Positions 1 through 64,000 of a stretch of 64,000 bases of DNA are shown here, in pieces. Both the position numbers and the translations under genes were made by a program. Where the stretch lies: positions 1,302,001 through 1,366,000 of the forward strand of contig NW_027117340.1 in assembly GCF_038025025.1 (NCBI RefSeq), in the 5' to 3' direction. The notes below the pieces were generated by a model. That model was not told the origin of the DNA. It was given only the letters and a program-made list of their open reading frames with translations, and ran no database searches. Every line of letters starts with the position of its first letter. The first letter of the stretch is position 1. The DNA comes from Phyllosticta citribraziliensis. Its lineage: Eukaryota.

Positions 1-909
1 ACTCTTTCACTCGTTTTTTCTGAAAGTTCCCAGGTTGCAGCATGGGCCCAGCCAGTCTAAGCAGCGAAGTAGAGAGAACTATCTATTTCTCCCGCAATGT
101 CAGCTAGTAGTTCGACAGTTTGGTAACTTGGAAATACCCCTGAAAAGTTAGAAATATTTGACGCAAGTTGCGCGCTGCCTTCAATCCCATCGATACCAAA
201 TTCGCTGTGCTCTTCGCTTTTGATCTGATGCCTGTCGAGTTGGATACAACCAATCCGCCAGGAGCTTCGAAGAGCAGTGAGTGTAAATCTGTCACCGAAC
301 CCCGGTCTCCACACAACCAAAGCTGATTCGGACAAACCATGTGAAAGCCTGCAAAGCGTGGTTCCTGGCCCTCCCAACAAAGACCCTTGGTTACGCCGCA
401 ACCACAACCGAGCCCTGTTGAGATAGCATTTGGGTCACTGAACAGATACCCGTCTTAGCACGTCTCAACCCGACAACAAGACGCAGTCATTCTCTCAGGC
501 AATTTGGTGCATGACCCCGACGTTTCAAACTGTTGATGCCGAGCCCATAATCACGTGTCAAATTTCATTATACCCTGGTCCAAATACGGAGCGTACCATG
601 GTATTGTGTTGTCAAAGAATCTTTGGTTGGATTTTGTCTGATCCAAAGATGTATTCGCAAGGCCCACTGTGCTGTATAAAAGATTCCACTCTCCTTGGTC
701 CCTTCACAGCTGCAACGTTTCACTGCTTAACAGATCATCAGAAAGTGCTTAAAAGCAAAATACTTGATTGCGACAACTGCTTGGATACTCACCGTACGAA
801 ACATACCCGATTCGGCCAATTCCCTTTCTGAAGAAATTTCAGACTCTGCTTTGGTCCTTCGAAGCAACATTCCCCCGAGGACTCGGCTGCTACCGTCTGC
901 TTCAAATCA

Positions 910-2964
910 ATGGACATTCGACAAATCCTAATGCCAAAGTTAAACAAAAAGCCTGGTCAGGCTCGGGTTGAGCAGTTATCTGGATTTCATCATTTCATAC
1001 TGGAGAAATTCATCGATTATGAACTCGGGCATCTTAGAGCGCGGGGAGACAGTCCATTAACCGCCGCGTCAAATTTTCTTGAAAAAGTCGACAAATACGT
1101 CAAAGAAGTCTCTTCCAAGCTTTTTATGAGCACCAAATCCACACGATACCCCCACAACGTCCACGAGGGGTTCGAATTCGACCAGTTGAAGCCACGGGAA
1201 CAAGTCAAAGAAAACCAGCAAGCCTACGCCAACATCCCTGAAAGATTCGAGTACTACCAGTCCGCGTCTGAGGAGGAACTCGATGGAGAAGAGGAGGACG
1301 ATAGGCTCGAAAACAAGCGTCTCGCGCCCGATGAGAAACCTGAAGAGGGAGGGCAAGCCAGCTTTGACATTCCCAATGGATTCGGAAAGCAGCTCATGAC
1401 CATGGAGAACCTCAAAGATGAGCAAGCCTTCTTTGACGTGCATGATGGGTTTGAAAACGCTCAACTCATGGCCGTGGGAAACTTCGATGAAGAAAAAACC
1501 TGCTTCGACATTTCTGAGGGTTTTGAAAATGACCAGCTCGGGGCCATGGGAAACTTGGAAGAAGCGCAAACCTTCTTTGAATTCCCCGAGGGGTTTGAAA
1601 ACGCTCAACTCATACCTAAAAGGGAGCCTGAAGAAAAGAAGCAGAGTTTTGACGTTGAATCATCGCAATACTGGGGCTCGATCGATTACATTCCCCACGC
1701 AGGGGCGATTTCTCTGGTTCTTAGCCATGTCGACCCACGCGACAGTGTCAACTCGAAAGACTGCGAGGTCAGCACCTCCAGGGGTACATTCAACAAAGTC
1801 TTCATCGTCACGCTCCCTGAAGGTACCAAATACGTCTTGCGTGTTCCCCGGTTCGGTATTTCGGAATCATGGAACTCCGACGAAGAGACCGCTTTTCTCA
1901 CTACGCTAAAGACGATGGAATACGTACGGGCTATGACAAGTCTCCCCATACCGCAAGTCATTGCATACGACCACACCCACGACAATGCGATCAAACATCC
2001 ATACTCAATCCTCTCGTACTTTACTGGCCGCAGTGTCTACTGGGCGTGGAGCGACGCAACGGACCCCAATCTCGAGGCCACGCGGCAAAGGATCCTCCGC
2101 TCCTTGGCTCGTACGGTATCTGGTCTATCGAAGCTCTCCTTCGATTCTCACGGGTCACTCCAATTCGAAGGGGATGGCATTCTGAGCCCGCACATAGGCC
2201 CATCGAAGCGGGTCATCCGTCACACCTACGATCCAGACGTGGGTCTCATCCACGAGACCCAGACGCGAAGACCCTTCGACTCGCACAGGGCTTACCTCGA
2301 GCGGAGACTCGAGAAAGCGGAAGAATTGGGTATTTCGACCATTGCGAGCGTCCCAAACTCTGTCAAGCTGGGCGAGCTCAAGATTCTTCGGATGCTCCTG
2401 AAGTGCTTCCCCACCGGTGCAGCTCATCTCGACGCAGAGGGTAGGGAAAGGTTCAGCATCGTGCCTCCCGACTTCGACTGGCAAAATATCCTGGTCGACG
2501 ACGATGGCAACGTCACCGCCCTGATTGATTGGGATGACATGCGCACCCAGCACGGATTGAAGGGTTGGGCCTCTTGTCCGCGATTCCTGAGGACCGACTG
2601 GATCTACGTTGGGATGCCTCCATGGGAGGAGGACATCAACATGTCGCCTCGGGACCTGCTCAAATACCGGAGGGACTACGCCAACTACATTGCCGAGGCT
2701 GTGAATAGCGAGGGCGACGCGTGCTTCACCATGAAGTCGGCTGTTTGGCAGGCCATTGAGCAGGCCTTGAAGCAATCGTGGGATAGGACTGCTATCCTGA
2801 CCAAGATTTTGACCGCCGCCCAGCCCGAGATTCAACACCCGCAGGATTTCCTGTATGATGTTGGCCGCAATGGTTTGCGCCCTGACGACGAAGTGGAACT
2901 ACAGATGCGGTTCCATGCCTATTTGGCTTGCTCTCCTGGAGCAGACACCGAGCACGACGTCTGA
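910..2964 (+). CDS. APH/choline-kinase-like phosphotransferase family protein with N-terminal acidic 24-aa repeats (684 aa, intronless)
   Basis: Long ORF with kinase-like motifs RGTFNKVF, YVLRVP, LPIPQVIAYD, HPYSILSY, PPDFDWQNILV and LIDWD. Confidence 0.85.
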   Translation: MDIRQILMPKLNKKPGQARVEQLSGFHHFILEKFIDYELGHLRARGDSPLTAASNFLEKVDKYVKEVSSKLFMSTKSTRYPHNVHEGFEFDQLKPREQVKENQQAYANIPERFEYYQSASEEELDGEEEDDRLENKRLAPDEKPEEGGQASFDIPNGFGKQLMTMENLKDEQAFFDVHDGFENAQLMAVGNFDEEKTCFDISEGFENDQLGAMGNLEEAQTFFEFPEGFENAQLIPKREPEEKKQSFDVESSQYWGSIDYIPHAGAISLVLSHVDPRDSVNSKDCEVSTSRGTFNKVFIVTLPEGTKYVLRVPRFGISESWNSDEETAFLTTLKTMEYVRAMTSLPIPQVIAYDHTHDNAIKHPYSILSYFTGRSVYWAWSDATDPNLEATRQRILRSLARTVSGLSKLSFDSHGSLQFEGDGILSPHIGPSKRVIRHTYDPDVGLIHETQTRRPFDSHRAYLERRLEKAEELGISTIASVPNSVKLGELKILRMLLKCFPTGAAHLDAEGRERFSIVPPDFDWQNILVDDDGNVTALIDWDDMRTQHGLKGWASCPRFLRTDWIYVGMPPWEEDINMSPRDLLKYRRDYANYIAEAVNSEGDACFTMKSAVWQAIEQALKQSWDRTAILTKILTAAQPEIQHPQDFLYDVGRNGLRPDDEVELQMRFHAYLACSPGADTEHDV
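1360..1660 (+). repeat. Coding tandem repeat, about 72-bp / 24-aa unit, about 4 copies plus a partial copy
   Basis: Units SFDIPNGFGKQLMTMENLKDEQA / FFDVHDGFENAQLMAVGNFDEEKT / CFDISEGFENDQLGAMGNLEEAQT / FFEFPEGFENAQLIPKREPEEKKQ. GGGTTTGAAAACGCTCAACTCAT recurs at 1447 and 1591, 144 bp apart. Confidence 0.85.
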
Positions 2965-3606
2965 AAGGCGCTGGACCTTTCCTCTCCCGTTCTACCGAAA
3001 TCCTCAAAGTCTCCAATGCTTGGAATTGATGAGTCGAAACTCGTAGAGTTTGGCTTTGGATTCCGAAAAGTTTGGTCTTGGGATGATTCGCACTTCCCTA
3101 TGTTTGCTCAATTGCGCCTTTCTTGGTCAACTTGTATTCCTGCTTGTTTTGTAACCAATGTGTATATCCAAGAGTAATATCTACAGCTTGCAATCTAGCA
3201 AAAGACATGTAATATTTAATTACTATCGACACGCGTGAAACCCTTTTTTCAAAGTGGCGAAGACGTTGAAAATGGATGGCAGCTTTGCACCAGCCGCTAT
3301 TATTGCTATTATTGGACGTATTATATGATTTGTGCATGACTGCGCTTGGGCTTCAGTTCATTCTATCGGTTTAGGCATGGTAGATGACTGTTTTCGCCGT
3401 CGCCGTCGCGCCTTCCTCCTCTCTTCAAAGTTTTCCCACCACAACACGATCGAAACTGACGCTCAATTCAACTTTCACGCTCTCGTCCTACCTCTACACT
3501 CTCATCTGGTACCCGTCGCACTTCACTTCTGAAGATACATCCATTTCGGAGGTATCGTCTCGTTTCCGAACTTTCTTCCATCAACCAAGCCAAGCTTCAT
3601 ACAACA

Positions 3607-5061
3607 ATGGACCGTCTTCAAGGCCAGAACGACGCACAAAAGATCGTCTCTGCCGAAGAGAGAGACCAGAATCCTCGTGCATGCCCACTGCTTGATGAGC
3701 ATGGATGTGAGAGGGTTATCAAGTCGATTTTGAACGTACCCGCCGACGACGTTATTGATGACATCTACTGGGGTCCCGTGATGCGGATCAGCAAATCGAC
3801 AGTCGTTGAGCTTGTCAAGTCTCACATCGATCCGGCGAGCGCAATACCCGAACCAGAGTGCATGGTCGAGTGTATTGAGCAAGGCGCATGGAATAGGGCC
3901 TTTCTCGTCCGCATCAGCAGCGAAAAGTTCATTCTCCGAGTTCCCTCTCTAGGCGTCCGTGGCGTTTGGAACCGGCACAAGGCTCTTCAGCTGCGATCAT
4001 CGGCTCTTTCCATGAGGTGGATCAGAAACAACACTCGGATACCTGTCCCGGAGGTCCTAGCTTACGACATTACCCACAAGAACGAGATCGGTCACCCGTT
4101 CACCCTGATGAGACACGTCTCTGGAACGCAGATTTGCGACGTGTGGGACGACGACGACGGATCAGACGCTGAGTTCGAAGCCAAGCGTCTCAGGATATTG
4201 GATTCCGTGGCCGAAACCGCAGCCCAGCTGCAAACAATCTCTTTTACCCACTCTGGCATGCTTCATTTTGACGACGAGAGCGCAACACGCCCTAGAGTCG
4301 GCTTGACATACCATCTGTGCGAGGATGGTGTAAAGGGAGACAACCGACTTGTCCATGAAACCTCTCTGACTGACCCGATAGCTTCGTCCCATGAAAACTT
4401 TTGCTTCCGATTGGAAACCTGGTGGGATCTCCAGACTGATGATGGATACGATCTCCCTGAAGACCCGGACGCTCTCGTTTTGCTCAAAGGCCAGCACGAA
4501 ATCCTTCGTCTGCTAGTCGATTGCCTCCCTTTTGCAAGAGCCCAAGAAGGCCAAGCCGTACAAGAGACGTTTGTTCTTGCTCATCCTGATTTCGACTGGC
4601 AAAACATCATGGTTGACGACGAGGGAAACGTCACTGGCGTGATCGACTGGGATTGCACCCGCGCAGTTAGCCGCTTCCTAGGCTATGCAGCGCTTCCACT
4701 GTGGCTCGGCAAGGGCTACGTAGCGTGTCTGGTTCTGAGTGGAAGTGTCTGGTCGTCTCCAGAGCGCTTCCAGTATTACCGAGCCTTCTACGCGTCAGCC
4801 ATGGCAAAGGCGATGCATGGCAAGGGTGATTGCGCATACACGCACAAGTCCATCTTGTTTCTCGCACTTGAAGATGCCCTTAAGTATCCAAACCGCACGC
4901 TCTGCTTCCTCCAAAAGATCGTGCACCTCGTGCTTCCAGGAACCGATGTCATGTACTTTCTCAAGCGCATTGGGACAGAAGGGCTTGTGGATCAGGACAA
5001 GGGTCTATTCCAAGAACTCTTTCGATGCGCACCTGGAGCTGACCCGCGATTCCCCATCTGA
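3607..5061 (+). CDS. APH/choline-kinase-like phosphotransferase family protein (484 aa, intronless), tandem paralog of 910..2964
   Basis: Motifs QGAWNRAF, FILRVP, IPVPEVLAYD, HPFTLMRHVSG, HPDFDWQNIMV and VIDWD. ATG context ACAACAATG. Confidence 0.88.
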   Translation: MDRLQGQNDAQKIVSAEERDQNPRACPLLDEHGCERVIKSILNVPADDVIDDIYWGPVMRISKSTVVELVKSHIDPASAIPEPECMVECIEQGAWNRAFLVRISSEKFILRVPSLGVRGVWNRHKALQLRSSALSMRWIRNNTRIPVPEVLAYDITHKNEIGHPFTLMRHVSGTQICDVWDDDDGSDAEFEAKRLRILDSVAETAAQLQTISFTHSGMLHFDDESATRPRVGLTYHLCEDGVKGDNRLVHETSLTDPIASSHENFCFRLETWWDLQTDDGYDLPEDPDALVLLKGQHEILRLLVDCLPFARAQEGQAVQETFVLAHPDFDWQNIMVDDEGNVTGVIDWDCTRAVSRFLGYAALPLWLGKGYVACLVLSGSVWSSPERFQYYRAFYASAMAKAMHGKGDCAYTHKSILFLALEDALKYPNRTLCFLQKIVHLVLPGTDVMYFLKRIGTEGLVDQDKGLFQELFRCAPGADPRFPI

Positions 5062-5098
5062 AGGAGAGGCTGATTCCGCCATTCAGTCTGGGAAACGA

Positions 5099-5634
5099 AT
5101 GGAAATCTGCATTCTATTTCTCGACAACGACAACAAGGGCAGGGACAACAAGGATGGCAAATAGTCTGAGGACAAGGAGGGAAAGAACGGCAAGGACAAG
5201 AAGGACGTGAAAAAGATCACTTATGACGGACGCAACAGAGGAGCCACTTTAGACTGGTTGTCTCATCGAATCTCTCAAGCACCGCAGTGGCTTACTCGAC
5301 TTCGGGGCTCCGCTGTGTTCGTTGGTAGACTATCAAAAGCATCAACTTGCACGTTGGAAAACCTCTGGGAGAAGGCTTTGAGAGGGCTAGCCGCTGGGTA
5401 TCGTCAGCGAGAGAGCGTAAATGCCGATGAGGAACCAGTCTTGGAAGAAAGGCACATGTTGGCATTGGATTCTGATTTGGAGAATGCCGCGAGGATTGGT
5501 TTTCGATACACCATCCTCTTGTATTCGTAGAGAGATCTTCCAATCAAGGATGCAGTTTTGACAAGACTTTCTGGCGGTAGAATGCGTAGAATTGCGAGCG
5601 TGACATCTGTGACGCATCATCGGTGCCAATCATA
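5099..5634 (+). pseudogene. Possible degenerate gene fragment (one frame broken by TAG stops)
   Basis: The frame from ATG 5099 reads ...DNKGRDNKDGK*SEDKEGKNGKDKKDVKKITYDG...YTILLYS*RDLPIK..., with in-frame TAG at 5162-5164 and 5528-5530. No family recognised. Confidence 0.25.
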
Positions 5635-5934
5635 ACCCTAGTCCATATTCTCTGCTTGCAGGACTTGATCAACTCGGGGGACATGGTCGGTTTAGGAGCG
5701 CGTCGCCTTGATAAGGGATACTGTAGTTGTGAAAAGGCGGATATGCGGAAACAATAGTCCAAAATCTTAGGCTGAGATGGTTCTTGTCCTTGCTCTTCAG
5801 ATGGGCACATATCAGGAGGGAAATCTGTTTGCGAATTGGAAATCAAATGTTCCCCTACCCGGGGAAGTCTGTACACAAATCCTATCAAATCATCTTTAAA
5901 TGCAGCGCCAAAAACCCACCCAGTCTATATCAGC

Positions 5935-6622
5935 CTAAGCCTTTGCAGTCCAAACCCTCTTGATGGCCTCGGTAATACCAACGTCGTTGGACTCGAACTC
6001 GTAGAGGCCGTAGGCGACGAGAAGAGTGAATCCTCTCAGAACCCAGGTCAAAAATGCACGCACACCGGGAACGCGCTTGGTCGGAAAGTAGTCGACGATG
6101 CAAGCACTGTCATGGTCAGCTACCATTGTTTTCCGAGATATCTCCATACGCCTTACTCGAAGCCAATGTGGGAGTGAATGACAAGCAGACTGCAGAGAAT
6201 CGCGTCGGAAATTGGATTCAGCGAGCCAGCAGCGAAGGGAGCGACGGTAAGAGGGATGAGAGCAGCCGAGACGAGTCTGGAGGTAGGTCAGCCATGTCGC
6301 GAACGGCTCAGCGAATATCGCACCTCTCAAAAGTCCAGTGATAGCTGCCGTGGGTGGGCGAGGGGTCTGGCACAGGCGCGGGGTCGTTGGTAGTACCCTC
6401 GACCTTTTGGGGCAGAGGAGGGAGGATGGCGCGGCTGGCAGTGGCGTGGAAGGGCCTCAGCGAAGGCAGAGCACTGCGAACAAATGCACTCTGGACTGGC
6501 CTCTGGACGAGCGGCTTGGATGTTCTGAAAGCGGCGGCAGCAGCAGAGGCCTTGGTGGAGACGATGCGCTGGGTGGGGAGGGCGGTGCAGGCCCGCAGGG
6601 TAGGACGGAAGATGGACGCCAT
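5935..6622 (-). CDS. SDH4: Succinate dehydrogenase cytochrome b small subunit (CybS/Sdh4), 196 aa
   Basis: Exons 6622-6324, 6276-6157, 6106-5935 (591 nt, GT-AG introns). Mitochondrial presequence; HGSYHWTFER, HSHIGF..CIVDY and ESNDVGITE motifs. Confidence 0.93.
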
Positions 6623-6763
6623 TGTGCCTCTCTGGTGGGTTGGACTGGACTGGACTGGGCTGAGAAGTGGTGGGCGAGGGAGAAAGGTCGCGGTGATGGT
6701 CGACTGCGTTGCCGAGGGTAGCGGGACGAGCGATGATCCAAGACGAAGGCTTACTCAGAGGCT

Positions 6764-6774
6764 CGCCATTGGCC
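6764..6774. promoter_or_regulatory. CCAAT box (GGCCAATGGCG on the - strand) in the SDH4/MAS1 bidirectional promoter
   Basis: CGCCATTGGCC near the middle of the 263-bp divergent intergenic region; the identical 11-mer occurs upstream of INH1. Confidence 0.5.
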
Positions 6775-6885
6775 GGCCGCGACCTAGAGCCGTAAAATCG
6801 AACATCGCAGCAGAGCTACACCACACACTCTGCCACCAACCTCCGACCACCCGCATCTCTCCCATTCTCCCCACAACTCGTCGCC

Positions 6886-8531
6886 ATGGCTTCCCGGCGG
6901 TTGGCGTTCAACCTTCACCAGGCGATGCGCAGCCGCGCCGCCATCAACAGCGTCAGGTCGCCGGTTACCAGAGGCCTGGCCACTCCGGTCAGCCACGGAG
7001 CAAAGACTGAGACGACGACCCTGACCAACGGCTTCACGGTATGCCGCGCCCTCGCCGAATCCGAGAGCAGCAATTGACGTGATTGATGGCAGATTGCGAC
7101 GGAGCACTCGCCCTGGGCCCAGACTTCGACCGTTGGTGTCTGGATCGACGCTGGCAGCCGCGCCGAGACCGACAAGACCAATGGCACTGCGCACTTCCTC
7201 GAGCACCTTGCCTTCAAGGTAGGAAACCCGCTCAGGATTGGTTCAGGATGATACTGAAGGCAGGCGACAGGGCACTCAAAAGCGCACCCAGCAGCAGCTG
7301 GAGCTTGAGATCGAGAACATGGGCGGCCACCTCAACGCATACACTGCGGTATGTTGCTCAAGAAAATCTTTACTGCTGGCTCTAACATCAGCCAGCGTGA
7401 GAGCACCGTCTACTACGCAAAGTCTTTCAACTCGGACGTCCCCAACACCGTCGACATTCTCGCCGACATTCTCCAAAACTCCAAGCTTGAGAAGTCTGCC
7501 ATTGAGCGCGAGCGCGATGTCATCATCCGCGAGGGCGAGGAGGTTGACAAGCAGATTGAGGAGGTCGTTTTCGACCACCTGCACGCCACCGCTTACCAGG
7601 GCCAGCCCCTCGGCCGCACGATCCTTGGACCCCGCGAGAACATCCTGAGCATCCAGCGCGAGGATCTTGAGAGCTACATCAAGACCAACTACACCGCTGA
7701 CCGCATGGTTCTGGTTGGTGCTGGTGGTGTTCCCCACGCCCAGCTCGTCGAGCTCGCTGAGAAGCACTTTGCCAACCTTCCCCCCGAGACTCCCGCTGCC
7801 TACCGTTCGACCGCTGTTGCCCAGAAGCAAAAGCCCGACTTCATTGGCTCCGAGGTCAGGATCCGTGACGACACCATGTCCACTGCCCACATCGCCATCG
7901 CCGCCGAGGGTGTGAGCTGGAAGGACCCCGACTACTTCACTGCCCTCGTTGCCCAAGCCATCGTTGGAAACTGGGACCGCGCCATGGGCAGCTCCCCCTA
8001 CCTCGGCAGCAAGCTCAGCACCTTTGTCCACAACAACAACCTGGCCAACAGCTTCATGAGCTTCTCCACCAGCTACAGCGACACTGGGTAAGATATGACA
8101 TTTTTCGGCATATTGAAAAATGCGGACTAACATATCGCAGTCTCTGGGGTATCTTCCTCGTCTCCGACGCCGCCACCCGCCTCGACGACCTTGTCCACTT
8201 CACTCTCCGCGAATGGTCCCGCCTGTCGCTCAACGTCACCGAGGCTGAGACGGAGCGCGCCAAGGCCCAGCTCAAGGCCTCGATTCTCCTCTCGCTCGAC
8301 GGCACCACCACCACTGCCGAGGACATTGGCCGCCAAATCATCACAACCGGCCGTCGCCTGACGCCCGAGGAGGTTGAGCGCGTCATCAGCCAGATTTCGG
8401 AGAAGGACGTCATGGAGTTCGCCCAGAACAAGCTGTGGGACCGCGACATTGCCATCAGCGCCGTTGGCAGGATCGAGGGTCTGCTCGACTACGCCCGCAT
8501 CAGGGGCGACATGACCAGGATGCTGTCGTAA
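6886..8531 (+). CDS. MAS1: Mitochondrial-processing peptidase subunit beta (M16 family), 479 aa
   Basis: Exons 6886-7038, 7093-7218, 7271-7348, 7396-8087, 8141-8531 (1440 nt). HxxEH motif [15 protein letters not shown]; also [23 protein letters not shown] and EDIGRQI. Confidence 0.95.
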
Positions 8532-9340
8532 GCAGGTGTTAGAATAGAAGAGCGGAATCTAGTCGTGGGTTTGGTTTCTTGAGCGCGGTGTACTCCTATT
8601 ATTGCGTGGATATAGAGAAGGTCATAGTGTACACTTAGCCCTTAGTTTCCTTGCTGTAAAAATTCCCTTGATGCTGCTTGATGGAACCCTGCACGATTCC
8701 GAGTTATCCCGAGACTGACCCGAAGACAGTGGCAGCTCGGACGGGTTGGAGGAGGGAGGGGCCAAAAAGTACGGAGTCCTGGGACAGCATAGGAGAAGTT
8801 GGCTAGGTTGCTTGGATGGCTGAAGCTCGAATACCCGTCACAAGGGCGCCAAGTGCTCTTCTCCCGCACTGCCTCAAATCATCTGTGCGCTCAAAGCTGA
8901 CGTCTTGTGTTGCTAAGAAAAGCTGGGTGTAGTCAATAAATGTGCAGAGGACACTGTACAACTAAGATCTGCGAACCGCTCCAAGCAGGACATGGACTTG
9001 AGGTTCGAAATGTCCTTCCGCGGCGCACCCAGCAAATCCAATCCAGTCGGACCTGTGTCTTGCGCGCCCCACATTCAAGGGACACTTGTTTTAATCACCG
9101 ATCCTCGCGGGCCCAGCTCTTTGTTTTCCGCGGGACGCCTGGGCGAAAATGGACGGCTCAACCGCGACACAGGAGGGCAAGCAGCTTCAGTCTCGCGAGA
9201 GAGGAACTGGCAGAAGTTTGTGACCAACAAATGATATTCAATGCATTGACGTCATATCTCTTGTAGCTAGGATGAACCCCTCAAAGATTCCTCGACTTCG
9301 TTGTGGAGAGTGGAGTGCGGAGTGATGCCGCACGAAAAAC

Positions 9341-9849
9341 TTAGTTCTGCTCGCCGCCTTGGCTCTTGGTGAGCTCCTCACTGCGCAAACAATGTGTCAG
9401 CTCAATTGTTCCGTGGGGACGCGAGGAGACGCGCGAAAGAAGGCGTGGGGAGGGACACGTACATGTGCTTGTCCAGCTCGTCGAGGTGCTTCCTCTGGCT
9501 GGCAATCTTCTCCTTGAGCTCCAGCAGCCTGGCACGTGTTGTTAGCTGCGATTGCCCCTGTGTGGTGCCTCTGTATGTGGTGTTTGAGACTTACTTCCTC
9601 TTCTCTTCCTGGCGGATGTAGAGCTCCTCATTCGCGGCCTCGCGCTTGGTGAAAGCATCGCTGGGACAGTTGTTAGCTTTGAGCCCATGATTCTGCAGCC
9701 ATTGAGGTCTTTTTGACAACTTACCCAGCCTTCTCGCCGCCGGATCTGGGGGCGCCCGCGTCGCCAGCAGCCATGGCACGGACGGTTGTGGAGAAGGGAC
9801 GGGCAGCCACAGGGGCCCTGATGGCGCGAGTGACGGAGGTGCGGAACAT
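9341..9849 (-). CDS. INH1: Mitochondrial F1Fo-ATPase inhibitor (IATP family), 98 aa
   Basis: Exons 9849-9725, 9660-9595, 9528-9463, 9380-9341 (297 nt). Presequence, then GDAGAPRSGG..AGDAFTKREAANEELYIRQEEKRKL and a coiled coil. Confidence 0.9.
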
Positions 9850-9974
9850 TGTGAAAGTCGAAAGGCGGTAGTGGTCAGCTTGTTAGGCGCAGAAGGTGAT
9901 GATGATGGGCTTGGTGTTGGTAGTGGAGTTAAGTAGGCTCGGCAGCTCCAGTCGCCCCGGAGCTGCCGCTTCCT

Positions 9975-9985
9975 GGCCAATGGCG
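9975..9985. promoter_or_regulatory. CCAAT box (GGCCAATGGCG) upstream of INH1
   Basis: 126 bp upstream of the INH1 ATG; identical to the element at 6764-6774. Confidence 0.5.
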
Positions 9986-11037
9986 TCACCGTGGGCCGGA
10001 GTCGGCAATCACGTGCGTCAGGCTGGTTACCTCAGCCGGCAGGTCTCTCTGGGGATCTATCTGGAGATAACTATGGGGACGGGGAGAATACGGTCGACGG
10101 ACGGCTGGTATTCGGCTTACACATCTGGGGACGGCTGGGGTCTCACAGCATGGCAGTACTTGGTCACCACGGCATGGACTATTGGACATGCCAGGTCGTT
10201 TGGCAGATCGACGTGCCTATATTGAGCAACAACGAAGCCCCATGAAGGCTCGGGGGCCATTTTCAGGAACAGACGCCAAGTTGGCTTGCGGCAGCCCAAC
10301 GAGTGTCGAAATTGGCAATGGAGATCGGCCCTACGTGTGAGGTGAGGTGGTTCCGTTAGGAGGGTTAAGATAGGTTCCGGTTGTTGGCAAGCAAGGCACG
10401 TGATGGGCATTCCCCTGAGACGGGACCTCTCAGCACCGGCAGCATGGACGGTTCGGTTGGGGAGAGGGGAAGGAGAGGGAGCGAGAGTGTTGCTCGTGGC
10501 GTGTGCCTGCATGCTAAGCTTAGGTTTTGGCTCTGGAACAGCCCAAAGTCTAAAGGCCGAGTCTCATGGGCTCGGGCGACGGCAGAAGGTCAGTGAGGTA
10601 CCGTAAGGTAGCAGAGGTGCGTGGAGGGTGACGATGCTGGGCAGCGGGAGGGTGCGGCTCTCGACAGTTGAGTTTGGCCAACGCTGCAATGGGCGGGAGA
10701 CAGGTAAAGACAGAGGCCCCATCGCGCCCTCCAGCTCCATTGCATCGCATCAGACTCCATCTCTCTCGTCGGTGGTTGCACTTGCTGGCCTGCTCTGCTG
10801 CTCGCCCTTGGGTTGGAAGGCGGTGTAATACGTCGCTCGCTTATTAAGACCCCTACCACCTCATCTTTGACTTCCACTCGAGCCCGACCGTCTGCCAACG
10901 TCAACAAACACCCCTCGCCCAACTCCAACTCATCTCCCCACCCTCTGCGTCGCCGCAAGCTCTATTGCTCCAGCTCTCCGCTTCGACAACCTCCCTTGAT
11001 TCGCCTTCCTTTCGATCTCTGTCACGACTTCCATCAG

Positions 11038-11507
11038 GTGAGAGACTCCCCCGTTCTTTCGTCATCCGTTCAGCCTCCTGGACACTGCACCCACGACGAC
11101 GGCCCGCCTGCCATCCACCGTGACGACAATTGTACGCCGCCAGCCCTCTGGCCTCGCGTGCGACTGCTTCTGCGACGTTGATGGCGTCGCCGCGTTGCGC
11201 GCTGCCTTCTGCCCCACGTGTCACTACGACTCCTTACGACGCCCCCTTCCTCGAGGCCGACCGCACGCCTGCCGACGACGCGATCCGCATCCTTCACCCC
11301 ACCGCCCTGCTCCATCCCGCCGCCTCGCTGCCACCTCTCCACTGCAGTCTGTGGCAGTCGGCGACCCTTATCGCGTCGCGAACCTGCCCCGCGCTGTCCG
11401 TCGACACCTGCCACCGGCCCCGCAGTCATCAACGTCGCATCGAACCCTGCTTTCCATCATCATCATCATCATTGCATCGAGCCAACACTAACATTCGCGA
11501 CTTGCAG
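11038..11507 (+). other. Probable 470-nt 5'-UTR intron of the 14-3-3 gene
   Basis: CAG|GTGAGA donor after a CT-rich leader, CTAAC branch point at 11488-11492, and TTGCAG acceptor 16 nt before the ATG. Confidence 0.6.
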
Positions 11508-11523
11508 AAAACAAACATTCACA

Positions 11524-12685
<1,162 letters not shown>

Positions 12686-13265
12686 TAAACACTACTAGAA
12701 GTTTGCGATAACCCCCCTGGTCTCCCTTTTTTCATTTCCCCTGGTCTTTTCCAGTAGTCCCCTCTCACGGCCCTTTTCCCCCCCACCACAAACACCCAAC
12801 TTTTCCTGCCCCAACCCCTTTTATAGTCAGTCGACTCTATCACAATCACGATGGCGCGTTCTGCAGCTGTACGGTCTTAGACCCTCTTATGAATTTTCCA
12901 AATGCCAAAAAACAAAATAAGGACTCTTCATGACCTAGGTCCCTAGAATTGGAATCCTGTCCCTTGCGTGAGTCGCGCATTGTTGACGTGTGATGCGTGA
13001 AGGTGTCGGAGCTGGTCGAGGCTTTCACATGCTAGCAAAGAGGCGGCAGTCTGGTTCTGGACCCGTGGAGAGCGTTCCTGTCTACGCCGACGATAAATCC
13101 CGGTGCAGTGACTTGAGTCTACCTTGATTGGGCTTGGCTGCCTGCCCTACTGGATTGGCTTGGTTGGGGCTGGCCATGTTCGCTTGAGACTTGACATGAC
13201 GTTTGATGCGTGGTCTTGTTGACAGGTGCGATGGTATGTATATATGTACGTCTCAAATCAAGACG

Positions 13266-13268
<3 letters not shown>

Positions 13269-13311
<43 letters not shown>
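13269..13311. repeat. Poly-G homopolymer (43 nt)
   Basis: Uninterrupted G run. Confidence 0.95.
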
Positions 13312-13312
<1 letters not shown>

Positions 13313-13530
13313 AATGGAAAGATGGAACGGCCGGTGCGTGTCGTGACGACGTACGTGGGTGCGGACGGTGGCAGATGAGAGGAACATGTCACCGAGTCAA
13401 TGGGCAAATGTACATGTATATGGACGAGGAAGAGGAAGAGGAGGAGGAGGAGGAGGAGTTGCTTCGTTGATTTGACGCAGTAGTGCCGCCAGCTCTCCAG
13501 CACGCGTGTGGCGCGCAGTCAGCCTGCGCC

Positions 13531-13586
13531 TTCTCCTCAACGCTCGCCCTGCTGCTCATTCTCCTCAACGCTCGCCCTGCTGCTCA
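13531..13586. repeat. Perfect 28-bp tandem duplication
   Basis: TTCTCCTCAACGCTCGCCCTGCTGCTCA at 13531-13558 and 13559-13586. Confidence 0.9.
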
Positions 13587-16500
13587 ACGCCATTCATTCG
13601 TTGATTTTCGTTCCCCTCGCCACTCTCGAGCAGCAGTGACACGTACAAGCGTGTATGTTCGAGAATTGCGATTGGAAAGCGAGGCGGCTGGCGTGGCGGC
13701 AGCATGGATGGAGTGCGTGGTTCGATTTGCAGGCTGGAAAATTGAACGGGAAAGATGGATGTTGGAGAGTGACCGTCAGTTTGTCAGAAAGTCAGTCATG
13801 TCGACAGCGCGTCGACATGCTCTTGAAGAAGAGGCAAAAAGTAAGGGAGAGGAAGGGGGAAAAAGACAAGCTTTCGGCGGAGCTTCTTGCGGCACCTCAT
13901 TCGCGTCGGCGAACAGTTCAATTCGATTCTCTCTCCCTCTCCCCCTGAAATACAACCTACGAGGTAGACAAGGGTGATGAGAGGAGAAAAGGAGACTTGA
14001 CAGCCCACGCATCAAAGGCGAGTAGAAGGAGAGAGTTCCAAGTTGGACGGCCCTCGCTGCTGGTCCGTCATGGTGTCGAGAGCTCCATCGGCGTCACTGA
14101 CACCGCCTGGCGATTTACCGTTGAGCTGATTCCTGACGGATCGTGCGTTTTGCATTGCAAAACGCCAGAGACGGAGACGCCGATGTTTAAAGTTCCGCCT
14201 ACATTACCCCTTGGGAAGGCGTCGAAGACGTGTGCGCCGGCAATCTTCAGCCCGCTCCTCCAGCGATTCCCCGACCTGCCCGCCCATCGAACAAGAGGAC
14301 AATGTGGGCGGACGGGCCGTGTGTTTCTTCCTCGACTCAAAATCCGCCGCTGCCTCTGCATGCATGTTTCAGTCGAGTGGACACGCCGTTTGATGCGCGC
14401 GCGCGTGCGGTTGCGGGAACACGTGGGACGTGCCAACCGTCCGATGGCCAGCGAAGACGACGCATAGACGGGCGAGGCACGTTGCTACCGAACGTGTTGC
14501 CCGGGTTTGAGAACGAGAGGAGGCGAGGCAGTCGTGCTTGAATTTTTCGTTTTGGTCATTTTCGTCTCGGTCTCGAGTCGTGCCGCTCGCTCGCTCGCTC
14601 GCTCGGTACGATGCGGTACGATACGCGCGGATGGTGTCGCGCGACGAATGCACCGACGAGAGGCAATCCGAAGCAGACGAGCGGAAATAGCGGCGCGTCC
14701 GTCGTCCGAATGAACTGGGACTAAAGGAAATTTTTCTTGGGAGAAAGAGCAGATTTACGTATAGATGACGAACTACTCAGGGCAAACTTGCGATTACGAC
14801 TGAGGCTGAGCGAGAATTGGAGACTTGCCTACCGTATCTGACCGGCAGTGGGCAGTCTGCCTGCCCGTTCTCAGCTACCCGCAGCAGGAACCAGCGGCTC
14901 CAACTCGGTCCAGCAGTGCTTTTAGCTGATGAGGCTGAGGATGAACCGAGACGACGCGCATCTGCCTCGCGGTTGTCGGCTCGTCGACGTCTGCCTCCGA
15001 CGAGGTCATCGAACCAGTAGCCGAGAGCAACCGCGTGGCAAATCAAAGACGCGCAATTGCTTACTCTACTGGGCGAGCGAAAGCGGAGGACAGCCGTGAA
15101 TCGAGCGGTCCAACGCGGGAAAAGGGAGTGTCGCTCTCACAACGTGCTGAGCGGAGACGTCCGAAGCTCGCAGCGCAAAGTGAAGCTGGCAGTCTCCGTC
15201 CGTCTCCCTACGACAGGGCAGAAGGGCAGGGCAGAGAAGGGCAGGGCAGGGTCATGGGGCAGGCAGAAAAGGCGTGCGGTTGTTTTGTGATGAATGATTT
15301 GCAGGAGTCACGTCTTTGTGTGGAAAGCCGTTTATGCGTGCGTGGTAGCGGAATCAGGGAACAGGAACGCCATGAGCTCGTGCACCACGCATTCGGCCGA
15401 GTGGTGTCCATGCCTCTACAATGGTGACATTGCTGCGTGGCAGCACTGACGGGAGAAGGCAGGACAGGGCTGAAGACGGAGTTCTGGCAGGACCTGAGCG
15501 CGACCAGGGCGTGGAAAGAAGCGGGAGAAAGAGCAGATGAGTGCGGTTGTGTGTTCTGGAAGACATTTGGAAGGATGGTGATGATTTGCAGCTAGAGGAG
15601 ACGAGACGAAATGAGGTGCAAATGATGAGGCACGCATTACCAAATGTGGAAATTGACGATGCAAGAAAAATACAAAGTGGGCAGCGAGCAGTGGACCGGA
15701 GTCTGAAGGAGAGAGATGGTCGTGTCAAAAGCTTGATGCAGCGAGTCAGCAGCCATGTTGATTGATGCCCAGGGGGCTTGCAGCGGGAGCCAGGAGGTGC
15801 GGGCTGCCCGCAGATGGAGACGCGCGACGCGACGCGGTTCCCCGGTTTCTGGACATGATCAAATGATGTAGAAGGTTCTGGTGGGCCTCGTGACTGGTCC
15901 CTGGACGAGTCGGGGGATTGGACAAATGGTCGGGAGGGGGTTTCGCGGTTGGATGGTGATCAGCAGGCGACGGAGGGGAATCGAGGAAAGGAGCGGCGGA
16001 CGCTTTGACAGCTCACACAGCGGAAGACTGGCAGGGTCGGATGGATGCCCTTGGGGAAACGGAGCTGTCTCGCTTGAGGGTGCCGCGGTACGTAGAGAGG
16101 CGCAGGGTTGAGCAGTGGCGATGGTGCTGTACCTGTCGTGATGGTGAAGGGGAATAATGAATGGGTTGAAGACAGTCGAGGCAAGTCCGGGATCCGGCTG
16201 GGCTTCCGTCACGGATGACGCGAGGTGGTGAAGTTATTTTTGCGCTTAGTGGTGGACGAGCAGAGCAGGCCAGGAGGCCTAATGAAGCACCGCCGCTTCG
16301 CCGCATGTTGCCTCTACCAAGGTCCGGGTGGGCTTTGTTCGGCACTTTTGTCGTGGAGAAATTTTTCGCCTACATGAATTTTGCAGAGGCCAACGTTTTG
16401 ACGGGCCAGAAGGAAGGGATTCGTCGGTGGTGGTCCGCGGAGGGATTTGGAGCAGAGGCCGCAGTAGAATCTTAGATGTCGGTCATGAGGCACGGGGCAA

Positions 16501-16799
16501 TGGTGGGGTTGCATCTGCCAGGTCAGAGCAGTCAGCAGTCAATCAAACACAGGGACCTCGGGCCGATGGCAGCAGCGGGCAGCTTGGACAGCCAGGACGA
16601 CGGAGGCGGAGACGGAGACGGAGACGCGTCGGCCTGATTCAAGCCACGTCCAGCTTCACTCATGATACGAGATTGGCGGTAGGCGAGGGGGGCAGAGAAG
16701 GGCGAGGGTGGACAGAGACAGGTAGGACGAAGCGGTTGCGTGGACCGTGGCGGATCAGCGAGTTGATGGGCGGACCAAATATATTGGACGTAGGAAGTT

Positions 16800-17480
16800 G
16801 GATGCGGTGGGTGGATGGATGGATGGATGGGATGGGATGGGATGGGATGGTGAGGCCTTGGATGGATGGATGGATGGGTGGATGGATTGGATCAATGGTC
16901 GGTGGCACTCGGCAGTATCCGAGGGGGAAGGACAAGGACCCTGCAACGACGCTCCTCTGGTCTGACCCGGCGAAGACGACCAGCTGCACCACCAAGGAAC
17001 CAAGCACGCAGCGCAGCGACTTGTTGTTGTGCGTGGGTGGTGAGTAGACACACAGCTTGTTTGACTGTTGACCGGGCTGATCATCATCTCTTGTCTGGCT
17101 TGACATCATCGGCCGAGTGGACGGGGCGATCACCTGCAACGGTCTTGGTCTCGCTCCTGGTCCTGAAGTCGCTGCCCGGCTCGTGCTACCCGCGACATTC
17201 ACTGAGGTGAGGCCACTGGTCCTGCCTGCCCTGCCCTGCCCTGCCTTGCCCTGCCTGCACTGCTCTGCTCTGCTCTGCTCTGCACTTTAGCTCCGCGTCC
17301 CCTTCTCTCTCTTGTCCCTTCCCTTCGTTCCCTTCCTGACCGACCACTCGCTTTTTTCCCTCTCCCTCTCCCTCCCGCCGCAAACCTCGCTCCATCCCTC
17401 CCCTCCCCTCCCCTCCCTCCCGCTGCCTCTGCCTCTCTTCGCCGCCCTTTCTCCGCCGCCGCCGCCGCCGCCGCCGCCCG
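16800..17480. repeat. Microsatellite-rich promoter region: (GGAT)n/(GGGAT)n, (CCCTG)n, (CTCTG)n, (CCG)n
   Basis: Simple repeats visible at about 16811-16890, 17221-17283 and 17452-17478, upstream of the DUF2205 gene. Confidence 0.8.
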
Positions 17481-17623
17481 AAACAGGGTCCACCTCCCGC
17501 CAAAATCTTCTGCTTCTGCTCCTCTCGACACGACTCTCCAACCCCCCCGCCACGTGCTTCCTTGCATCTCCTCCCGGTCCACTCCCTCCATCAGCCCATC
17601 ACCCACTCCTCCAACACCACACC

Positions 17624-18275
17624 ATGAACCCTCCTGCCCCCACCTCGGACGCTGCTCCCACCTCGACCATGCCTCAAACCGCCCACGATCCCCAAAGCTC
17701 CTCCGCCATCATCGACGACGAATACGTTAGCCCCGCCTCATCCTCGTCCTCCATCAACGAAACCGCCCAACAAAACAACATGCCCAGACCGAAGCTCGGC
17801 AGCCGCAAATCCTCCGGCACTATCATCATCCCGCGCGACAGCCCACAGGTCGAGCTTGGCGAGGAGGAGGAGGAATACGACGAAAACGACGCGCGAACCA
17901 TGAGTCCGCGCAGGACCAGCGAGGAAATCGAAAAGATTAGCCAGGAAGCTCGCGAGGCCCTCATCCAGTGAGTCATGCCACCGCCTCCCCTCCGAATCTC
18001 TCCTCTGACCTCCTCCTTCCTCCAGACAAGCAAAGGCTCTCCAAGCCAGCCTACTCAGCATCGTCGACCGCGTCGAGTCGGTGCGCTGCGAGCACGAGAA
18101 GCTCGAGGGTGGAAACCGCTTCCTTCAGTCGTAAGCCCTTGCCGCCACCCCCAGCCACAGCACAAACTCCCACTGACCCTTCCCCAGATACATTGGCGAG
18201 CTCATGCAGACGAGCAAATTGACCGCCGCCGGCGCCGCCAAGTCCAAGGTCACCAAGGGCCGTCCGCTGAAATAG
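17624..18275 (+). CDS. Short coiled-coil protein, DUF2205 / SCOC / yeast Slo1-like, 178 aa
   Basis: Exons 17624-17967, 18026-18130, 18188-18275 (537 nt). RTMSPRRTSEE followed by the coiled coil QAKALQASLLSIVDRVESVRCEHEKLEGGNRFLQSYIGELM. Confidence 0.8.
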
Positions 18276-19177
18276 ACATCAGCCGCACCTCCCGACGCGT
18301 CGCGGTTCCACAGGCGGCGACTCACGTTCCGAAATCGCTATCGCATACACCCGCCTCACACACCATCAACTGCCGTCGATGCCACCACATTTCAACACAA
18401 CATGCTCCGCCGGACGGGAAGACCGCATCACACACACACACACATACTACCACTTTGAAACGACTTGTACACTCCTCGACTCTCACGGCCTCCCGGCGCA
18501 AAGCGATACCCGCTCCCGCAACCAACTGCATACACTCGACCGCTCTGCGGCACGAATGCTCGCCTTTTTACTCGCGTTTACGAAGCGTGCATAGCGAAGG
18601 CTTGTTTGGCGTTCATGGGCGTCTTTTGGCTTCATTTCGCGACGGTCCGCGTCACACCACCCACGCAAAATAAAAAATCAAATCACCGCTGTCGCTCTGT
18701 CACACCCGACCAACGGCGGATCAATTTGAGGATACCACGGGCCTGGGTGGCCACCGTCGCCGGCGTTTTATTTGTCATTTTGGGGCTTTGGAGGGGAATT
18801 CCAGGGGGGGCGTTTGCCAATCTAGTTACCCCACGGCACCGCACCATCAGGTAGCCAGCCGTACATTCTTTTTCCGCTTCTTCTCTAAAGAGTTATTTTG
18901 CGCTTCTATTGTTCTGGCATTGCATAGGGTTCCAGGTTATTTGGGATGAGACGAGACCTTGGTGGATATACCGCCCTTTTTCCTTGTATTCTTGGTTTTC
19001 TTCATCTTGCATTTTCTGCGGGGACCCATCAGCTAACCCTGGGTCTCCCAATCCCCCCTTTCTGTTGTCCAGTTCTGTGCAGCAACCAAGGGCAAAAGAA
19101 CCAAATTGATTTTTTCCGCTCTTGACGTCTCTCTACCTTTCGAATTATTGTTTATTTTCATCACTTTTACTAGGTCC

Positions 19178-19197
19178 TTTTTTTTTTTTTTTTTTTT
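19178..19197. repeat. Poly-T homopolymer (20 nt)
   Basis: Uninterrupted T run. Confidence 0.9.
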
Positions 19198-20247
19198 CTC
19201 TCTCTGAATGGGTTGGGGGATGCAAGAAGCAGCACGGTCACTGGTGAAGGAAGGGAAGTGGAAGATACGATAACATCAACTGTTGGCCAATCAAACACGC
19301 AGTAAGAGACAGAGACAAGAAATCAAAGTCGGGGAAACAAGGGAGAGACGACGACGTGGTGGCGGGCCCGGCGGGCGTCGGGCGCTTAAGGTAGAGGAAG
19401 GGGTTGCCATTTTGGGGAAGGCCGATCAGGCAGGCACCCAGACAACAGAAGAGACACAGGAGACAGAAGAATGGACAATACCTACGTATGATGCGCTCTT
19501 GCATCACATCACACGTCACACATGACCTGTGATTATTTATTGATGATGCTTGGGGGGGAGGGGTGGGATGCAAGGGGGCGGCGCGACTACGGGAGCAGGA
19601 GTAGCAGCGCGTCACTTGTATCTGGTGTGTTTCTATTTTTTGAAGAGAAGGGGAGAGCCGGCCAGCACTGACTAACCACCGGGACTTGCGCGATGCACGC
19701 TACGTGGGTGATGATGTACATGGGTCCTGATTTGCGCTGAAGAGGACCTAGGGAGAAAGATTTGGTGGGTGGGCATTCAAGGGAATAAATAGATTGTTGC
19801 TGAAGGTTGGATGGTGGACGACGGGAGTAGTGAAAACTTGGCCTTTATTTGCCCGACTATTCTGATGAACAGTGTACATGACCGTCAACGTGGACTACTG
19901 TATGTATACTTGCCTGCACACGTACTTCCTTCAAAACCTTTCTTCATACCAGAGAAGAGGAGGAGGAGGAGGAGGAAAGAATGAAAGACCAAACAGACGC
20001 AGGGCAAAACTCAATTGGCCGGGCCAAACGCCACCCCTCGGCGAGGTGTGTAGAAGAGAATGGCCATCTACTACCGAAGCCTTCCTTCCTTGTCGAGCGA
20101 AGGAGAGGCAAGCCAAGGCAAAGCAGGGTCCAATACATTACCGCCAGCAACCTCCCAACGACAACAACAACAAAGAAGGAACGAAGAAAGCAGGGTCCAG
20201 AGCCAAGCCAAGCCAAGCCAAGGCGCGCGCATCGTCACCAGCGCGTG

Positions 20248-20277
20248 TGATGATGATGATGATGATGATGATGATGT
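20248..20277. repeat. (TGA)n microsatellite
   Basis: About 10 TGA units. Confidence 0.85.
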
Positions 20278-23200
20278 CGGCAAAGTACATTAGGTAAAGG
20301 TGGTTGGCGGCGGGTACCACTTGTAGGTACGGCGAGGAGTGGAGTGCAGTAGTAGCAGGCGGGCGGGCAGGTGGTGGACTGGTGGTGGCGGCTAGGTACG
20401 GAGTAAGCGATTGGCTGACAGCCTTACGACGCCCCCCGCCGTGCCGCCGCCGATGATGGAGGTGGTTGTGGTGGTGGCGTGGCGCCACGTTCAACGTCCG
20501 TCAGGGTCTTCTCGCTGCTGCTGCTGCTGCGGTGTTGCATCACGACTACAGAAATGTACAGAGAGTACAGCGAACCAATGTAGCTGCTTGTCCTCTTTTT
20601 TTCTCCGTTTCGCCTCCCGCTGGATTGATTGCCTTGCCCCGGATGAATTGTCCTGCCCGCTTGCTCCTGCCCGCCTTTTCGCCTCGTCAATAATTACTGG
20701 TTACTTGGAAGTAGACAGGCAGGCAGGCGGGCGGGCAAACAGTCATTCAGTGACGTCGGATGGCAACCAAGCAACCGAGCAAATACTTTGTCACCGTCTT
20801 CTCTTTGTCTGTATGTTGCCCATCATATCCAGGTATGTCAGCATCGTCACACGTCTCACCACCACCACCACCACGATGATCATCTGCTGCTGCACCATCA
20901 TCATCATCGGAGGATTACTGCTCCCCGCAACAGTCAGAGTATGTACCATCCATGGTGCAGAGCAGTAGCGAGGGCAGCAAAATATCCATCTCTCGACCAT
21001 CCTGGTGTGCTCAACTGCTTACCAGGAGGAGTATGTAAGTGGGAAGGAATCGCGCCGCTGCCGTCATGTCGACAAAGGCATCATGTCAAGAGTGCGAGTG
21101 AGCAGAAAAATATCTCCCGTTCCTACCCACGTACCTTGTTGTCACTTTTGCGTCTCCTCTCTCTCTCTCTCTCTCTCTTTTCCTTTTCCATGAAAAATTT
21201 GCGCTCTTGCGGCTCAATCTCTGTGGTTACAAAAGGCAAGGCAGCACGGCGAGGCGGGCCGTCTGTCCGTGGGTAGTGGCAACGTGACGCATTCAAATTG
21301 ACGGTCGGGCCTATCTACGTGCCTGTGACGAGGCGAGTGGCGGAGGCGTTGGCCGGTCAGTCGGTCGGTCAGGGCGGTCATTCAGCGTGCGTGAAGGAGA
21401 GGGTGGTCGATGGAGGGGGAGAAAAGTGAGGTGTCAAATGAATCTTCCTTGGATTTCTTTCTCACTCAAACGCTGAGAAACGGCCTCAGAAGGTGGAAAG
21501 TTAGAAAAGCAGCACTGGCAAAAGGGAAAGACTAAAACAAGAGAACGACCGGAGAAGAAGAAATAAAATCGGAAAAAAAAAGCTGCAACAAACCAATCAG
21601 TCAACCAACCACCAAAATTCCGCCATCTACCCAAGTAACATCCGGTACGTACAACGTCCCTTCTTTGCTGCCCTTTCTGGTCCCTCTAGGTACTTCTATT
21701 CTTTTCATGCCCACATCCGTCACACGGGTGCGGCCTGCCCAACCTTGCGTTTTCTCTGCCTTACCTTGCCCGGTTACCTACCTTGCACGTCCCATCCCGT
21801 TCGACCATCTCGCCACCACACCACGACGTCATCTCACCCAACCTTAAAATCACATGCACGCCACCACCGTTGGGCATGGCATGTAGGGCAGATCGTCGTC
21901 GTCGCCCGTAACGACGACAACAACAACCCGCGGGGGAAGCGTGGGGGTAACAATAGTTGTAGCTGTAAGCTGATTGCTTTGCTACCATTCGTTGTGGAGG
22001 AGTGCGACTGTGTTTTCGGATGGTTTGGCTTGATCTTCGTGTCGACGACAGGTAATTGGCTCTTGTTGACCGTAGATTGGTATGCAGACATGTTGGAATT
22101 TGCGGCAGGTGCCGTGTGGTTTGCTCGTTCGGATTGAAGTCGAACATTTGCTCTCTGTCGTAGTGCTAGAGTGCAACATCTTGTTTTGAGTGACTGTGAT
22201 AGGAAATTTCGGGTAAGGTTCTTGGCACCCTCGAAGAGACGCAGAAGAAAAAGCAGGAGTCCAATCTCTGGTAGAGTGGAATGTCGGAGGTAAAAGGACA
22301 TGGAGCAAAGAATGCGCTCTTGCTAGTCGCCAACGCCGAAGACGGTAAGAGAAATGAAAGAGACTTAACGACTAGGTGTTGAAGTTGACTGAGTGAAAAA
22401 CGCTTAGCTTGCTGATCGCTGTCTATACTCGCTGGACTAAAGCTGTTTGGCTGGTTCCAGCTGCAGCTCGTCCGTATCTTCGAGCCGTTTAAACGACGAC
22501 ACAGATACATCTGTTGGCGCACCGTACAAGGCCGCCAATGAGAGCACTCGTCATCTCAGCATCAGCTGGGCTACAGAAGGGACCTACCCCCTGCTAATCT
22601 CGCACCTACCCCTCTTCCTCGACCTTGCCTCAATTTCGGGCAAGCCAAGCGGGCAAAAGGAGTCCGGGGGCGTCAGCAGGACGGAGACAAGGCCGTGAGT
22701 GAGCACCGCGTCTTCAGACCTGGGGGCCACCATATCTAAACAGCGCAAGCTCTGAGCAGGGACGCAGGCAGGCGATAGGAATTTCTTGCAGGCGCACATG
22801 ATTACGCATAGGTAGGGTATTGGTAGCTTCGCCTATCGCGTGCCCGTCTGCGAGTAACTCGGCTGGGTTCCAAGTCGGATCAGCTCCGCACAGCAGCAGC
22901 AGCAGCCAGAGCCCCGTGGCATCAAACCGAGAGGCGTACGTGTCGGTGAGAGCGTTGATAACTATGGGCAGGTAAGCAAGCCCACGCACGTCCGGGACCG
23001 GACGCGGACGCAGACGCAGAAGCCCACCTACCTACCTACTGTACCGGCTAGCCAGTCTGCCTGCCGCCCAATCCGGGAGACTGTGCTGCCATCGTGGGTT
23101 TTGAGACGCCAACCTTACGCTACACAGTCACCGCTGTGGGTGCGGATGTGATGCACATGAGCGGACGGAATGGAGCGAGCGGCGAAGCGGCGCCCGGCCT

Positions 23201-26200
23201 GGCCTGCCTCTTTGCGAGCTGCCTGGCCCAACTTCCTTGCCTCATGTTGCTTCATCGCCCGCCTGCCAGCCCGCTGGCCCCACAGACAGCCGCCCGCCTG
23301 CCCGGTGGACTGGATGGCGGTACAGCGCCGCAGCTCCATGGTCCTAGATGCGGGCTCCATCTGGTCTGGCCTCCGGTCTGCATGGACTCGACGCACGCCT
23401 GGTTGGGCGGGTTAGATGGGCTGTTGGTGACACTGCCTGTCCGTAGGCTCGTAAAGCCAACGTCTCGCTGGGCAGCAACTGGCGGCGGCGCGCGCGCGTG
23501 TTTACCGTAAGCGAAGAGATGAGGAACAATGGAAGCGAAGACAAAGACGTTGCATGCTGCATGCCGCGCCGGCGATGCACCCCTGAGCTCCTGCGGCTGC
23601 ACTGCGCTGCCGAGAAGCGATGAGCCAATGATGAGAGTGCCCCTGCTCTTGAAATCTACCTCGTCGGCAGCGCCTTGGGCCTGTGACTGCGTGGATGAGA
23701 CGGCAAAACATTGAGCCATGACTTGGGATTCCGCGCCGTGCTGCGAATTGACGATTGGGGAACTGCAGCAACCAGCAGAGGGTTTGCTGGCAAGGGCAGA
23801 CAGATGGACGGGCACGGGAGACAGGGGCAGGCGACTTCGCTTGCCCTGTAGTACCCGAACATGGGCGGGGACGGGCAGGTAATGTATGTTGGTTGGATGA
23901 TTGGCTGTCAAAGGGCATCAAATCAAGCACCACGACCGCCTCACGGATTTGCCCCTGCGGCAAGACCTTCCGGGAGCTGGGCGGCCTTGTAGTCCACCGA
24001 ACTGCCGAATGAGCAGACGGATTGTTGCATTCGTCTTGCGTTGCCTGACTTGGTCACGGACTGCGTCGTGTTGTTCCCTTTCTCGTCCAGCGTGCTTGCC
24101 GGGCTCCGGCGAGCTGGGTTGGACCAGGGCCCGTTCATGCATGGCGGAGCTGCGAAAAAAATCAAGACGAAGCCGACGAGACCTCGTGGTGCTGCCGTGT
24201 GGGTGCCGTATCATGGCATGTACGTACCACGCGTCTTGCACGAAGGTGGGCTCGTTGACCGGAGGGGCCCGGCCGCCCCAACCGCCCAACTCCACTGTTT
24301 CGTGTCCACGCGGACGATGGCGGGAAGGGCACGAAGACGAAGACGGCGCGCAGAGAGACAGGACCGGCGGCGACGGGGCCGGCGAAAGGCAAAGGCGGGA
24401 ATGAAGAATTCTGCGTCCTGGTCGCCGCCTCGCGTAACGTGTGATTGGGCATTGGCCGCTAGCGAGGCGAGGCTGCGGTGCGGTCCCAGGCCAGAAAAAA
24501 AGGCTCAGGACGGCAGGTGTTTCAGAAGCGCTGTTGCTTTGCTGCGACGGGAGGTGGAGATGTTTGGTCGTGGGAGCAGATCGCGTCGGGGCAAACACTC
24601 CACAGACGGGCGTGGCGCCCAAGGGTCGTCCTGCTGCAAGCGCTAGGTTGGTGTTATGCTTCCCATGCCTTCTCGAATTCCAACTGATTGATCCCGGTCC
24701 AAAGCGAAGCTGCATCCGCTGCAAATAATAGAGGCCTCCATCTGTTCTTTTGCTCGAAAATTGTCACCAGACGAGCGGCCCACATTCAACCTCAACCTGG
24801 AGCAGCGGCATGAACCATCGCCTGGAATTTCCCAATTCTTTCTTGGAGATCACCGCCGCAGCGTGACAAGCTGTCTGATCAACACCGTCTTTTGGCGTAC
24901 GCGGTACAGCGAATCAACAAACCCCCACTTTGACAGGCCACAAAGCCTCTGCAATCTTTCAGTCGAGAGTTGCAGCCTACGATTGCTCAACTTGGTGACA
25001 GGAGATCGACGCTCGTTGGCAAGTCAGGCGAGCATGGAATCAACGTCATCCAGCACGCGAAAAAAGCAAAGTCGGGCGTGGTTGTACAAGGGCAAAGCAG
25101 AGGCTTTGGAAGAGCATCCAAGGCAGGATCGGCAGCGCGGCGTGCGTACAGCGCTGCAGCAACGGCTCCAGAGTGTTGAGGAGGAGCGAAGATCAGTGAC
25201 GGTCAGCAAAGGCCAATGCCCACACAGCTCAGCCAGCCGTGTGCTGCTCTGCCTCTCCACATCCTCATTGCTTGGGGAAGTCCGGAGGCCTTGCCGCCGT
25301 GTGACTCTGTCCGTTGCTGCCAGATTGCCCCCCGGTTCACCCTGCCGTTGGGCTCGGCGGCTGCGGTGCCGTACAAGCCATGCGCGATGGCGTAGGTGTG
25401 CGCCCCTGTCGAGGCATTGTGTGTAAAGTCAGCAAGGGCAGCCAAAGGATGCCACTCCGCAAGGGTGTGTCTTGGACCCGGTCTGTGGGTTGACCGTCGT
25501 GACTTGAAGATTTCGGTCGTGAATGGTTTGGATGACGCAGGGCGCAGATGGCAAAACGCGAGGGGCGTCGGACGACGATGATGAGGTGTCGGAGGATTCT
25601 ATGCACTCGCGGTTGGGAAGTGTGGCCGTGATGCCACGCAGGGACTCCCCAAGCCATGATGTAAAGTGGCTCCAGGCGAGGTTGCCATGGGACGCCTTAG
25701 CTGTCTCCTCGTTTGATTGGAGCCTGTTTTTTGTCCTAATCTGAAGGGGCATCCGCCTATACAGGCCCTCAAGACTTCGGAAATACACCCTCGTGGTAGT
25801 CATTGCGAAGCGCGGATATTCGGTCCCAACCAAGGGATGACACTTGGCCAATGAACAATATATTGCCTGCCGCAACAGATGGGTGGTCATTAGTACAGGG
25901 AATGTCTCCCTTCACAATTACAACCTGCCATGCTGGTCCAAGGGGAGTCTTAAACATGGACCACGGCGCCCGTCGCGGATGAGGCAGCAACACGATTGAT
26001 AGTCAAAAGAGACGAATAGCTAGACTACGGCCCTGAAAGCCAAGTACAGTAGACGTGGGCAACTCATTCATGGCACACTTTGGCTGAAAAGCCGATGGGC
26101 TTGACCAGTCAGTCCTCCGACGAATTCCACAATGAAAGCAGCCAACACCGTGAGCAGCAAAGTCACAGATGGAGGCCGCATAAATTCCAATGCCATACAC

Positions 26201-26783
26201 TCCTCCTACAATGATGGCAAGACCGCCCTTCGCCATAGCCATCTTGCGGCGCAGCTGGCAAGGAACAGCACGGATCTATGACATCGTGGTCCAATTTGCT
26301 GGATGCCTTGCTTCCCACATCAAGCTTTGACCGAGAAGCCTCTCGATCCAGGTGTCCAAGATGGGTACTTGGACCTGAGCACTGGGACAAGGCGAACACA
26401 ATGGCTGTGCAGGCGGCCCGAAAGAAGAAGCCTATATCGACATCGATTCTCGAGTATTGAGAAGGGGGCTGACGCGGGACTTGATACAGCCAGCCGTGGA
26501 TAGACTCTCAAGAAATTCGAGGCACTGGGGCGATGGATCTGAGCGCGACCCAGTCATTGCGACTGTCTACTGCTGTCTATCCTGCTGCCTTTTGTCGAAC
26601 CAGTTGAATACAAGATGCATCTGACTTTTCGACCTGGATCCACCTGCGCTACAACCGGAAGAGAAAATCCAACCCTTAAACGCCAATGTCCGTCCATGAA
26701 CGGATCGCCCTTGATGCTTCCCTAACCGTTGACCGTCAACATGACAACCAGCACTCTCGACTGTCGAACACCCCAATAGTAAA

Positions 26784-28861
26784 TTAGCGACGGCCCAAGA
26801 AGGACCGCGCAAAGTCATCGGCAGGATCACTACCCAGAGAGGCCTGTCCACTCAATCGGTAGGTTTGAGTCTCCTTCTGCGCGGCGAGAACCTTGGCGTG
26901 GAGCTCAGCAGCACCCGTGTCGATTGCTTGGAGCTGAGAAAGGTGGCTGTTGAGTACACGGACAACTTGGGTGAGCTGTTGAGGTTGATGTCAGTACAGA
27001 AGATCGCCACAAAGTATAAAAAAAAGAACATCATACCGGGTCGTCGGGCTTGTCCGTCTTGCTCAATGTAGCCGAAACACCATTGATCTCGTCAATCATG
27101 TAAGAGAGGTCCTTGTTGAGGTCGTTGAGTCGGTCACACAGCTTTTCAGCAAGTTTGTACCTGAGAGCTGTCAGCGAGACTATCGAATCCTGGGTGTGCG
27201 GATACATACGTCCTCTCGCGCTCCTGGTCAGGGCCCTGGAGGCCGTCGGATCCAGTTCCGGTAACCATCTTCTCCATCATTTCATCAACGTCCTTCTCAT
27301 AGCTGTCCAACCACCGCGACAGCTCTGCCTGGTCATTCTCAACAGCAGTGAGCTGACGCTCAACTTCTCCAGTGTCTTTGCCAGCTTGAAATGCCTTGGT
27401 GTAAAGTTTGGCAATCTTGTCACTGTTCTCCACCAGCATGCGGTCCCACTCCGCGACCTGCTTTGCTTGGCTCTGGAATCTCTTTTGATATTTCGACAGG
27501 TCAGTTGCCCAACGCGTGATGATCTCGTCCATGGACTTGTTCTTCAGCCTGGATTGGGAGCTCGGGGGGTTGCCAATGGTGGAAGCTCCAAGGTTGGTGC
27601 TCGGGGCTGCAGCAGGCAGTCCAGAAGTGGCACTGGTAGAGGGTCCAGCAGTCGCTGTGGTTGTCGAAGCATTCTGACCAGAAGATGAAGTTGTACCGGC
27701 TCCTCCGAGCGAAAAGGTCGGTACCGAAGAGGTCTTGGTGCCACCTCCGAGCGAGAATGTTGGTGCGGAAGTGGCAGTCGTGGTAGATTGAGCGGTGCCA
27801 GAGCTCTGCGCAGGTGCAGCGCCGAGCGAGAAACCTCCGCTTGGAGCCGTGGATGTGGTTGGCGCGGTGGTCGTGGCGCTTGATCCCGTCTGTCCAACAG
27901 AGGTCGAAGCCGGAGTTTTACCAAAGGCGTTGCCAAAAGCTGTCGTGCCCGGTGTCGCAGAGCTTCCGCCAGCGGTTGAGGCTGGTGTATTGCTGGCGCC
28001 TCCAAAAATATTGGGGTTGCTGCTGGCGGGGCTGTCAGCGCCATCCTTCCTAAACAGCGAGCTTGGCTGGTCGCTGCTCGTGGTCGCAGGTGCCTGGCTG
28101 CTGCTGGGCTGAGAGCTAGGAGCTTTTTGCCCAAGCGAGAACGGGCTGGACGAGCTTCCGGCTGGTTGAGCTGTCGAAGACGAAGGGAATGAGAAGGCAG
28201 GCTTGTTCCCGGTAGAAGCGCTGTTGCTAGCAGGTTGGTTCATGGAAAACAGCGAGGGCTTCGAAGCATCTTTCGACTGGGCAGCTGGTGTTGCACCTCC
28301 GAACAAGGAAGAAGTCTGGGGCTGTGACGGTGCAGAAGACGCCGGAGTGGCAGTGTTGGTGGTGGATGGAGCGGCGCCGCCAGGAGTCGTGCCAAACAGA
28401 GGCTTTGAAGAGTTGGCACCAGCACCCAAGCTGAACGGGCTCGAGGCAGCTTCGGTAGGTTTGGCACCAAATAAGAAGCCACCTCCAGATGGTGGGTTGC
28501 CTGCTGGTGTAGTAGAGCCACCAGTGTTGAAGAGGCCAGTCTTTGCAGCCGGAGTTGCGGCGCCTCCAAACAAGTTGCTCGAATTGCCAGTAGTCGCTCC
28601 ACCAAAAGGAGACTGAGTCGCGCCCGTAGAAGCCTTGGCTCCAGCGCCTCCGAAAAGACTAGGGCTCGAGCTTCCCGACGTCGTCGAACTCGCGGTGTTT
28701 CCTCCAAAACTGAGACCGGGTCCCGCAGCAGGCTTGTTGAAAGAGAAAGGACTGCCGTTATTGGATCCACCACTGCCACCACCGCCGCCGCCAAAGAGAC
28801 TCCCGCCGCTGGCTGCCCCGAAAATCGACTTGGGTTGTTCCTTGGACGAATCGTTCGACAT
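26784..28861 (-). CDS. NSP1: FG nucleoporin Nsp1/Nup62, 655 aa
   Basis: Exons 28861-27210, 27160-27037, 26975-26784 (1968 nt). SLFG/FSLG/FSF repeats, then the Nsp1_C coiled coil LKNKSMDEIITRWATDL...QVAEWDRMLVEN and LTQVVRVLNSHLSQLQ. Confidence 0.93.
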
Positions 28862-29301
28862 TGTGAGTTAGACTCGACGCGCGAGTTGACAAAGGTTTGG
28901 ATCCGCGGCTGGTGTGTTTATTCGGTTGCGAAACGGTGCAAGAGACGGAAATTTGAATTTTGCAGGAGCGGGCGACGTGATGATACGCGACCGGGCGGAG
29001 TCGATGGGGAAGGGAAGTCGTGGAAAGGCGTCGAGGCGGACGCGTTTGCTCTAAACAAATGAAGCTTCAGTTGGAGAACGTGGAAAGTCGTCGGCGGTCG
29101 GGGGCCCGAGCGCGCGCTCCAGGCACGTGATGATGGAGTCGCCAGGGTTAGGTGGTCGATCATTGCTCGTTGCACTGCCTCTGGGGAGATCACTACACAT
29201 CAACCTCTGCCTACCTCTCAGCAATCCTACAATTCAAATCCTCCTCACGTTTTCTCCATTCTTCTCCAGTCCTTCTTGCGATCTTTGAGGACCCGAGCAT
29301 C

Positions 29302-31173
29302 ATGACCGAACTTGAACCGCCCAGGAAGAGCGTCGAGCTCGAAGATTCCGGTGCGCATGAGCTAGGTAAGTCCGCAGCCATCCTGTTTCAAAGCGTCCCG
29401 GCCTCGCACGCAGCCTGAATTTGACCTTGGTTTGCCCTTTCTCGCTCGGAAACGGTCACTCCTCCGTCTCGAGGGCGGCACCGTTTCAAGGTGGCCTTGG
29501 CGATGCCCAGGGAGTGCTGGCGGGGACCCGGACACTCAAAGTCGCGTGTTCACATCTCCATTAAACTCTCCATCTAACTTCCGCCCTTCAGCTGAGTCCT
29601 CAGACGGCGACGAACACTTCTCTGATGCTTCCGAAGGCCGCTCCCCTCCCGTCGACCGCTCCAACCTAACTTCTCCCACACCCATGACACGAGTTGAAAA
29701 GGTCGACGACGAGCCGAGCTACGGAGAGGTTCCAGGAACGGAGGCATACAACAAGAGGACGCAGGATGCCGTGCCAGACCAAGTCGAGATTGTTCCCGAG
29801 GGCAGCCGCAGTCGCAGCGCATCCAGCCTGAGCGTATCCGATCGTCCAACTACCCCGCGGTCGCCTGGAGGCACACCTGTCGTTGTCGTTGAAAAGGTTG
29901 ATCCGGAACATCCTAGCCATGGCGAGGTGCCCGGAACAGAGGCGTACCAGCATCGCCAGGCGGACGCCGTCCCTGATCTTGTTTTGAAAGCGCCCGACGC
30001 ACCCAACGAAGGTGAGTCGCCGATTTCTTACGTGGCCGGAACTGGTCAGCGAACCTATTGACAGGACAAGGATCGCCAACTGCCTCTGATAGATCGGAAA
30101 CCTTGAGCGATGGTGACCAAGCCCCAGACGAAAGCAAACCCGAAGAGCCTTTGAGCTCTCAAGATACGGATACCGGCGGACATGCGACTGGGGATGGGGA
30201 CCAGAACCTGGGTGATGATTTTGACGATTTTGAGGAAGGCGGCCAGGATGAGGACTTTGGAGATGATTTCGGAGATTTCGACGACGGCTTTCAAACTTCT
30301 GGGGACAATATTGGGGATTCCTTTGACGAGCCCTCTCGGCCTGTATCCGACTCGATTCCATTATACGTAAGTCATCAGAGCCTGTCGTTACCTCTAGGTC
30401 GAATAGAAATCACATCTTTTGTTCACCTAGCGATTTTCAAAGCCAAACATGAAAGCGGTGTCTAACTACCGTGGCAGCCATCCCCAAGTTTCGAGGGGCT
30501 TGATGCCGAAGGCGTACTCGGCACAAGCCAGAAGTTTGTAAACCAGATCTTCCCATGTCCCAATGAGAATCAGCCGCGGATCGACCACGAGATCAGCCCG
30601 TCTCTTCTTTCAGAGAGGAGTCTCTCGCTTTGGGCACAGCTCGTAGCCCCGCCACCTCTGCAGCCGCCAAACTGGGTCCGGTCCCGGATTAGGCGACTGT
30701 TCCTCGTATCTCTCGGAGTGCCCGTTGATCTAGACGAGATACTGCCAGCGAGCAAGCAAAAGAAACTTGTGCTCCCATCAATCCACGGCGGCGGGGATCG
30801 TTCGCCGCGTCCGTCAGCAGACGAGTCGGCAAACGGGGCGGCATCGAAGCTCAGGAAGGAGGGCCAACAATCGAACACGTCGATAGATTTCAATGCGTCA
30901 AGAACCGAACGTAAGAGGCGTGGACCTCCGCCCCCGCCCGAGTTCGATGTCAGCGCCACGACGATGCTCTGTTCAACCACCGAGGCAGCGCTGAACAACT
31001 TTACCGATGAAGAGCTCATGGCCCACGTGCAGAGGCTGAAAGAATTGCTCAAGCGAGCCGAGGAGGTGATGGTCTACTGGACAAAGCGCAAGGAAAGCGC
31101 CATTGGGGACAAGGAAGCGTTCGAGGCGGTGATTGAGAACCTCGTCAAACACGCAAAAAAGGTCAGGAAGTGA
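29302..31173 (+). CDS. LAA2/YBL010C-like (DUF5102) AP-1 accessory protein, 493 aa
   Basis: Exons 29302-29365, 29592-30011, 30065-30366, 30478-31173 (1482 nt). DFDDF/DFGDF motifs, the conserved block RSLSLWAQLVAPPPLQPPNWVRSRIRRLFLVSLGVPVDLDEILP, and a C-terminal DKEAFEAVIENLV helix. Confidence 0.75.
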
Positions 31174-32682
31174 GCAGTTCGAAGTGGCGCGCGAAAAGCC
31201 TTTTTCATGGATCCATTGTTATCAACAACAACACATGGCACCGGTCTGGAGCACGAGAGGTGTCTCCTTGTAAACCAGCCTATCACCACGTCCGTACATG
31301 GAGCCGGACCACTGCTCCGCCACTGCAAGCGCCGCGCCACCCACTCGTAGAAGGGCCCTCGAATAGACGCGGCGTGGCGGCTCCCATGCAACGATCGAAT
31401 CATTAACGTCTACGGATTTGCCCACCAACCTATCACCGTTGGAGGATGGACGTGGAGAAAGAGGGCGAGGACACGCAGGCGCCGTAGTCCGCTTGTCGAC
31501 CGCCGGGCGGTGGGTACATAATAGTGGCGGCCTTCTCGCGGTACATGCCCTTTTGGAGGCGCAGTGCCGGATCGACGTGCCTAGAGGGTCAAGCGCTGAG
31601 CGCCAGCACAGAATAACAATTGTCCAGTAATACAACCTATTTCCTCAAACGGCTCAGCCGGCAACCCCGGGCAGCCGTACGCCAGTATGACGTGCCAGAG
31701 AATAGTTTCGCAGAGAGCGTTCAAACATGGCATTGGCTATTTCTCAATGGTGCAGGAAAGGAGAGGGGAGCAAAGCAGACACCAAGCGGTTGTGGGCACG
31801 GCAGGGGCAGAGCAAGGGCACGCAAGCTGGGGCGAGGGCTACCACGGCAGCGCGAGTGATTCGGGCCGAGATTGAGGTGGACTGCGATCTTCGCTGGCGG
31901 ACTGAGCGGTTTTGAGGCGTGATGCGGTGAGATTTGCAAGATGACGTTGATCACCTGTAGCGGGCAAATGGAAGGAGGAGGATGATGGACCGTTGAGGCG
32001 ACAGAAGGGCATGAATGATGAGCTGTGTAGCGCAAAAGGCGTCGATGCGAGATGAAATCGAGAGATGAGGTTCAGCTCTTCCCCCTCGGAAGCCCCTGTG
32101 CCCCTGTTCACCTAGTAGGGCTGGCTGGGCGGGCGGGCGGGCTGACGAAGTGCGGATGGCAGAACTAGTGAACGGGAAGAGGACCCTGAAGCGCGTTTGA
32201 CAGGGCGGCCGGCGGCGGTTGACCGGCGCCATACCGTACATGTGGCGATCGGCGACCTTAAAAGACACGACGGCACCTGAAACCGGGCCTGTTGGTGCGG
32301 ACGACTGAGTTGGAGGGTGGAGCTCGAGCGTTCAGTTCAGAGACGAGAGGCAAGAGTCCTGAGAGGGCAAGAGGGCGGCTGGCGGTTGCCAAGGTCCAAG
32401 AGCGGTGGTTGGCCGCGCCAGAGGGCAACACCGCAGGCCGCCAAAACAATTTCCTTTTTTTTTCCCCTCTTTTTCTTTTTCTCCCTCTTTTCTCCACGAC
32501 GCTCGGGGCCGATGACAGACAGACTGCGACTGGCTCGGCTGCCGCTCAACATTATCCTGCGGTTGGCCGGCCGGCCGGCATCTGTCCCATGCTCCACCAG
32601 ATGGGCATGCAATCCGCGCGTAAGCGAGAGAGGAGGAAAAGGAGCCGTGCATGCCCGGGAGGCGCAACGAATCGGGATGAGG

Positions 32683-32683
32683 T

Positions 32684-32713
<30 letters not shown>
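32683..32713. repeat. (GTC)n microsatellite
   Basis: About 10 units in the NIK1 upstream region; (CTGA)n at about 33761-33788 and (GGAC)n at about 33322-33345 lie nearby. Confidence 0.85.
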
Positions 32714-32714
<1 letters not shown>

Positions 32715-34165
32715 GCTTCGCAGTCGGCGCCTGTTGCTGCGTGGAGACTACGGACGCAAAGAGGCAGAAACGAAGGGGTGAGGGACGGGGACAAGACCTG
32801 CGACGCCGGTCTCTGAGATGGTGAATGATGGCCGTGAGAGGGAGATTGCGAGCTACGCACCGCCGTCGTCAGTGGCAGCGGGTTTGGTGGTTGTGGACGG
32901 GCTGGAGAGCAACAGCGACAAGGCCGCCACGAGCCAGGACCGTCTGCCCTGGCGGCAAGCCGACTACGACGTGGAGGCGGCCAAAACGCGCGAGCGCATG
33001 GCTTCGGCCAGGTACCGCACAGGCACATTCTCAGCACGCACGCATGTACATACATGGTGTAGGGTACCTAGTAGACCGGGGTGGCGAAAAAGCAGCTGCA
33101 CTCGACGATGCGGATGCTCATGTGGAGGTATCACGGGGCGGCGTTGCGAACTAAGGTAGCCAGGCGTGAATTGAAGGGGTAAGTGGTAGTACCGGGCAGG
33201 AATTGTAAACAACCGACTTGTCCGTGGAAGCGTCTCACAGTCTACAGTATACAGATCCGGGTAACCGGTGTACCAGGGCGGCGGTTCATTGCTTGTTGGG
33301 CTTCCTTGGAGAGAGGGTGCAGGACGGACGGACGGACGGACGGACCGCAGAGGAGAACGAGACGGAGACGGAGGCGTGAGGCGAGGCAGGCTGCGCGCCC
33401 GTTGGGCACATGCGGCCGGGGGGCTCGGTGGCGTCCGCTCCACTTCAGTCCAGTACTCATGGAATTGTGCCAGAGGACAAGACCAGCAATGGCGAATGGA
33501 CAAAGCCGTGCCCACGACCGTGGCTTCAGCATCCTATGTCGCCAGGCAGACTGGAGCCGGCGCTTCCACGCGCAATACGTCAGCGCCGCAGCCGAAGGAA
33601 ACGAAAAAAAGCCAAGAGACACGACGAAGAGGCACTAGTCGGAGGCCGGCCCCTGTTCCTTGACGAGGTGCATGTTCTCGAGCTGCCTCGATTCGTTCGC
33701 CTAGATAGCCTGCCCATCGCTGCTCTGCCTGCCGGCCTGCTTGCGCTGCGACTGACTGGGACTGACTGACTGACTGACTGACTGACTGAGCAATCGCGAC
33801 TGTCTGCGCTGCGCAACCAACCTCCACACGCTCCTTTTCCCACACCACACTCCCGTCCGCCCGACTCGCCTGCTCTGCTCTGCTCGAGTCTCGTCTCGTC
33901 TCGTCTCGGCTTCTTTTTCTCTCTTCCTCCGTTCGACGTCTTGGTCGTTTGTTGCCGCCTCCAGTCCCCAGCCGCCAAAGGTCCCCTCCCCTCCCTCTCA
34001 CTCCCTCTCCCACACCCCCGATTCCTCGCAACTGAGCCCTCTCGCTCGCCGCCCCATCCTCGCCCCCCCGCGCTGTGGCACGAACAGCAGCCTCACAACG
34101 ACACCAACGCCCACCCCGGACCCTCCGACCCCCGCTTTCCACCCTTTTTGCGACTCTCTGGCCCA

Positions 34166-34192
34166 ATGTGCGGTGCGAGAAACACGCAGTAG
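34166..34192 (+). promoter_or_regulatory. Short uORF (MCGARNTQ*) in the NIK1 leader, in frame with the main ORF
   Basis: ATG at 34166 and TAG at 34190-34192, 15 nt before the NIK1 ATG (34208); it lies downstream of a long CT-rich tract. Confidence 0.45.
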
Positions 34193-34207
34193 TCGTGCAT
34201 CACAACG

Positions 34208-37200
34208 ATGTCTCACGAAGAGACCGCCCAAGCGCTCGTCGCTGTCCTCTCCAACCTCGCAAAGCAATATGATCCCGCAGGAGACAGGTCGTTTCCCGGC
34301 CAAGTCGCCGCCAACGGTGGCAGGTCATCCACCGTGACTCTGCCCGGCCCGGACACCGAAACCAAAAAGTCGCTCGAGCGCGAAATCAACGCCCTCGCCT
34401 CGCGAATCCATTTCCTCGAAGCAAAGGCCAAGACGGTGAACAACAGCGCTTTGCCCATCACTCCCGGCGAACCCTCTCTCTACTCCCCCTTCCCAGGCGA
34501 CAGCCAACAACTGCAGGCTCCCCGAACCGGCCCCGCCAGCGGTAGGGACAGGCAGGCGTCATGGGTCACCAACTGGCTCGCATCAAAGGACACGCCCGGC
34601 GAGCGCCCGGTGCCCGCGGCGCAGCTCACCGAGGACCAGCTCAGCTATCTGCGCGACCACTTGAACAAGCAGGCCGAGCAGATTCAGAGCCAACGCGAAC
34701 ACATTGACAGCCTGAGCGCCGAGGTCACCCGGCAGCTCCGGGACCAGGACAAGGCATTTGGACACGGCATCGAGGACATTGGCGCTCTGAAGCGAGAACT
34801 GCAAAAACACCAGCAGGCCAACTTGGCTTTCCAAAAGGCGCTGCGTGAAATTGGTAGCATTGTGACTGCTGTGGCGCATGGCGACCTCAGCAAAAAGGTT
34901 CTCATTCACGCTAAGGAAATGGACCCTGAGATTACGACCTTCAAACGCACCATCAACACCATGGTCGATCAACTCCAGGATTTTGCTTCTCAAGTCACGA
35001 ATCTCGCAAAGGAAGTCGGGACCGAAGGTCGCTTGGGCGGCCAAGCCGTTCTGACTGGCGTCGACGGTATCTGGGCTGAATTAACCAACTCGGGTAGGCC
35101 CACGTGAACCCTAAAACACAACTAGCGGATGCGCTGATCAATGTTCTAGTCAACGACATGGCCCGAAACCTGACGGAACAGGTGCGAGAAATCGCTGTAG
35201 TCACAACTGCTGTCGCACACGGTGACCTTAGCCGGAAGATTGAACGACCGGCTAGGGGAGAGATACTTCAACTTCAGGAGACCATCAACACCATGGTGGA
35301 CCAACTCCGTTCATTTGCATCTGAAGTCACACGGGTCGCTCGCGACGTCGGTGTCGAAGGTATTCTTGGTGGTCAAGCGCGGATCGAAGGCGTCCAGGGC
35401 ATGTGGAACGACTTGACCATCAACGTCAACGCCATGGCCTTAAATCTCACAACCCAAGTGCGCGACATTGCTCAAGTCACAACAGCCGTCGCCCAGGGTA
35501 ATCTCACGCGCAAGGTCTCGGCAGAGTGCAAGGGCGAAATTGCAGAACTGAAAAACACCATCAACTCCATGGTTGACCAACTGCAGCAATTTGCGCACGA
35601 AGTCACAAAAATTGCTAGAGAGGTCGGTACCGAAGGTCGCCTTGGTGGCCAGGCCAGAGTCCATGGCGTCGAGGGAACCTGGAAAGACCTGACCGAAAAC
35701 GTCAACGGCATGGCCGACAATCTAACCACACAAGTGCGAGAGATTGCAGAAGTCACAACGGCGGTCGCCCGGGGAGATTTGAGCAAAAAGGTCAAAGCAG
35801 AGGTCAGGGGTGAAATCTTGGCCCTCAAGATCACAATCAACACCATGGTTGACCGCCTGAATGATTTTGCATACCAAGTCAGCAAGGTGGCTAGAGAAGT
35901 CGGTACCGATGGAAAACTTGGAGGTCAGGCAGAGGTCGAGAATGTCGAGGGCAAGTGGAAGGACCTTACGGACAACGTCAACACGATGGCGCAAAACCTC
36001 ACTCTTCAAGTGCGAAGTATATCGGACGTCACCAGCGCTCTTTCGCGTGGCGACCTGACGCGCCGCGTCCACGTTGATGCCGAGGGAGAGATACGCCTGC
36101 TCAAGGACACGATCAACGACATGGTTGCCCGACTTGACGAATGGTCTCTTGCCGTGAAACGCGTCGCCAGGGACGTCGGAGTGGACGGCAAGATGGGTGG
36201 TCAGGCCGAGGTCGAAGGCATTACCGGGCGTTGGAAAGAAATCACCACCGACGTCAATACCATGGCCCAAAATTTGACGTCTCAAGTGAGGGCCTTTGGC
36301 GACATCACTCAAGCCGCCACGGACGGAAAGTTTACCCAAATCACAGTGGAAGCTGCGGGTGAGATGGATGAGCTGAAACGCAAGATCAACAAAATGGTTT
36401 CCAGCTTAAGGGAGAGTATCCAGAGAAACACGGCGGCAAGGGAGGCTGCCGAACTTGCAAACAAGACCAAGTCCGAATTCCTGGCCAACATGTCCCACGA
36501 AATTAGGACACCGATGAACGGCATCATTGGAATGACGCAGCTCACTCTCGACACTGATCTCACTCACTCGCAGCGCGAGATGCTTACAATTGTTCACAAC
36601 CTGGCTGGCCAGCTCTTGACGATTATCGATGATATTCTCGATATTTCCAAGATCGAAGCGAACCGCATGGTTATGGAGGAAATACCATTCTCGCTACGTG
36701 GAACGATTTTCAACGCTCTCAAGTCTTTGTCTTCGCGCGCAAACGAGAGAAAGCTCAACCTGGCCTACCAGGTCGACAGCTCTGTCCCAGATTATGTCAT
36801 AGGAGACTCGTTCAGGCTGAGGCAGATCATTCTCAACCTTGTTGGCAACGCCATCAAATTCACCGAGCACGGAGAGGTCAAGGTTGCTATTTCTATGGCA
36901 CCGAACCAGGCGTGCGCGCCTGACCAGTACGTGTTCCAGTTTGCCGTCTCGGATACTGGCATTGGTATTCACGGCGACAAGCTGAACCTCATTTTCGACA
37001 CGTTCCAGCAAGCCGATGGATCAACGACCAGGAAGTTTGGCGGCACAGGTCTCGGTCTGTCCATTTCCAAGCGCCTCGTCACTCTCATGGGTGGAAGGAT
37101 GTGGGTTGAGTCTGAGTACGGCTGTGGAAGTACCTTTTACTTTACTTGCAGGGTCCGTCTCGGAAACCCCGACATCAGCGCCATTCAGCCGCAGTTGTCA

Positions 37201-38332
37201 CCATACAGCAAGCACACGGTGCTCTTCATTGATCAGGGCAAGACTGGCTATGGCGATGACATCGTCAGCCACCTCAAGGCGCTTGACCTGGTCCCGCATG
37301 TCATCCACACAGACGAGACTACGCCGCTGTCAGAAATTCCGAGCCCGAGCAAGCATGCGTACGACTGCGTCATTGTCGACTGCAACATGACGGCGCGTCG
37401 GTTGCGGGTTGAGGAGCGCTTCAAGTATATTCCTCTTGTAATGGTCACGCCTAGGGTGGCTATCAGTCTCAAGTCGGCGCTTGAGGATGGCATTTCCAGC
37501 TTCATCACGACCCCATGTCTGCCCATCGACCTGGGCAATGCCTTGATCCCGGCCCTCGACGGTCGTGCTGCACCCCTCATATCGAACCAGTCCAAGTCGT
37601 TCAACATTCTCTTGGCCGAGGATAACCAGGTCAACCAGCGCCTCGCCGTCAAGATTCTACACAAGTACAACCACAATGTCACAGTTGCCGAGAACGGTCT
37701 CGAGGCTCTCGAGAATATCAAGAAGACAAAGTATGACGTGGTATTGATGGATGTCCAGATGCCGGTCATGGGAGGATTTGAAGCGACGGCCAAGATTCGA
37801 GAGTACGAGCGTGAGCACCACCTGACGCCAACGCCGGTGATTGCGCTCACGGCGCATGCAATGGTGGGCGACCGGGAGAAGTGTCTCCAGGCGCAGATGG
37901 ACGTAAGTAAAAATGACAGACGGTTGTGCGACTTTGCTAATAGAATACAGGACTACTTGTCCAAGCCGCTGAAGCAGAACCAGCTCATTCAAACTATTCT
38001 GCGGTGCGCAACCCTGGGTGGTGCGCTGCTTGAGCAGGACCGGCAGCGGATGGCTCTCGCGCAGAGCGAAAAGGATAAGGATAAACAGGAGAAGCAGAAT
38101 CAGAGGGGAGGCAACCGGGGGTCTCAGAATACATCAGGAGGTACGCGCAGGCCACAGATTGATGCAAGAGGCTACACCGAGACGACTGTTGCGGGTTCGC
38201 AGAGCCCCAAGCTGCTGGCGGCAGATCAGCAGGACCAAGCAGACCGAGTAAGTTGCCTTTACCACAAGGTCTAATTAGACTCGTTGCGCTGACATCACCC
38301 CGCAGCTCTTGCTTCGATCGCACAGCAGCTGA
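34208..38332 (+). CDS. NIK1: Group III two-component hybrid histidine kinase (Nik1/Os-1), 1320 aa
   Basis: Exons 34208-35093, 35150-37902, 37951-38247, 38306-38332 (3963 nt). Five full HAMP-linker repeats (xG.LGGQA...G.W) plus a truncated sixth, H-box [18 protein letters not shown] boxes (NAIKFT, DTGIG, GGTGLGL), receiver LLAEDN...VLMDVQMP...SKP. Confidence 0.96.
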
Positions 38333-41300
38333 TGACCGCTTAAAGTCTTCATCTCACGAAGAAAGCACGTCAAGGTTATTCAGTCACGCTGACGTTTGCT
38401 CTGGGGCTCTAGGCGACCACGAAGGCGACGAACCGAAGTAGCGCCCCGGACGTCATTCGAGAGTGGTGCGTCTTGCGACGAGGACGCGGCCAGTAGCGTG
38501 CGAGGAGGGGAAAAGGAGCAAGATCGCTGATGAGGAGCGTGGGCGGAGCGGCTGCGGTGAAATCTTCGGCCCTTTCTGAGACACTCGACGCCTACCCACG
38601 ACATCGTCGCGAATCTGGGGCAGCAACGCGCGATAAGCAGCCAACCACCCAACCGCGCTGTTGCGCCCAAGTGCGGGCACTGTACTCGCGACCAGGCGTG
38701 CAGTCTACTGTAATCGTCTGGTAACCTTTTGCCATCATCGTCATCATACTCAAATCTTAGTTGTACTTACCTACCTACTTTTTCTCGATCGGTTGCCGCC
38801 TCCATCCACCCCACCAGTATCCAACGACTCCCACCTCATCTCGCCTCGTTTCGGGTCCCGAATGCAGCAGCCACGCACATCGTCGACAGCCACAAGAAAA
38901 AACTGCCGTGTTGGCACGCGCAGCCATCATCGCCGGCCATCTGCCCGTGTCGACCAGCGCAAACATGATTGAGCAGCAGGCTGAGGAGTGCATGTGGGGC
39001 GCTGTCTATTTCCTTTTTACAATTCCTTGTCTCTTCTTATCCTTCTCCTTTTGGTCCTGTCTACCCCGATTGGCGTTTTCATGATCGTTATTACTTGAAG
39101 GTGTACAAATTATCCGCGCTCGCGATGCGCAGCACAGCCGTGTCGCCGTCGTCGCCGTCGCCATCGTCCATCGGTAGTTGGCTGGGGTCAAGGTGTATCA
39201 TTTGGGTTCAACAGGCGGAGAAGTGAGCAGGCAGGTATCAGCAGCACGCACCAAGGGTCGCCGGTTTGGTCTTGTGGGCTTTTTGGGGCAAGGCGCCATT
39301 TCATTTCCCATTTTCTCTTGGGGATTCTTTCGGAATCATTACTCCTACAGTTGGTTACACTTTTTCTTCCTCTTGGGGCGCTCGTGGAGCGAAGCGATGC
39401 ACAGCAGAGCGAAGCGAAACCACCGTTTTTCTTTCTCATTCGAGCATGGTGTACCTGCTGCTGCCTACATCTCTTTTCCCTCCTGTTCGATCTTGCTTTG
39501 TCTTGTGATCTGCATGTGCCTCGCGTTTCTCGTGCCGTTGAAACTCTTCTCCTCGATGCTGGTCCTGGTTGATTGAGAATCACCGACTTGATGGATTACG
39601 ATTGCCACGACTTTCGATCGCGCGGACGTTGGAGCCATTGTCCTGCTTAACCTCCCTTCGTGGTCGAGGAATATTTTGCGTTTGCTTACGAGGGCTACAA
39701 ATTTTCGAATACACCATCTTCTCGACCCGGACCCCATTCGCGCAAAAAGACAACCTTGCTTCCTCGCGCCGGCGTGTTCAAGGGGCAATTTTTTCAGACT
39801 CGGACGGCATGGCGGAGGGAGAAGAGCTCTCGGGTGGCTGCCGCGTGCCGGCCGAGGAACGGACACGGAGACCACGCACCGGCATCGAACGGGCCAGGCA
39901 AGCAAGCGCGCGAGCACACATAGCGACGTGGAGCAAGGGAGAGATGACGGGTCAGCTGGGGACAAAGAGAGAATGTGGGGTCACGAGACGAGGCGGCGGG
40001 GCGTTGCCGTCGCTGAATTCTGGATCTGTCATACCTTGCCTGCTTGTGCATGGATGCACGACGATCTAGGGAGCTCCCGCGCGCACCAAGGCCAGAATAG
40101 AAATGTGTGGTGCGCTGCTGCTGCTGCTGCTGCTGCGTGTTTGGTGTTGCCCGCCGCAGCAGCGAGCGTGCGAGTTGTGTGAGAAGCCTGCGGCCATCTC
40201 GTCTTTGATGCCTGACAATCGCTTCTTTCTGCCCACCCGAACAGACAGCTGTGTGGAAGACGGACGAGGCTGGAGAAAGTGTTTGCTGCCATGGCCAAAT
40301 TGCATGAGTGGTGATTCGGAGGTCCCGTCATGTGAGCCGCACACAAGGGGGAGAATCCAACGGCCGGCCAGGGGGCAAACACTACATGTATGCATGTATC
40401 AAGGATGATGTGGACGGGAAGGTGCAGAGAGAGAGGGGAGTGCTGTAGGCATTGATTTTGTGCCGCAGCATGGCTTTAGTGTTGTACACACTGCGCAAAT
40501 CACATTGAACGGCGCATGGCCAGCAGCGACTAAGCTTTGTCTTTTGAGTCACTCGGTTGATTTAGAGAGGGCCGTAGCCGGGCGTGTCCAGAAGTGTTGG
40601 CGTAGGCATCGTTACGGGAGATGGACGGCGGCCCGGGGTCATGGTAGAAATGTTTGTAGGTAAGGCAGAGATGGTCGATCTTTTTTAGATCATCCGCCCT
40701 TGCATGTGTGCCGTTCATTGTGAGGATGGCCGTTGAATTTAGCCCCCCATGAGCCGTGGCTTTCATGAGGGTGTTAGCCACGGTCGCCGACCAGGAAGAG
40801 GTCGAAGATATAGGTGTTTCTTCTCCATTTGCTGGCGGATCGCATTTAGGCAGAGGAAAGAACGGCCGCTGCTCTGGCTGGACCTGGAGGTGGTTGTGCG
40901 ACTGTGGCGTCATCTGGCTTGTCTGAGGCCGCCTCGAACACCATTTCCTCACCCACGGCTCCGTCAGCCTTCCACCACCACCTCCGCCACCCCTCCCCCT
41001 TCTCTCCTCTCCATTTCGTCTACCACTGTCGCCGTGCATCCAGCTGGATCCTGACGGTCGAGACGCCTGCGCACTGCACCCTCAACCTCGACCACTTTCA
41101 CAGGCAGAGCTACTCTGCATGTACCCTGCTGCTGGGCCAAACGCGAACACGTGAATGCGCGCTCCTCGCGCCCAAGCCAACTTCAAGCCCTACCGCTCCG
41201 GCATCGTACCAGGACCTGCCGTCGCATTGCGCTCGACGGCCGGCCCACCTCCACCTCCACCTCCAGTCGCTCACTTTGGCTTGCGCGTGTAACCACGACT

Positions 41301-41513
41301 CGACCAGACCTTATCGTTTGGCCCTGCTCATTGGTTTGCCCGACTTACCCACTCGCTACATACCTACTTCACCCACTACGCTCCACAGCGTCGACTGCGC
41401 GGCGCTGCACATCTACCTGTGACACGAAGCCCTTCCTTGCGCCCAGCGCTCTGCGCAACCTGCAACTCCACACCCGACCCCACACCACGCCGACCAGGTG
41501 AACCTCCCTCGTC

Positions 41514-44500
41514 ATGGAAAATCTTCCGCCAAATGCCACCATCGAGGAAATCGAAACTGAGATCGCCTTCCAAACGATCCTAATGGACACCTTGGACAAA
41601 CACTCGGACGAGTACCAAAGCGAAAAGAGAAAACGTGAACGGCAGCTTCATGATCTGAGGGATCTTCGACAACGCAAGCTCCACGAACCTCCACGTCCTG
41701 TCCAACCGCCCAGGCCTACCTCCTCCTCCATGTCTTCAACGCCTGGAGCATCCGGCTCCGCCTTTGGCCAAGCCAGCACACCAAATGGCCTCCCTCTTAC
41801 CCAGTACACCAACGGCCAGATCAACCAGAATGCTAGGGGGAGGGTACCAACACTCCCAAGCTCCGGCTCGCTGGGCAAACATGGTCGATCTGAAGACTCG
41901 CCGTTTGCAACATCGCCCAGTGCGGCCAACAAGTCAGCTCGCATGGGTCTAGGTACGGCGTCGGCTGGCGGACATGCCAGCTCTCCAGGCAGAACGGCTC
42001 CTGGGAGGATCCCGAGTGCATCGGCGACGCCGAACGGCTCGACGCACCATGTGAGTGGCATCAAGCAAACCAACGCTTTGCGGGTGCAACTTTACTAACA
42101 AGAACTTGCGAATAGGCGCGCTCGAATCCCAGTGGAGGCCCGCAAGGCTTCACGCCATCATCGCCGTACTCAAACACGCTGCAGACCCAGGCGCAGAACT
42201 TGTCTTTGCACAGCCGCAGTCCGATTCTGCCTCCGCCACACTTGCTCCCACACGATCCCCACTCGATCACGCGTGGCCACGCAACTCGCGGTTGGCATCC
42301 CCCTCGTGCGCCTCCCAGTTCTGTGCCGCGCCAGATTCCTACTTCTACACCTGGCCCGGCGTCTCAAAGGCGCAACCAACAATTGCCCGGCTTTTCACAA
42401 GTTGTCTCGTCGGCTACACGGCCCGTAGAGGTCATTGAATTAAGTTCGGATAGCGATGATTCGGAACCAGAGACATTGAGGAACGGTATGTCAACCCCTA
42501 ATGCTCAACATAAGGGCTCCAAAAATGACGACAAAGGCAAAGGCGCCTTCACGCGCCGCTTCAACGACAATGGTTTCTTGAACGCAAGGAATCCAAGTTT
42601 CTCGGCCAACCGCCCTGCCCTTGGTAGCAGCACCCCGTCTGGCGTAAGGATGTACAATGAGCTTCATTCTAGGCCATCACTGGGTTATCCCACTGGCGCC
42701 TTTGCAGGAGACGGGCTCGCCAGCAACTCTGCCACGCCTCCTGGAATGATTCCTCGTATGCCCGGTGCTTATCCCACCGACTTGCCCACCGAGATGGACT
42801 CGTGGGACCACCCTCACTACGGTCGCCAGGGGGCTTCGGAAGAGGACATCACTGGTCTTTTGAACAACGTCCGAGACGCCGGCGATGATCTTCCCAAGGA
42901 CCAGCGTCCACCGACGCCCGAAGCTCTGGTTCACCCGCTGCTGGAACATCAAAAGATTGGTCTTCACTGGTTGAAGAAAATGGAGGCTAGCACAACCAAG
43001 GGAGGCATTTTAGCCGACGACATGGGTCTTGGCAAGACTCTCCAGGCTTTGGCTCTCGTCGTTGAGCGGCCGTCGAGGGACCCCCAAAGAAAGACGACTT
43101 TAATCATTGCTCCGGTCGCCTTGATGTATCAATGGGCATTGGAGATCAAGACAAAGATCAAGACTGGCCCCCACGCCCTCAAAGTCATGATCTATCACGG
43201 AACTGGCAAAAACAAAAAGACGTTTAAGCAGCTGTCAGAGAATGACATTGTGCTGACGTCCTTTGGTACCGTTGCATCCGAGTGGGGCAAAAAGTCTGAT
43301 GTCCGCAAGCTCGATTATGATTCCGACGGTAGAGCCCAGGCGACTTACTATACGACTGCACTTTTTGGGCGCGAGGCCCACTGGCACAGAATCATTCTTG
43401 ATGAGGCCCAAAATATCAAGAACAAAGAAACCAAGACCTCCAAGGCAGTCAACGAACTGAATGCGACCTACCGCTTGTGCATGACAGGTACTCCTATGAT
43501 GAACCGCGTCGATGAGCTCTACCCAATGCTTCGGTTTCTCAAGACGCCCAGCTATGAGGAATGGTCAGTCTTCAAGAATGATATCAAGACGCCCCTTGAA
43601 AGCGACAAGGAAAGGGGGATCCAGAAACTTCGCACTCTACTCAAGGCTACCCTGCTTCGTCGCAACAAAGACTCCATCGTCGACGGCCGACCCATTCTTG
43701 AGCTTCCTCCAAAAACTATCAGTTTTGAAAATGTCGAATTCGACGAGGACCAGAGGGAGTTTTACAACGCCATCGAACACCGTACGCAGTTGAGGTTCAA
43801 CAAGTATCTGCGCGAGGGAACCGTGGGCACCCAGTACACCCAGATTCTCGTCTTGCTCTTGCGTCTTCGCCAGGCCTGTTGTCATCCAAACCTCATCAGG
43901 GACTTTGCGGAAAAGATTCCCACCGATCTGAACAACAACGACTTGTCAGAATTCGCCGAGAAGCTCTGTCCCGATGTCGTCAGGCGCATCAAGGAGGAGA
44001 ATGGCGCATTCAGCTGTCCCATTTGCCTCGATGGCACGGCCAACCCCGCCATCTTTTTTCCTTGCGGTCACACAGCCTGTTCAGAGTGCTTTGCCACCCT
44101 CACAGAACCTGCACGAGCGCAGGCAGCCGACGGCCTCAGGTGTCCAGAGTGCCGCGGCAACATCAACGCCAAAGAAATCACTGATTACAATGCTTTCAAA
44201 AAGGTTCATCAGCCCGACTTGGACCAAAACGCTGAGTTGAACGAGTTGCTGGGTCAAGGATCGGACGAGGACAGCGACTCGGACGAGGATGAGGATGAAG
44301 AAGAGGGCGAAAGCTCCTCTGGCTCAAAGGGCAAGGGCAAAGCGATGCCGAAACAGACGCTCAACGAGCTCCGCAAGAACGCCAACCGCAACAAGGAGGC
44401 GAAAAAGAAGTACTTCAACCGTCTTGCCAAAAAATGGGTCAGCAGCTCCAAAATCGACCGCACCATGGAGCTGCTCCGTGATATCCGAGCAAATGACCAA

Positions 44501-44980
44501 AGCGAGAAGACGCTCATCTTCTCGCAATTCACAGGCTTGTTGGACCTTCTAGAACTGGCTATCACGCGCGAAGACATTGGCTCCGTGCGCTATGATGGTG
44601 GCATGTCAGCGAAGACCCGTGATGAATCTGTCCAGAAATTCACGACCAATCCCGACACCAAAGTCATGCTAGTCTCTCTGAAGGCCGGAAACTCGGGTCT
44701 CAATCTTGTTGAGGCTTCACGGGTCATCATTCTCGACCCTTTTTGGAATCCGTACATCGAATACCAGGCCATTGACCGTGCACACCGCATCGGCCAGCGC
44801 CGGCCGGTTACAGTGCATCGCATCCTGGTGCCCGACACCGTGGAGGACCGAATCATGACGCTTCAGAAGCAGAAAGAGGAGCTCATCACAGCCGCCCTGG
44901 ATGAGGGCCAGATGAAGAACGTGGGCCGCTTGAACGACCAGGAGCTGAGGTACTTGTTTGGCCTCGGTGGTCGCCGCTAA
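41514..44980 (+). CDS. SNF2-family ATPase with RING finger (Rad5/16 group; Uls1/Ris1/Rrp1-2-like), 1133 aa
   Basis: Exons 41514-42050 and 42116-44980. GGILADDMGLGKT, IILDEAQ, MTGTP, RING CPIC...CGHTAC..C...CPEC, QAIDRAHRIGQ, and a SIM-like VEVIELSSDSDD. Confidence 0.9.
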
Positions 44981-46404
44981 GCTGGGTCACCAGAAAATGC
45001 GTGCCGGCCCGGCAGCTTTGAGTGGTGGTATGATTTCCTTATTCCCTTTCCTTTGACTCTGCTTCCTTCCCTTGCATTACGAATAGATTTCCCAACACAC
45101 CCACGCTCTTGATGCGCTTTCGATAGCGCTGCGTAGGGTCAACTCTTTCCTTGCGTCTATGGCTCATCGGCGGGACTTTCTTTTTTCTTAACAGGGCGCA
45201 ATGGCGGTTGCTTACGACACTCGATTCGGTTTGCTTCATCATATTCCCAAAAGGCAGGTGGGCGGGTTTCTCGGACGGACGGTTCTCTACGTAATGGCAT
45301 GATGCAGCAAAGGATGGGACTGGATAGGTTACAGGAAAATGATGGGCTTGGCTTCTCAATTTGCAAGTGGATGGATCAATCACCAGTGTGCTGCAGAAAG
45401 ATTTACCCTTCTACCCAATCAGCTTGATACCCTGAGTGTGATTGTCACATGTACATGTTTTGGGATTGTTTCTTCAGACTGTTCGACTTCGATGGTCTTG
45501 TTTTGCGCGTTCTGTTGCCTCCTCCTGAATTTTGGCCCGTCTGCTGCGTATTTTATCCTATTCTCGTCAGTTGGGAGTGGTCTGTCCAGATCAACGCCTG
45601 ATCCGAACGTGTCCTGTGCCGAAATTTAGAGAGAAAGGGTTGCGTCTGGCGCGTTTTGATATCCATCGGATGAGGGAAAAGACAGTTACAGGGAAAGATA
45701 GACTTGGCATCTTCGCAAAGGGTCCCGCACAAGCTGCGGACAAGACGGCGTTGGTGCAGTCCCTGTTTTCTGGCGGTTGATTTGCCGGCTGGAGTGGTAG
45801 AGTTGTGAGACGGCCGCATGTGACTGTGGAAATGTCCTCCGTAGATTTTTGGTTGACATAGACCCTGGCTTTCACGGCCTGCTAATGGACTCTTGGATAT
45901 TAAGAACCTGTCCCGAAATACATACGTGCGGATTTGGTGGTTGGGCGGGTAGCTGCTGCGTGGCGCGCTAAGAATCCTACCGTGTCGCCGTGGGATTCGC
46001 GGCACCTTTTCGCCATGATGACCATTCCCAGGGCAACTAGTGACAGTTGAACCCTTTCTCGCGGAATCTCTGGTTCCAAGAGGGGTGCGACCGTGGTCGT
46101 GATGTTCAAGGGACGAGTGGCTGACTGCGGCGATCACGTGGGTTGAACCGTTGCCGTGCCGACGACCCAAACAAACTGCCGTAAGAAGCCTACATAACTC
46201 TCCCGAACCCCCCGCCTCCTCCTTCTTCTTTCTCTCCACCTCAAATCTTCAAAGTCTCCAAACATTCTCAAACCAAAACACAGACTTTCAAAAACCATTC
46301 TCAAATCTGCTCTCAAGCATCCTCTCAAACAGCGCTTACGCACATTCTACCTCCAAACAACTACAAAAACCAAAAAAACTTATCCGAGCCCCACCTCAAC
46401 CAAA

Positions 46405-48171
46405 ATGGCCTGCCCTCTGGTTATGAGCTCGCCTTCGACGCCCACTGGTATCAAGAAGTCATCACGCCTCCGGCATCAAGAGTCGCCTCAGACTCCGGTC
46501 CGCAAGCTGGTCTTGCAAAAAGAGAAAGACGAGTCAATCCACGTTCCGTCGCCTCTCGCCTCCAACCGTCAAGTCTCCAACTCTTCCAAGACCAACATCA
46601 GCCGCAACTCGCCAAAGCCCAAGAAGCTCGACTTGGGTCTTTCCGAGCTCACTCTCACCGGCTCTGGCAAACCGTCAACTTCTACAAACACCAAGAAAAC
46701 CAAGAAGGCCGCACCTACAACGGTCAAGTCTCGCCCTCAAAAATCAAACCTCCGCGTCCCTCGCAACCCCACCGACCGCTTCATTCCTCAACGTCTCACG
46801 ACAGAAGCAATCGAGAACGCAAACATCTCAAGGTCGTCGTATCGGAGCGAGCGCCCAACATCGTCGAGAGGCAACACCGCGGACGGTTCTTCCATCCTGG
46901 CATCAGCCGCAAACAACCTGAACATCTTCGGTCCCAACTCAGCAGACGAAGAACTCATCCAATCCTTTGGCCGCGTCAACATCCACGACGACGACGAAGA
47001 GGCACCCAAGAAGCATTCTCCGAGAACACTGGCCTACCAAGACTCGCTCGCTCAGGCCTGCGACATGAACATCGGCTCGCGCATACTCGAATTCAAGCCG
47101 GCGGCACCGCAATCAAACAAGCCGGTCGACCTGCGTGCCCAATACAACCGTCCTCTCAAGCCTGTCACCGGCCAACTTCGTCGCCGCATCGCCTCGGCAC
47201 CTGAACGGGTGCTCGACGCTCCAAGCATCGTCGACGACTACTACCTCAATCTTCTCGACTGGTCTGCTGGCAACCAAGTCGCCATTGCTCTCGAGCGCTC
47301 AGTCTACGTCTGGTCTGCGGACACGGGATCAGTCAACTCTCTCTTCGAGACTCCCGAGGACACCTACGTTACTTCCGTCAAGTGGAGCGGAGATGGCGCC
47401 TACATTTCTGCCGGCCTCGACAACGGCGAAGTCCAAATCTGGGACGTCGAGGAAGGCACCAAGCTCCGAAGCATGTTCGGCCACGAGGCACGCGTCGGTG
47501 TCATGGGCTGGAACAAACACATTCTTTCCACTGGTGACCGCACTGGTCTCATCGTCAACCACGACGTCCGCGTCGCCGACCACAACGTCGCCGAACTCGC
47601 CGGCCACACCCACGAAGTCTGCGGCCTTGAATGGCGCTCCGACGGCCAAATGCTCGCATCGGGTGGTAACGACAACTACGTCAACATCTGGGACGCCCGC
47701 CACCTGACCGAGCCCAAGCACACCAAGACCAACCACAACGCCGCGGTCAAGGCTCTCGCCTGGTGCCCCTGGCAACTCAACCTCCTCGCCACTGGCGGTG
47801 GCTCCAACGACAAGCACATCCACTTCTGGAACTCCACCACCGGAGCCCGCCTCAACTCAATCGACACGGGCAGCCAAGTCACCTCCCTGCGCTGGTCGAC
47901 CTCGTACAAGGAGATTGTCAGCACCGGCGGCTTTCCCAACAACGCCCTCTCCGTCTGGTCGTACCCATCGCTTGTCAAGAACATCGAAATCCCCGCCCAC
48001 GAGCAGCGCATCCTCTTCAGCTCGCTGAGCCCCGATGGCCAGACCCTCGCCACGGCCTCGGCCGACGAAAACCTCAAGTTCTGGAAGCTTTTCGAGAAAA
48101 AGGCTGGCGCGACCACCCTCACCTCGTCCAAGCCCAGCGCTCTGCGCGCACCCACGACCCAGATTCGTTAA
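46405..48171 (+). CDS. CDC20: APC/C activator Cdc20/Slp1 (WD40), 588 aa
   Basis: C-box DRFIPQR, RVLDAP..VDDYYLNLLDWS, WD40 repeats and a C-terminal IR tail; intronless. Confidence 0.95.
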   Translation: MACPLVMSSPSTPTGIKKSSRLRHQESPQTPVRKLVLQKEKDESIHVPSPLASNRQVSNSSKTNISRNSPKPKKLDLGLSELTLTGSGKPSTSTNTKKTKKAAPTTVKSRPQKSNLRVPRNPTDRFIPQRLTTEAIENANISRSSYRSERPTSSRGNTADGSSILASAANNLNIFGPNSADEELIQSFGRVNIHDDDEEAPKKHSPRTLAYQDSLAQACDMNIGSRILEFKPAAPQSNKPVDLRAQYNRPLKPVTGQLRRRIASAPERVLDAPSIVDDYYLNLLDWSAGNQVAIALERSVYVWSADTGSVNSLFETPEDTYVTSVKWSGDGAYISAGLDNGEVQIWDVEEGTKLRSMFGHEARVGVMGWNKHILSTGDRTGLIVNHDVRVADHNVAELAGHTHEVCGLEWRSDGQMLASGGNDNYVNIWDARHLTEPKHTKTNHNAAVKALAWCPWQLNLLATGGGSNDKHIHFWNSTTGARLNSIDTGSQVTSLRWSTSYKEIVSTGGFPNNALSVWSYPSLVKNIEIPAHEQRILFSSLSPDGQTLATASADENLKFWKLFEKKAGATTLTSSKPSALRAPTTQIR

Positions 48172-49871
48172 ACCACGGGCAGACAAGACATCCTCACGAA
48201 GTCACGAAAGGATACCACGGAGTCTGGGTTCGGCCTGGCGTTTATTTCACCAAGCACAAACACAAAAAAACCAACCATCTTCTATCGAGTCAGGGCGCTC
48301 GTAAAATAGCCTGGGCGGGTGGGACAACAACCCAAGTCTGGCTTGCCTCGCTCATCAGGCTTGGGGGGAAACAAAAACAACCATCAATACTTTCACGACT
48401 GCGGCTTCAACCTCCTCCTTCAAGCACGTCAATTCGACGGCAAGGCATGGCGCTGGTGGTGTTGCGTCTTCTTTTGGCATTCCTCCATCGGTCAACCAAC
48501 ACCGTCGCTTGCATTTCACCGCTCATCCTCCCTTCAAACACTCGCGTCATTTTTACTCGCTTGGGCTTTTGGAGTCGATTCCTCCTCAATCAGGAGTGCG
48601 TCATTGACTTGGATTTGGCGTAAAGCATTCGGGAATGAGCGCCGTGTATCATTCTATTTCTTTTGGCATCAACAGCACCGTTTCATGTGGAGTATAGCGG
48701 CGGCGTTTGTAAATGATGAGACTTTATTCTTTCTTCTACTATGAGCATTCGGGCATTTGTGTGCGCTGGAGGATACTTAATCGAATGGATGCTTGAGACT
48801 TTTCAATGTGGCTTGCAGCTTGTGAAATGTATGTGACTTGTCTGCATGTGTGGTGATGATTGAGTAGTGGAGCGCGATGGGGAGCATCATTGATTCATCC
48901 TGCCGGGAGACAAGTTGACAATGGTGTGTAGGACGACACCTGAGACCGGAAATTTGTCCTTGCAGTGCAGAGGTTGAATCCATTCGCACACGCAGTGGCC
49001 CAAGGAGACATGTTTACAGTGAGTGTATTTGTCAGGAACGAGTGGCTCGCGGCGGGCTTGAAGGAGGAAGCAAATCAGCGGCAAGAGTGTTGGAACTAAG
49101 AAGACTTGTGTAGGAAGGGTGCGTCTCTTGAGTCCGGTCACGGACGGAGGCTGCGTATCACAAGCCAGCTTCTGCGGAGTACTCGGTCCTCTGCTGCTGT
49201 AATCAGCAGATTGCTTGCAACGCGGCGTCTCTCGTGGCCGAACGCATAGACATACCACGTGACTGACTACCTTCATGTGTCTGGGCGATGGTCTGCGGTC
49301 TGCATTATTTAAGACTCTTGCCGGCGCCTCGATTCCGACCGCATAGTTTGCAGCCAGAGCAGCCACAGGTGTGAAGGCCGACTGGTCTGTTGGAGGGACT
49401 ACTACAAACAGATTTCGGACTGTCGGTGCGGTTGGTTGGTTGGAGGAGAAATGCAAGGACTGCACTTCCCGGCGGCGTCCCCTTATTTGTTGGCGGCTTA
49501 TCAGGGTCCGCGTTGGTCAACTCCTCTGAACTTTGAGCATCATCATGACTAGGTTATCTGGCCAAGCCTCAGCATCGTATGATGTTGAAGAGCCTTGAGG
49601 TCGCAAAGAGACGGTGATTCATTTTCTGGAATCGGGCTTTCTTTCTTTCTGATATTGTCATTGCGACAGAGGGTCTGCCTGAAGGGTGCAAGTGCTGTCA
49701 CTATCGCCATTCGTTCCGAATTTGATGGATACTTGTGTAGCTTCGAGCCTATGGTCTTCCAAGAAAAGCAGAAATAGCGCTTCTATATCCGCATCAGCAT
49801 CTAGATCAACTATGTGACGTGAAACTACCGTCCAATCTGCGCCCGTCAGCCGTAACCGCACTCAAATGCGT

Positions 49872-51154
49872 TTACATCATCTGCACCTCCAAAAGACATC
49901 TCCTCACCCCTCCCTCGCCCATCTCTACTCCCGAGTTTTCGATTTCTGCGGCGACCGCTCCTCTCGCCGCACACTCCTCCTTGAACGCATCAACGCCGCC
50001 TCCAACGCCAAAGTAGAATTTCTTCGCCGCAACCATGGCCTTCCCCAGGCGGACCCTCTTCAAGAGTCCGACACAGGTCTCCGTGAATGCGCGCAGGGCC
50101 GCGGGAGAGTAGATTGTCTCAGATGCGAGAATCAACGTGTTCATCTGCTCGGCCGACGGCGTCAGGTCCAGGAATGCGTCCGCGGGCGCCCAGGATCCCG
50201 AGATGAAGCTCAGCGTTAGTGGGCAGGCGAAAAGCGCGTCGAGGAAAGCGCCAACCAGCGCGGGCGTGATGTAAAGATCGCCGTGGTCTTCTTCCGAGTC
50301 GTGGAACGGGTTGGGCGAGTCCTCGGAAAATGGAGCAGCGGCGGGATTGGAGCTGTCCAGCGTTGAAGCCCACGTGAGAATGAGATTGGGGAGCGTGACG
50401 AGCCGCAACACCGAGGCGTTGTAGTCGGCGAGAGTAAAGTAGAGGGGAAGGGATTGCGTAAGTGCGTATCTGAAGAGAATGAGTGTGGGAATCGCGGTGC
50501 CACAACCAAGCTGCGGAGATCGTTAACCTTGCGGGAGTCTTCGAGTTTTGCATAAATTATTCGTACCTCAATGACATGGTCTACACGGCAGAGGTCATCA
50601 ATGTCTTTGCGCGGGCCGCGATCGATGAGAAGCTTTGCCAGGTCGATGGAGCATTCCCAGCTCTTGTAGCCGCCTTCGTAGACGTTGGTCTTGATGTCTG
50701 AATCGTCCAGGCCAGTCGGAGCAGTAGCGGAAGACGATTCAGCGTCATCCTCTGCCATCAATTGCAACCGCACATCAAAGATTTCGCGGCGAGGGATCTT
50801 CAACTTCTTTCCTTTGGGTGACTCTATCTCAACCAGGCTGTAGGAGACCTTGGAAGGTAGAGATTCTATCTGGGGAGAAAACTTAGCTGGAAAACGCAAA
50901 GAAAAAGCGAAAAGTGGCGGAGAAGGAGGTGTTCAAAGAAGCAAAGTTGTGGACTCTCCTGTACTGCGCGCAATCGAAAGCCTACCTACCAACTCTTGAA
51001 GTTTGTGAGACCGGGCTGGGGTGAGCTCCGGCTGATGCTCTGATGGTGGAGGATTCGTCGCCGCGGGCGTTGGGTGGAAAGCAGGCGCGTCTCCCGAATC
51101 GGCCTCGACATCTATATCGTCTCCAGCGAATCCAAAGCTAAAGGGCTGGGCCAT
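49872..51154 (-). CDS. HPM1: Protein-histidine N-methyltransferase (Hpm1/METTL18 family), 368 aa
   Basis: Exons 51154-50990, 50869-50567, 50510-49872 (1107 nt). NVYEGGYKSWECSIDL, SAM motif IELGCGT, ADYN, ILASETIY and AAKKFYFGVGGG. Confidence 0.88.
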
Positions 51155-51615
51155 ATTGTGTTGACGAGAAGAGGTGAATGTACAAGGTGAGAAGCAGAGA
51201 GCAGGCGAAGCTCTTCAGTCCGGACCGAAAGCGGAATTGTAAGCGAGCCCATGCACGCACCATTTGCCGATCGGCTCCCCAGCCCCTCGGTCCCTCCTTC
51301 CCCACCCCTTACCAACTCCATCCTCTGTCGTCATCTTCATCCATTGGTACAACTATTTCGTGAGATTGCTACCCAGCAACCTGAATTAGTAGAGCCAATA
51401 CTACAATAGCATTGGCCCTCGATTTCGCGGGTCTGCTGTTTCACGGCGTGCCATCTGCACAAATTCCCCGACCAATGAGAAGCCTAGTTTTTTCATCTTC
51501 GTGAGCATTTCGCGAGTTCCGAATGCTGCAGCCCTCGAGCAACGCAGCAGAGCTTATTCAGGTTCGATTTAAAAACGGTCTTTCTCTATAACTTCAGCTG
51601 ACTGATTCAAGAAGA

Positions 51616-52725
51616 ATGTTTGCTGCCGACATCGCCACACGCGCCCAAGCATTGGGCCTCAAGGTTCATGGGGTTTCGGAAGTTGAGATTCAGACCGAGA
51701 CTGGGATCTCACCTTCATCTCTCAGAATCTTGGAGAAGAGAGCCATCGAGCGGGGCTACGATCCACAGGTCTCTCAAAAAATCGAACGCCAGCATGTCAC
51801 TTTCACAACGTCACCTGATGAGCTTCCCGTCGAACTGCATCTCCATATCATCTCCTTTCTTGACCTCAAAGGCTTGATCAAAATGCGAAGCGTCTCAAAG
51901 CATTGGCGGAGCTTGATCGAGAAATACGCCCAAAACTCCGAGGTAGTACTCCCAAGTCGCTATGCTCTTCTCCAGCTGTATGATGATTGGACTCGGACAT
52001 TTGCTTGTGCAGAAACTCGTAATTTGATCCTGCCCCATCTTCGGAACTTCGACCGCGACGAGTACATGTCAAACTTTCCAGGCAATGTTCCAGAGGAATT
52101 TGAGCTTTGGATCCGGGAATGGCCTTCGTCTGCTGTCATGGGCTGGCTCTGGCCCGGTCTTCCTGATCGCGACCATGATAGTCTACCGGGACCTGACTAT
52201 CGATTCTCGTTAGAGCATGACAACGAATTGAACAGACTGTCGACAGATTGTCTCAGAAGGTGGAGAGATCCGTACAGAAATTGGATCTATTGTCGAATAA
52301 ATTTCAACGCGGACAGTCCTCACGCTGTCGACATCAAGACACACGGCGCTGCTCATGGCTGGCGCGTATCAGGGAAGACAACAAATTCAAGTTTGATTTC
52401 TCTTGAGACCAGGGCCATAGAGATCCAGACGGGCTGCCAGGCGTCAGATGAATCAGGTGGGCCGACCCGCGGCCTCGTGTTGCTTATTATCAGCGGGGCT
52501 GGTCCTTTCAATGGAACAGTTCAGGGAGCGTGCGGAGATCCGGAGGAACACTACGTTGGAGAAGTGGAGGAATCGTGGATTCCAGAGGTCAACTGCCAGA
52601 GGCCTGAAAACGACTACTCCAAGAGCTGGATCGAGTGGCTTCGAAAGCATATGATGCTATTGGAGGAAATCTGGGGTGGATGGCCAACAAGTTGGGGCGT
52701 GCCGCATACCGGATCCTCACGTTGA
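51616..52725 (+). CDS. F-box domain protein (369 aa, intronless), C-terminal domain unknown
   Basis: F-box consensus PDELPVELHLHIISFLDLKGLIKMRSVSKHWRSLI. Confidence 0.8.
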   Translation: MFAADIATRAQALGLKVHGVSEVEIQTETGISPSSLRILEKRAIERGYDPQVSQKIERQHVTFTTSPDELPVELHLHIISFLDLKGLIKMRSVSKHWRSLIEKYAQNSEVVLPSRYALLQLYDDWTRTFACAETRNLILPHLRNFDRDEYMSNFPGNVPEEFELWIREWPSSAVMGWLWPGLPDRDHDSLPGPDYRFSLEHDNELNRLSTDCLRRWRDPYRNWIYCRINFNADSPHAVDIKTHGAAHGWRVSGKTTNSSLISLETRAIEIQTGCQASDESGGPTRGLVLLIISGAGPFNGTVQGACGDPEEHYVGEVEESWIPEVNCQRPENDYSKSWIEWLRKHMMLLEEIWGGWPTSWGVPHTGSSR

Positions 52726-53914
52726 AAGCTCATGCTTGGAGTCGATCGTTCAAGACCGAAAGCCGTTTTGACTGTTGAGGCTCGGCCAATAGCTCATCGT
52801 TGACCACTTTGGTCAACCGAAGTCTTGGGGCGCCAGTTTCTGAGACACCGAAGGCCAGGACACAGAATTGCTCGACATATCCTGCCAGGCGGCTCAAGCT
52901 CTTTTCTTGCGAAGTGCCGTCAGCATTTAAATTCCAAACTATCATGGAACCGGCTCCCTTGCACATTGCTCAATGAAGTACGGATAGAGGGAGGACATGT
53001 AGCTGGATGGCCTCAAAAGCAGTCAAATGATTCCCACATACCAAATATCATTGTCCTCCAGTCAACGTCTACGTCTTAGAATCGAAATTATTGATCTCGA
53101 CACTATTTCGTGCAAACCACTTCTTACAAAGTCACCTGCCCCGTGCCAAAAGCCAAAATGGAGAGCTCCTCACCCGAAGCGTGAATAAATTGCTCCAGCG
53201 TTCTCAAGTCGCGAGTGGCGCTGGAAGCCTTCTCATATTCGCGCTCAAGCCTTCAAAGTCACGCGTCGGGAGGCTTCGTTCGCGTTGCAAGAAAAGGAAG
53301 TGGATGTCAAGAAATGACAGCGAGTGACGAGTGGCTTCTCAGTCAAACCGGACGAGCAATTCGTCCCAATCATCATCAGTCACAGAATTAATCGTCTCGT
53401 CTGGTCTGCTCTATAGTGAACTAGAGAGTGTGGTGCCTGCCAGTGCTCCATGCCTTGCCCGTCTGGTCTTGCCCGTCTGGTCTGGAAGTTTCTATGGTCT
53501 GTTTCCGTCTCATTTTGAGAAGCTGTATGACTTGGTCAAACTTCATTCAATTCATCAGACTTCCATGTCATTAAAAAGGCAAATCCAACCGATGGTGAAG
53601 TGGGAGGGGGGAGCGCCCGCCACCGGCGCTGGACAAAGAAAAAAACACAGAAAAAATCTCCCAAATCAGAACCCGCCCTGCGCAGCAGCAAGTTCCCATT
53701 TCCGCACAACGACAAGAGTGGCGAGGGAAAGCCCGCCACCGGCGCTAGGGGAAAACACAAAAAATGATCCCAAATCAAAATCCGCCCTCCACAGTAAATC
53801 CAAAATCCCCTATGCAACAAAAGGACTCTCCATATTCCCATTCCCGCACAACGAATGACTCAAGACCCGCTACCCGCTCCCAAAACCGAAAATGCACATT
53901 TGTCAAAAGTTCAA

Positions 53915-54778
53915 TCAGAGCACAGAGCTGCTGCGGTCGTGGCGAAGCGGCGGCCTCTCGCGGACGCTCATGGAGCGACGAAAGTCTGCCTCGTCGTCCG
54001 CGAACGTGACCTCCTTGTCCTCAGCCGATGAAGTCTTGGTGGGGTGCTCATGGTAGTCGCAACGGTCGAAGTCGGACCACTCGAGGGTAGCCCATGTCGG
54101 ATCCTCAACGAGGGCTTCAGAGATGAGGCTATACTCCAACAAGAATCCGGCAGGCAGGACCGCGAGAATCTCGTCCTCGCCCCTACGATCCACCAGGTTC
54201 CTGATGCCGTGCTTGTACATGACGGCGTGGACAAGGAACTTGCGCAGGCCGGATCCGCGCCGCGTGTTTTCGTACACGTAGTTAATGCTGTCATAGTGAA
54301 GCGAGCCGTTCTTGTCGAACAGCGCGTCGATGACGCGCACCTTGAGCGCCGGCACGCCGCGCTTGTCGGCGAAGATGTAGATCTTGTAGAGGAAGCGGGA
54401 CTTGAGTTGGAACGCGTCGAGCTTCTCGGAAAACTTGCGCGTGTACACCCAGGTCAGGACCGCTTCGAAAACTTCTGGGTCGTCTTCGGGTAGCTTGATC
54501 GTATGGGTTGTGCCGTCCGCGTCTCTGGGACCTGTACCTTCGCATGCCGAACGGAACCAGGAGGAGTGGTGGGAGATGAGGCCAGTGTGAACTTTGAATT
54601 CCACCTTATCGGGGCCCACGAGCACCTTGATCATGTCGCCGAATTGTTTGCTGAATGTTATGAGCGACTGGGCTACTTGACGACAGAGGAAAACTTACTA
54701 CGGGGGGTGTGCGTAAAGAATTTCGGCATACGGGCACATCCTGTGGTTGTGCGAGGCAACCGATTGGGGGCGCGACAT
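53915..54778 (-). CDS. BTB/POZ domain protein, 271 aa
   Basis: Exons 54778-54699 and 54650-53915 (48-nt GTAAGT...TTCAG intron, 816 nt total). BTB motif IKVLVG...FKVHTGLISHHSSWFRSAC...IKLPEDDPEVFEAVLTWVYT...YIFADK; C-terminal CDYHEH typical of fungal BTB proteins. Confidence 0.85.
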
Positions 54779-54789
54779 GTTGGACAAGG

Positions 54790-55210
54790 TTGTCGATGTG
54801 GAAGCTATTGGTGTTGTCGTGTGAAGGGTGTCAATGGGTGTCGATGTGAAGGGTGTCAATGGGAATCGATGTGAAGGGTGTCGGGTGTCGATGTGAGGGT
54901 TGTCGATGGGTGTCGATTTATAGGCGTCGACTGCTCCACGTGCGTCGAATGCTCCACGTGCGTCGATATAAGAGGTTGTCGATGTGATGAAGGTCTTCGA
55001 CGTGATGTCTATGTGAAGGGCTTCAACGTGATGTCGATGTGAAGGGCGTCGGATGCTCCACTTGCGCCGACGTAAAAGGTTGTCGACGTGAAAGGTATCG
55101 AATGCCTCAAGTGTGTCGATGTAGGAGGCTGTCAATAGAAAAGTGTCGACGTGAAAGTTGCAGCGAGCGTCTTAAGAGTCCTGGTCAGAAGCTTTTGACT
55201 GTCGATGTGT
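54790..55210. repeat. Degenerate direct-repeat array (core TGTCGAYGTGAAGG, more than 20 partial or complete copies) in the BTB promoter/5'UTR
   Basis: Copies at e.g. 54839, 54865, 54886, 54977, 55006, 55032, 55081, 55114 and 55144. A 17-mer, TGCTCCACGTGCGTCGA, is duplicated at 54932 and 54950. Confidence 0.85.
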
Positions 55211-57168
55211 CAAATGCTTCACGTGGATATTTCACGTAATTCTTTCCGAGAGCGAATGACTGAATGAGAAAGACTTGGACTTAATTCTGCGCAAATAATA
55301 GCCAATGCCATTACGACCCTTATGTAGAGCTTGGACATCGGTCCGAAGCGAATCAACGTCTGGTAAGGAAGGTATTTTTGGAAAAGTCAGGTTCCCAAGG
55401 GTGGGCTTGCTACCGTTGACGATCCTTCGTCCCGTTTACCAAATCAGGCGCGCAATGTATCGGTTTGGCCAACATGACGAGCGTCGTTGTTGAAGGCTCG
55501 GAATTGCGCTGTCTCCTGTAATTGATTCGGGCCACGAGGTATTGATCTGGGAAAGTCGCTTAGGAAAGCTTCAATGCCAGTGAGACATTCTGAATGCTTC
55601 TCATACAAGCAGTTGGCCGCCGGAGCTTGGCGTCAGGAACCATTTCCATCACGTGTTCGGTTGATGGTACATCCAGGGCATCCTTTCAACCTCACACCCC
55701 ATCGTACGTCACTTCACCTGCCTTATACTTTGAGCCTTCCGCAATACGAGCAACGCTAAAAGACATGTCGTTCGTCATTGCAAGGCAATGGTGCTGTGCT
55801 TTATTGAATTGTCGCCACTGAGGGTCTTCATCGCCGGGAAACCGGTCAAAGTTGACCTCCTCTCCATCGCGTCTTGCCCAACTAGTCATGCTCAAGAGCC
55901 TTAGGGTCTGAACAGTGGGGCGCAAGGGCAAATGTCGTTCCTCAAGAAGTTGTCGTGCCTGTAGATCCTGGAGGCCATCCCCAACATCGTCTGACCAGTC
56001 TCCCCTCTTGGAGTGCGATGCCACATGACCCCACTATGCGTCGGCACCGAAAAGAGCTACCTTCGGCATTTCATCGTTGTCACTCGGTCTTCCGCAGCTT
56101 CGTCGAGGTAGCGCTCTCCTAGCTCGCAAGGCTTTGCATGATGAATGTCGCCACCATCAAGGTCCGTCCAGCCGAGGTTCGATATGACGATGGAGGGCAC
56201 AGCCTTCGTTGACGAGGTCGTGGCAAACGCTTCGAGCTTTGTCGGAAGTGTTGGTTCCGTCGCGTGCGTGACGAGCCATGGGAAGAAAGTTGAGCAATGG
56301 CCTTTCCCAGATCTTTCGTGGCTGTCCTTGTATCGAATGGATCCATCATTCCAAGGAGTCTGGGTTCACCATAAAGCGATCAAGTACGCAGATGAAAGGC
56401 TGTTAGCAATTCGACGTAGATAGAGTCTTTGGTATGGAAAATGACGAATTGTCCAAGGGATTCTGATTATTCAAATTTCCTCTTCTGATATCCGCATCTT
56501 TCAATGTGTAGCCCTTGCGGAAAGTTAGCATGAATCACTTGTCTCTAAATGTGACAGCGTCATGACTTGCCGTCCTCAGCGGCAAATTCGCAGGTACGTC
56601 GCTGAGGCACGGATACTCAAGGCTTCTTGGAGACTGATAGTCCCTCTCAAGACAAGCAGAGCCTTGAGCAAGATGATTGTGAACATAACAGATTGATCAC
56701 TTACCATTCCGCTTCTTTTCCTTGTCAAGAAGGCTTGCTTGGTGGCGTAGTACCAACTGCCGCATGCCCGATCCTGCACGGCCAGCGACACATGTTCTTG
56801 TTTTCAAAGACTCGAAATCGCACCCGGTCATTTGAATTTTGCGGAGCTGTATCATTTGACCGCTGGCGGAGGCAAAGCGGAAATGAGTTGTCCTGCTCCA
56901 AGCCAACGAGGCCGCGTGTGTTGTTGCGAACATACCCGGACAGTCACCCGAGTGGTTTAAAATCCGGACCGACACTTGTAAGTGTCTGTAGCCTGGCCAC
57001 TTCGTTCATTTCACATCCCCAACGAACGACATTGCCACTGTCAAGTTTTGCTTCTATATGCATGGTTGCAAGAAGCAAACGTTGCGGATGGAGTGGCCTA
57101 GAATGGTGATGTCGTCCTTGGATATTGGGACGTCAGAAAAGTATGAACAAAGCCAATTCCTGACTTGA

Positions 57169-58977
57169 TCAATAATCCGGAAAGTCTGGATCAACGTCCT
57201 TCCGCCAAGCTTTGAAGCCACCCCGAATATCGACTATGGCCCTTGAGCCTCCTTTGTCTAAACCCAAGGCCTTCATTTTCTTGACAGCAATTTGTGAATC
57301 GTTCCCCAGCCGACAAGTGACGATGATGGGCTGATCTGATGGTGTCTGCTGCAGCTGCTTCACCCAATCCGGCTGTGTTTCTTCCTGGGCAGACGGCGTA
57401 CTCGCTGACGATTCTGGTGTGACTGGCGTATTGGCCGCCGAAGGAGCTTGCACATTCAACCTCTCGATATCAGAGAAGGGTATGTTGATGCTACCATCCA
57501 AGTGCGCCAATTCAAATTGTATTTTGTCGCGGACGTCGACCAGGACATGTCCGTTTGATTCCGAGTTGGCAGCTTGGTGGTATTCCCGAGCCGAGATGCG
57601 CTCATCTGGGGACAGAGCGTTGACTGGACTGGAGGCACCGCAAAACTGAACATAATCCATAGATCCAGAGCTGAGAGCTTCTCGGGTGACGGTGGCCTCA
57701 GCAGAGCATGCTGCACACCGCGGCTTCCGAGAGCGAAGGCCGAAAGATCGAAACTGTGGGTTTCCGTATGCAGAGAATATCAACAGAGATGCTTTATTCG
57801 GTTTTTTTGGGGCAGAATTGGAGCCGTTCGGCGTGGGCCTATCAATGTCCATTGGGGTGTCTGCAGGAGGGCCCTGCGAACTCTCTATACCAGCTGCAAT
57901 CAGCTTGATGGCCTCGAGAGCTTGCAGCACGCCCATGACTCCCACCACAGGACCTAGAACTCCACCCTCACCACAGCTGACGACGCTTTCAGCGGGCGGC
58001 GGTCTAGGAAAGATGCAGCGGTAGCATGGACCTCCCATGAGATCTCCAGGTGGAAGGGGCGGGTTGTTGAAGATTGTGAGCTGACCATCTGTCCGCAACG
58101 CCGATGCAGATACAAGAGGCTTGCCGAGCAAGACGCAAGTGTCAGAAATGAGATATCGAGAAGCTGGCGTGTCGGTACAGTCGAGCACCAGGTCGTAGTT
58201 GGAGAAGATGCCAATGGCGTTAGACGGAGCAAGTTGTGTTTTGTGAGGATTGTATTTGACCGTTGGGTTGAGGCTAGCCAAGGTGAGCGGCATTTCAGAA
58301 TGGACAAGATATGTATACCTACGTCTTGAGGTACATCATGGCGCTGTCCACTTTGGACATGCCCACTCGGCTTGTCGCGTGGAGAATCTGGCGATGCAGA
58401 TTAGATTCCTCGACAGAGTCTCCGTCCACAAGACCGAGAGTGCCTATTCCAGCTCCTGCGAGGTATGCTGCAGCTGGACAGCCTAGACCTCCCATGCCGA
58501 CAATCAAAACTGCGGTGTCGCGAAGGCGGCGCTGTCCTGTAAATCGAGGATTAGACATGGCTTTCAAGCAGCGACCATGAACGGTAAGAAGCGCGCTTGG
58601 CTACCTTGAAGTCCAATTTCCGGCATGATCAACTGGCGGCCATATCTCTTGTAGTCGTCGGCGTTCAAAGGCCATTTCTTTTTCTGTGGCTGCGGTTGTT
58701 CCAGTACTGCTGACAGCTCGGCCTGCCACTCCGCGGGCAATCCTCCGTCTATTGCGAAATTCAAGAATGTAGAGTCCTGTCCGTCCGAGAGTAAAGTCGA
58801 GGGAAAATAACTGGGCTGCGACGAGTTCTCCAGCACTGGCGACTGGGTTGCGGCGGCGGTTTTGGCTGCGCGGGCTTCGGCATTGGCGAGTTTTTGGCGC
58901 AGGTGGACGAGCTGGCGTTCGCAAGAAGAAATCTCATGCCGGATGGAGGCGATGGTCGCCTCGACTGGACCGTCCAT
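57169..58977 (-). CDS. UBA4: Adenylyltransferase/sulfurtransferase Uba4/MOCS3/CnxF, 563 aa
   Basis: Exons 58977-58605, 58536-58323, 58273-57169 (1692 nt). [37 protein letters not shown], and rhodanese CRLGND...VDPDFPDY. Confidence 0.94.
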
Positions 58978-59509
58978 GTCGCAAAAATTCTGCAAGGGCA
59001 GCGCGCCGGCGAGGAGGGACGAGAGGGTTGGGGAGTACAACCAAGAGTGGAATGGAAATGCGCACGCGCTGCGCCGGCCCCGCGCGTCCTACCCTGGTCC
59101 TGGCGCCCTTATCGATAGCTCATATTTGCCTGAGGCTCTGAGGGACCAAACCGGGTTAGCATGACATCATGACATCAAATTCCTCCGGCTACCTAGATCC
59201 AACCCTTCTCTCGAATTAGATGGCATTTATATTCCACTCGAGTCCTATGAGATGCTACGAGCCTTCTCTCGTTAGTGTCTTCTTTCATCTTTCTTCCCAA
59301 CTTCCATTCAAGGCATGCTCTCATCAAATTTCACGAACAGACGGTCATCTCTATTTGCCGTTGAATAGTCTTGTCTGATTTCTCTGCAAGGTCTAATGCT
59401 TGACAATCCCGTGTACGCTTGATTCCACTTTTTGATACCCGCATCTTTTTGCATCCAGCTCGACTCAATCATTTATCCTCATCTAGTTAAGGCTCTGAGA
59501 GAGCGCCAT

Positions 59510-61068
59510 TTATACCCGCCAGCGGTCGACGACCTCAAAGAGCGTATCTGCGCTCCCGACGTTGCCAGGAAATACGACGTACGGCAAGCCCGGATACTTG
59601 CATGTCTCCTCATCGCAGCGCCAAAGCGGCACGCCCGGGGCAGCCTGGCCAACAATAGTAGCCTTCTTCATGTTCAAGCCCTTTGTGGCCATGTCCGACG
59701 ACGTGATGCCGCCCTGTTATTTGATCAGCCTCCACCATAGCAAACTCTGTCCAAGATACAAGGCTTGACCTACCTTGGCGATGACATATCTCGGCCTGAT
59801 CTTGACTTGCTGCATGAACTTGACCAGCGCATCTGCGACTACAGAGCCAATGTCCAGGCTTTTCTTCGCATCGTCTCCAGTGATCAGTTTGCGGCTCGTC
59901 ATGACAAGCACGTCTTGTCTGTGCGCAATTTCGCGCTCCGCCGTGGCGAGCGCTCCAGCAATAGCTTCGCCAGCACTTTCTGGAGATGCCAGGAGTTTTT
60001 CAACGTCGAGTTCCACCGTGGCCAACTTCTTGCCGCTCTTCGAGACCAAAGCTTCCAACTGCGCCGTCGTCTTGGGCACGTATGACCCGGCAATGATGAG
60101 ACCGCCTGCTTCCCGGGAGAGATGAAGTTGCTCGGCCGTAATGGGAGGGATTGGAGAGATTCCCAGGCGAGCCGAGACGAATGCTGCCGCGGTTCGGAAC
60201 AGGAAGCGCTTTCCTTTAGCTGTGGACGCATTAGCAGACCGTTCGGAGCATTCCGTGCCCGGTCCTCGGGCGACTGACCTGCGGCTGCGAGCAGCCCCAA
60301 CACCACGACGTCCATGTCCTCCTCTGCGGCCGCATTCACGACGACCACTGAGCCCTTGGGGAAATTGTTCAGCAACTCCTCAACTCGCGCCGGGCCGCCG
60401 ACTCTAATATCCTCCAAGCCCAGGCCTACCACCCTATCCTTCTTAATTACGCCCTTGCTCTTCTCCTCAACCCAGTCTTTCAGATCACTGCTCTTATACC
60501 CAAACGTGGCGTCTTTGGCAAACGGCGTCTCTCCCGCCGGAAGCAGAGTTTCCCCTTCAGCAACATAGTGCACGTCGCCGATGGTGTAGCGGCCGCCCTG
60601 CAAGAAGAACGGCGCAAGCACCCACGCGTCGGCCTCCCCCAGCACCTCCTCGACGACATCACACTCGTCAGGAAAGTGGCCCCTGAGCGTCGAATCGCCG
60701 CGCAAGACGACCTCAAACGGTTTACCCGTGGCGTCGCTCGCCGCCTTGAGATTCAGGCAAATCTCGGTCACGAGCGAGCGCGCGTCCTCAGCGTGCAAGG
60801 CGCGCGAGTTTGTGAGGATGAAGAATCCAGAGCCCGCTCGCGTGGCAGCAAACTCGGCCCTGAGAGTCGGCACGTCCCAGACGGTCAGCACGGGTATGTC
60901 GTGGCAGGTCTGGGTGCCGGTAGGGTCGTCATCGAGGGCGATGAGCAGCGGGATGGAGGCGGCGTTGGAGGAGAGGAACTGGCGCGTCTGCGCGCGCAGA
61001 TCGCCTGGATGCGCCCGCGGGAGGGCAGCGAGGGTCTCGTGGAGGGGCAGGGACTTGGGGAAAGACAT
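59510..61068 (-). CDS. Four-carbon acid sugar kinase family protein (DUF1537/OtnK-like), stand-alone, 479 aa
   Basis: Exons 61068-60279, 60219-59774, 59713-59510 (1440 nt). LDDDPTGTQT, LTNSR, RGDSTLRGH, GGRYT, FAKDATFGY, AGSYVPKTTAQL, IAKGGITSSD, GQAAPGVP and VVFPGNVG motifs. Confidence 0.9.
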
Positions 61069-61694
61069 TGTGGGCGAGGGAAGGGTAGATCTGGGGAAAG
61101 CTTGGGATCATGGCCGACAAGGGACGTTTGCACCAGTTTATAAGGATGGACTGGGATTTGCGTTGAGCGCTAACATGGGCTGGAGAGGGTCCTCCGAAGC
61201 CAATGCTCACATGCCGGCCGACGACGAAGCCTGCTCAACGCCGCAAGCCGGATTGCTGCTGTCTCGTGAGCTTGAATTGGACATCTGGCGATGGTGGAGT
61301 AGGGCAATTGGCGCGGGGAACGTCAGAGTAGGTGGAGCTGCTGGTGACATAAGACAGGGCGGACAGAAGCGCGCGGTGGGCCGGGAAGATGGCCGACGTC
61401 GCCTTGTCATCGTGCCGGTGGTGGAGTTGACGTCGAAGCTCCCCGCACCACCAACCTCATTCCCCGACGCTGCCCCGCAATGGCCGACGACGATTTGATG
61501 CTTCTGGCGCGGGATAACATTTCCTGTCAGCCGGCATGCAGCAACTGCGACTGCGCTCTCTCCAACGGATGAATTGAACTTGACGACTTCTCTTTAAGCT
61601 CTCCACTTCCTTTGCATTGGCGGAACTGAGCTCACCTGCCTTCAAACGCGTCCCAGCAACCAACCCCAGCAGACCAGCCATCCTCACAGCGAAA
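61069..61694. promoter_or_regulatory. Bidirectional promoter with ten SYGGRG (CreA/Cre1 consensus) matches and a TATA-like element
   Basis: SYGGRG on either strand at 61091, 61180, 61294, 61313, 61332, 61421, 61441, 61473, 61601 and 61664. TATAAA on the - strand about 70 bp upstream of the kinase ATG. Confidence 0.45.
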
Positions 61695-62675
61695 ATGACG
61701 GCCACGCAGCACGTTCTCATCACCGGCGCCTCTGGCTTCATCGGCCGCGAGCTCACGCTGGCCCTCCTCGCCGCCTCGCCCAGCTACCACCTCACGCTCA
61801 GCGACATTGCGCCGCCCAGCATCCCGCCAGCAGCCGACGCCTCGCGCATCACAACCAAGCAGACGGACCTGACATCAACGGCCTCCATCACGGCGCTCGT
61901 CGAATCGCAGGCGCACTGGCACGCCGTCTACACCCTCCACGGCATCATGTCGTCGGGCAGCGAAGCCAACCTGGAGCTGGGCTACAGCGTCAACCTCGAC
62001 TCGCACCGGGCGCTGTACGACGCGCTGCGCAAGCACCAGCACGGCGCCGTCGTCGTCTTCACCTCGTCGACAGCCGTATACGGCCCGCCCGAGACGGCCG
62101 GGCCCTCTCGCGTCTTCACCGAGGCCACGCTGCCGCAGCCGCAGGGCAGCTACGGCACGCAAAAGTTCATGACCGAGTGCTTGCTCAACGACTACTCGCG
62201 CCGCGGCCTGCTCGACGCCCGCTGCGTGCGCCTGCCCACCGTTGTCGTGCGGCCCGGCGCGCCCACCGCCGCTGCCAGCAGCTTCGCCTCGGGCATTGTC
62301 CGTGAGCCCATGCAGGGCCAGCGCAGCGTGCTGCCCGTCAACAAGGACCTGGTGATGTGGGTGTGCTCGCCACGCACCGTCGTGCGCAACCTGCTGGCTG
62401 TCAAGGACGTCGCGAGCGAGCGGTTTGGGCTTAGTCGCGTGGTCAACTTGCCCGGGCTGTCGGTGACGGTGGCTGAGATCTTGGACGCGCTCGAGGCGGT
62501 TGGCGGCAAGGAGAAGAGGGCACTGGTCGATGAGCAGAGAGACGAAGCGGTCGAGAAGCTGGTACTAAGTTGGCCCGAAAGGCTGGATACCAAGAGGGCG
62601 CTGGACCTGGGTCTCAGCCCGGATGTCCCGCTTCAGGAGACAGTTCAGGCGTTTGCTGATAGCCTGAAGCAGTAG
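61695..62675 (+). CDS. Extended SDR, NAD-dependent epimerase/dehydratase family; D-erythronate dehydrogenase (DenD)-like, 326 aa, intronless
   Basis: ITGASGFIG Rossmann motif, FTSSTAVYG, catalytic YGTQK, plus DenD-type blocks LNDYSRRG.LDAR.VRLPT..VRPG.P.AAASSFASGIVREP, VNLPG.SVTV.E and SWP. Confidence 0.85.
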   Translation: MTATQHVLITGASGFIGRELTLALLAASPSYHLTLSDIAPPSIPPAADASRITTKQTDLTSTASITALVESQAHWHAVYTLHGIMSSGSEANLELGYSVNLDSHRALYDALRKHQHGAVVVFTSSTAVYGPPETAGPSRVFTEATLPQPQGSYGTQKFMTECLLNDYSRRGLLDARCVRLPTVVVRPGAPTAAASSFASGIVREPMQGQRSVLPVNKDLVMWVCSPRTVVRNLLAVKDVASERFGLSRVVNLPGLSVTVAEILDALEAVGGKEKRALVDEQRDEAVEKLVLSWPERLDTKRALDLGLSPDVPLQETVQAFADSLKQ

Positions 62676-63183
62676 CGTGTTGCTTTTTGGCTGCTGTGAG
62701 TAGTGATCTGATAGTAGCGTCATCTAGTCATAAGGCAACTTACATCAACAACTTTGGCCTTGGTGACACGTGCTTGCCGCTCATCTTATCCCTGCGGAAA
62801 TAAGTAGCCAGGCGTGTCGTGCGTCAAACTGTTGGGAATGACAAAAGCCGTTCAAGCGTTTAGCCAGGGTGAACATACTTTGCTTTTGAAAAAAGCGCAT
62901 CGCCAAAGCGCGAGATCGGTCATCCAATGCGAGCTTGTTATGAACCACGTTCATTCAGTATCGAAAACTACAGGCCGTGATCTGTAGGATGCCAAAGACC
63001 AAAAGGAGAAAGCAGCCGTCGGGCGACTTACGGCAGACAAGGAGAAGCAGCCCACGCGATTGGCCATGCAAGATATCATGTTCTAACCAATCAGCCACGC
63101 AAACCCATGACCAAAATGCAACGTCAACCAAGCCGTTCAATCATTCCAACAAAAACCAAAGCACACACAGACCTGCGTCCCCC

Positions 63184-64000
63184 TTACGAGTTGCACCCGT
63201 CCCCAAACTTGCGCTGCGAGAGGGGCTGAGGGAAGATACCCGCCTCAGCCAACTTGTACAAGTCCCACTCGGGGGCGCTCTCGGTCTTGAGCGTCCAAAA
63301 GATCCAGCCGTTGGTGAGCTCGAACTGGTCGAGCTGCGTCTCGATGTAGCGGCGCGTGTCGTCCCTGAGGCTCTGGTCCCACTTGGAAATGTCGTCGTAG
63401 GGCGAGCAGTCGCCAATTTTCTTCGAGTTGGGGAATGTGCCGTCGTAGCGCGCGCCTTTGCCAACGCCTGTGCAGAATGTTTTAGTCAAGTTGGAATGCA
63501 TGTGGCGGAAAGATGGCAACGTCAAGAAAGGGGAGGCTGCAAAATTGGCATACCGTTCAGCCAGTACGCGCAGTCCGTCATGGCTGCTGTCCACTCGCCC
63601 ACGATGGTCCACTTGTCCGATCCCAGCCAGCGGTAGTTGCGCTTGCACACCTGATTGCGGTGCTCCTTGCGCGAGAAGGAGACCACATCGTTTTCAAACA
63701 CCTGGTACTCGTGATGGTCGAGAACGACGTTTTGCGTGTTGTTGTCCCAAGGCGTCAGCCAGCCATTGAACGAGCTGGGATTCTGGAACGCGTCGTGCAG
63801 GACCACCGTCGTGTCCGATACCCCGCGGTAGATATTGAGTGCGTCGCGCTCGAACTGCTTGATCCTATTCAAGTCCAGTGTGTAGCCTGCTGGCTCGTTG
63901 AGCACTTCGATGCCCATGATGACGTCTTGATACTTGGGCTGCGCGTATTGGTTTGCGATCTCGCTAATGACCTGGAGCGTCTGGCCAACGGTGTCGCCCT
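63184..64000 (-). CDS. GH5 exo-beta-1,3-glucanase (Exg1-like), 5' end outside the window
   Basis: Exons >64000-63554 and 63467-63184. Acid/base IEVLNEP, LHDAF, LDHHEYQVF, nucleophile VGEW.AAMTDCA.WLNG.G.GARYDG, and GWIFWTLKTE. Confidence 0.92.

What the first reader, a model, noticed from the sequence alone, without database searches (positions are those of the whole stretch)
59510..62675. Head-to-head DUF1537 acid-sugar kinase and DenD-like dehydrogenase: candidate fungal tetronate (erythronate/threonate) catabolic module
Seen: a DUF1537-family kinase (-) and an extended SDR carrying DenD-type blocks (+) are divergently transcribed from a 626-bp shared region. Established: in bacteria, DenD oxidises D-erythronate to 2-oxo-tetronate, OtnI isomerises it to 3-oxo-tetronate, the DUF1537 kinase OtnK phosphorylates it, and OtnC decarboxylates it to DHAP; these genes are operonic. 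Inference: two members of that pathway adjacent in a fungus suggest a co-regulated mini-cluster for four-carbon acid sugars, for example breakdown products of (erythro)ascorbate or sugars. I know of no characterised fungal version. OtnI and OtnC equivalents are not in this window.
Basis: partly seen in the sequence, partly recalled or inferred. Interest (0 to 1): 0.78.

Follow-up and report, generated by a model that had tools for sequence, protein, structure and literature searches.

The report
Fungal erythronate dehydrogenase and kinase pair
Two neighbouring, expressed fungal genes probably start the breakdown of a four-carbon sugar acid by a short route known from bacteria and plants, but the enzyme for the last step is not nearby and is unknown.

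Summary
A three-exon DUF1537 kinase gene (-, 59510-61068) and a single-exon extended-SDR gene (+, 61695-62675) lie head to head, 626 bp apart. Contigs from four runs (two on record as RNA) splice both kinase introns exactly and cover both genes.

The SDR just passes NCBI's curated D-erythronate dehydrogenase (DenD) model: 327.3 bits against a cut-off of 325.

The kinase is not OtnK. It scores 31 bits against a cut-off of 350. It belongs to a eukaryote-wide clade (support 100/100) with the kinase domain of the plant L-threonate protein LTD. Its relatives are fused to LtnD-type dehydrogenases and class II F_bP_aldolase domains.

The better model is therefore the three-step route: dehydrogenase, 2-oxo-tetronate kinase, 2-OtnC. 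That route needs no OtnI.

No 2-OtnC-type gene lies in the window or beside 64 related metagenome loci. The whole genome is not held, so the last step stays open.

Gene tags or accessions are consecutive in four Botryosphaeriales species and 2-4 apart in seven further fungi, mostly Pleosporales. Only 1 of 64 metagenome loci has the SDR nearby; 17 of 64 carry an LtnD-type dehydrogenase instead.

I found no characterised fungal version in print. This scan noted a similar fungal cluster before, on other DNA. Verdict: first reading partly supported; a new variant of a known kind; moderate interest.

The parts
60279..61068 (-). Kinase exon 1 (start codon at 61068-61066): N-terminal extension plus sugar-binding domain
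   Evidence: Pfam SBD_N, E 1.1e-50. 100% identical to P0121 over this exon. Covered by spliced contigs.
60220..60278 (-). Kinase intron 1 (59 nt, GT..AG)
   Evidence: Read. Skipped by contigs in 4 of 4 runs (table 5).
59774..60219 (-). Kinase exon 2: end of the sugar-binding domain and first part of the nucleotide-binding domain
   Evidence: Pfam NBD_C profile positions 1-115, E 2.9e-18.
59714..59773 (-). Kinase intron 2 (60 nt, GT..AG)
   Evidence: Read. Skipped by contigs in 4 of 4 runs (table 5, with the cut moved by 1).
59510..59713 (-). Kinase exon 3 with stop codon: end of the nucleotide-binding domain
   Evidence: Pfam NBD_C profile positions 116-168, E 8.4e-17.
61069..61694 (.). 626-bp region between the two start codons. 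Most of it is transcribed as two long 5' leaders. It carries 3-4 copies of the motif (ATG)GCCGACG(A/T)CG.
   Evidence: The kinase contig reaches 61412 and the SDR contigs start at 61402-61478. GGCCGACGWCG occurs 3 times in the 64-kb window, all three here, against 0.10 expected. ATGGCCGAC occurs 4 times in the window, 3 of them here, against 0.50 expected.
61695..62675 (+). DenD-like extended SDR (326 aa plus stop), single exon
   Evidence: NF043036 ErythonDh 327.3 bits, cut-off 325. PF01370. Best solved relative 2hrz_A, E 1.5e-56. GASGFIG and YGTQK motifs read in the translation. Covered by contigs in 4 of 4 runs.

Best explanation
The two genes encode the first two steps of a fungal version of the three-step tetronate route.

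Step 1 (inferred from family membership): the DenD-like SDR oxidises D-erythronate, or a very close four-carbon acid sugar, at C2 with NAD+ to give 2-oxo-tetronate.

Step 2 (inferred from clade and fusion partners): the DUF1537 kinase is an orthologue of the kinase domain of the plant L-threonate protein LTD and a relative of bacterial 2-oxo-tetronate kinases. It phosphorylates that product at C4 with ATP, with no prior isomerisation by OtnI.

Step 3 (open): 2-oxo-tetronate 4-phosphate is converted to a triose phosphate plus CO2 by an enzyme encoded elsewhere. In bacteria and plants that enzyme is a class II F_bP_aldolase-family protein (2-OtnC).

Within fungi the kinase lineage started as an LtnD-kinase fusion. 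In the stand-alone sub-clade to which this gene belongs, some lineages placed a non-homologous dehydrogenase (DenD-type) next to it. That fits a change of substrate stereochemistry with the same downstream chemistry.

Shown here: gene structure, transcription and splicing, family and clade placement, and linkage in relatives. Inferred: substrates, products and physiological role.
For: Gene models and transcription: both kinase introns are spliced exactly and both genes are covered in 4 of 4 runs from 3 studies. Two of the runs are plant-metagenome RNA-seq of a relative whose contigs are 90-95% alike.

SDR: NF043036 ErythonDh scores 327.3 against a cut-off of 325, with the next family (GalE) at 50 bits. 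Four fungal orthologues score 310.6-349.2. A bacterial DenD next to a related kinase scores 457.3.

Kinase placement: in a careful IQ-TREE of 59 rows, the 26 eukaryotic rows form one side of a branch (support 100/100), the 21 fungal rows likewise (99/96), and the 13 stand-alone fungal rows including the window likewise (100/96).

Fusion partners: 22 multi-domain relatives were picked by length from the best 150 of 3224 hits. Of these, 12 carry LtnD-type NAD_binding_2 or NAD_binding_11 domains, 11 carry F_bP_aldolase, and 17 carry one or both. None carries Epimerase, Aldolase_II or AP_endonuc_2. They include Fusarium, Gonapodya, Mesostigma, Tetraselmis, a lycophyte and a haptophyte.

Linkage: locus tags or accessions of SDR and kinase are consecutive in Neofusicoccum ribis, Botryosphaeria dothidea, Lasiodiplodia theobromae (three assemblies plus RefSeq) and L. 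hormozganensis. They are offset by 2-4 in Paraconiothyrium, Didymosphaeria, Paraphaeosphaeria, Zopfia, Diplodia corticola, Corynespora and Lophiotrema.

In other fungal lineages the same kinase family sits directly behind an LtnD-type dehydrogenase in 17 of 64 metagenome loci. Two unrelated tetronate-2-dehydrogenase families are thus linked to it.

A bacterial locus (L091) has the same head-to-head DenD | kinase layout, followed by a class II aldolase and preceded by a GntP-type acid-sugar transporter.

The three-step route and the plant LTD protein are described in PMC12540250 and PMC12994016 (passages read).
Against: The SDR passes the DenD cut-off by only 2.3 bits, and one fungal orthologue (Mycena) falls below it at 310.6.

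I could not obtain the sequence of the characterised Arthrobacter 2-OtnK, so '2-OtnK-like' rests on clade, fusions and context only.

No F_bP_aldolase, Aldolase_II or AP_endonuc_2 gene lies in the 64-kb window or in any of the 64 related metagenome loci. The route as encoded here is incomplete, and the whole genome is not held.

A DenD-like gene lies near the kinase in only 1 of 64 metagenome loci and 1 of 80 bacterial loci. Only 17 of the 80 bacterial relatives have DenD, LtnD or an FBA-type gene nearby by my probes. The clade therefore probably includes kinases for other acid sugars; fusions to cyclase (2), SASA esterase (1) and aldo-keto reductase (1) point the same way.

Contigs show presence, not co-regulation.
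Confidence: 0.6

Rival explanations
1. Same kind of module but another substrate. The SDR and kinase would act on a different small acid sugar, for example L- or D-threonate, D-apionate or a pentonate from plant cell walls, so the label 'D-erythronate' would be wrong.
For: The SDR sits at the very edge of the DenD model: 327.3 against 325, with fungal orthologues at 310.6-349.2 and a bacterial DenD at 457.3. By my probes, 63 of 80 bacterial relatives of the kinase lack DenD, LtnD and FBA-type neighbours. Relatives are also fused to cyclase, SASA esterase and aldo-keto reductase domains. The abstract start of PMC13753588, as listed, says the apiose-pathway enzyme ApnO also uses D-erythronate and D-ribonate. 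That shows overlap between these pathways.
Against: The best family match by far is DenD, and it covers the full length of both profile and protein (residues 6-322 on profile positions 2-318 of 321). The kinase's own eukaryotic clade is tied by fusion to LtnD, whose product is also 2-oxo-tetronate.
Confidence: 0.2
2. DenD would make 2-oxo-tetronate, an unlinked OtnI would isomerise it, this kinase would act as a 3-oxo-tetronate kinase (OtnK), and an unlinked class II aldolase-fold OtnC would decarboxylate the product.
For: The DenD assignment holds. The whole genome could not be searched, so unlinked OtnI and OtnC genes cannot be excluded.
Against: The kinase scores 30.9 bits on NF043035 OxoTetrKin against a cut-off of 350. 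E. coli YgbK found no match in the window or in any fungal locus by tblastn at 1e-6. YgbK sits on a branch of about 10 substitutions per site in the tree. None of the 22 fused relatives carries Aldolase_II or AP_endonuc_2. E. coli OtnI and OtnC probes hit 0 of 64 fungal loci. The authors of PMC12540250 report no OtnI homologue in Arabidopsis, whose LTD kinase domain is in the same clade.
Confidence: 0.07
3. The two genes are neighbours by descent in one fungal order but work in unrelated processes. The shared spacer would be only a compact bidirectional arrangement among housekeeping genes.
For: All other genes identified in the window are housekeeping types: 14-3-3, Nsp1, CDC20, SNF2/RING helicase, hybrid histidine kinase, ThiF/rhodanese. 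Adjacency is absent in 63 of 64 metagenome loci. The downstream ThiF/rhodanese neighbour is also syntenic in Neofusicoccum parvum, where a gene model merges it with the kinase (P0126). Plain synteny therefore explains part of the conservation.
Against: The same two families are paired head to head in a bacterium (L091). The kinase family is independently tied to a second, unrelated tetronate dehydrogenase family (17 of 64 loci; 12 of 22 fusions). Linkage persists with 1-3 intervening genes in seven further fungi, mostly Pleosporales. Both genes are covered in the same 4 of 4 runs.
Confidence: 0.08

Closest known systems
Three-step L-threonate / D-erythronate pathway of bacteria: Ltn2D or D-erythronate 2-dehydrogenase, then 2-oxo-tetronate kinase (2-OtnK), then 2-OtnC. 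Source: Guo et al. 2024, BBRC. That paper is not held, so I know it only as cited and summarised in PMC12540250 and PMC12994016.
   Same: A C2 dehydrogenase of the DenD family stands next to a DUF1537 kinase whose relatives are adjacent or fused to LtnD and F_bP_aldolase-family proteins. No OtnI is involved.
   Different: This is a eukaryote with intron-bearing, divergently transcribed genes rather than an operon. No 2-OtnC-type gene lies in the window or in 64 related metagenome loci. The characterised bacterial enzymes were not compared directly.
Arabidopsis LTD (AT1G18270), a single protein with two LtnD domains, a 2-OtnK-like domain and a 2-OtnC-like domain (PMC12540250, passages read)
   Same: The window's kinase falls in the same strongly supported eukaryotic clade as land-plant and algal LTD-type kinase domains (100/100). 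UniRef names the fungal kinases after this plant protein.
   Different: The fungal kinase stands alone. The dehydrogenase beside it is a non-homologous extended SDR (DenD-type) instead of a beta-hydroxyacid dehydrogenase. The aldolase-family domain is missing in every fungal relative I examined, which include Fusarium and Gonapodya (both LtnD-kinase only).
Four-step pathway DenD/LtnD-OtnI-OtnK-OtnC. Zhang et al. 2016 PNAS is recalled and seen only as cited, not read. The E. coli ygbJKLM annotation was seen.
   Same: It shares DenD as the entry enzyme and a DUF1537 kinase.
   Different: The kinase is far from OtnK (30.9 bits against 350). No OtnI or Aldolase_II OtnC was found in the window or in related fungal loci.
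Chryseolinea sp. locus L091 (uncharacterised): GntP transporter <- DenD <-|-> DUF1537 kinase -> class II FBP aldolase
   Same: It has the same head-to-head DenD | kinase layout. Its DenD is 42.5% identical to the window's SDR and its kinase 44% identical to the window's kinase.
   Different: It is bacterial. Its aldolase is the genome's only PF01116 match and scores as a housekeeping-type class II FBA (544 bits on PRK09197). In the tree, its kinase is not the closest bacterial relative of the fungal clade.

Membership tests
DenD, D-erythronate 2-dehydrogenase (NCBIfam NF043036 ErythonDh, equivalog) | Whole-protein score at or above the curated cut-off (325 bits) with full-length coverage | tested here: met
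   327.3 bits; residues 6-322 match profile positions 2-318 of 321. The margin is small. Fungal orthologues score 310.6-349.2 and a bacterial member 457.3.
DenD, D-erythronate 2-dehydrogenase | Extended-SDR fold with a Gly-rich dinucleotide motif and a catalytic Tyr-x3-Lys | tested here: met
   PF01370, E 1.2e-22. GASGFIG and YGTQK are read in the translation and aligned to 2hrz_A. That these motifs define the fold is general SDR knowledge, recalled.
DenD, D-erythronate 2-dehydrogenase | NAD+-dependent oxidation of D-erythronate to 2-oxo-tetronate | not testable with these tools
   This needs an enzyme assay.
OtnK, 3-oxo-tetronate kinase (NCBIfam NF043035) | Score at or above 350 bits | tested here: not met
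   30.9 bits for the full-length protein P0121.
OtnK, 3-oxo-tetronate kinase | Genomic association with OtnI (AP_endonuc_2) and OtnC (Aldolase_II) | tested here: not met
   Neither family appears in the window's Pfam scan of 150 of the 165 ORFs of 126 aa or more. Of the 15 left out, 10 lie in the finding's region and 5 are short. E. coli OtnI and OtnC probes hit 0 of 64 fungal loci and not the window. The rest of the genome could not be tested.
DtnK / DenK plus PdxA2 route | Score at or above 450 bits on the DtnK model NF047819, and a PdxA2 neighbour | tested here: not met
   57.4 bits. No PdxA-family hit in the window scan.
2-OtnK / LTD-type kinase clade of DUF1537 | Two-domain DUF1537 architecture (SBD_N plus NBD_C) with the conserved DDDPTG and GGITS/FPGNVG motifs | tested here: met
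   Pfam. Invariant columns D46-G51, K412-G414, T416 and F460-G465 in a 20-sequence alignment.
2-OtnK / LTD-type kinase clade of DUF1537 | Phylogenetic placement with kinases that are fused or adjacent to LtnD and F_bP_aldolase-type 2-OtnC | tested here: met
   Eukaryotic clade 100/100 and fungal clade 99/96. Fusions in 17 of 22 multi-domain relatives.
2-OtnK / LTD-type kinase clade of DUF1537 | Similarity to the biochemically characterised Arthrobacter 2-OtnK, and activity on 2-oxo-tetronate | not tested
   No tool gave me that sequence and the paper is not held. Activity needs an assay.
Complete three-step tetronate pathway | Presence of a 2-OtnC (F_bP_aldolase-family) gene | tested here: inconclusive
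   None in the window or in 64 related loci. The whole genome is not held. A search with an algal 2-OtnC-type domain listed no fungal name among the best 120 of 4495 hits, which does not show absence.

The most novel reading that the evidence does not exclude
Fungi run a tetronate route whose last step differs from every described one. All fungal relatives I examined lack the 2-OtnC domain that plants and algae keep fused to this kinase. Fungi may therefore dispose of 2-oxo-tetronate 4-phosphate in one of two ways. Their housekeeping class II fructose-bisphosphate aldolase could moonlight for the step; the Chryseolinea locus, where the genome's only class II aldolase follows the kinase, hints at this. 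Alternatively a non-homologous enzyme could act, for example a thiamine-dependent 2-oxo-acid decarboxylase, which would yield glyceraldehyde 3-phosphate directly instead of DHAP. The swap of LtnD for DenD would then fit the D-configured product.
Probability: 0.25. Interest if true: 0.65.

Novelty: new variant of a known kind. Interest (0 to 1): 0.45.

Why it matters
Four-carbon acid sugars arise from ascorbate and sugar oxidation and are abundant in plant tissue. Their catabolism was worked out in bacteria only in 2016-2024 and touched in plants in 2025. In the papers my searches listed I found nothing on fungi.

This pair gives a concrete two-gene handle, transcribed (two of the runs are plant-associated RNA-seq), for testing whether plant-associated fungi use D-erythronate. 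It also exposes a defined gap, the missing third enzyme, that could lead to new chemistry.

It further corrects a likely annotation trap: these fungal kinases are named 'ketose-bisphosphate aldolase' or 'oxidoreductase YgbJ' in public records.

Tried and rejected
1. Whole-genome search for OtnK, OtnC and OtnI: no genome is held for this window.

2. Solved structures for the kinase: phmmer of P0121 against PDB sequences gave 0 hits at E 0.001. This shows divergence, not absence of the fold.

3. Reading the 798-aa Neofusicoccum parvum 'YgbJ' protein as an LtnD fusion: rejected. Its extra part matches MoeB/ThiF, so the gene model merges the kinase with its neighbour.

4. Looking for a fungal stand-alone 2-OtnC with the aldolase domain of P0250: the best 120 of 4495 hits carry plant, algal, bacterial or no names, and none is fungal. 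This is inconclusive, because only the top of the list is seen.

5. Surveying DenD contexts in bacteria: NF043036 was found in 1 of 301 genomes of L091's phylum, in 0 of 4 genomes holding related kinases, and in 2 of 401 genomes of L144's phylum. The two loci fetched had no kinase, aldolase, OtnI or OtnC within reach of my probes. The survey therefore says nothing on which kinase type DenD usually accompanies.

6. A class IIa aldolase probe from L091 against the window and all loci: no fungal hit.

7. Earlier notes of this scan, searched by place ('aldolase') and by the SDR sequence: nothing.

8. Depth in the laid runs was not used to rank expression, because all four runs are contigs.

9. Guo et al. 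2024 could not be read.
Full report
**What is there**

Reading the minus strand of 59400-61250 gives a three-exon gene:
- start codon at 61068-61066;
- exon 1 down to 60279;
- a 59-nt GT..AG intron (60278-60220);
- exon 2, 60219-59774;
- a 60-nt GT..AG intron (59773-59714);
- exon 3, 59713-59510, stop codon included.

The spliced product has 479 residues. It is letter for letter the database protein P0121, which its source names as a Phyllosticta citribraziliensis protein. Pfam finds the two DUF1537 domains: SBD_N in exon 1 (E 1.1e-50) and NBD_C split across exons 2 and 3.

On the plus strand, 61695-62675 is a single-exon gene for a 326-residue extended SDR (PF01370, E 1.2e-22).

**Transcription**

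Contigs of four public runs from three studies were laid on 59400-62800. X6 and X7 are on record as RNA. X1 and X2 are only guessed to be RNA, but their contigs are spliced.
- All four runs skip exactly the two predicted introns.
- All four cover both genes.
- X6 and X7 are plant-metagenome RNA-seq of a close relative whose contigs are 90-95% alike.
- The kinase contig of run X1 runs up to 61412.
- The SDR contigs start at 61402 (X2), 61456 (X1) and 61478 (X6, X7).

The two transcribed regions thus meet or overlap in the middle of the spacer, which consists mostly of two long leaders. Contigs cannot fix true ends or rank expression.

**The dehydrogenase**

Against NCBIfam the SDR scores 327.3 bits on the equivalog model NF043036, 'D-erythronate dehydrogenase' (cut-off 325). 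The match covers the full length of profile and protein. The next family, GalE, scores 50 bits.

The margin is thin:
- four fungal orthologues score 310.6 (Mycena, below the cut-off), 328.5, 333.5 and 349.2;
- a bacterial DenD next to a related kinase scores 457.3.

The best solved relative is 2hrz_A (E 1.5e-56), deposited only as a 'nucleoside-diphosphate-sugar epimerase'. The Gly-rich motif GASGFIG and the Tyr-x3-Lys motif YGTQK are present.

I call the protein DenD-like. It is a marginal but formal member of the family.

**The kinase**

The full-length protein fails every curated kinase model:

| Model | Score (bits) | Cut-off (bits) |
|---|---|---|
| DtnK (D-threonate kinase) | 57.4 | 450 |
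| OtnK (3-oxo-tetronate kinase) | 30.9 | 350 |
| OiaK (3-oxo-isoapionate kinase) | 30.1 | 700 |

It finds no PDB sequence at E 0.001.

A HMMER search of 1.84 billion cluster representatives gave 3224 hits. Among the best 150, I picked by length 22 proteins with extra domains and scanned them with Pfam:
- 12 carry LtnD-type NAD_binding_2 or NAD_binding_11 domains;
- 11 carry a class II F_bP_aldolase domain;
- 17 carry one or both;
- none carries Epimerase, Aldolase_II or AP_endonuc_2;
- the other five are one aldo-keto-reductase fusion, two cyclase fusions, one SASA-esterase fusion and one with no extra domain.

Ten of these were looked up by name:

| Organism (as named by the source) | Architecture |
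|---|---|
| Fusarium tricinctum | two LtnD + kinase |
| Gonapodya prolifera | LtnD + kinase |
| Mesostigma | kinase + aldolase |
| Tetraselmis | LtnD + kinase + aldolase |
| a haptophyte | LtnD + kinase + aldolase |
| a lycophyte | full plant architecture |

A careful IQ-TREE of 59 rows was built (483 columns, E. coli YgbK as outgroup, with quick versions):
- all 26 eukaryotic rows lie on one side of a branch (support 100/100);
- the 21 fungal rows likewise (99/96);
- the 13 stand-alone fungal kinases, including the window's, likewise (100/96);
- the LtnD-fused Gonapodya and Fusarium branch below the stand-alone clade.

Eight metagenome rows are labelled 'fungal' from their neighbours, which include Zn-cluster and fungal transcription-factor domains and other eukaryotic housekeeping genes. 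No source names them. One stramenopile kinase-aldolase protein fell among bacterial rows and was left out of the eukaryotic group. An unchecked note of this scan (e1-013589) says that the K-12 YgbK used as outgroup is shortened by a one-base deletion.

**What the literature says**

Passages of PMC12540250 describe the Arabidopsis protein LTD. It has two LtnD domains, a kinase domain closer to Arthrobacter 2-OtnK (32% identity) than to E. coli 3-OtnK (18.5%), and an F_bP_aldolase-type 2-OtnC domain. The authors report no OtnI homologue in the plant.

[quoted passage not shown] This then goes to DHAP either by the four-step route (OtnI, 3OtnK, 3OtnC) or by the three-step route (2OtnK, 2OtnC).

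The primary paper for the three-step route (Guo et al. 2024) is not held. Zhang et al. 2016 I know from recall and from these citations only.

On this basis the window's kinase is best read as a 2-oxo-tetronate-kinase-type enzyme.

**Linkage in other genomes**

Source names and accessions show consecutive SDR and kinase genes in:
- Neofusicoccum ribis (SLS56_007698/007697);
- Botryosphaeria dothidea (SLS57_005107/005108);
- Lasiodiplodia theobromae (three assemblies and RefSeq);
- L. hormozganensis (g8393/g8394).

Offsets of 2-4 are seen in:
- Paraconiothyrium, Didymosphaeria and Paraphaeosphaeria (tags differ by 2);
- Zopfia (accessions differ by 2);
- Diplodia corticola (3);
- Corynespora and Lophiotrema (4).

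Accession order is only a proxy for position. Xylariaceae sp. FL0662B has the two proteins on contigs of different length, so they are unlinked there.

By contrast, the 64 metagenome loci that encode relatives of the kinase (38-72% identical) gave these tblastn results at 1e-6:

| Probe | Loci with a hit (of 64) |
|---|---|
| DenD-like gene | 1 (L035) |
| LtnD-type sequence directly upstream, same strand | 17 |
| F_bP_aldolase domain | 0 |
| E. coli OtnC | 0 |
| E. coli OtnI | 0 |

Only 25 of the 64 loci have at least 3 kb on both sides of the kinase.

Of 80 bacterial loci (40-54% identical), 1 has DenD, 8 have LtnD and 10 have an FBA-type gene nearby.

The single bacterial DenD case, Chryseolinea sp. 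L091, mirrors the window. A GntP-family transporter and DenD (457 bits) lie on one strand. Divergently, the kinase is followed by a class II aldolase. That aldolase is the only PF01116 match in its genome.

**Reading**

The same kinase lineage is tied to two unrelated tetronate 2-dehydrogenase families: LtnD by fusion and adjacency, DenD by adjacency. Both make 2-oxo-tetronate. This is the strongest argument that the window's pair is functional and acts on a four-carbon acid sugar.

The most likely mechanism:
1. D-erythronate is oxidised at C2 by the SDR.
2. The kinase phosphorylates C4 of the 2-oxo acid.
3. An unlinked enzyme converts the product to triose phosphate and CO2.

Substrates and products are inferred, not shown.

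The main weaknesses:
- the SDR's marginal score;
- the diversity of contexts among bacterial relatives of the kinase;
- the missing third enzyme.

On the third enzyme, the window has no candidate. I scanned 150 of its 165 ORFs of 126 aa or more with Pfam and ran local probes. The genome is not held. A search with an algal 2-OtnC-type domain listed no fungal name among its best 120 hits, which does not show absence.

**Novelty**

I ran three full-text searches and looked only at the listings:
- 'DUF1537': 32 papers, 30 listed;
- '2-oxo-tetronate' with 'threonate': 7 papers;
- 'erythronate', 'fungal', 'dehydrogenase', 'kinase': 21 papers, 15 listed.

By title and abstract start, none describes a fungal tetronate pathway.

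This scan has noted a similar 'conserved fungal four-carbon acid-sugar gene cluster' on other DNA, with the last step likewise unknown (e1-7639624). That is an unchecked AI note. It agrees with my reading and is not independent evidence.

I rate the finding a new variant of a known kind: a eukaryotic, split and re-partnered version of the three-step route that lacks its known third enzyme. Interest is moderate.

Noticed in passing
window 61110-61118, 61216-61226, 61389-61401, 61480-61492: A short motif, (ATG)GCCGACG(A/T)CG, is repeated 3-4 times on the plus strand and, in its 11-nt form, occurs only in the 626-bp spacer. GGCCGACGWCG is found 3 times in 64 kb against 0.10 expected. ATGGCCGAC is found 4 times, 3 of them here, against 0.50 expected. 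Two copies flank the place where the two transcribed regions meet. It could be a regulatory element or the starts of small upstream reading frames.
   Followed up: partly
L091 5401-10562 (Chryseolinea sp. genome contig): Layout: GntP-type transporter and DenD (457 bits) on one strand, and divergently a related DUF1537 kinase followed by a class II FBP aldolase. That aldolase is the only PF01116 match in the genome. Either the housekeeping aldolase sits there by chance, or it doubles as the pathway's last enzyme.
   Followed up: partly
P0126 (Neofusicoccum parvum, 798 aa); window 57169-59088 (-): The public gene model named 'oxidoreductase YgbJ' merges the kinase with a MoeB/ThiF-like part. In the window a ThiF plus rhodanese gene is the kinase's downstream neighbour. 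This looks like a merged annotation and shows conserved synteny.
   Followed up: partly
P0243 and its cluster; L022; L035 8889-12408: In one fungal lineage the kinase is fused to a C-terminal aldo-keto reductase (828 aa; cluster of 34 members). In L035 this fusion is followed by a DenD-like gene and preceded by flavocytochrome-b2-like, DHDPS-family, aldo-keto-reductase and BNR_2 genes. Aldo-keto reductases also lie near LtnD-kinase genes in L015, L017 and L019.
   Followed up: no
one search hit list (P0003, P0004, P0007, P0012, P0013, P0016-P0018): After Phyllosticta, the nearest named relatives of the SDR are from Basidiomycota: Auriculariales sp. at 81-82% and Mycena species at 64-68%. They rank level with or above Botryosphaeriaceae and above Pleosporales (57-59%). 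No Mycena or Auriculariales kinase appears among the best 120 kinase hits. This suggests transfer between fungi or mislabelled records.
   Followed up: no
P0278 (Chrysoparadoxa australica, kinase plus aldolase): This stramenopile fusion protein groups with bacterial Anaerolineaceae kinases, not with the eukaryotic clade, in all three trees.
   Followed up: no
window 35098-38271 (+): A long hybrid histidine kinase with repeated HAMP domains, HisKA, HATPase_c and a receiver domain. It is an ordinary fungal osmosensing-type kinase by domain content.
   Followed up: no
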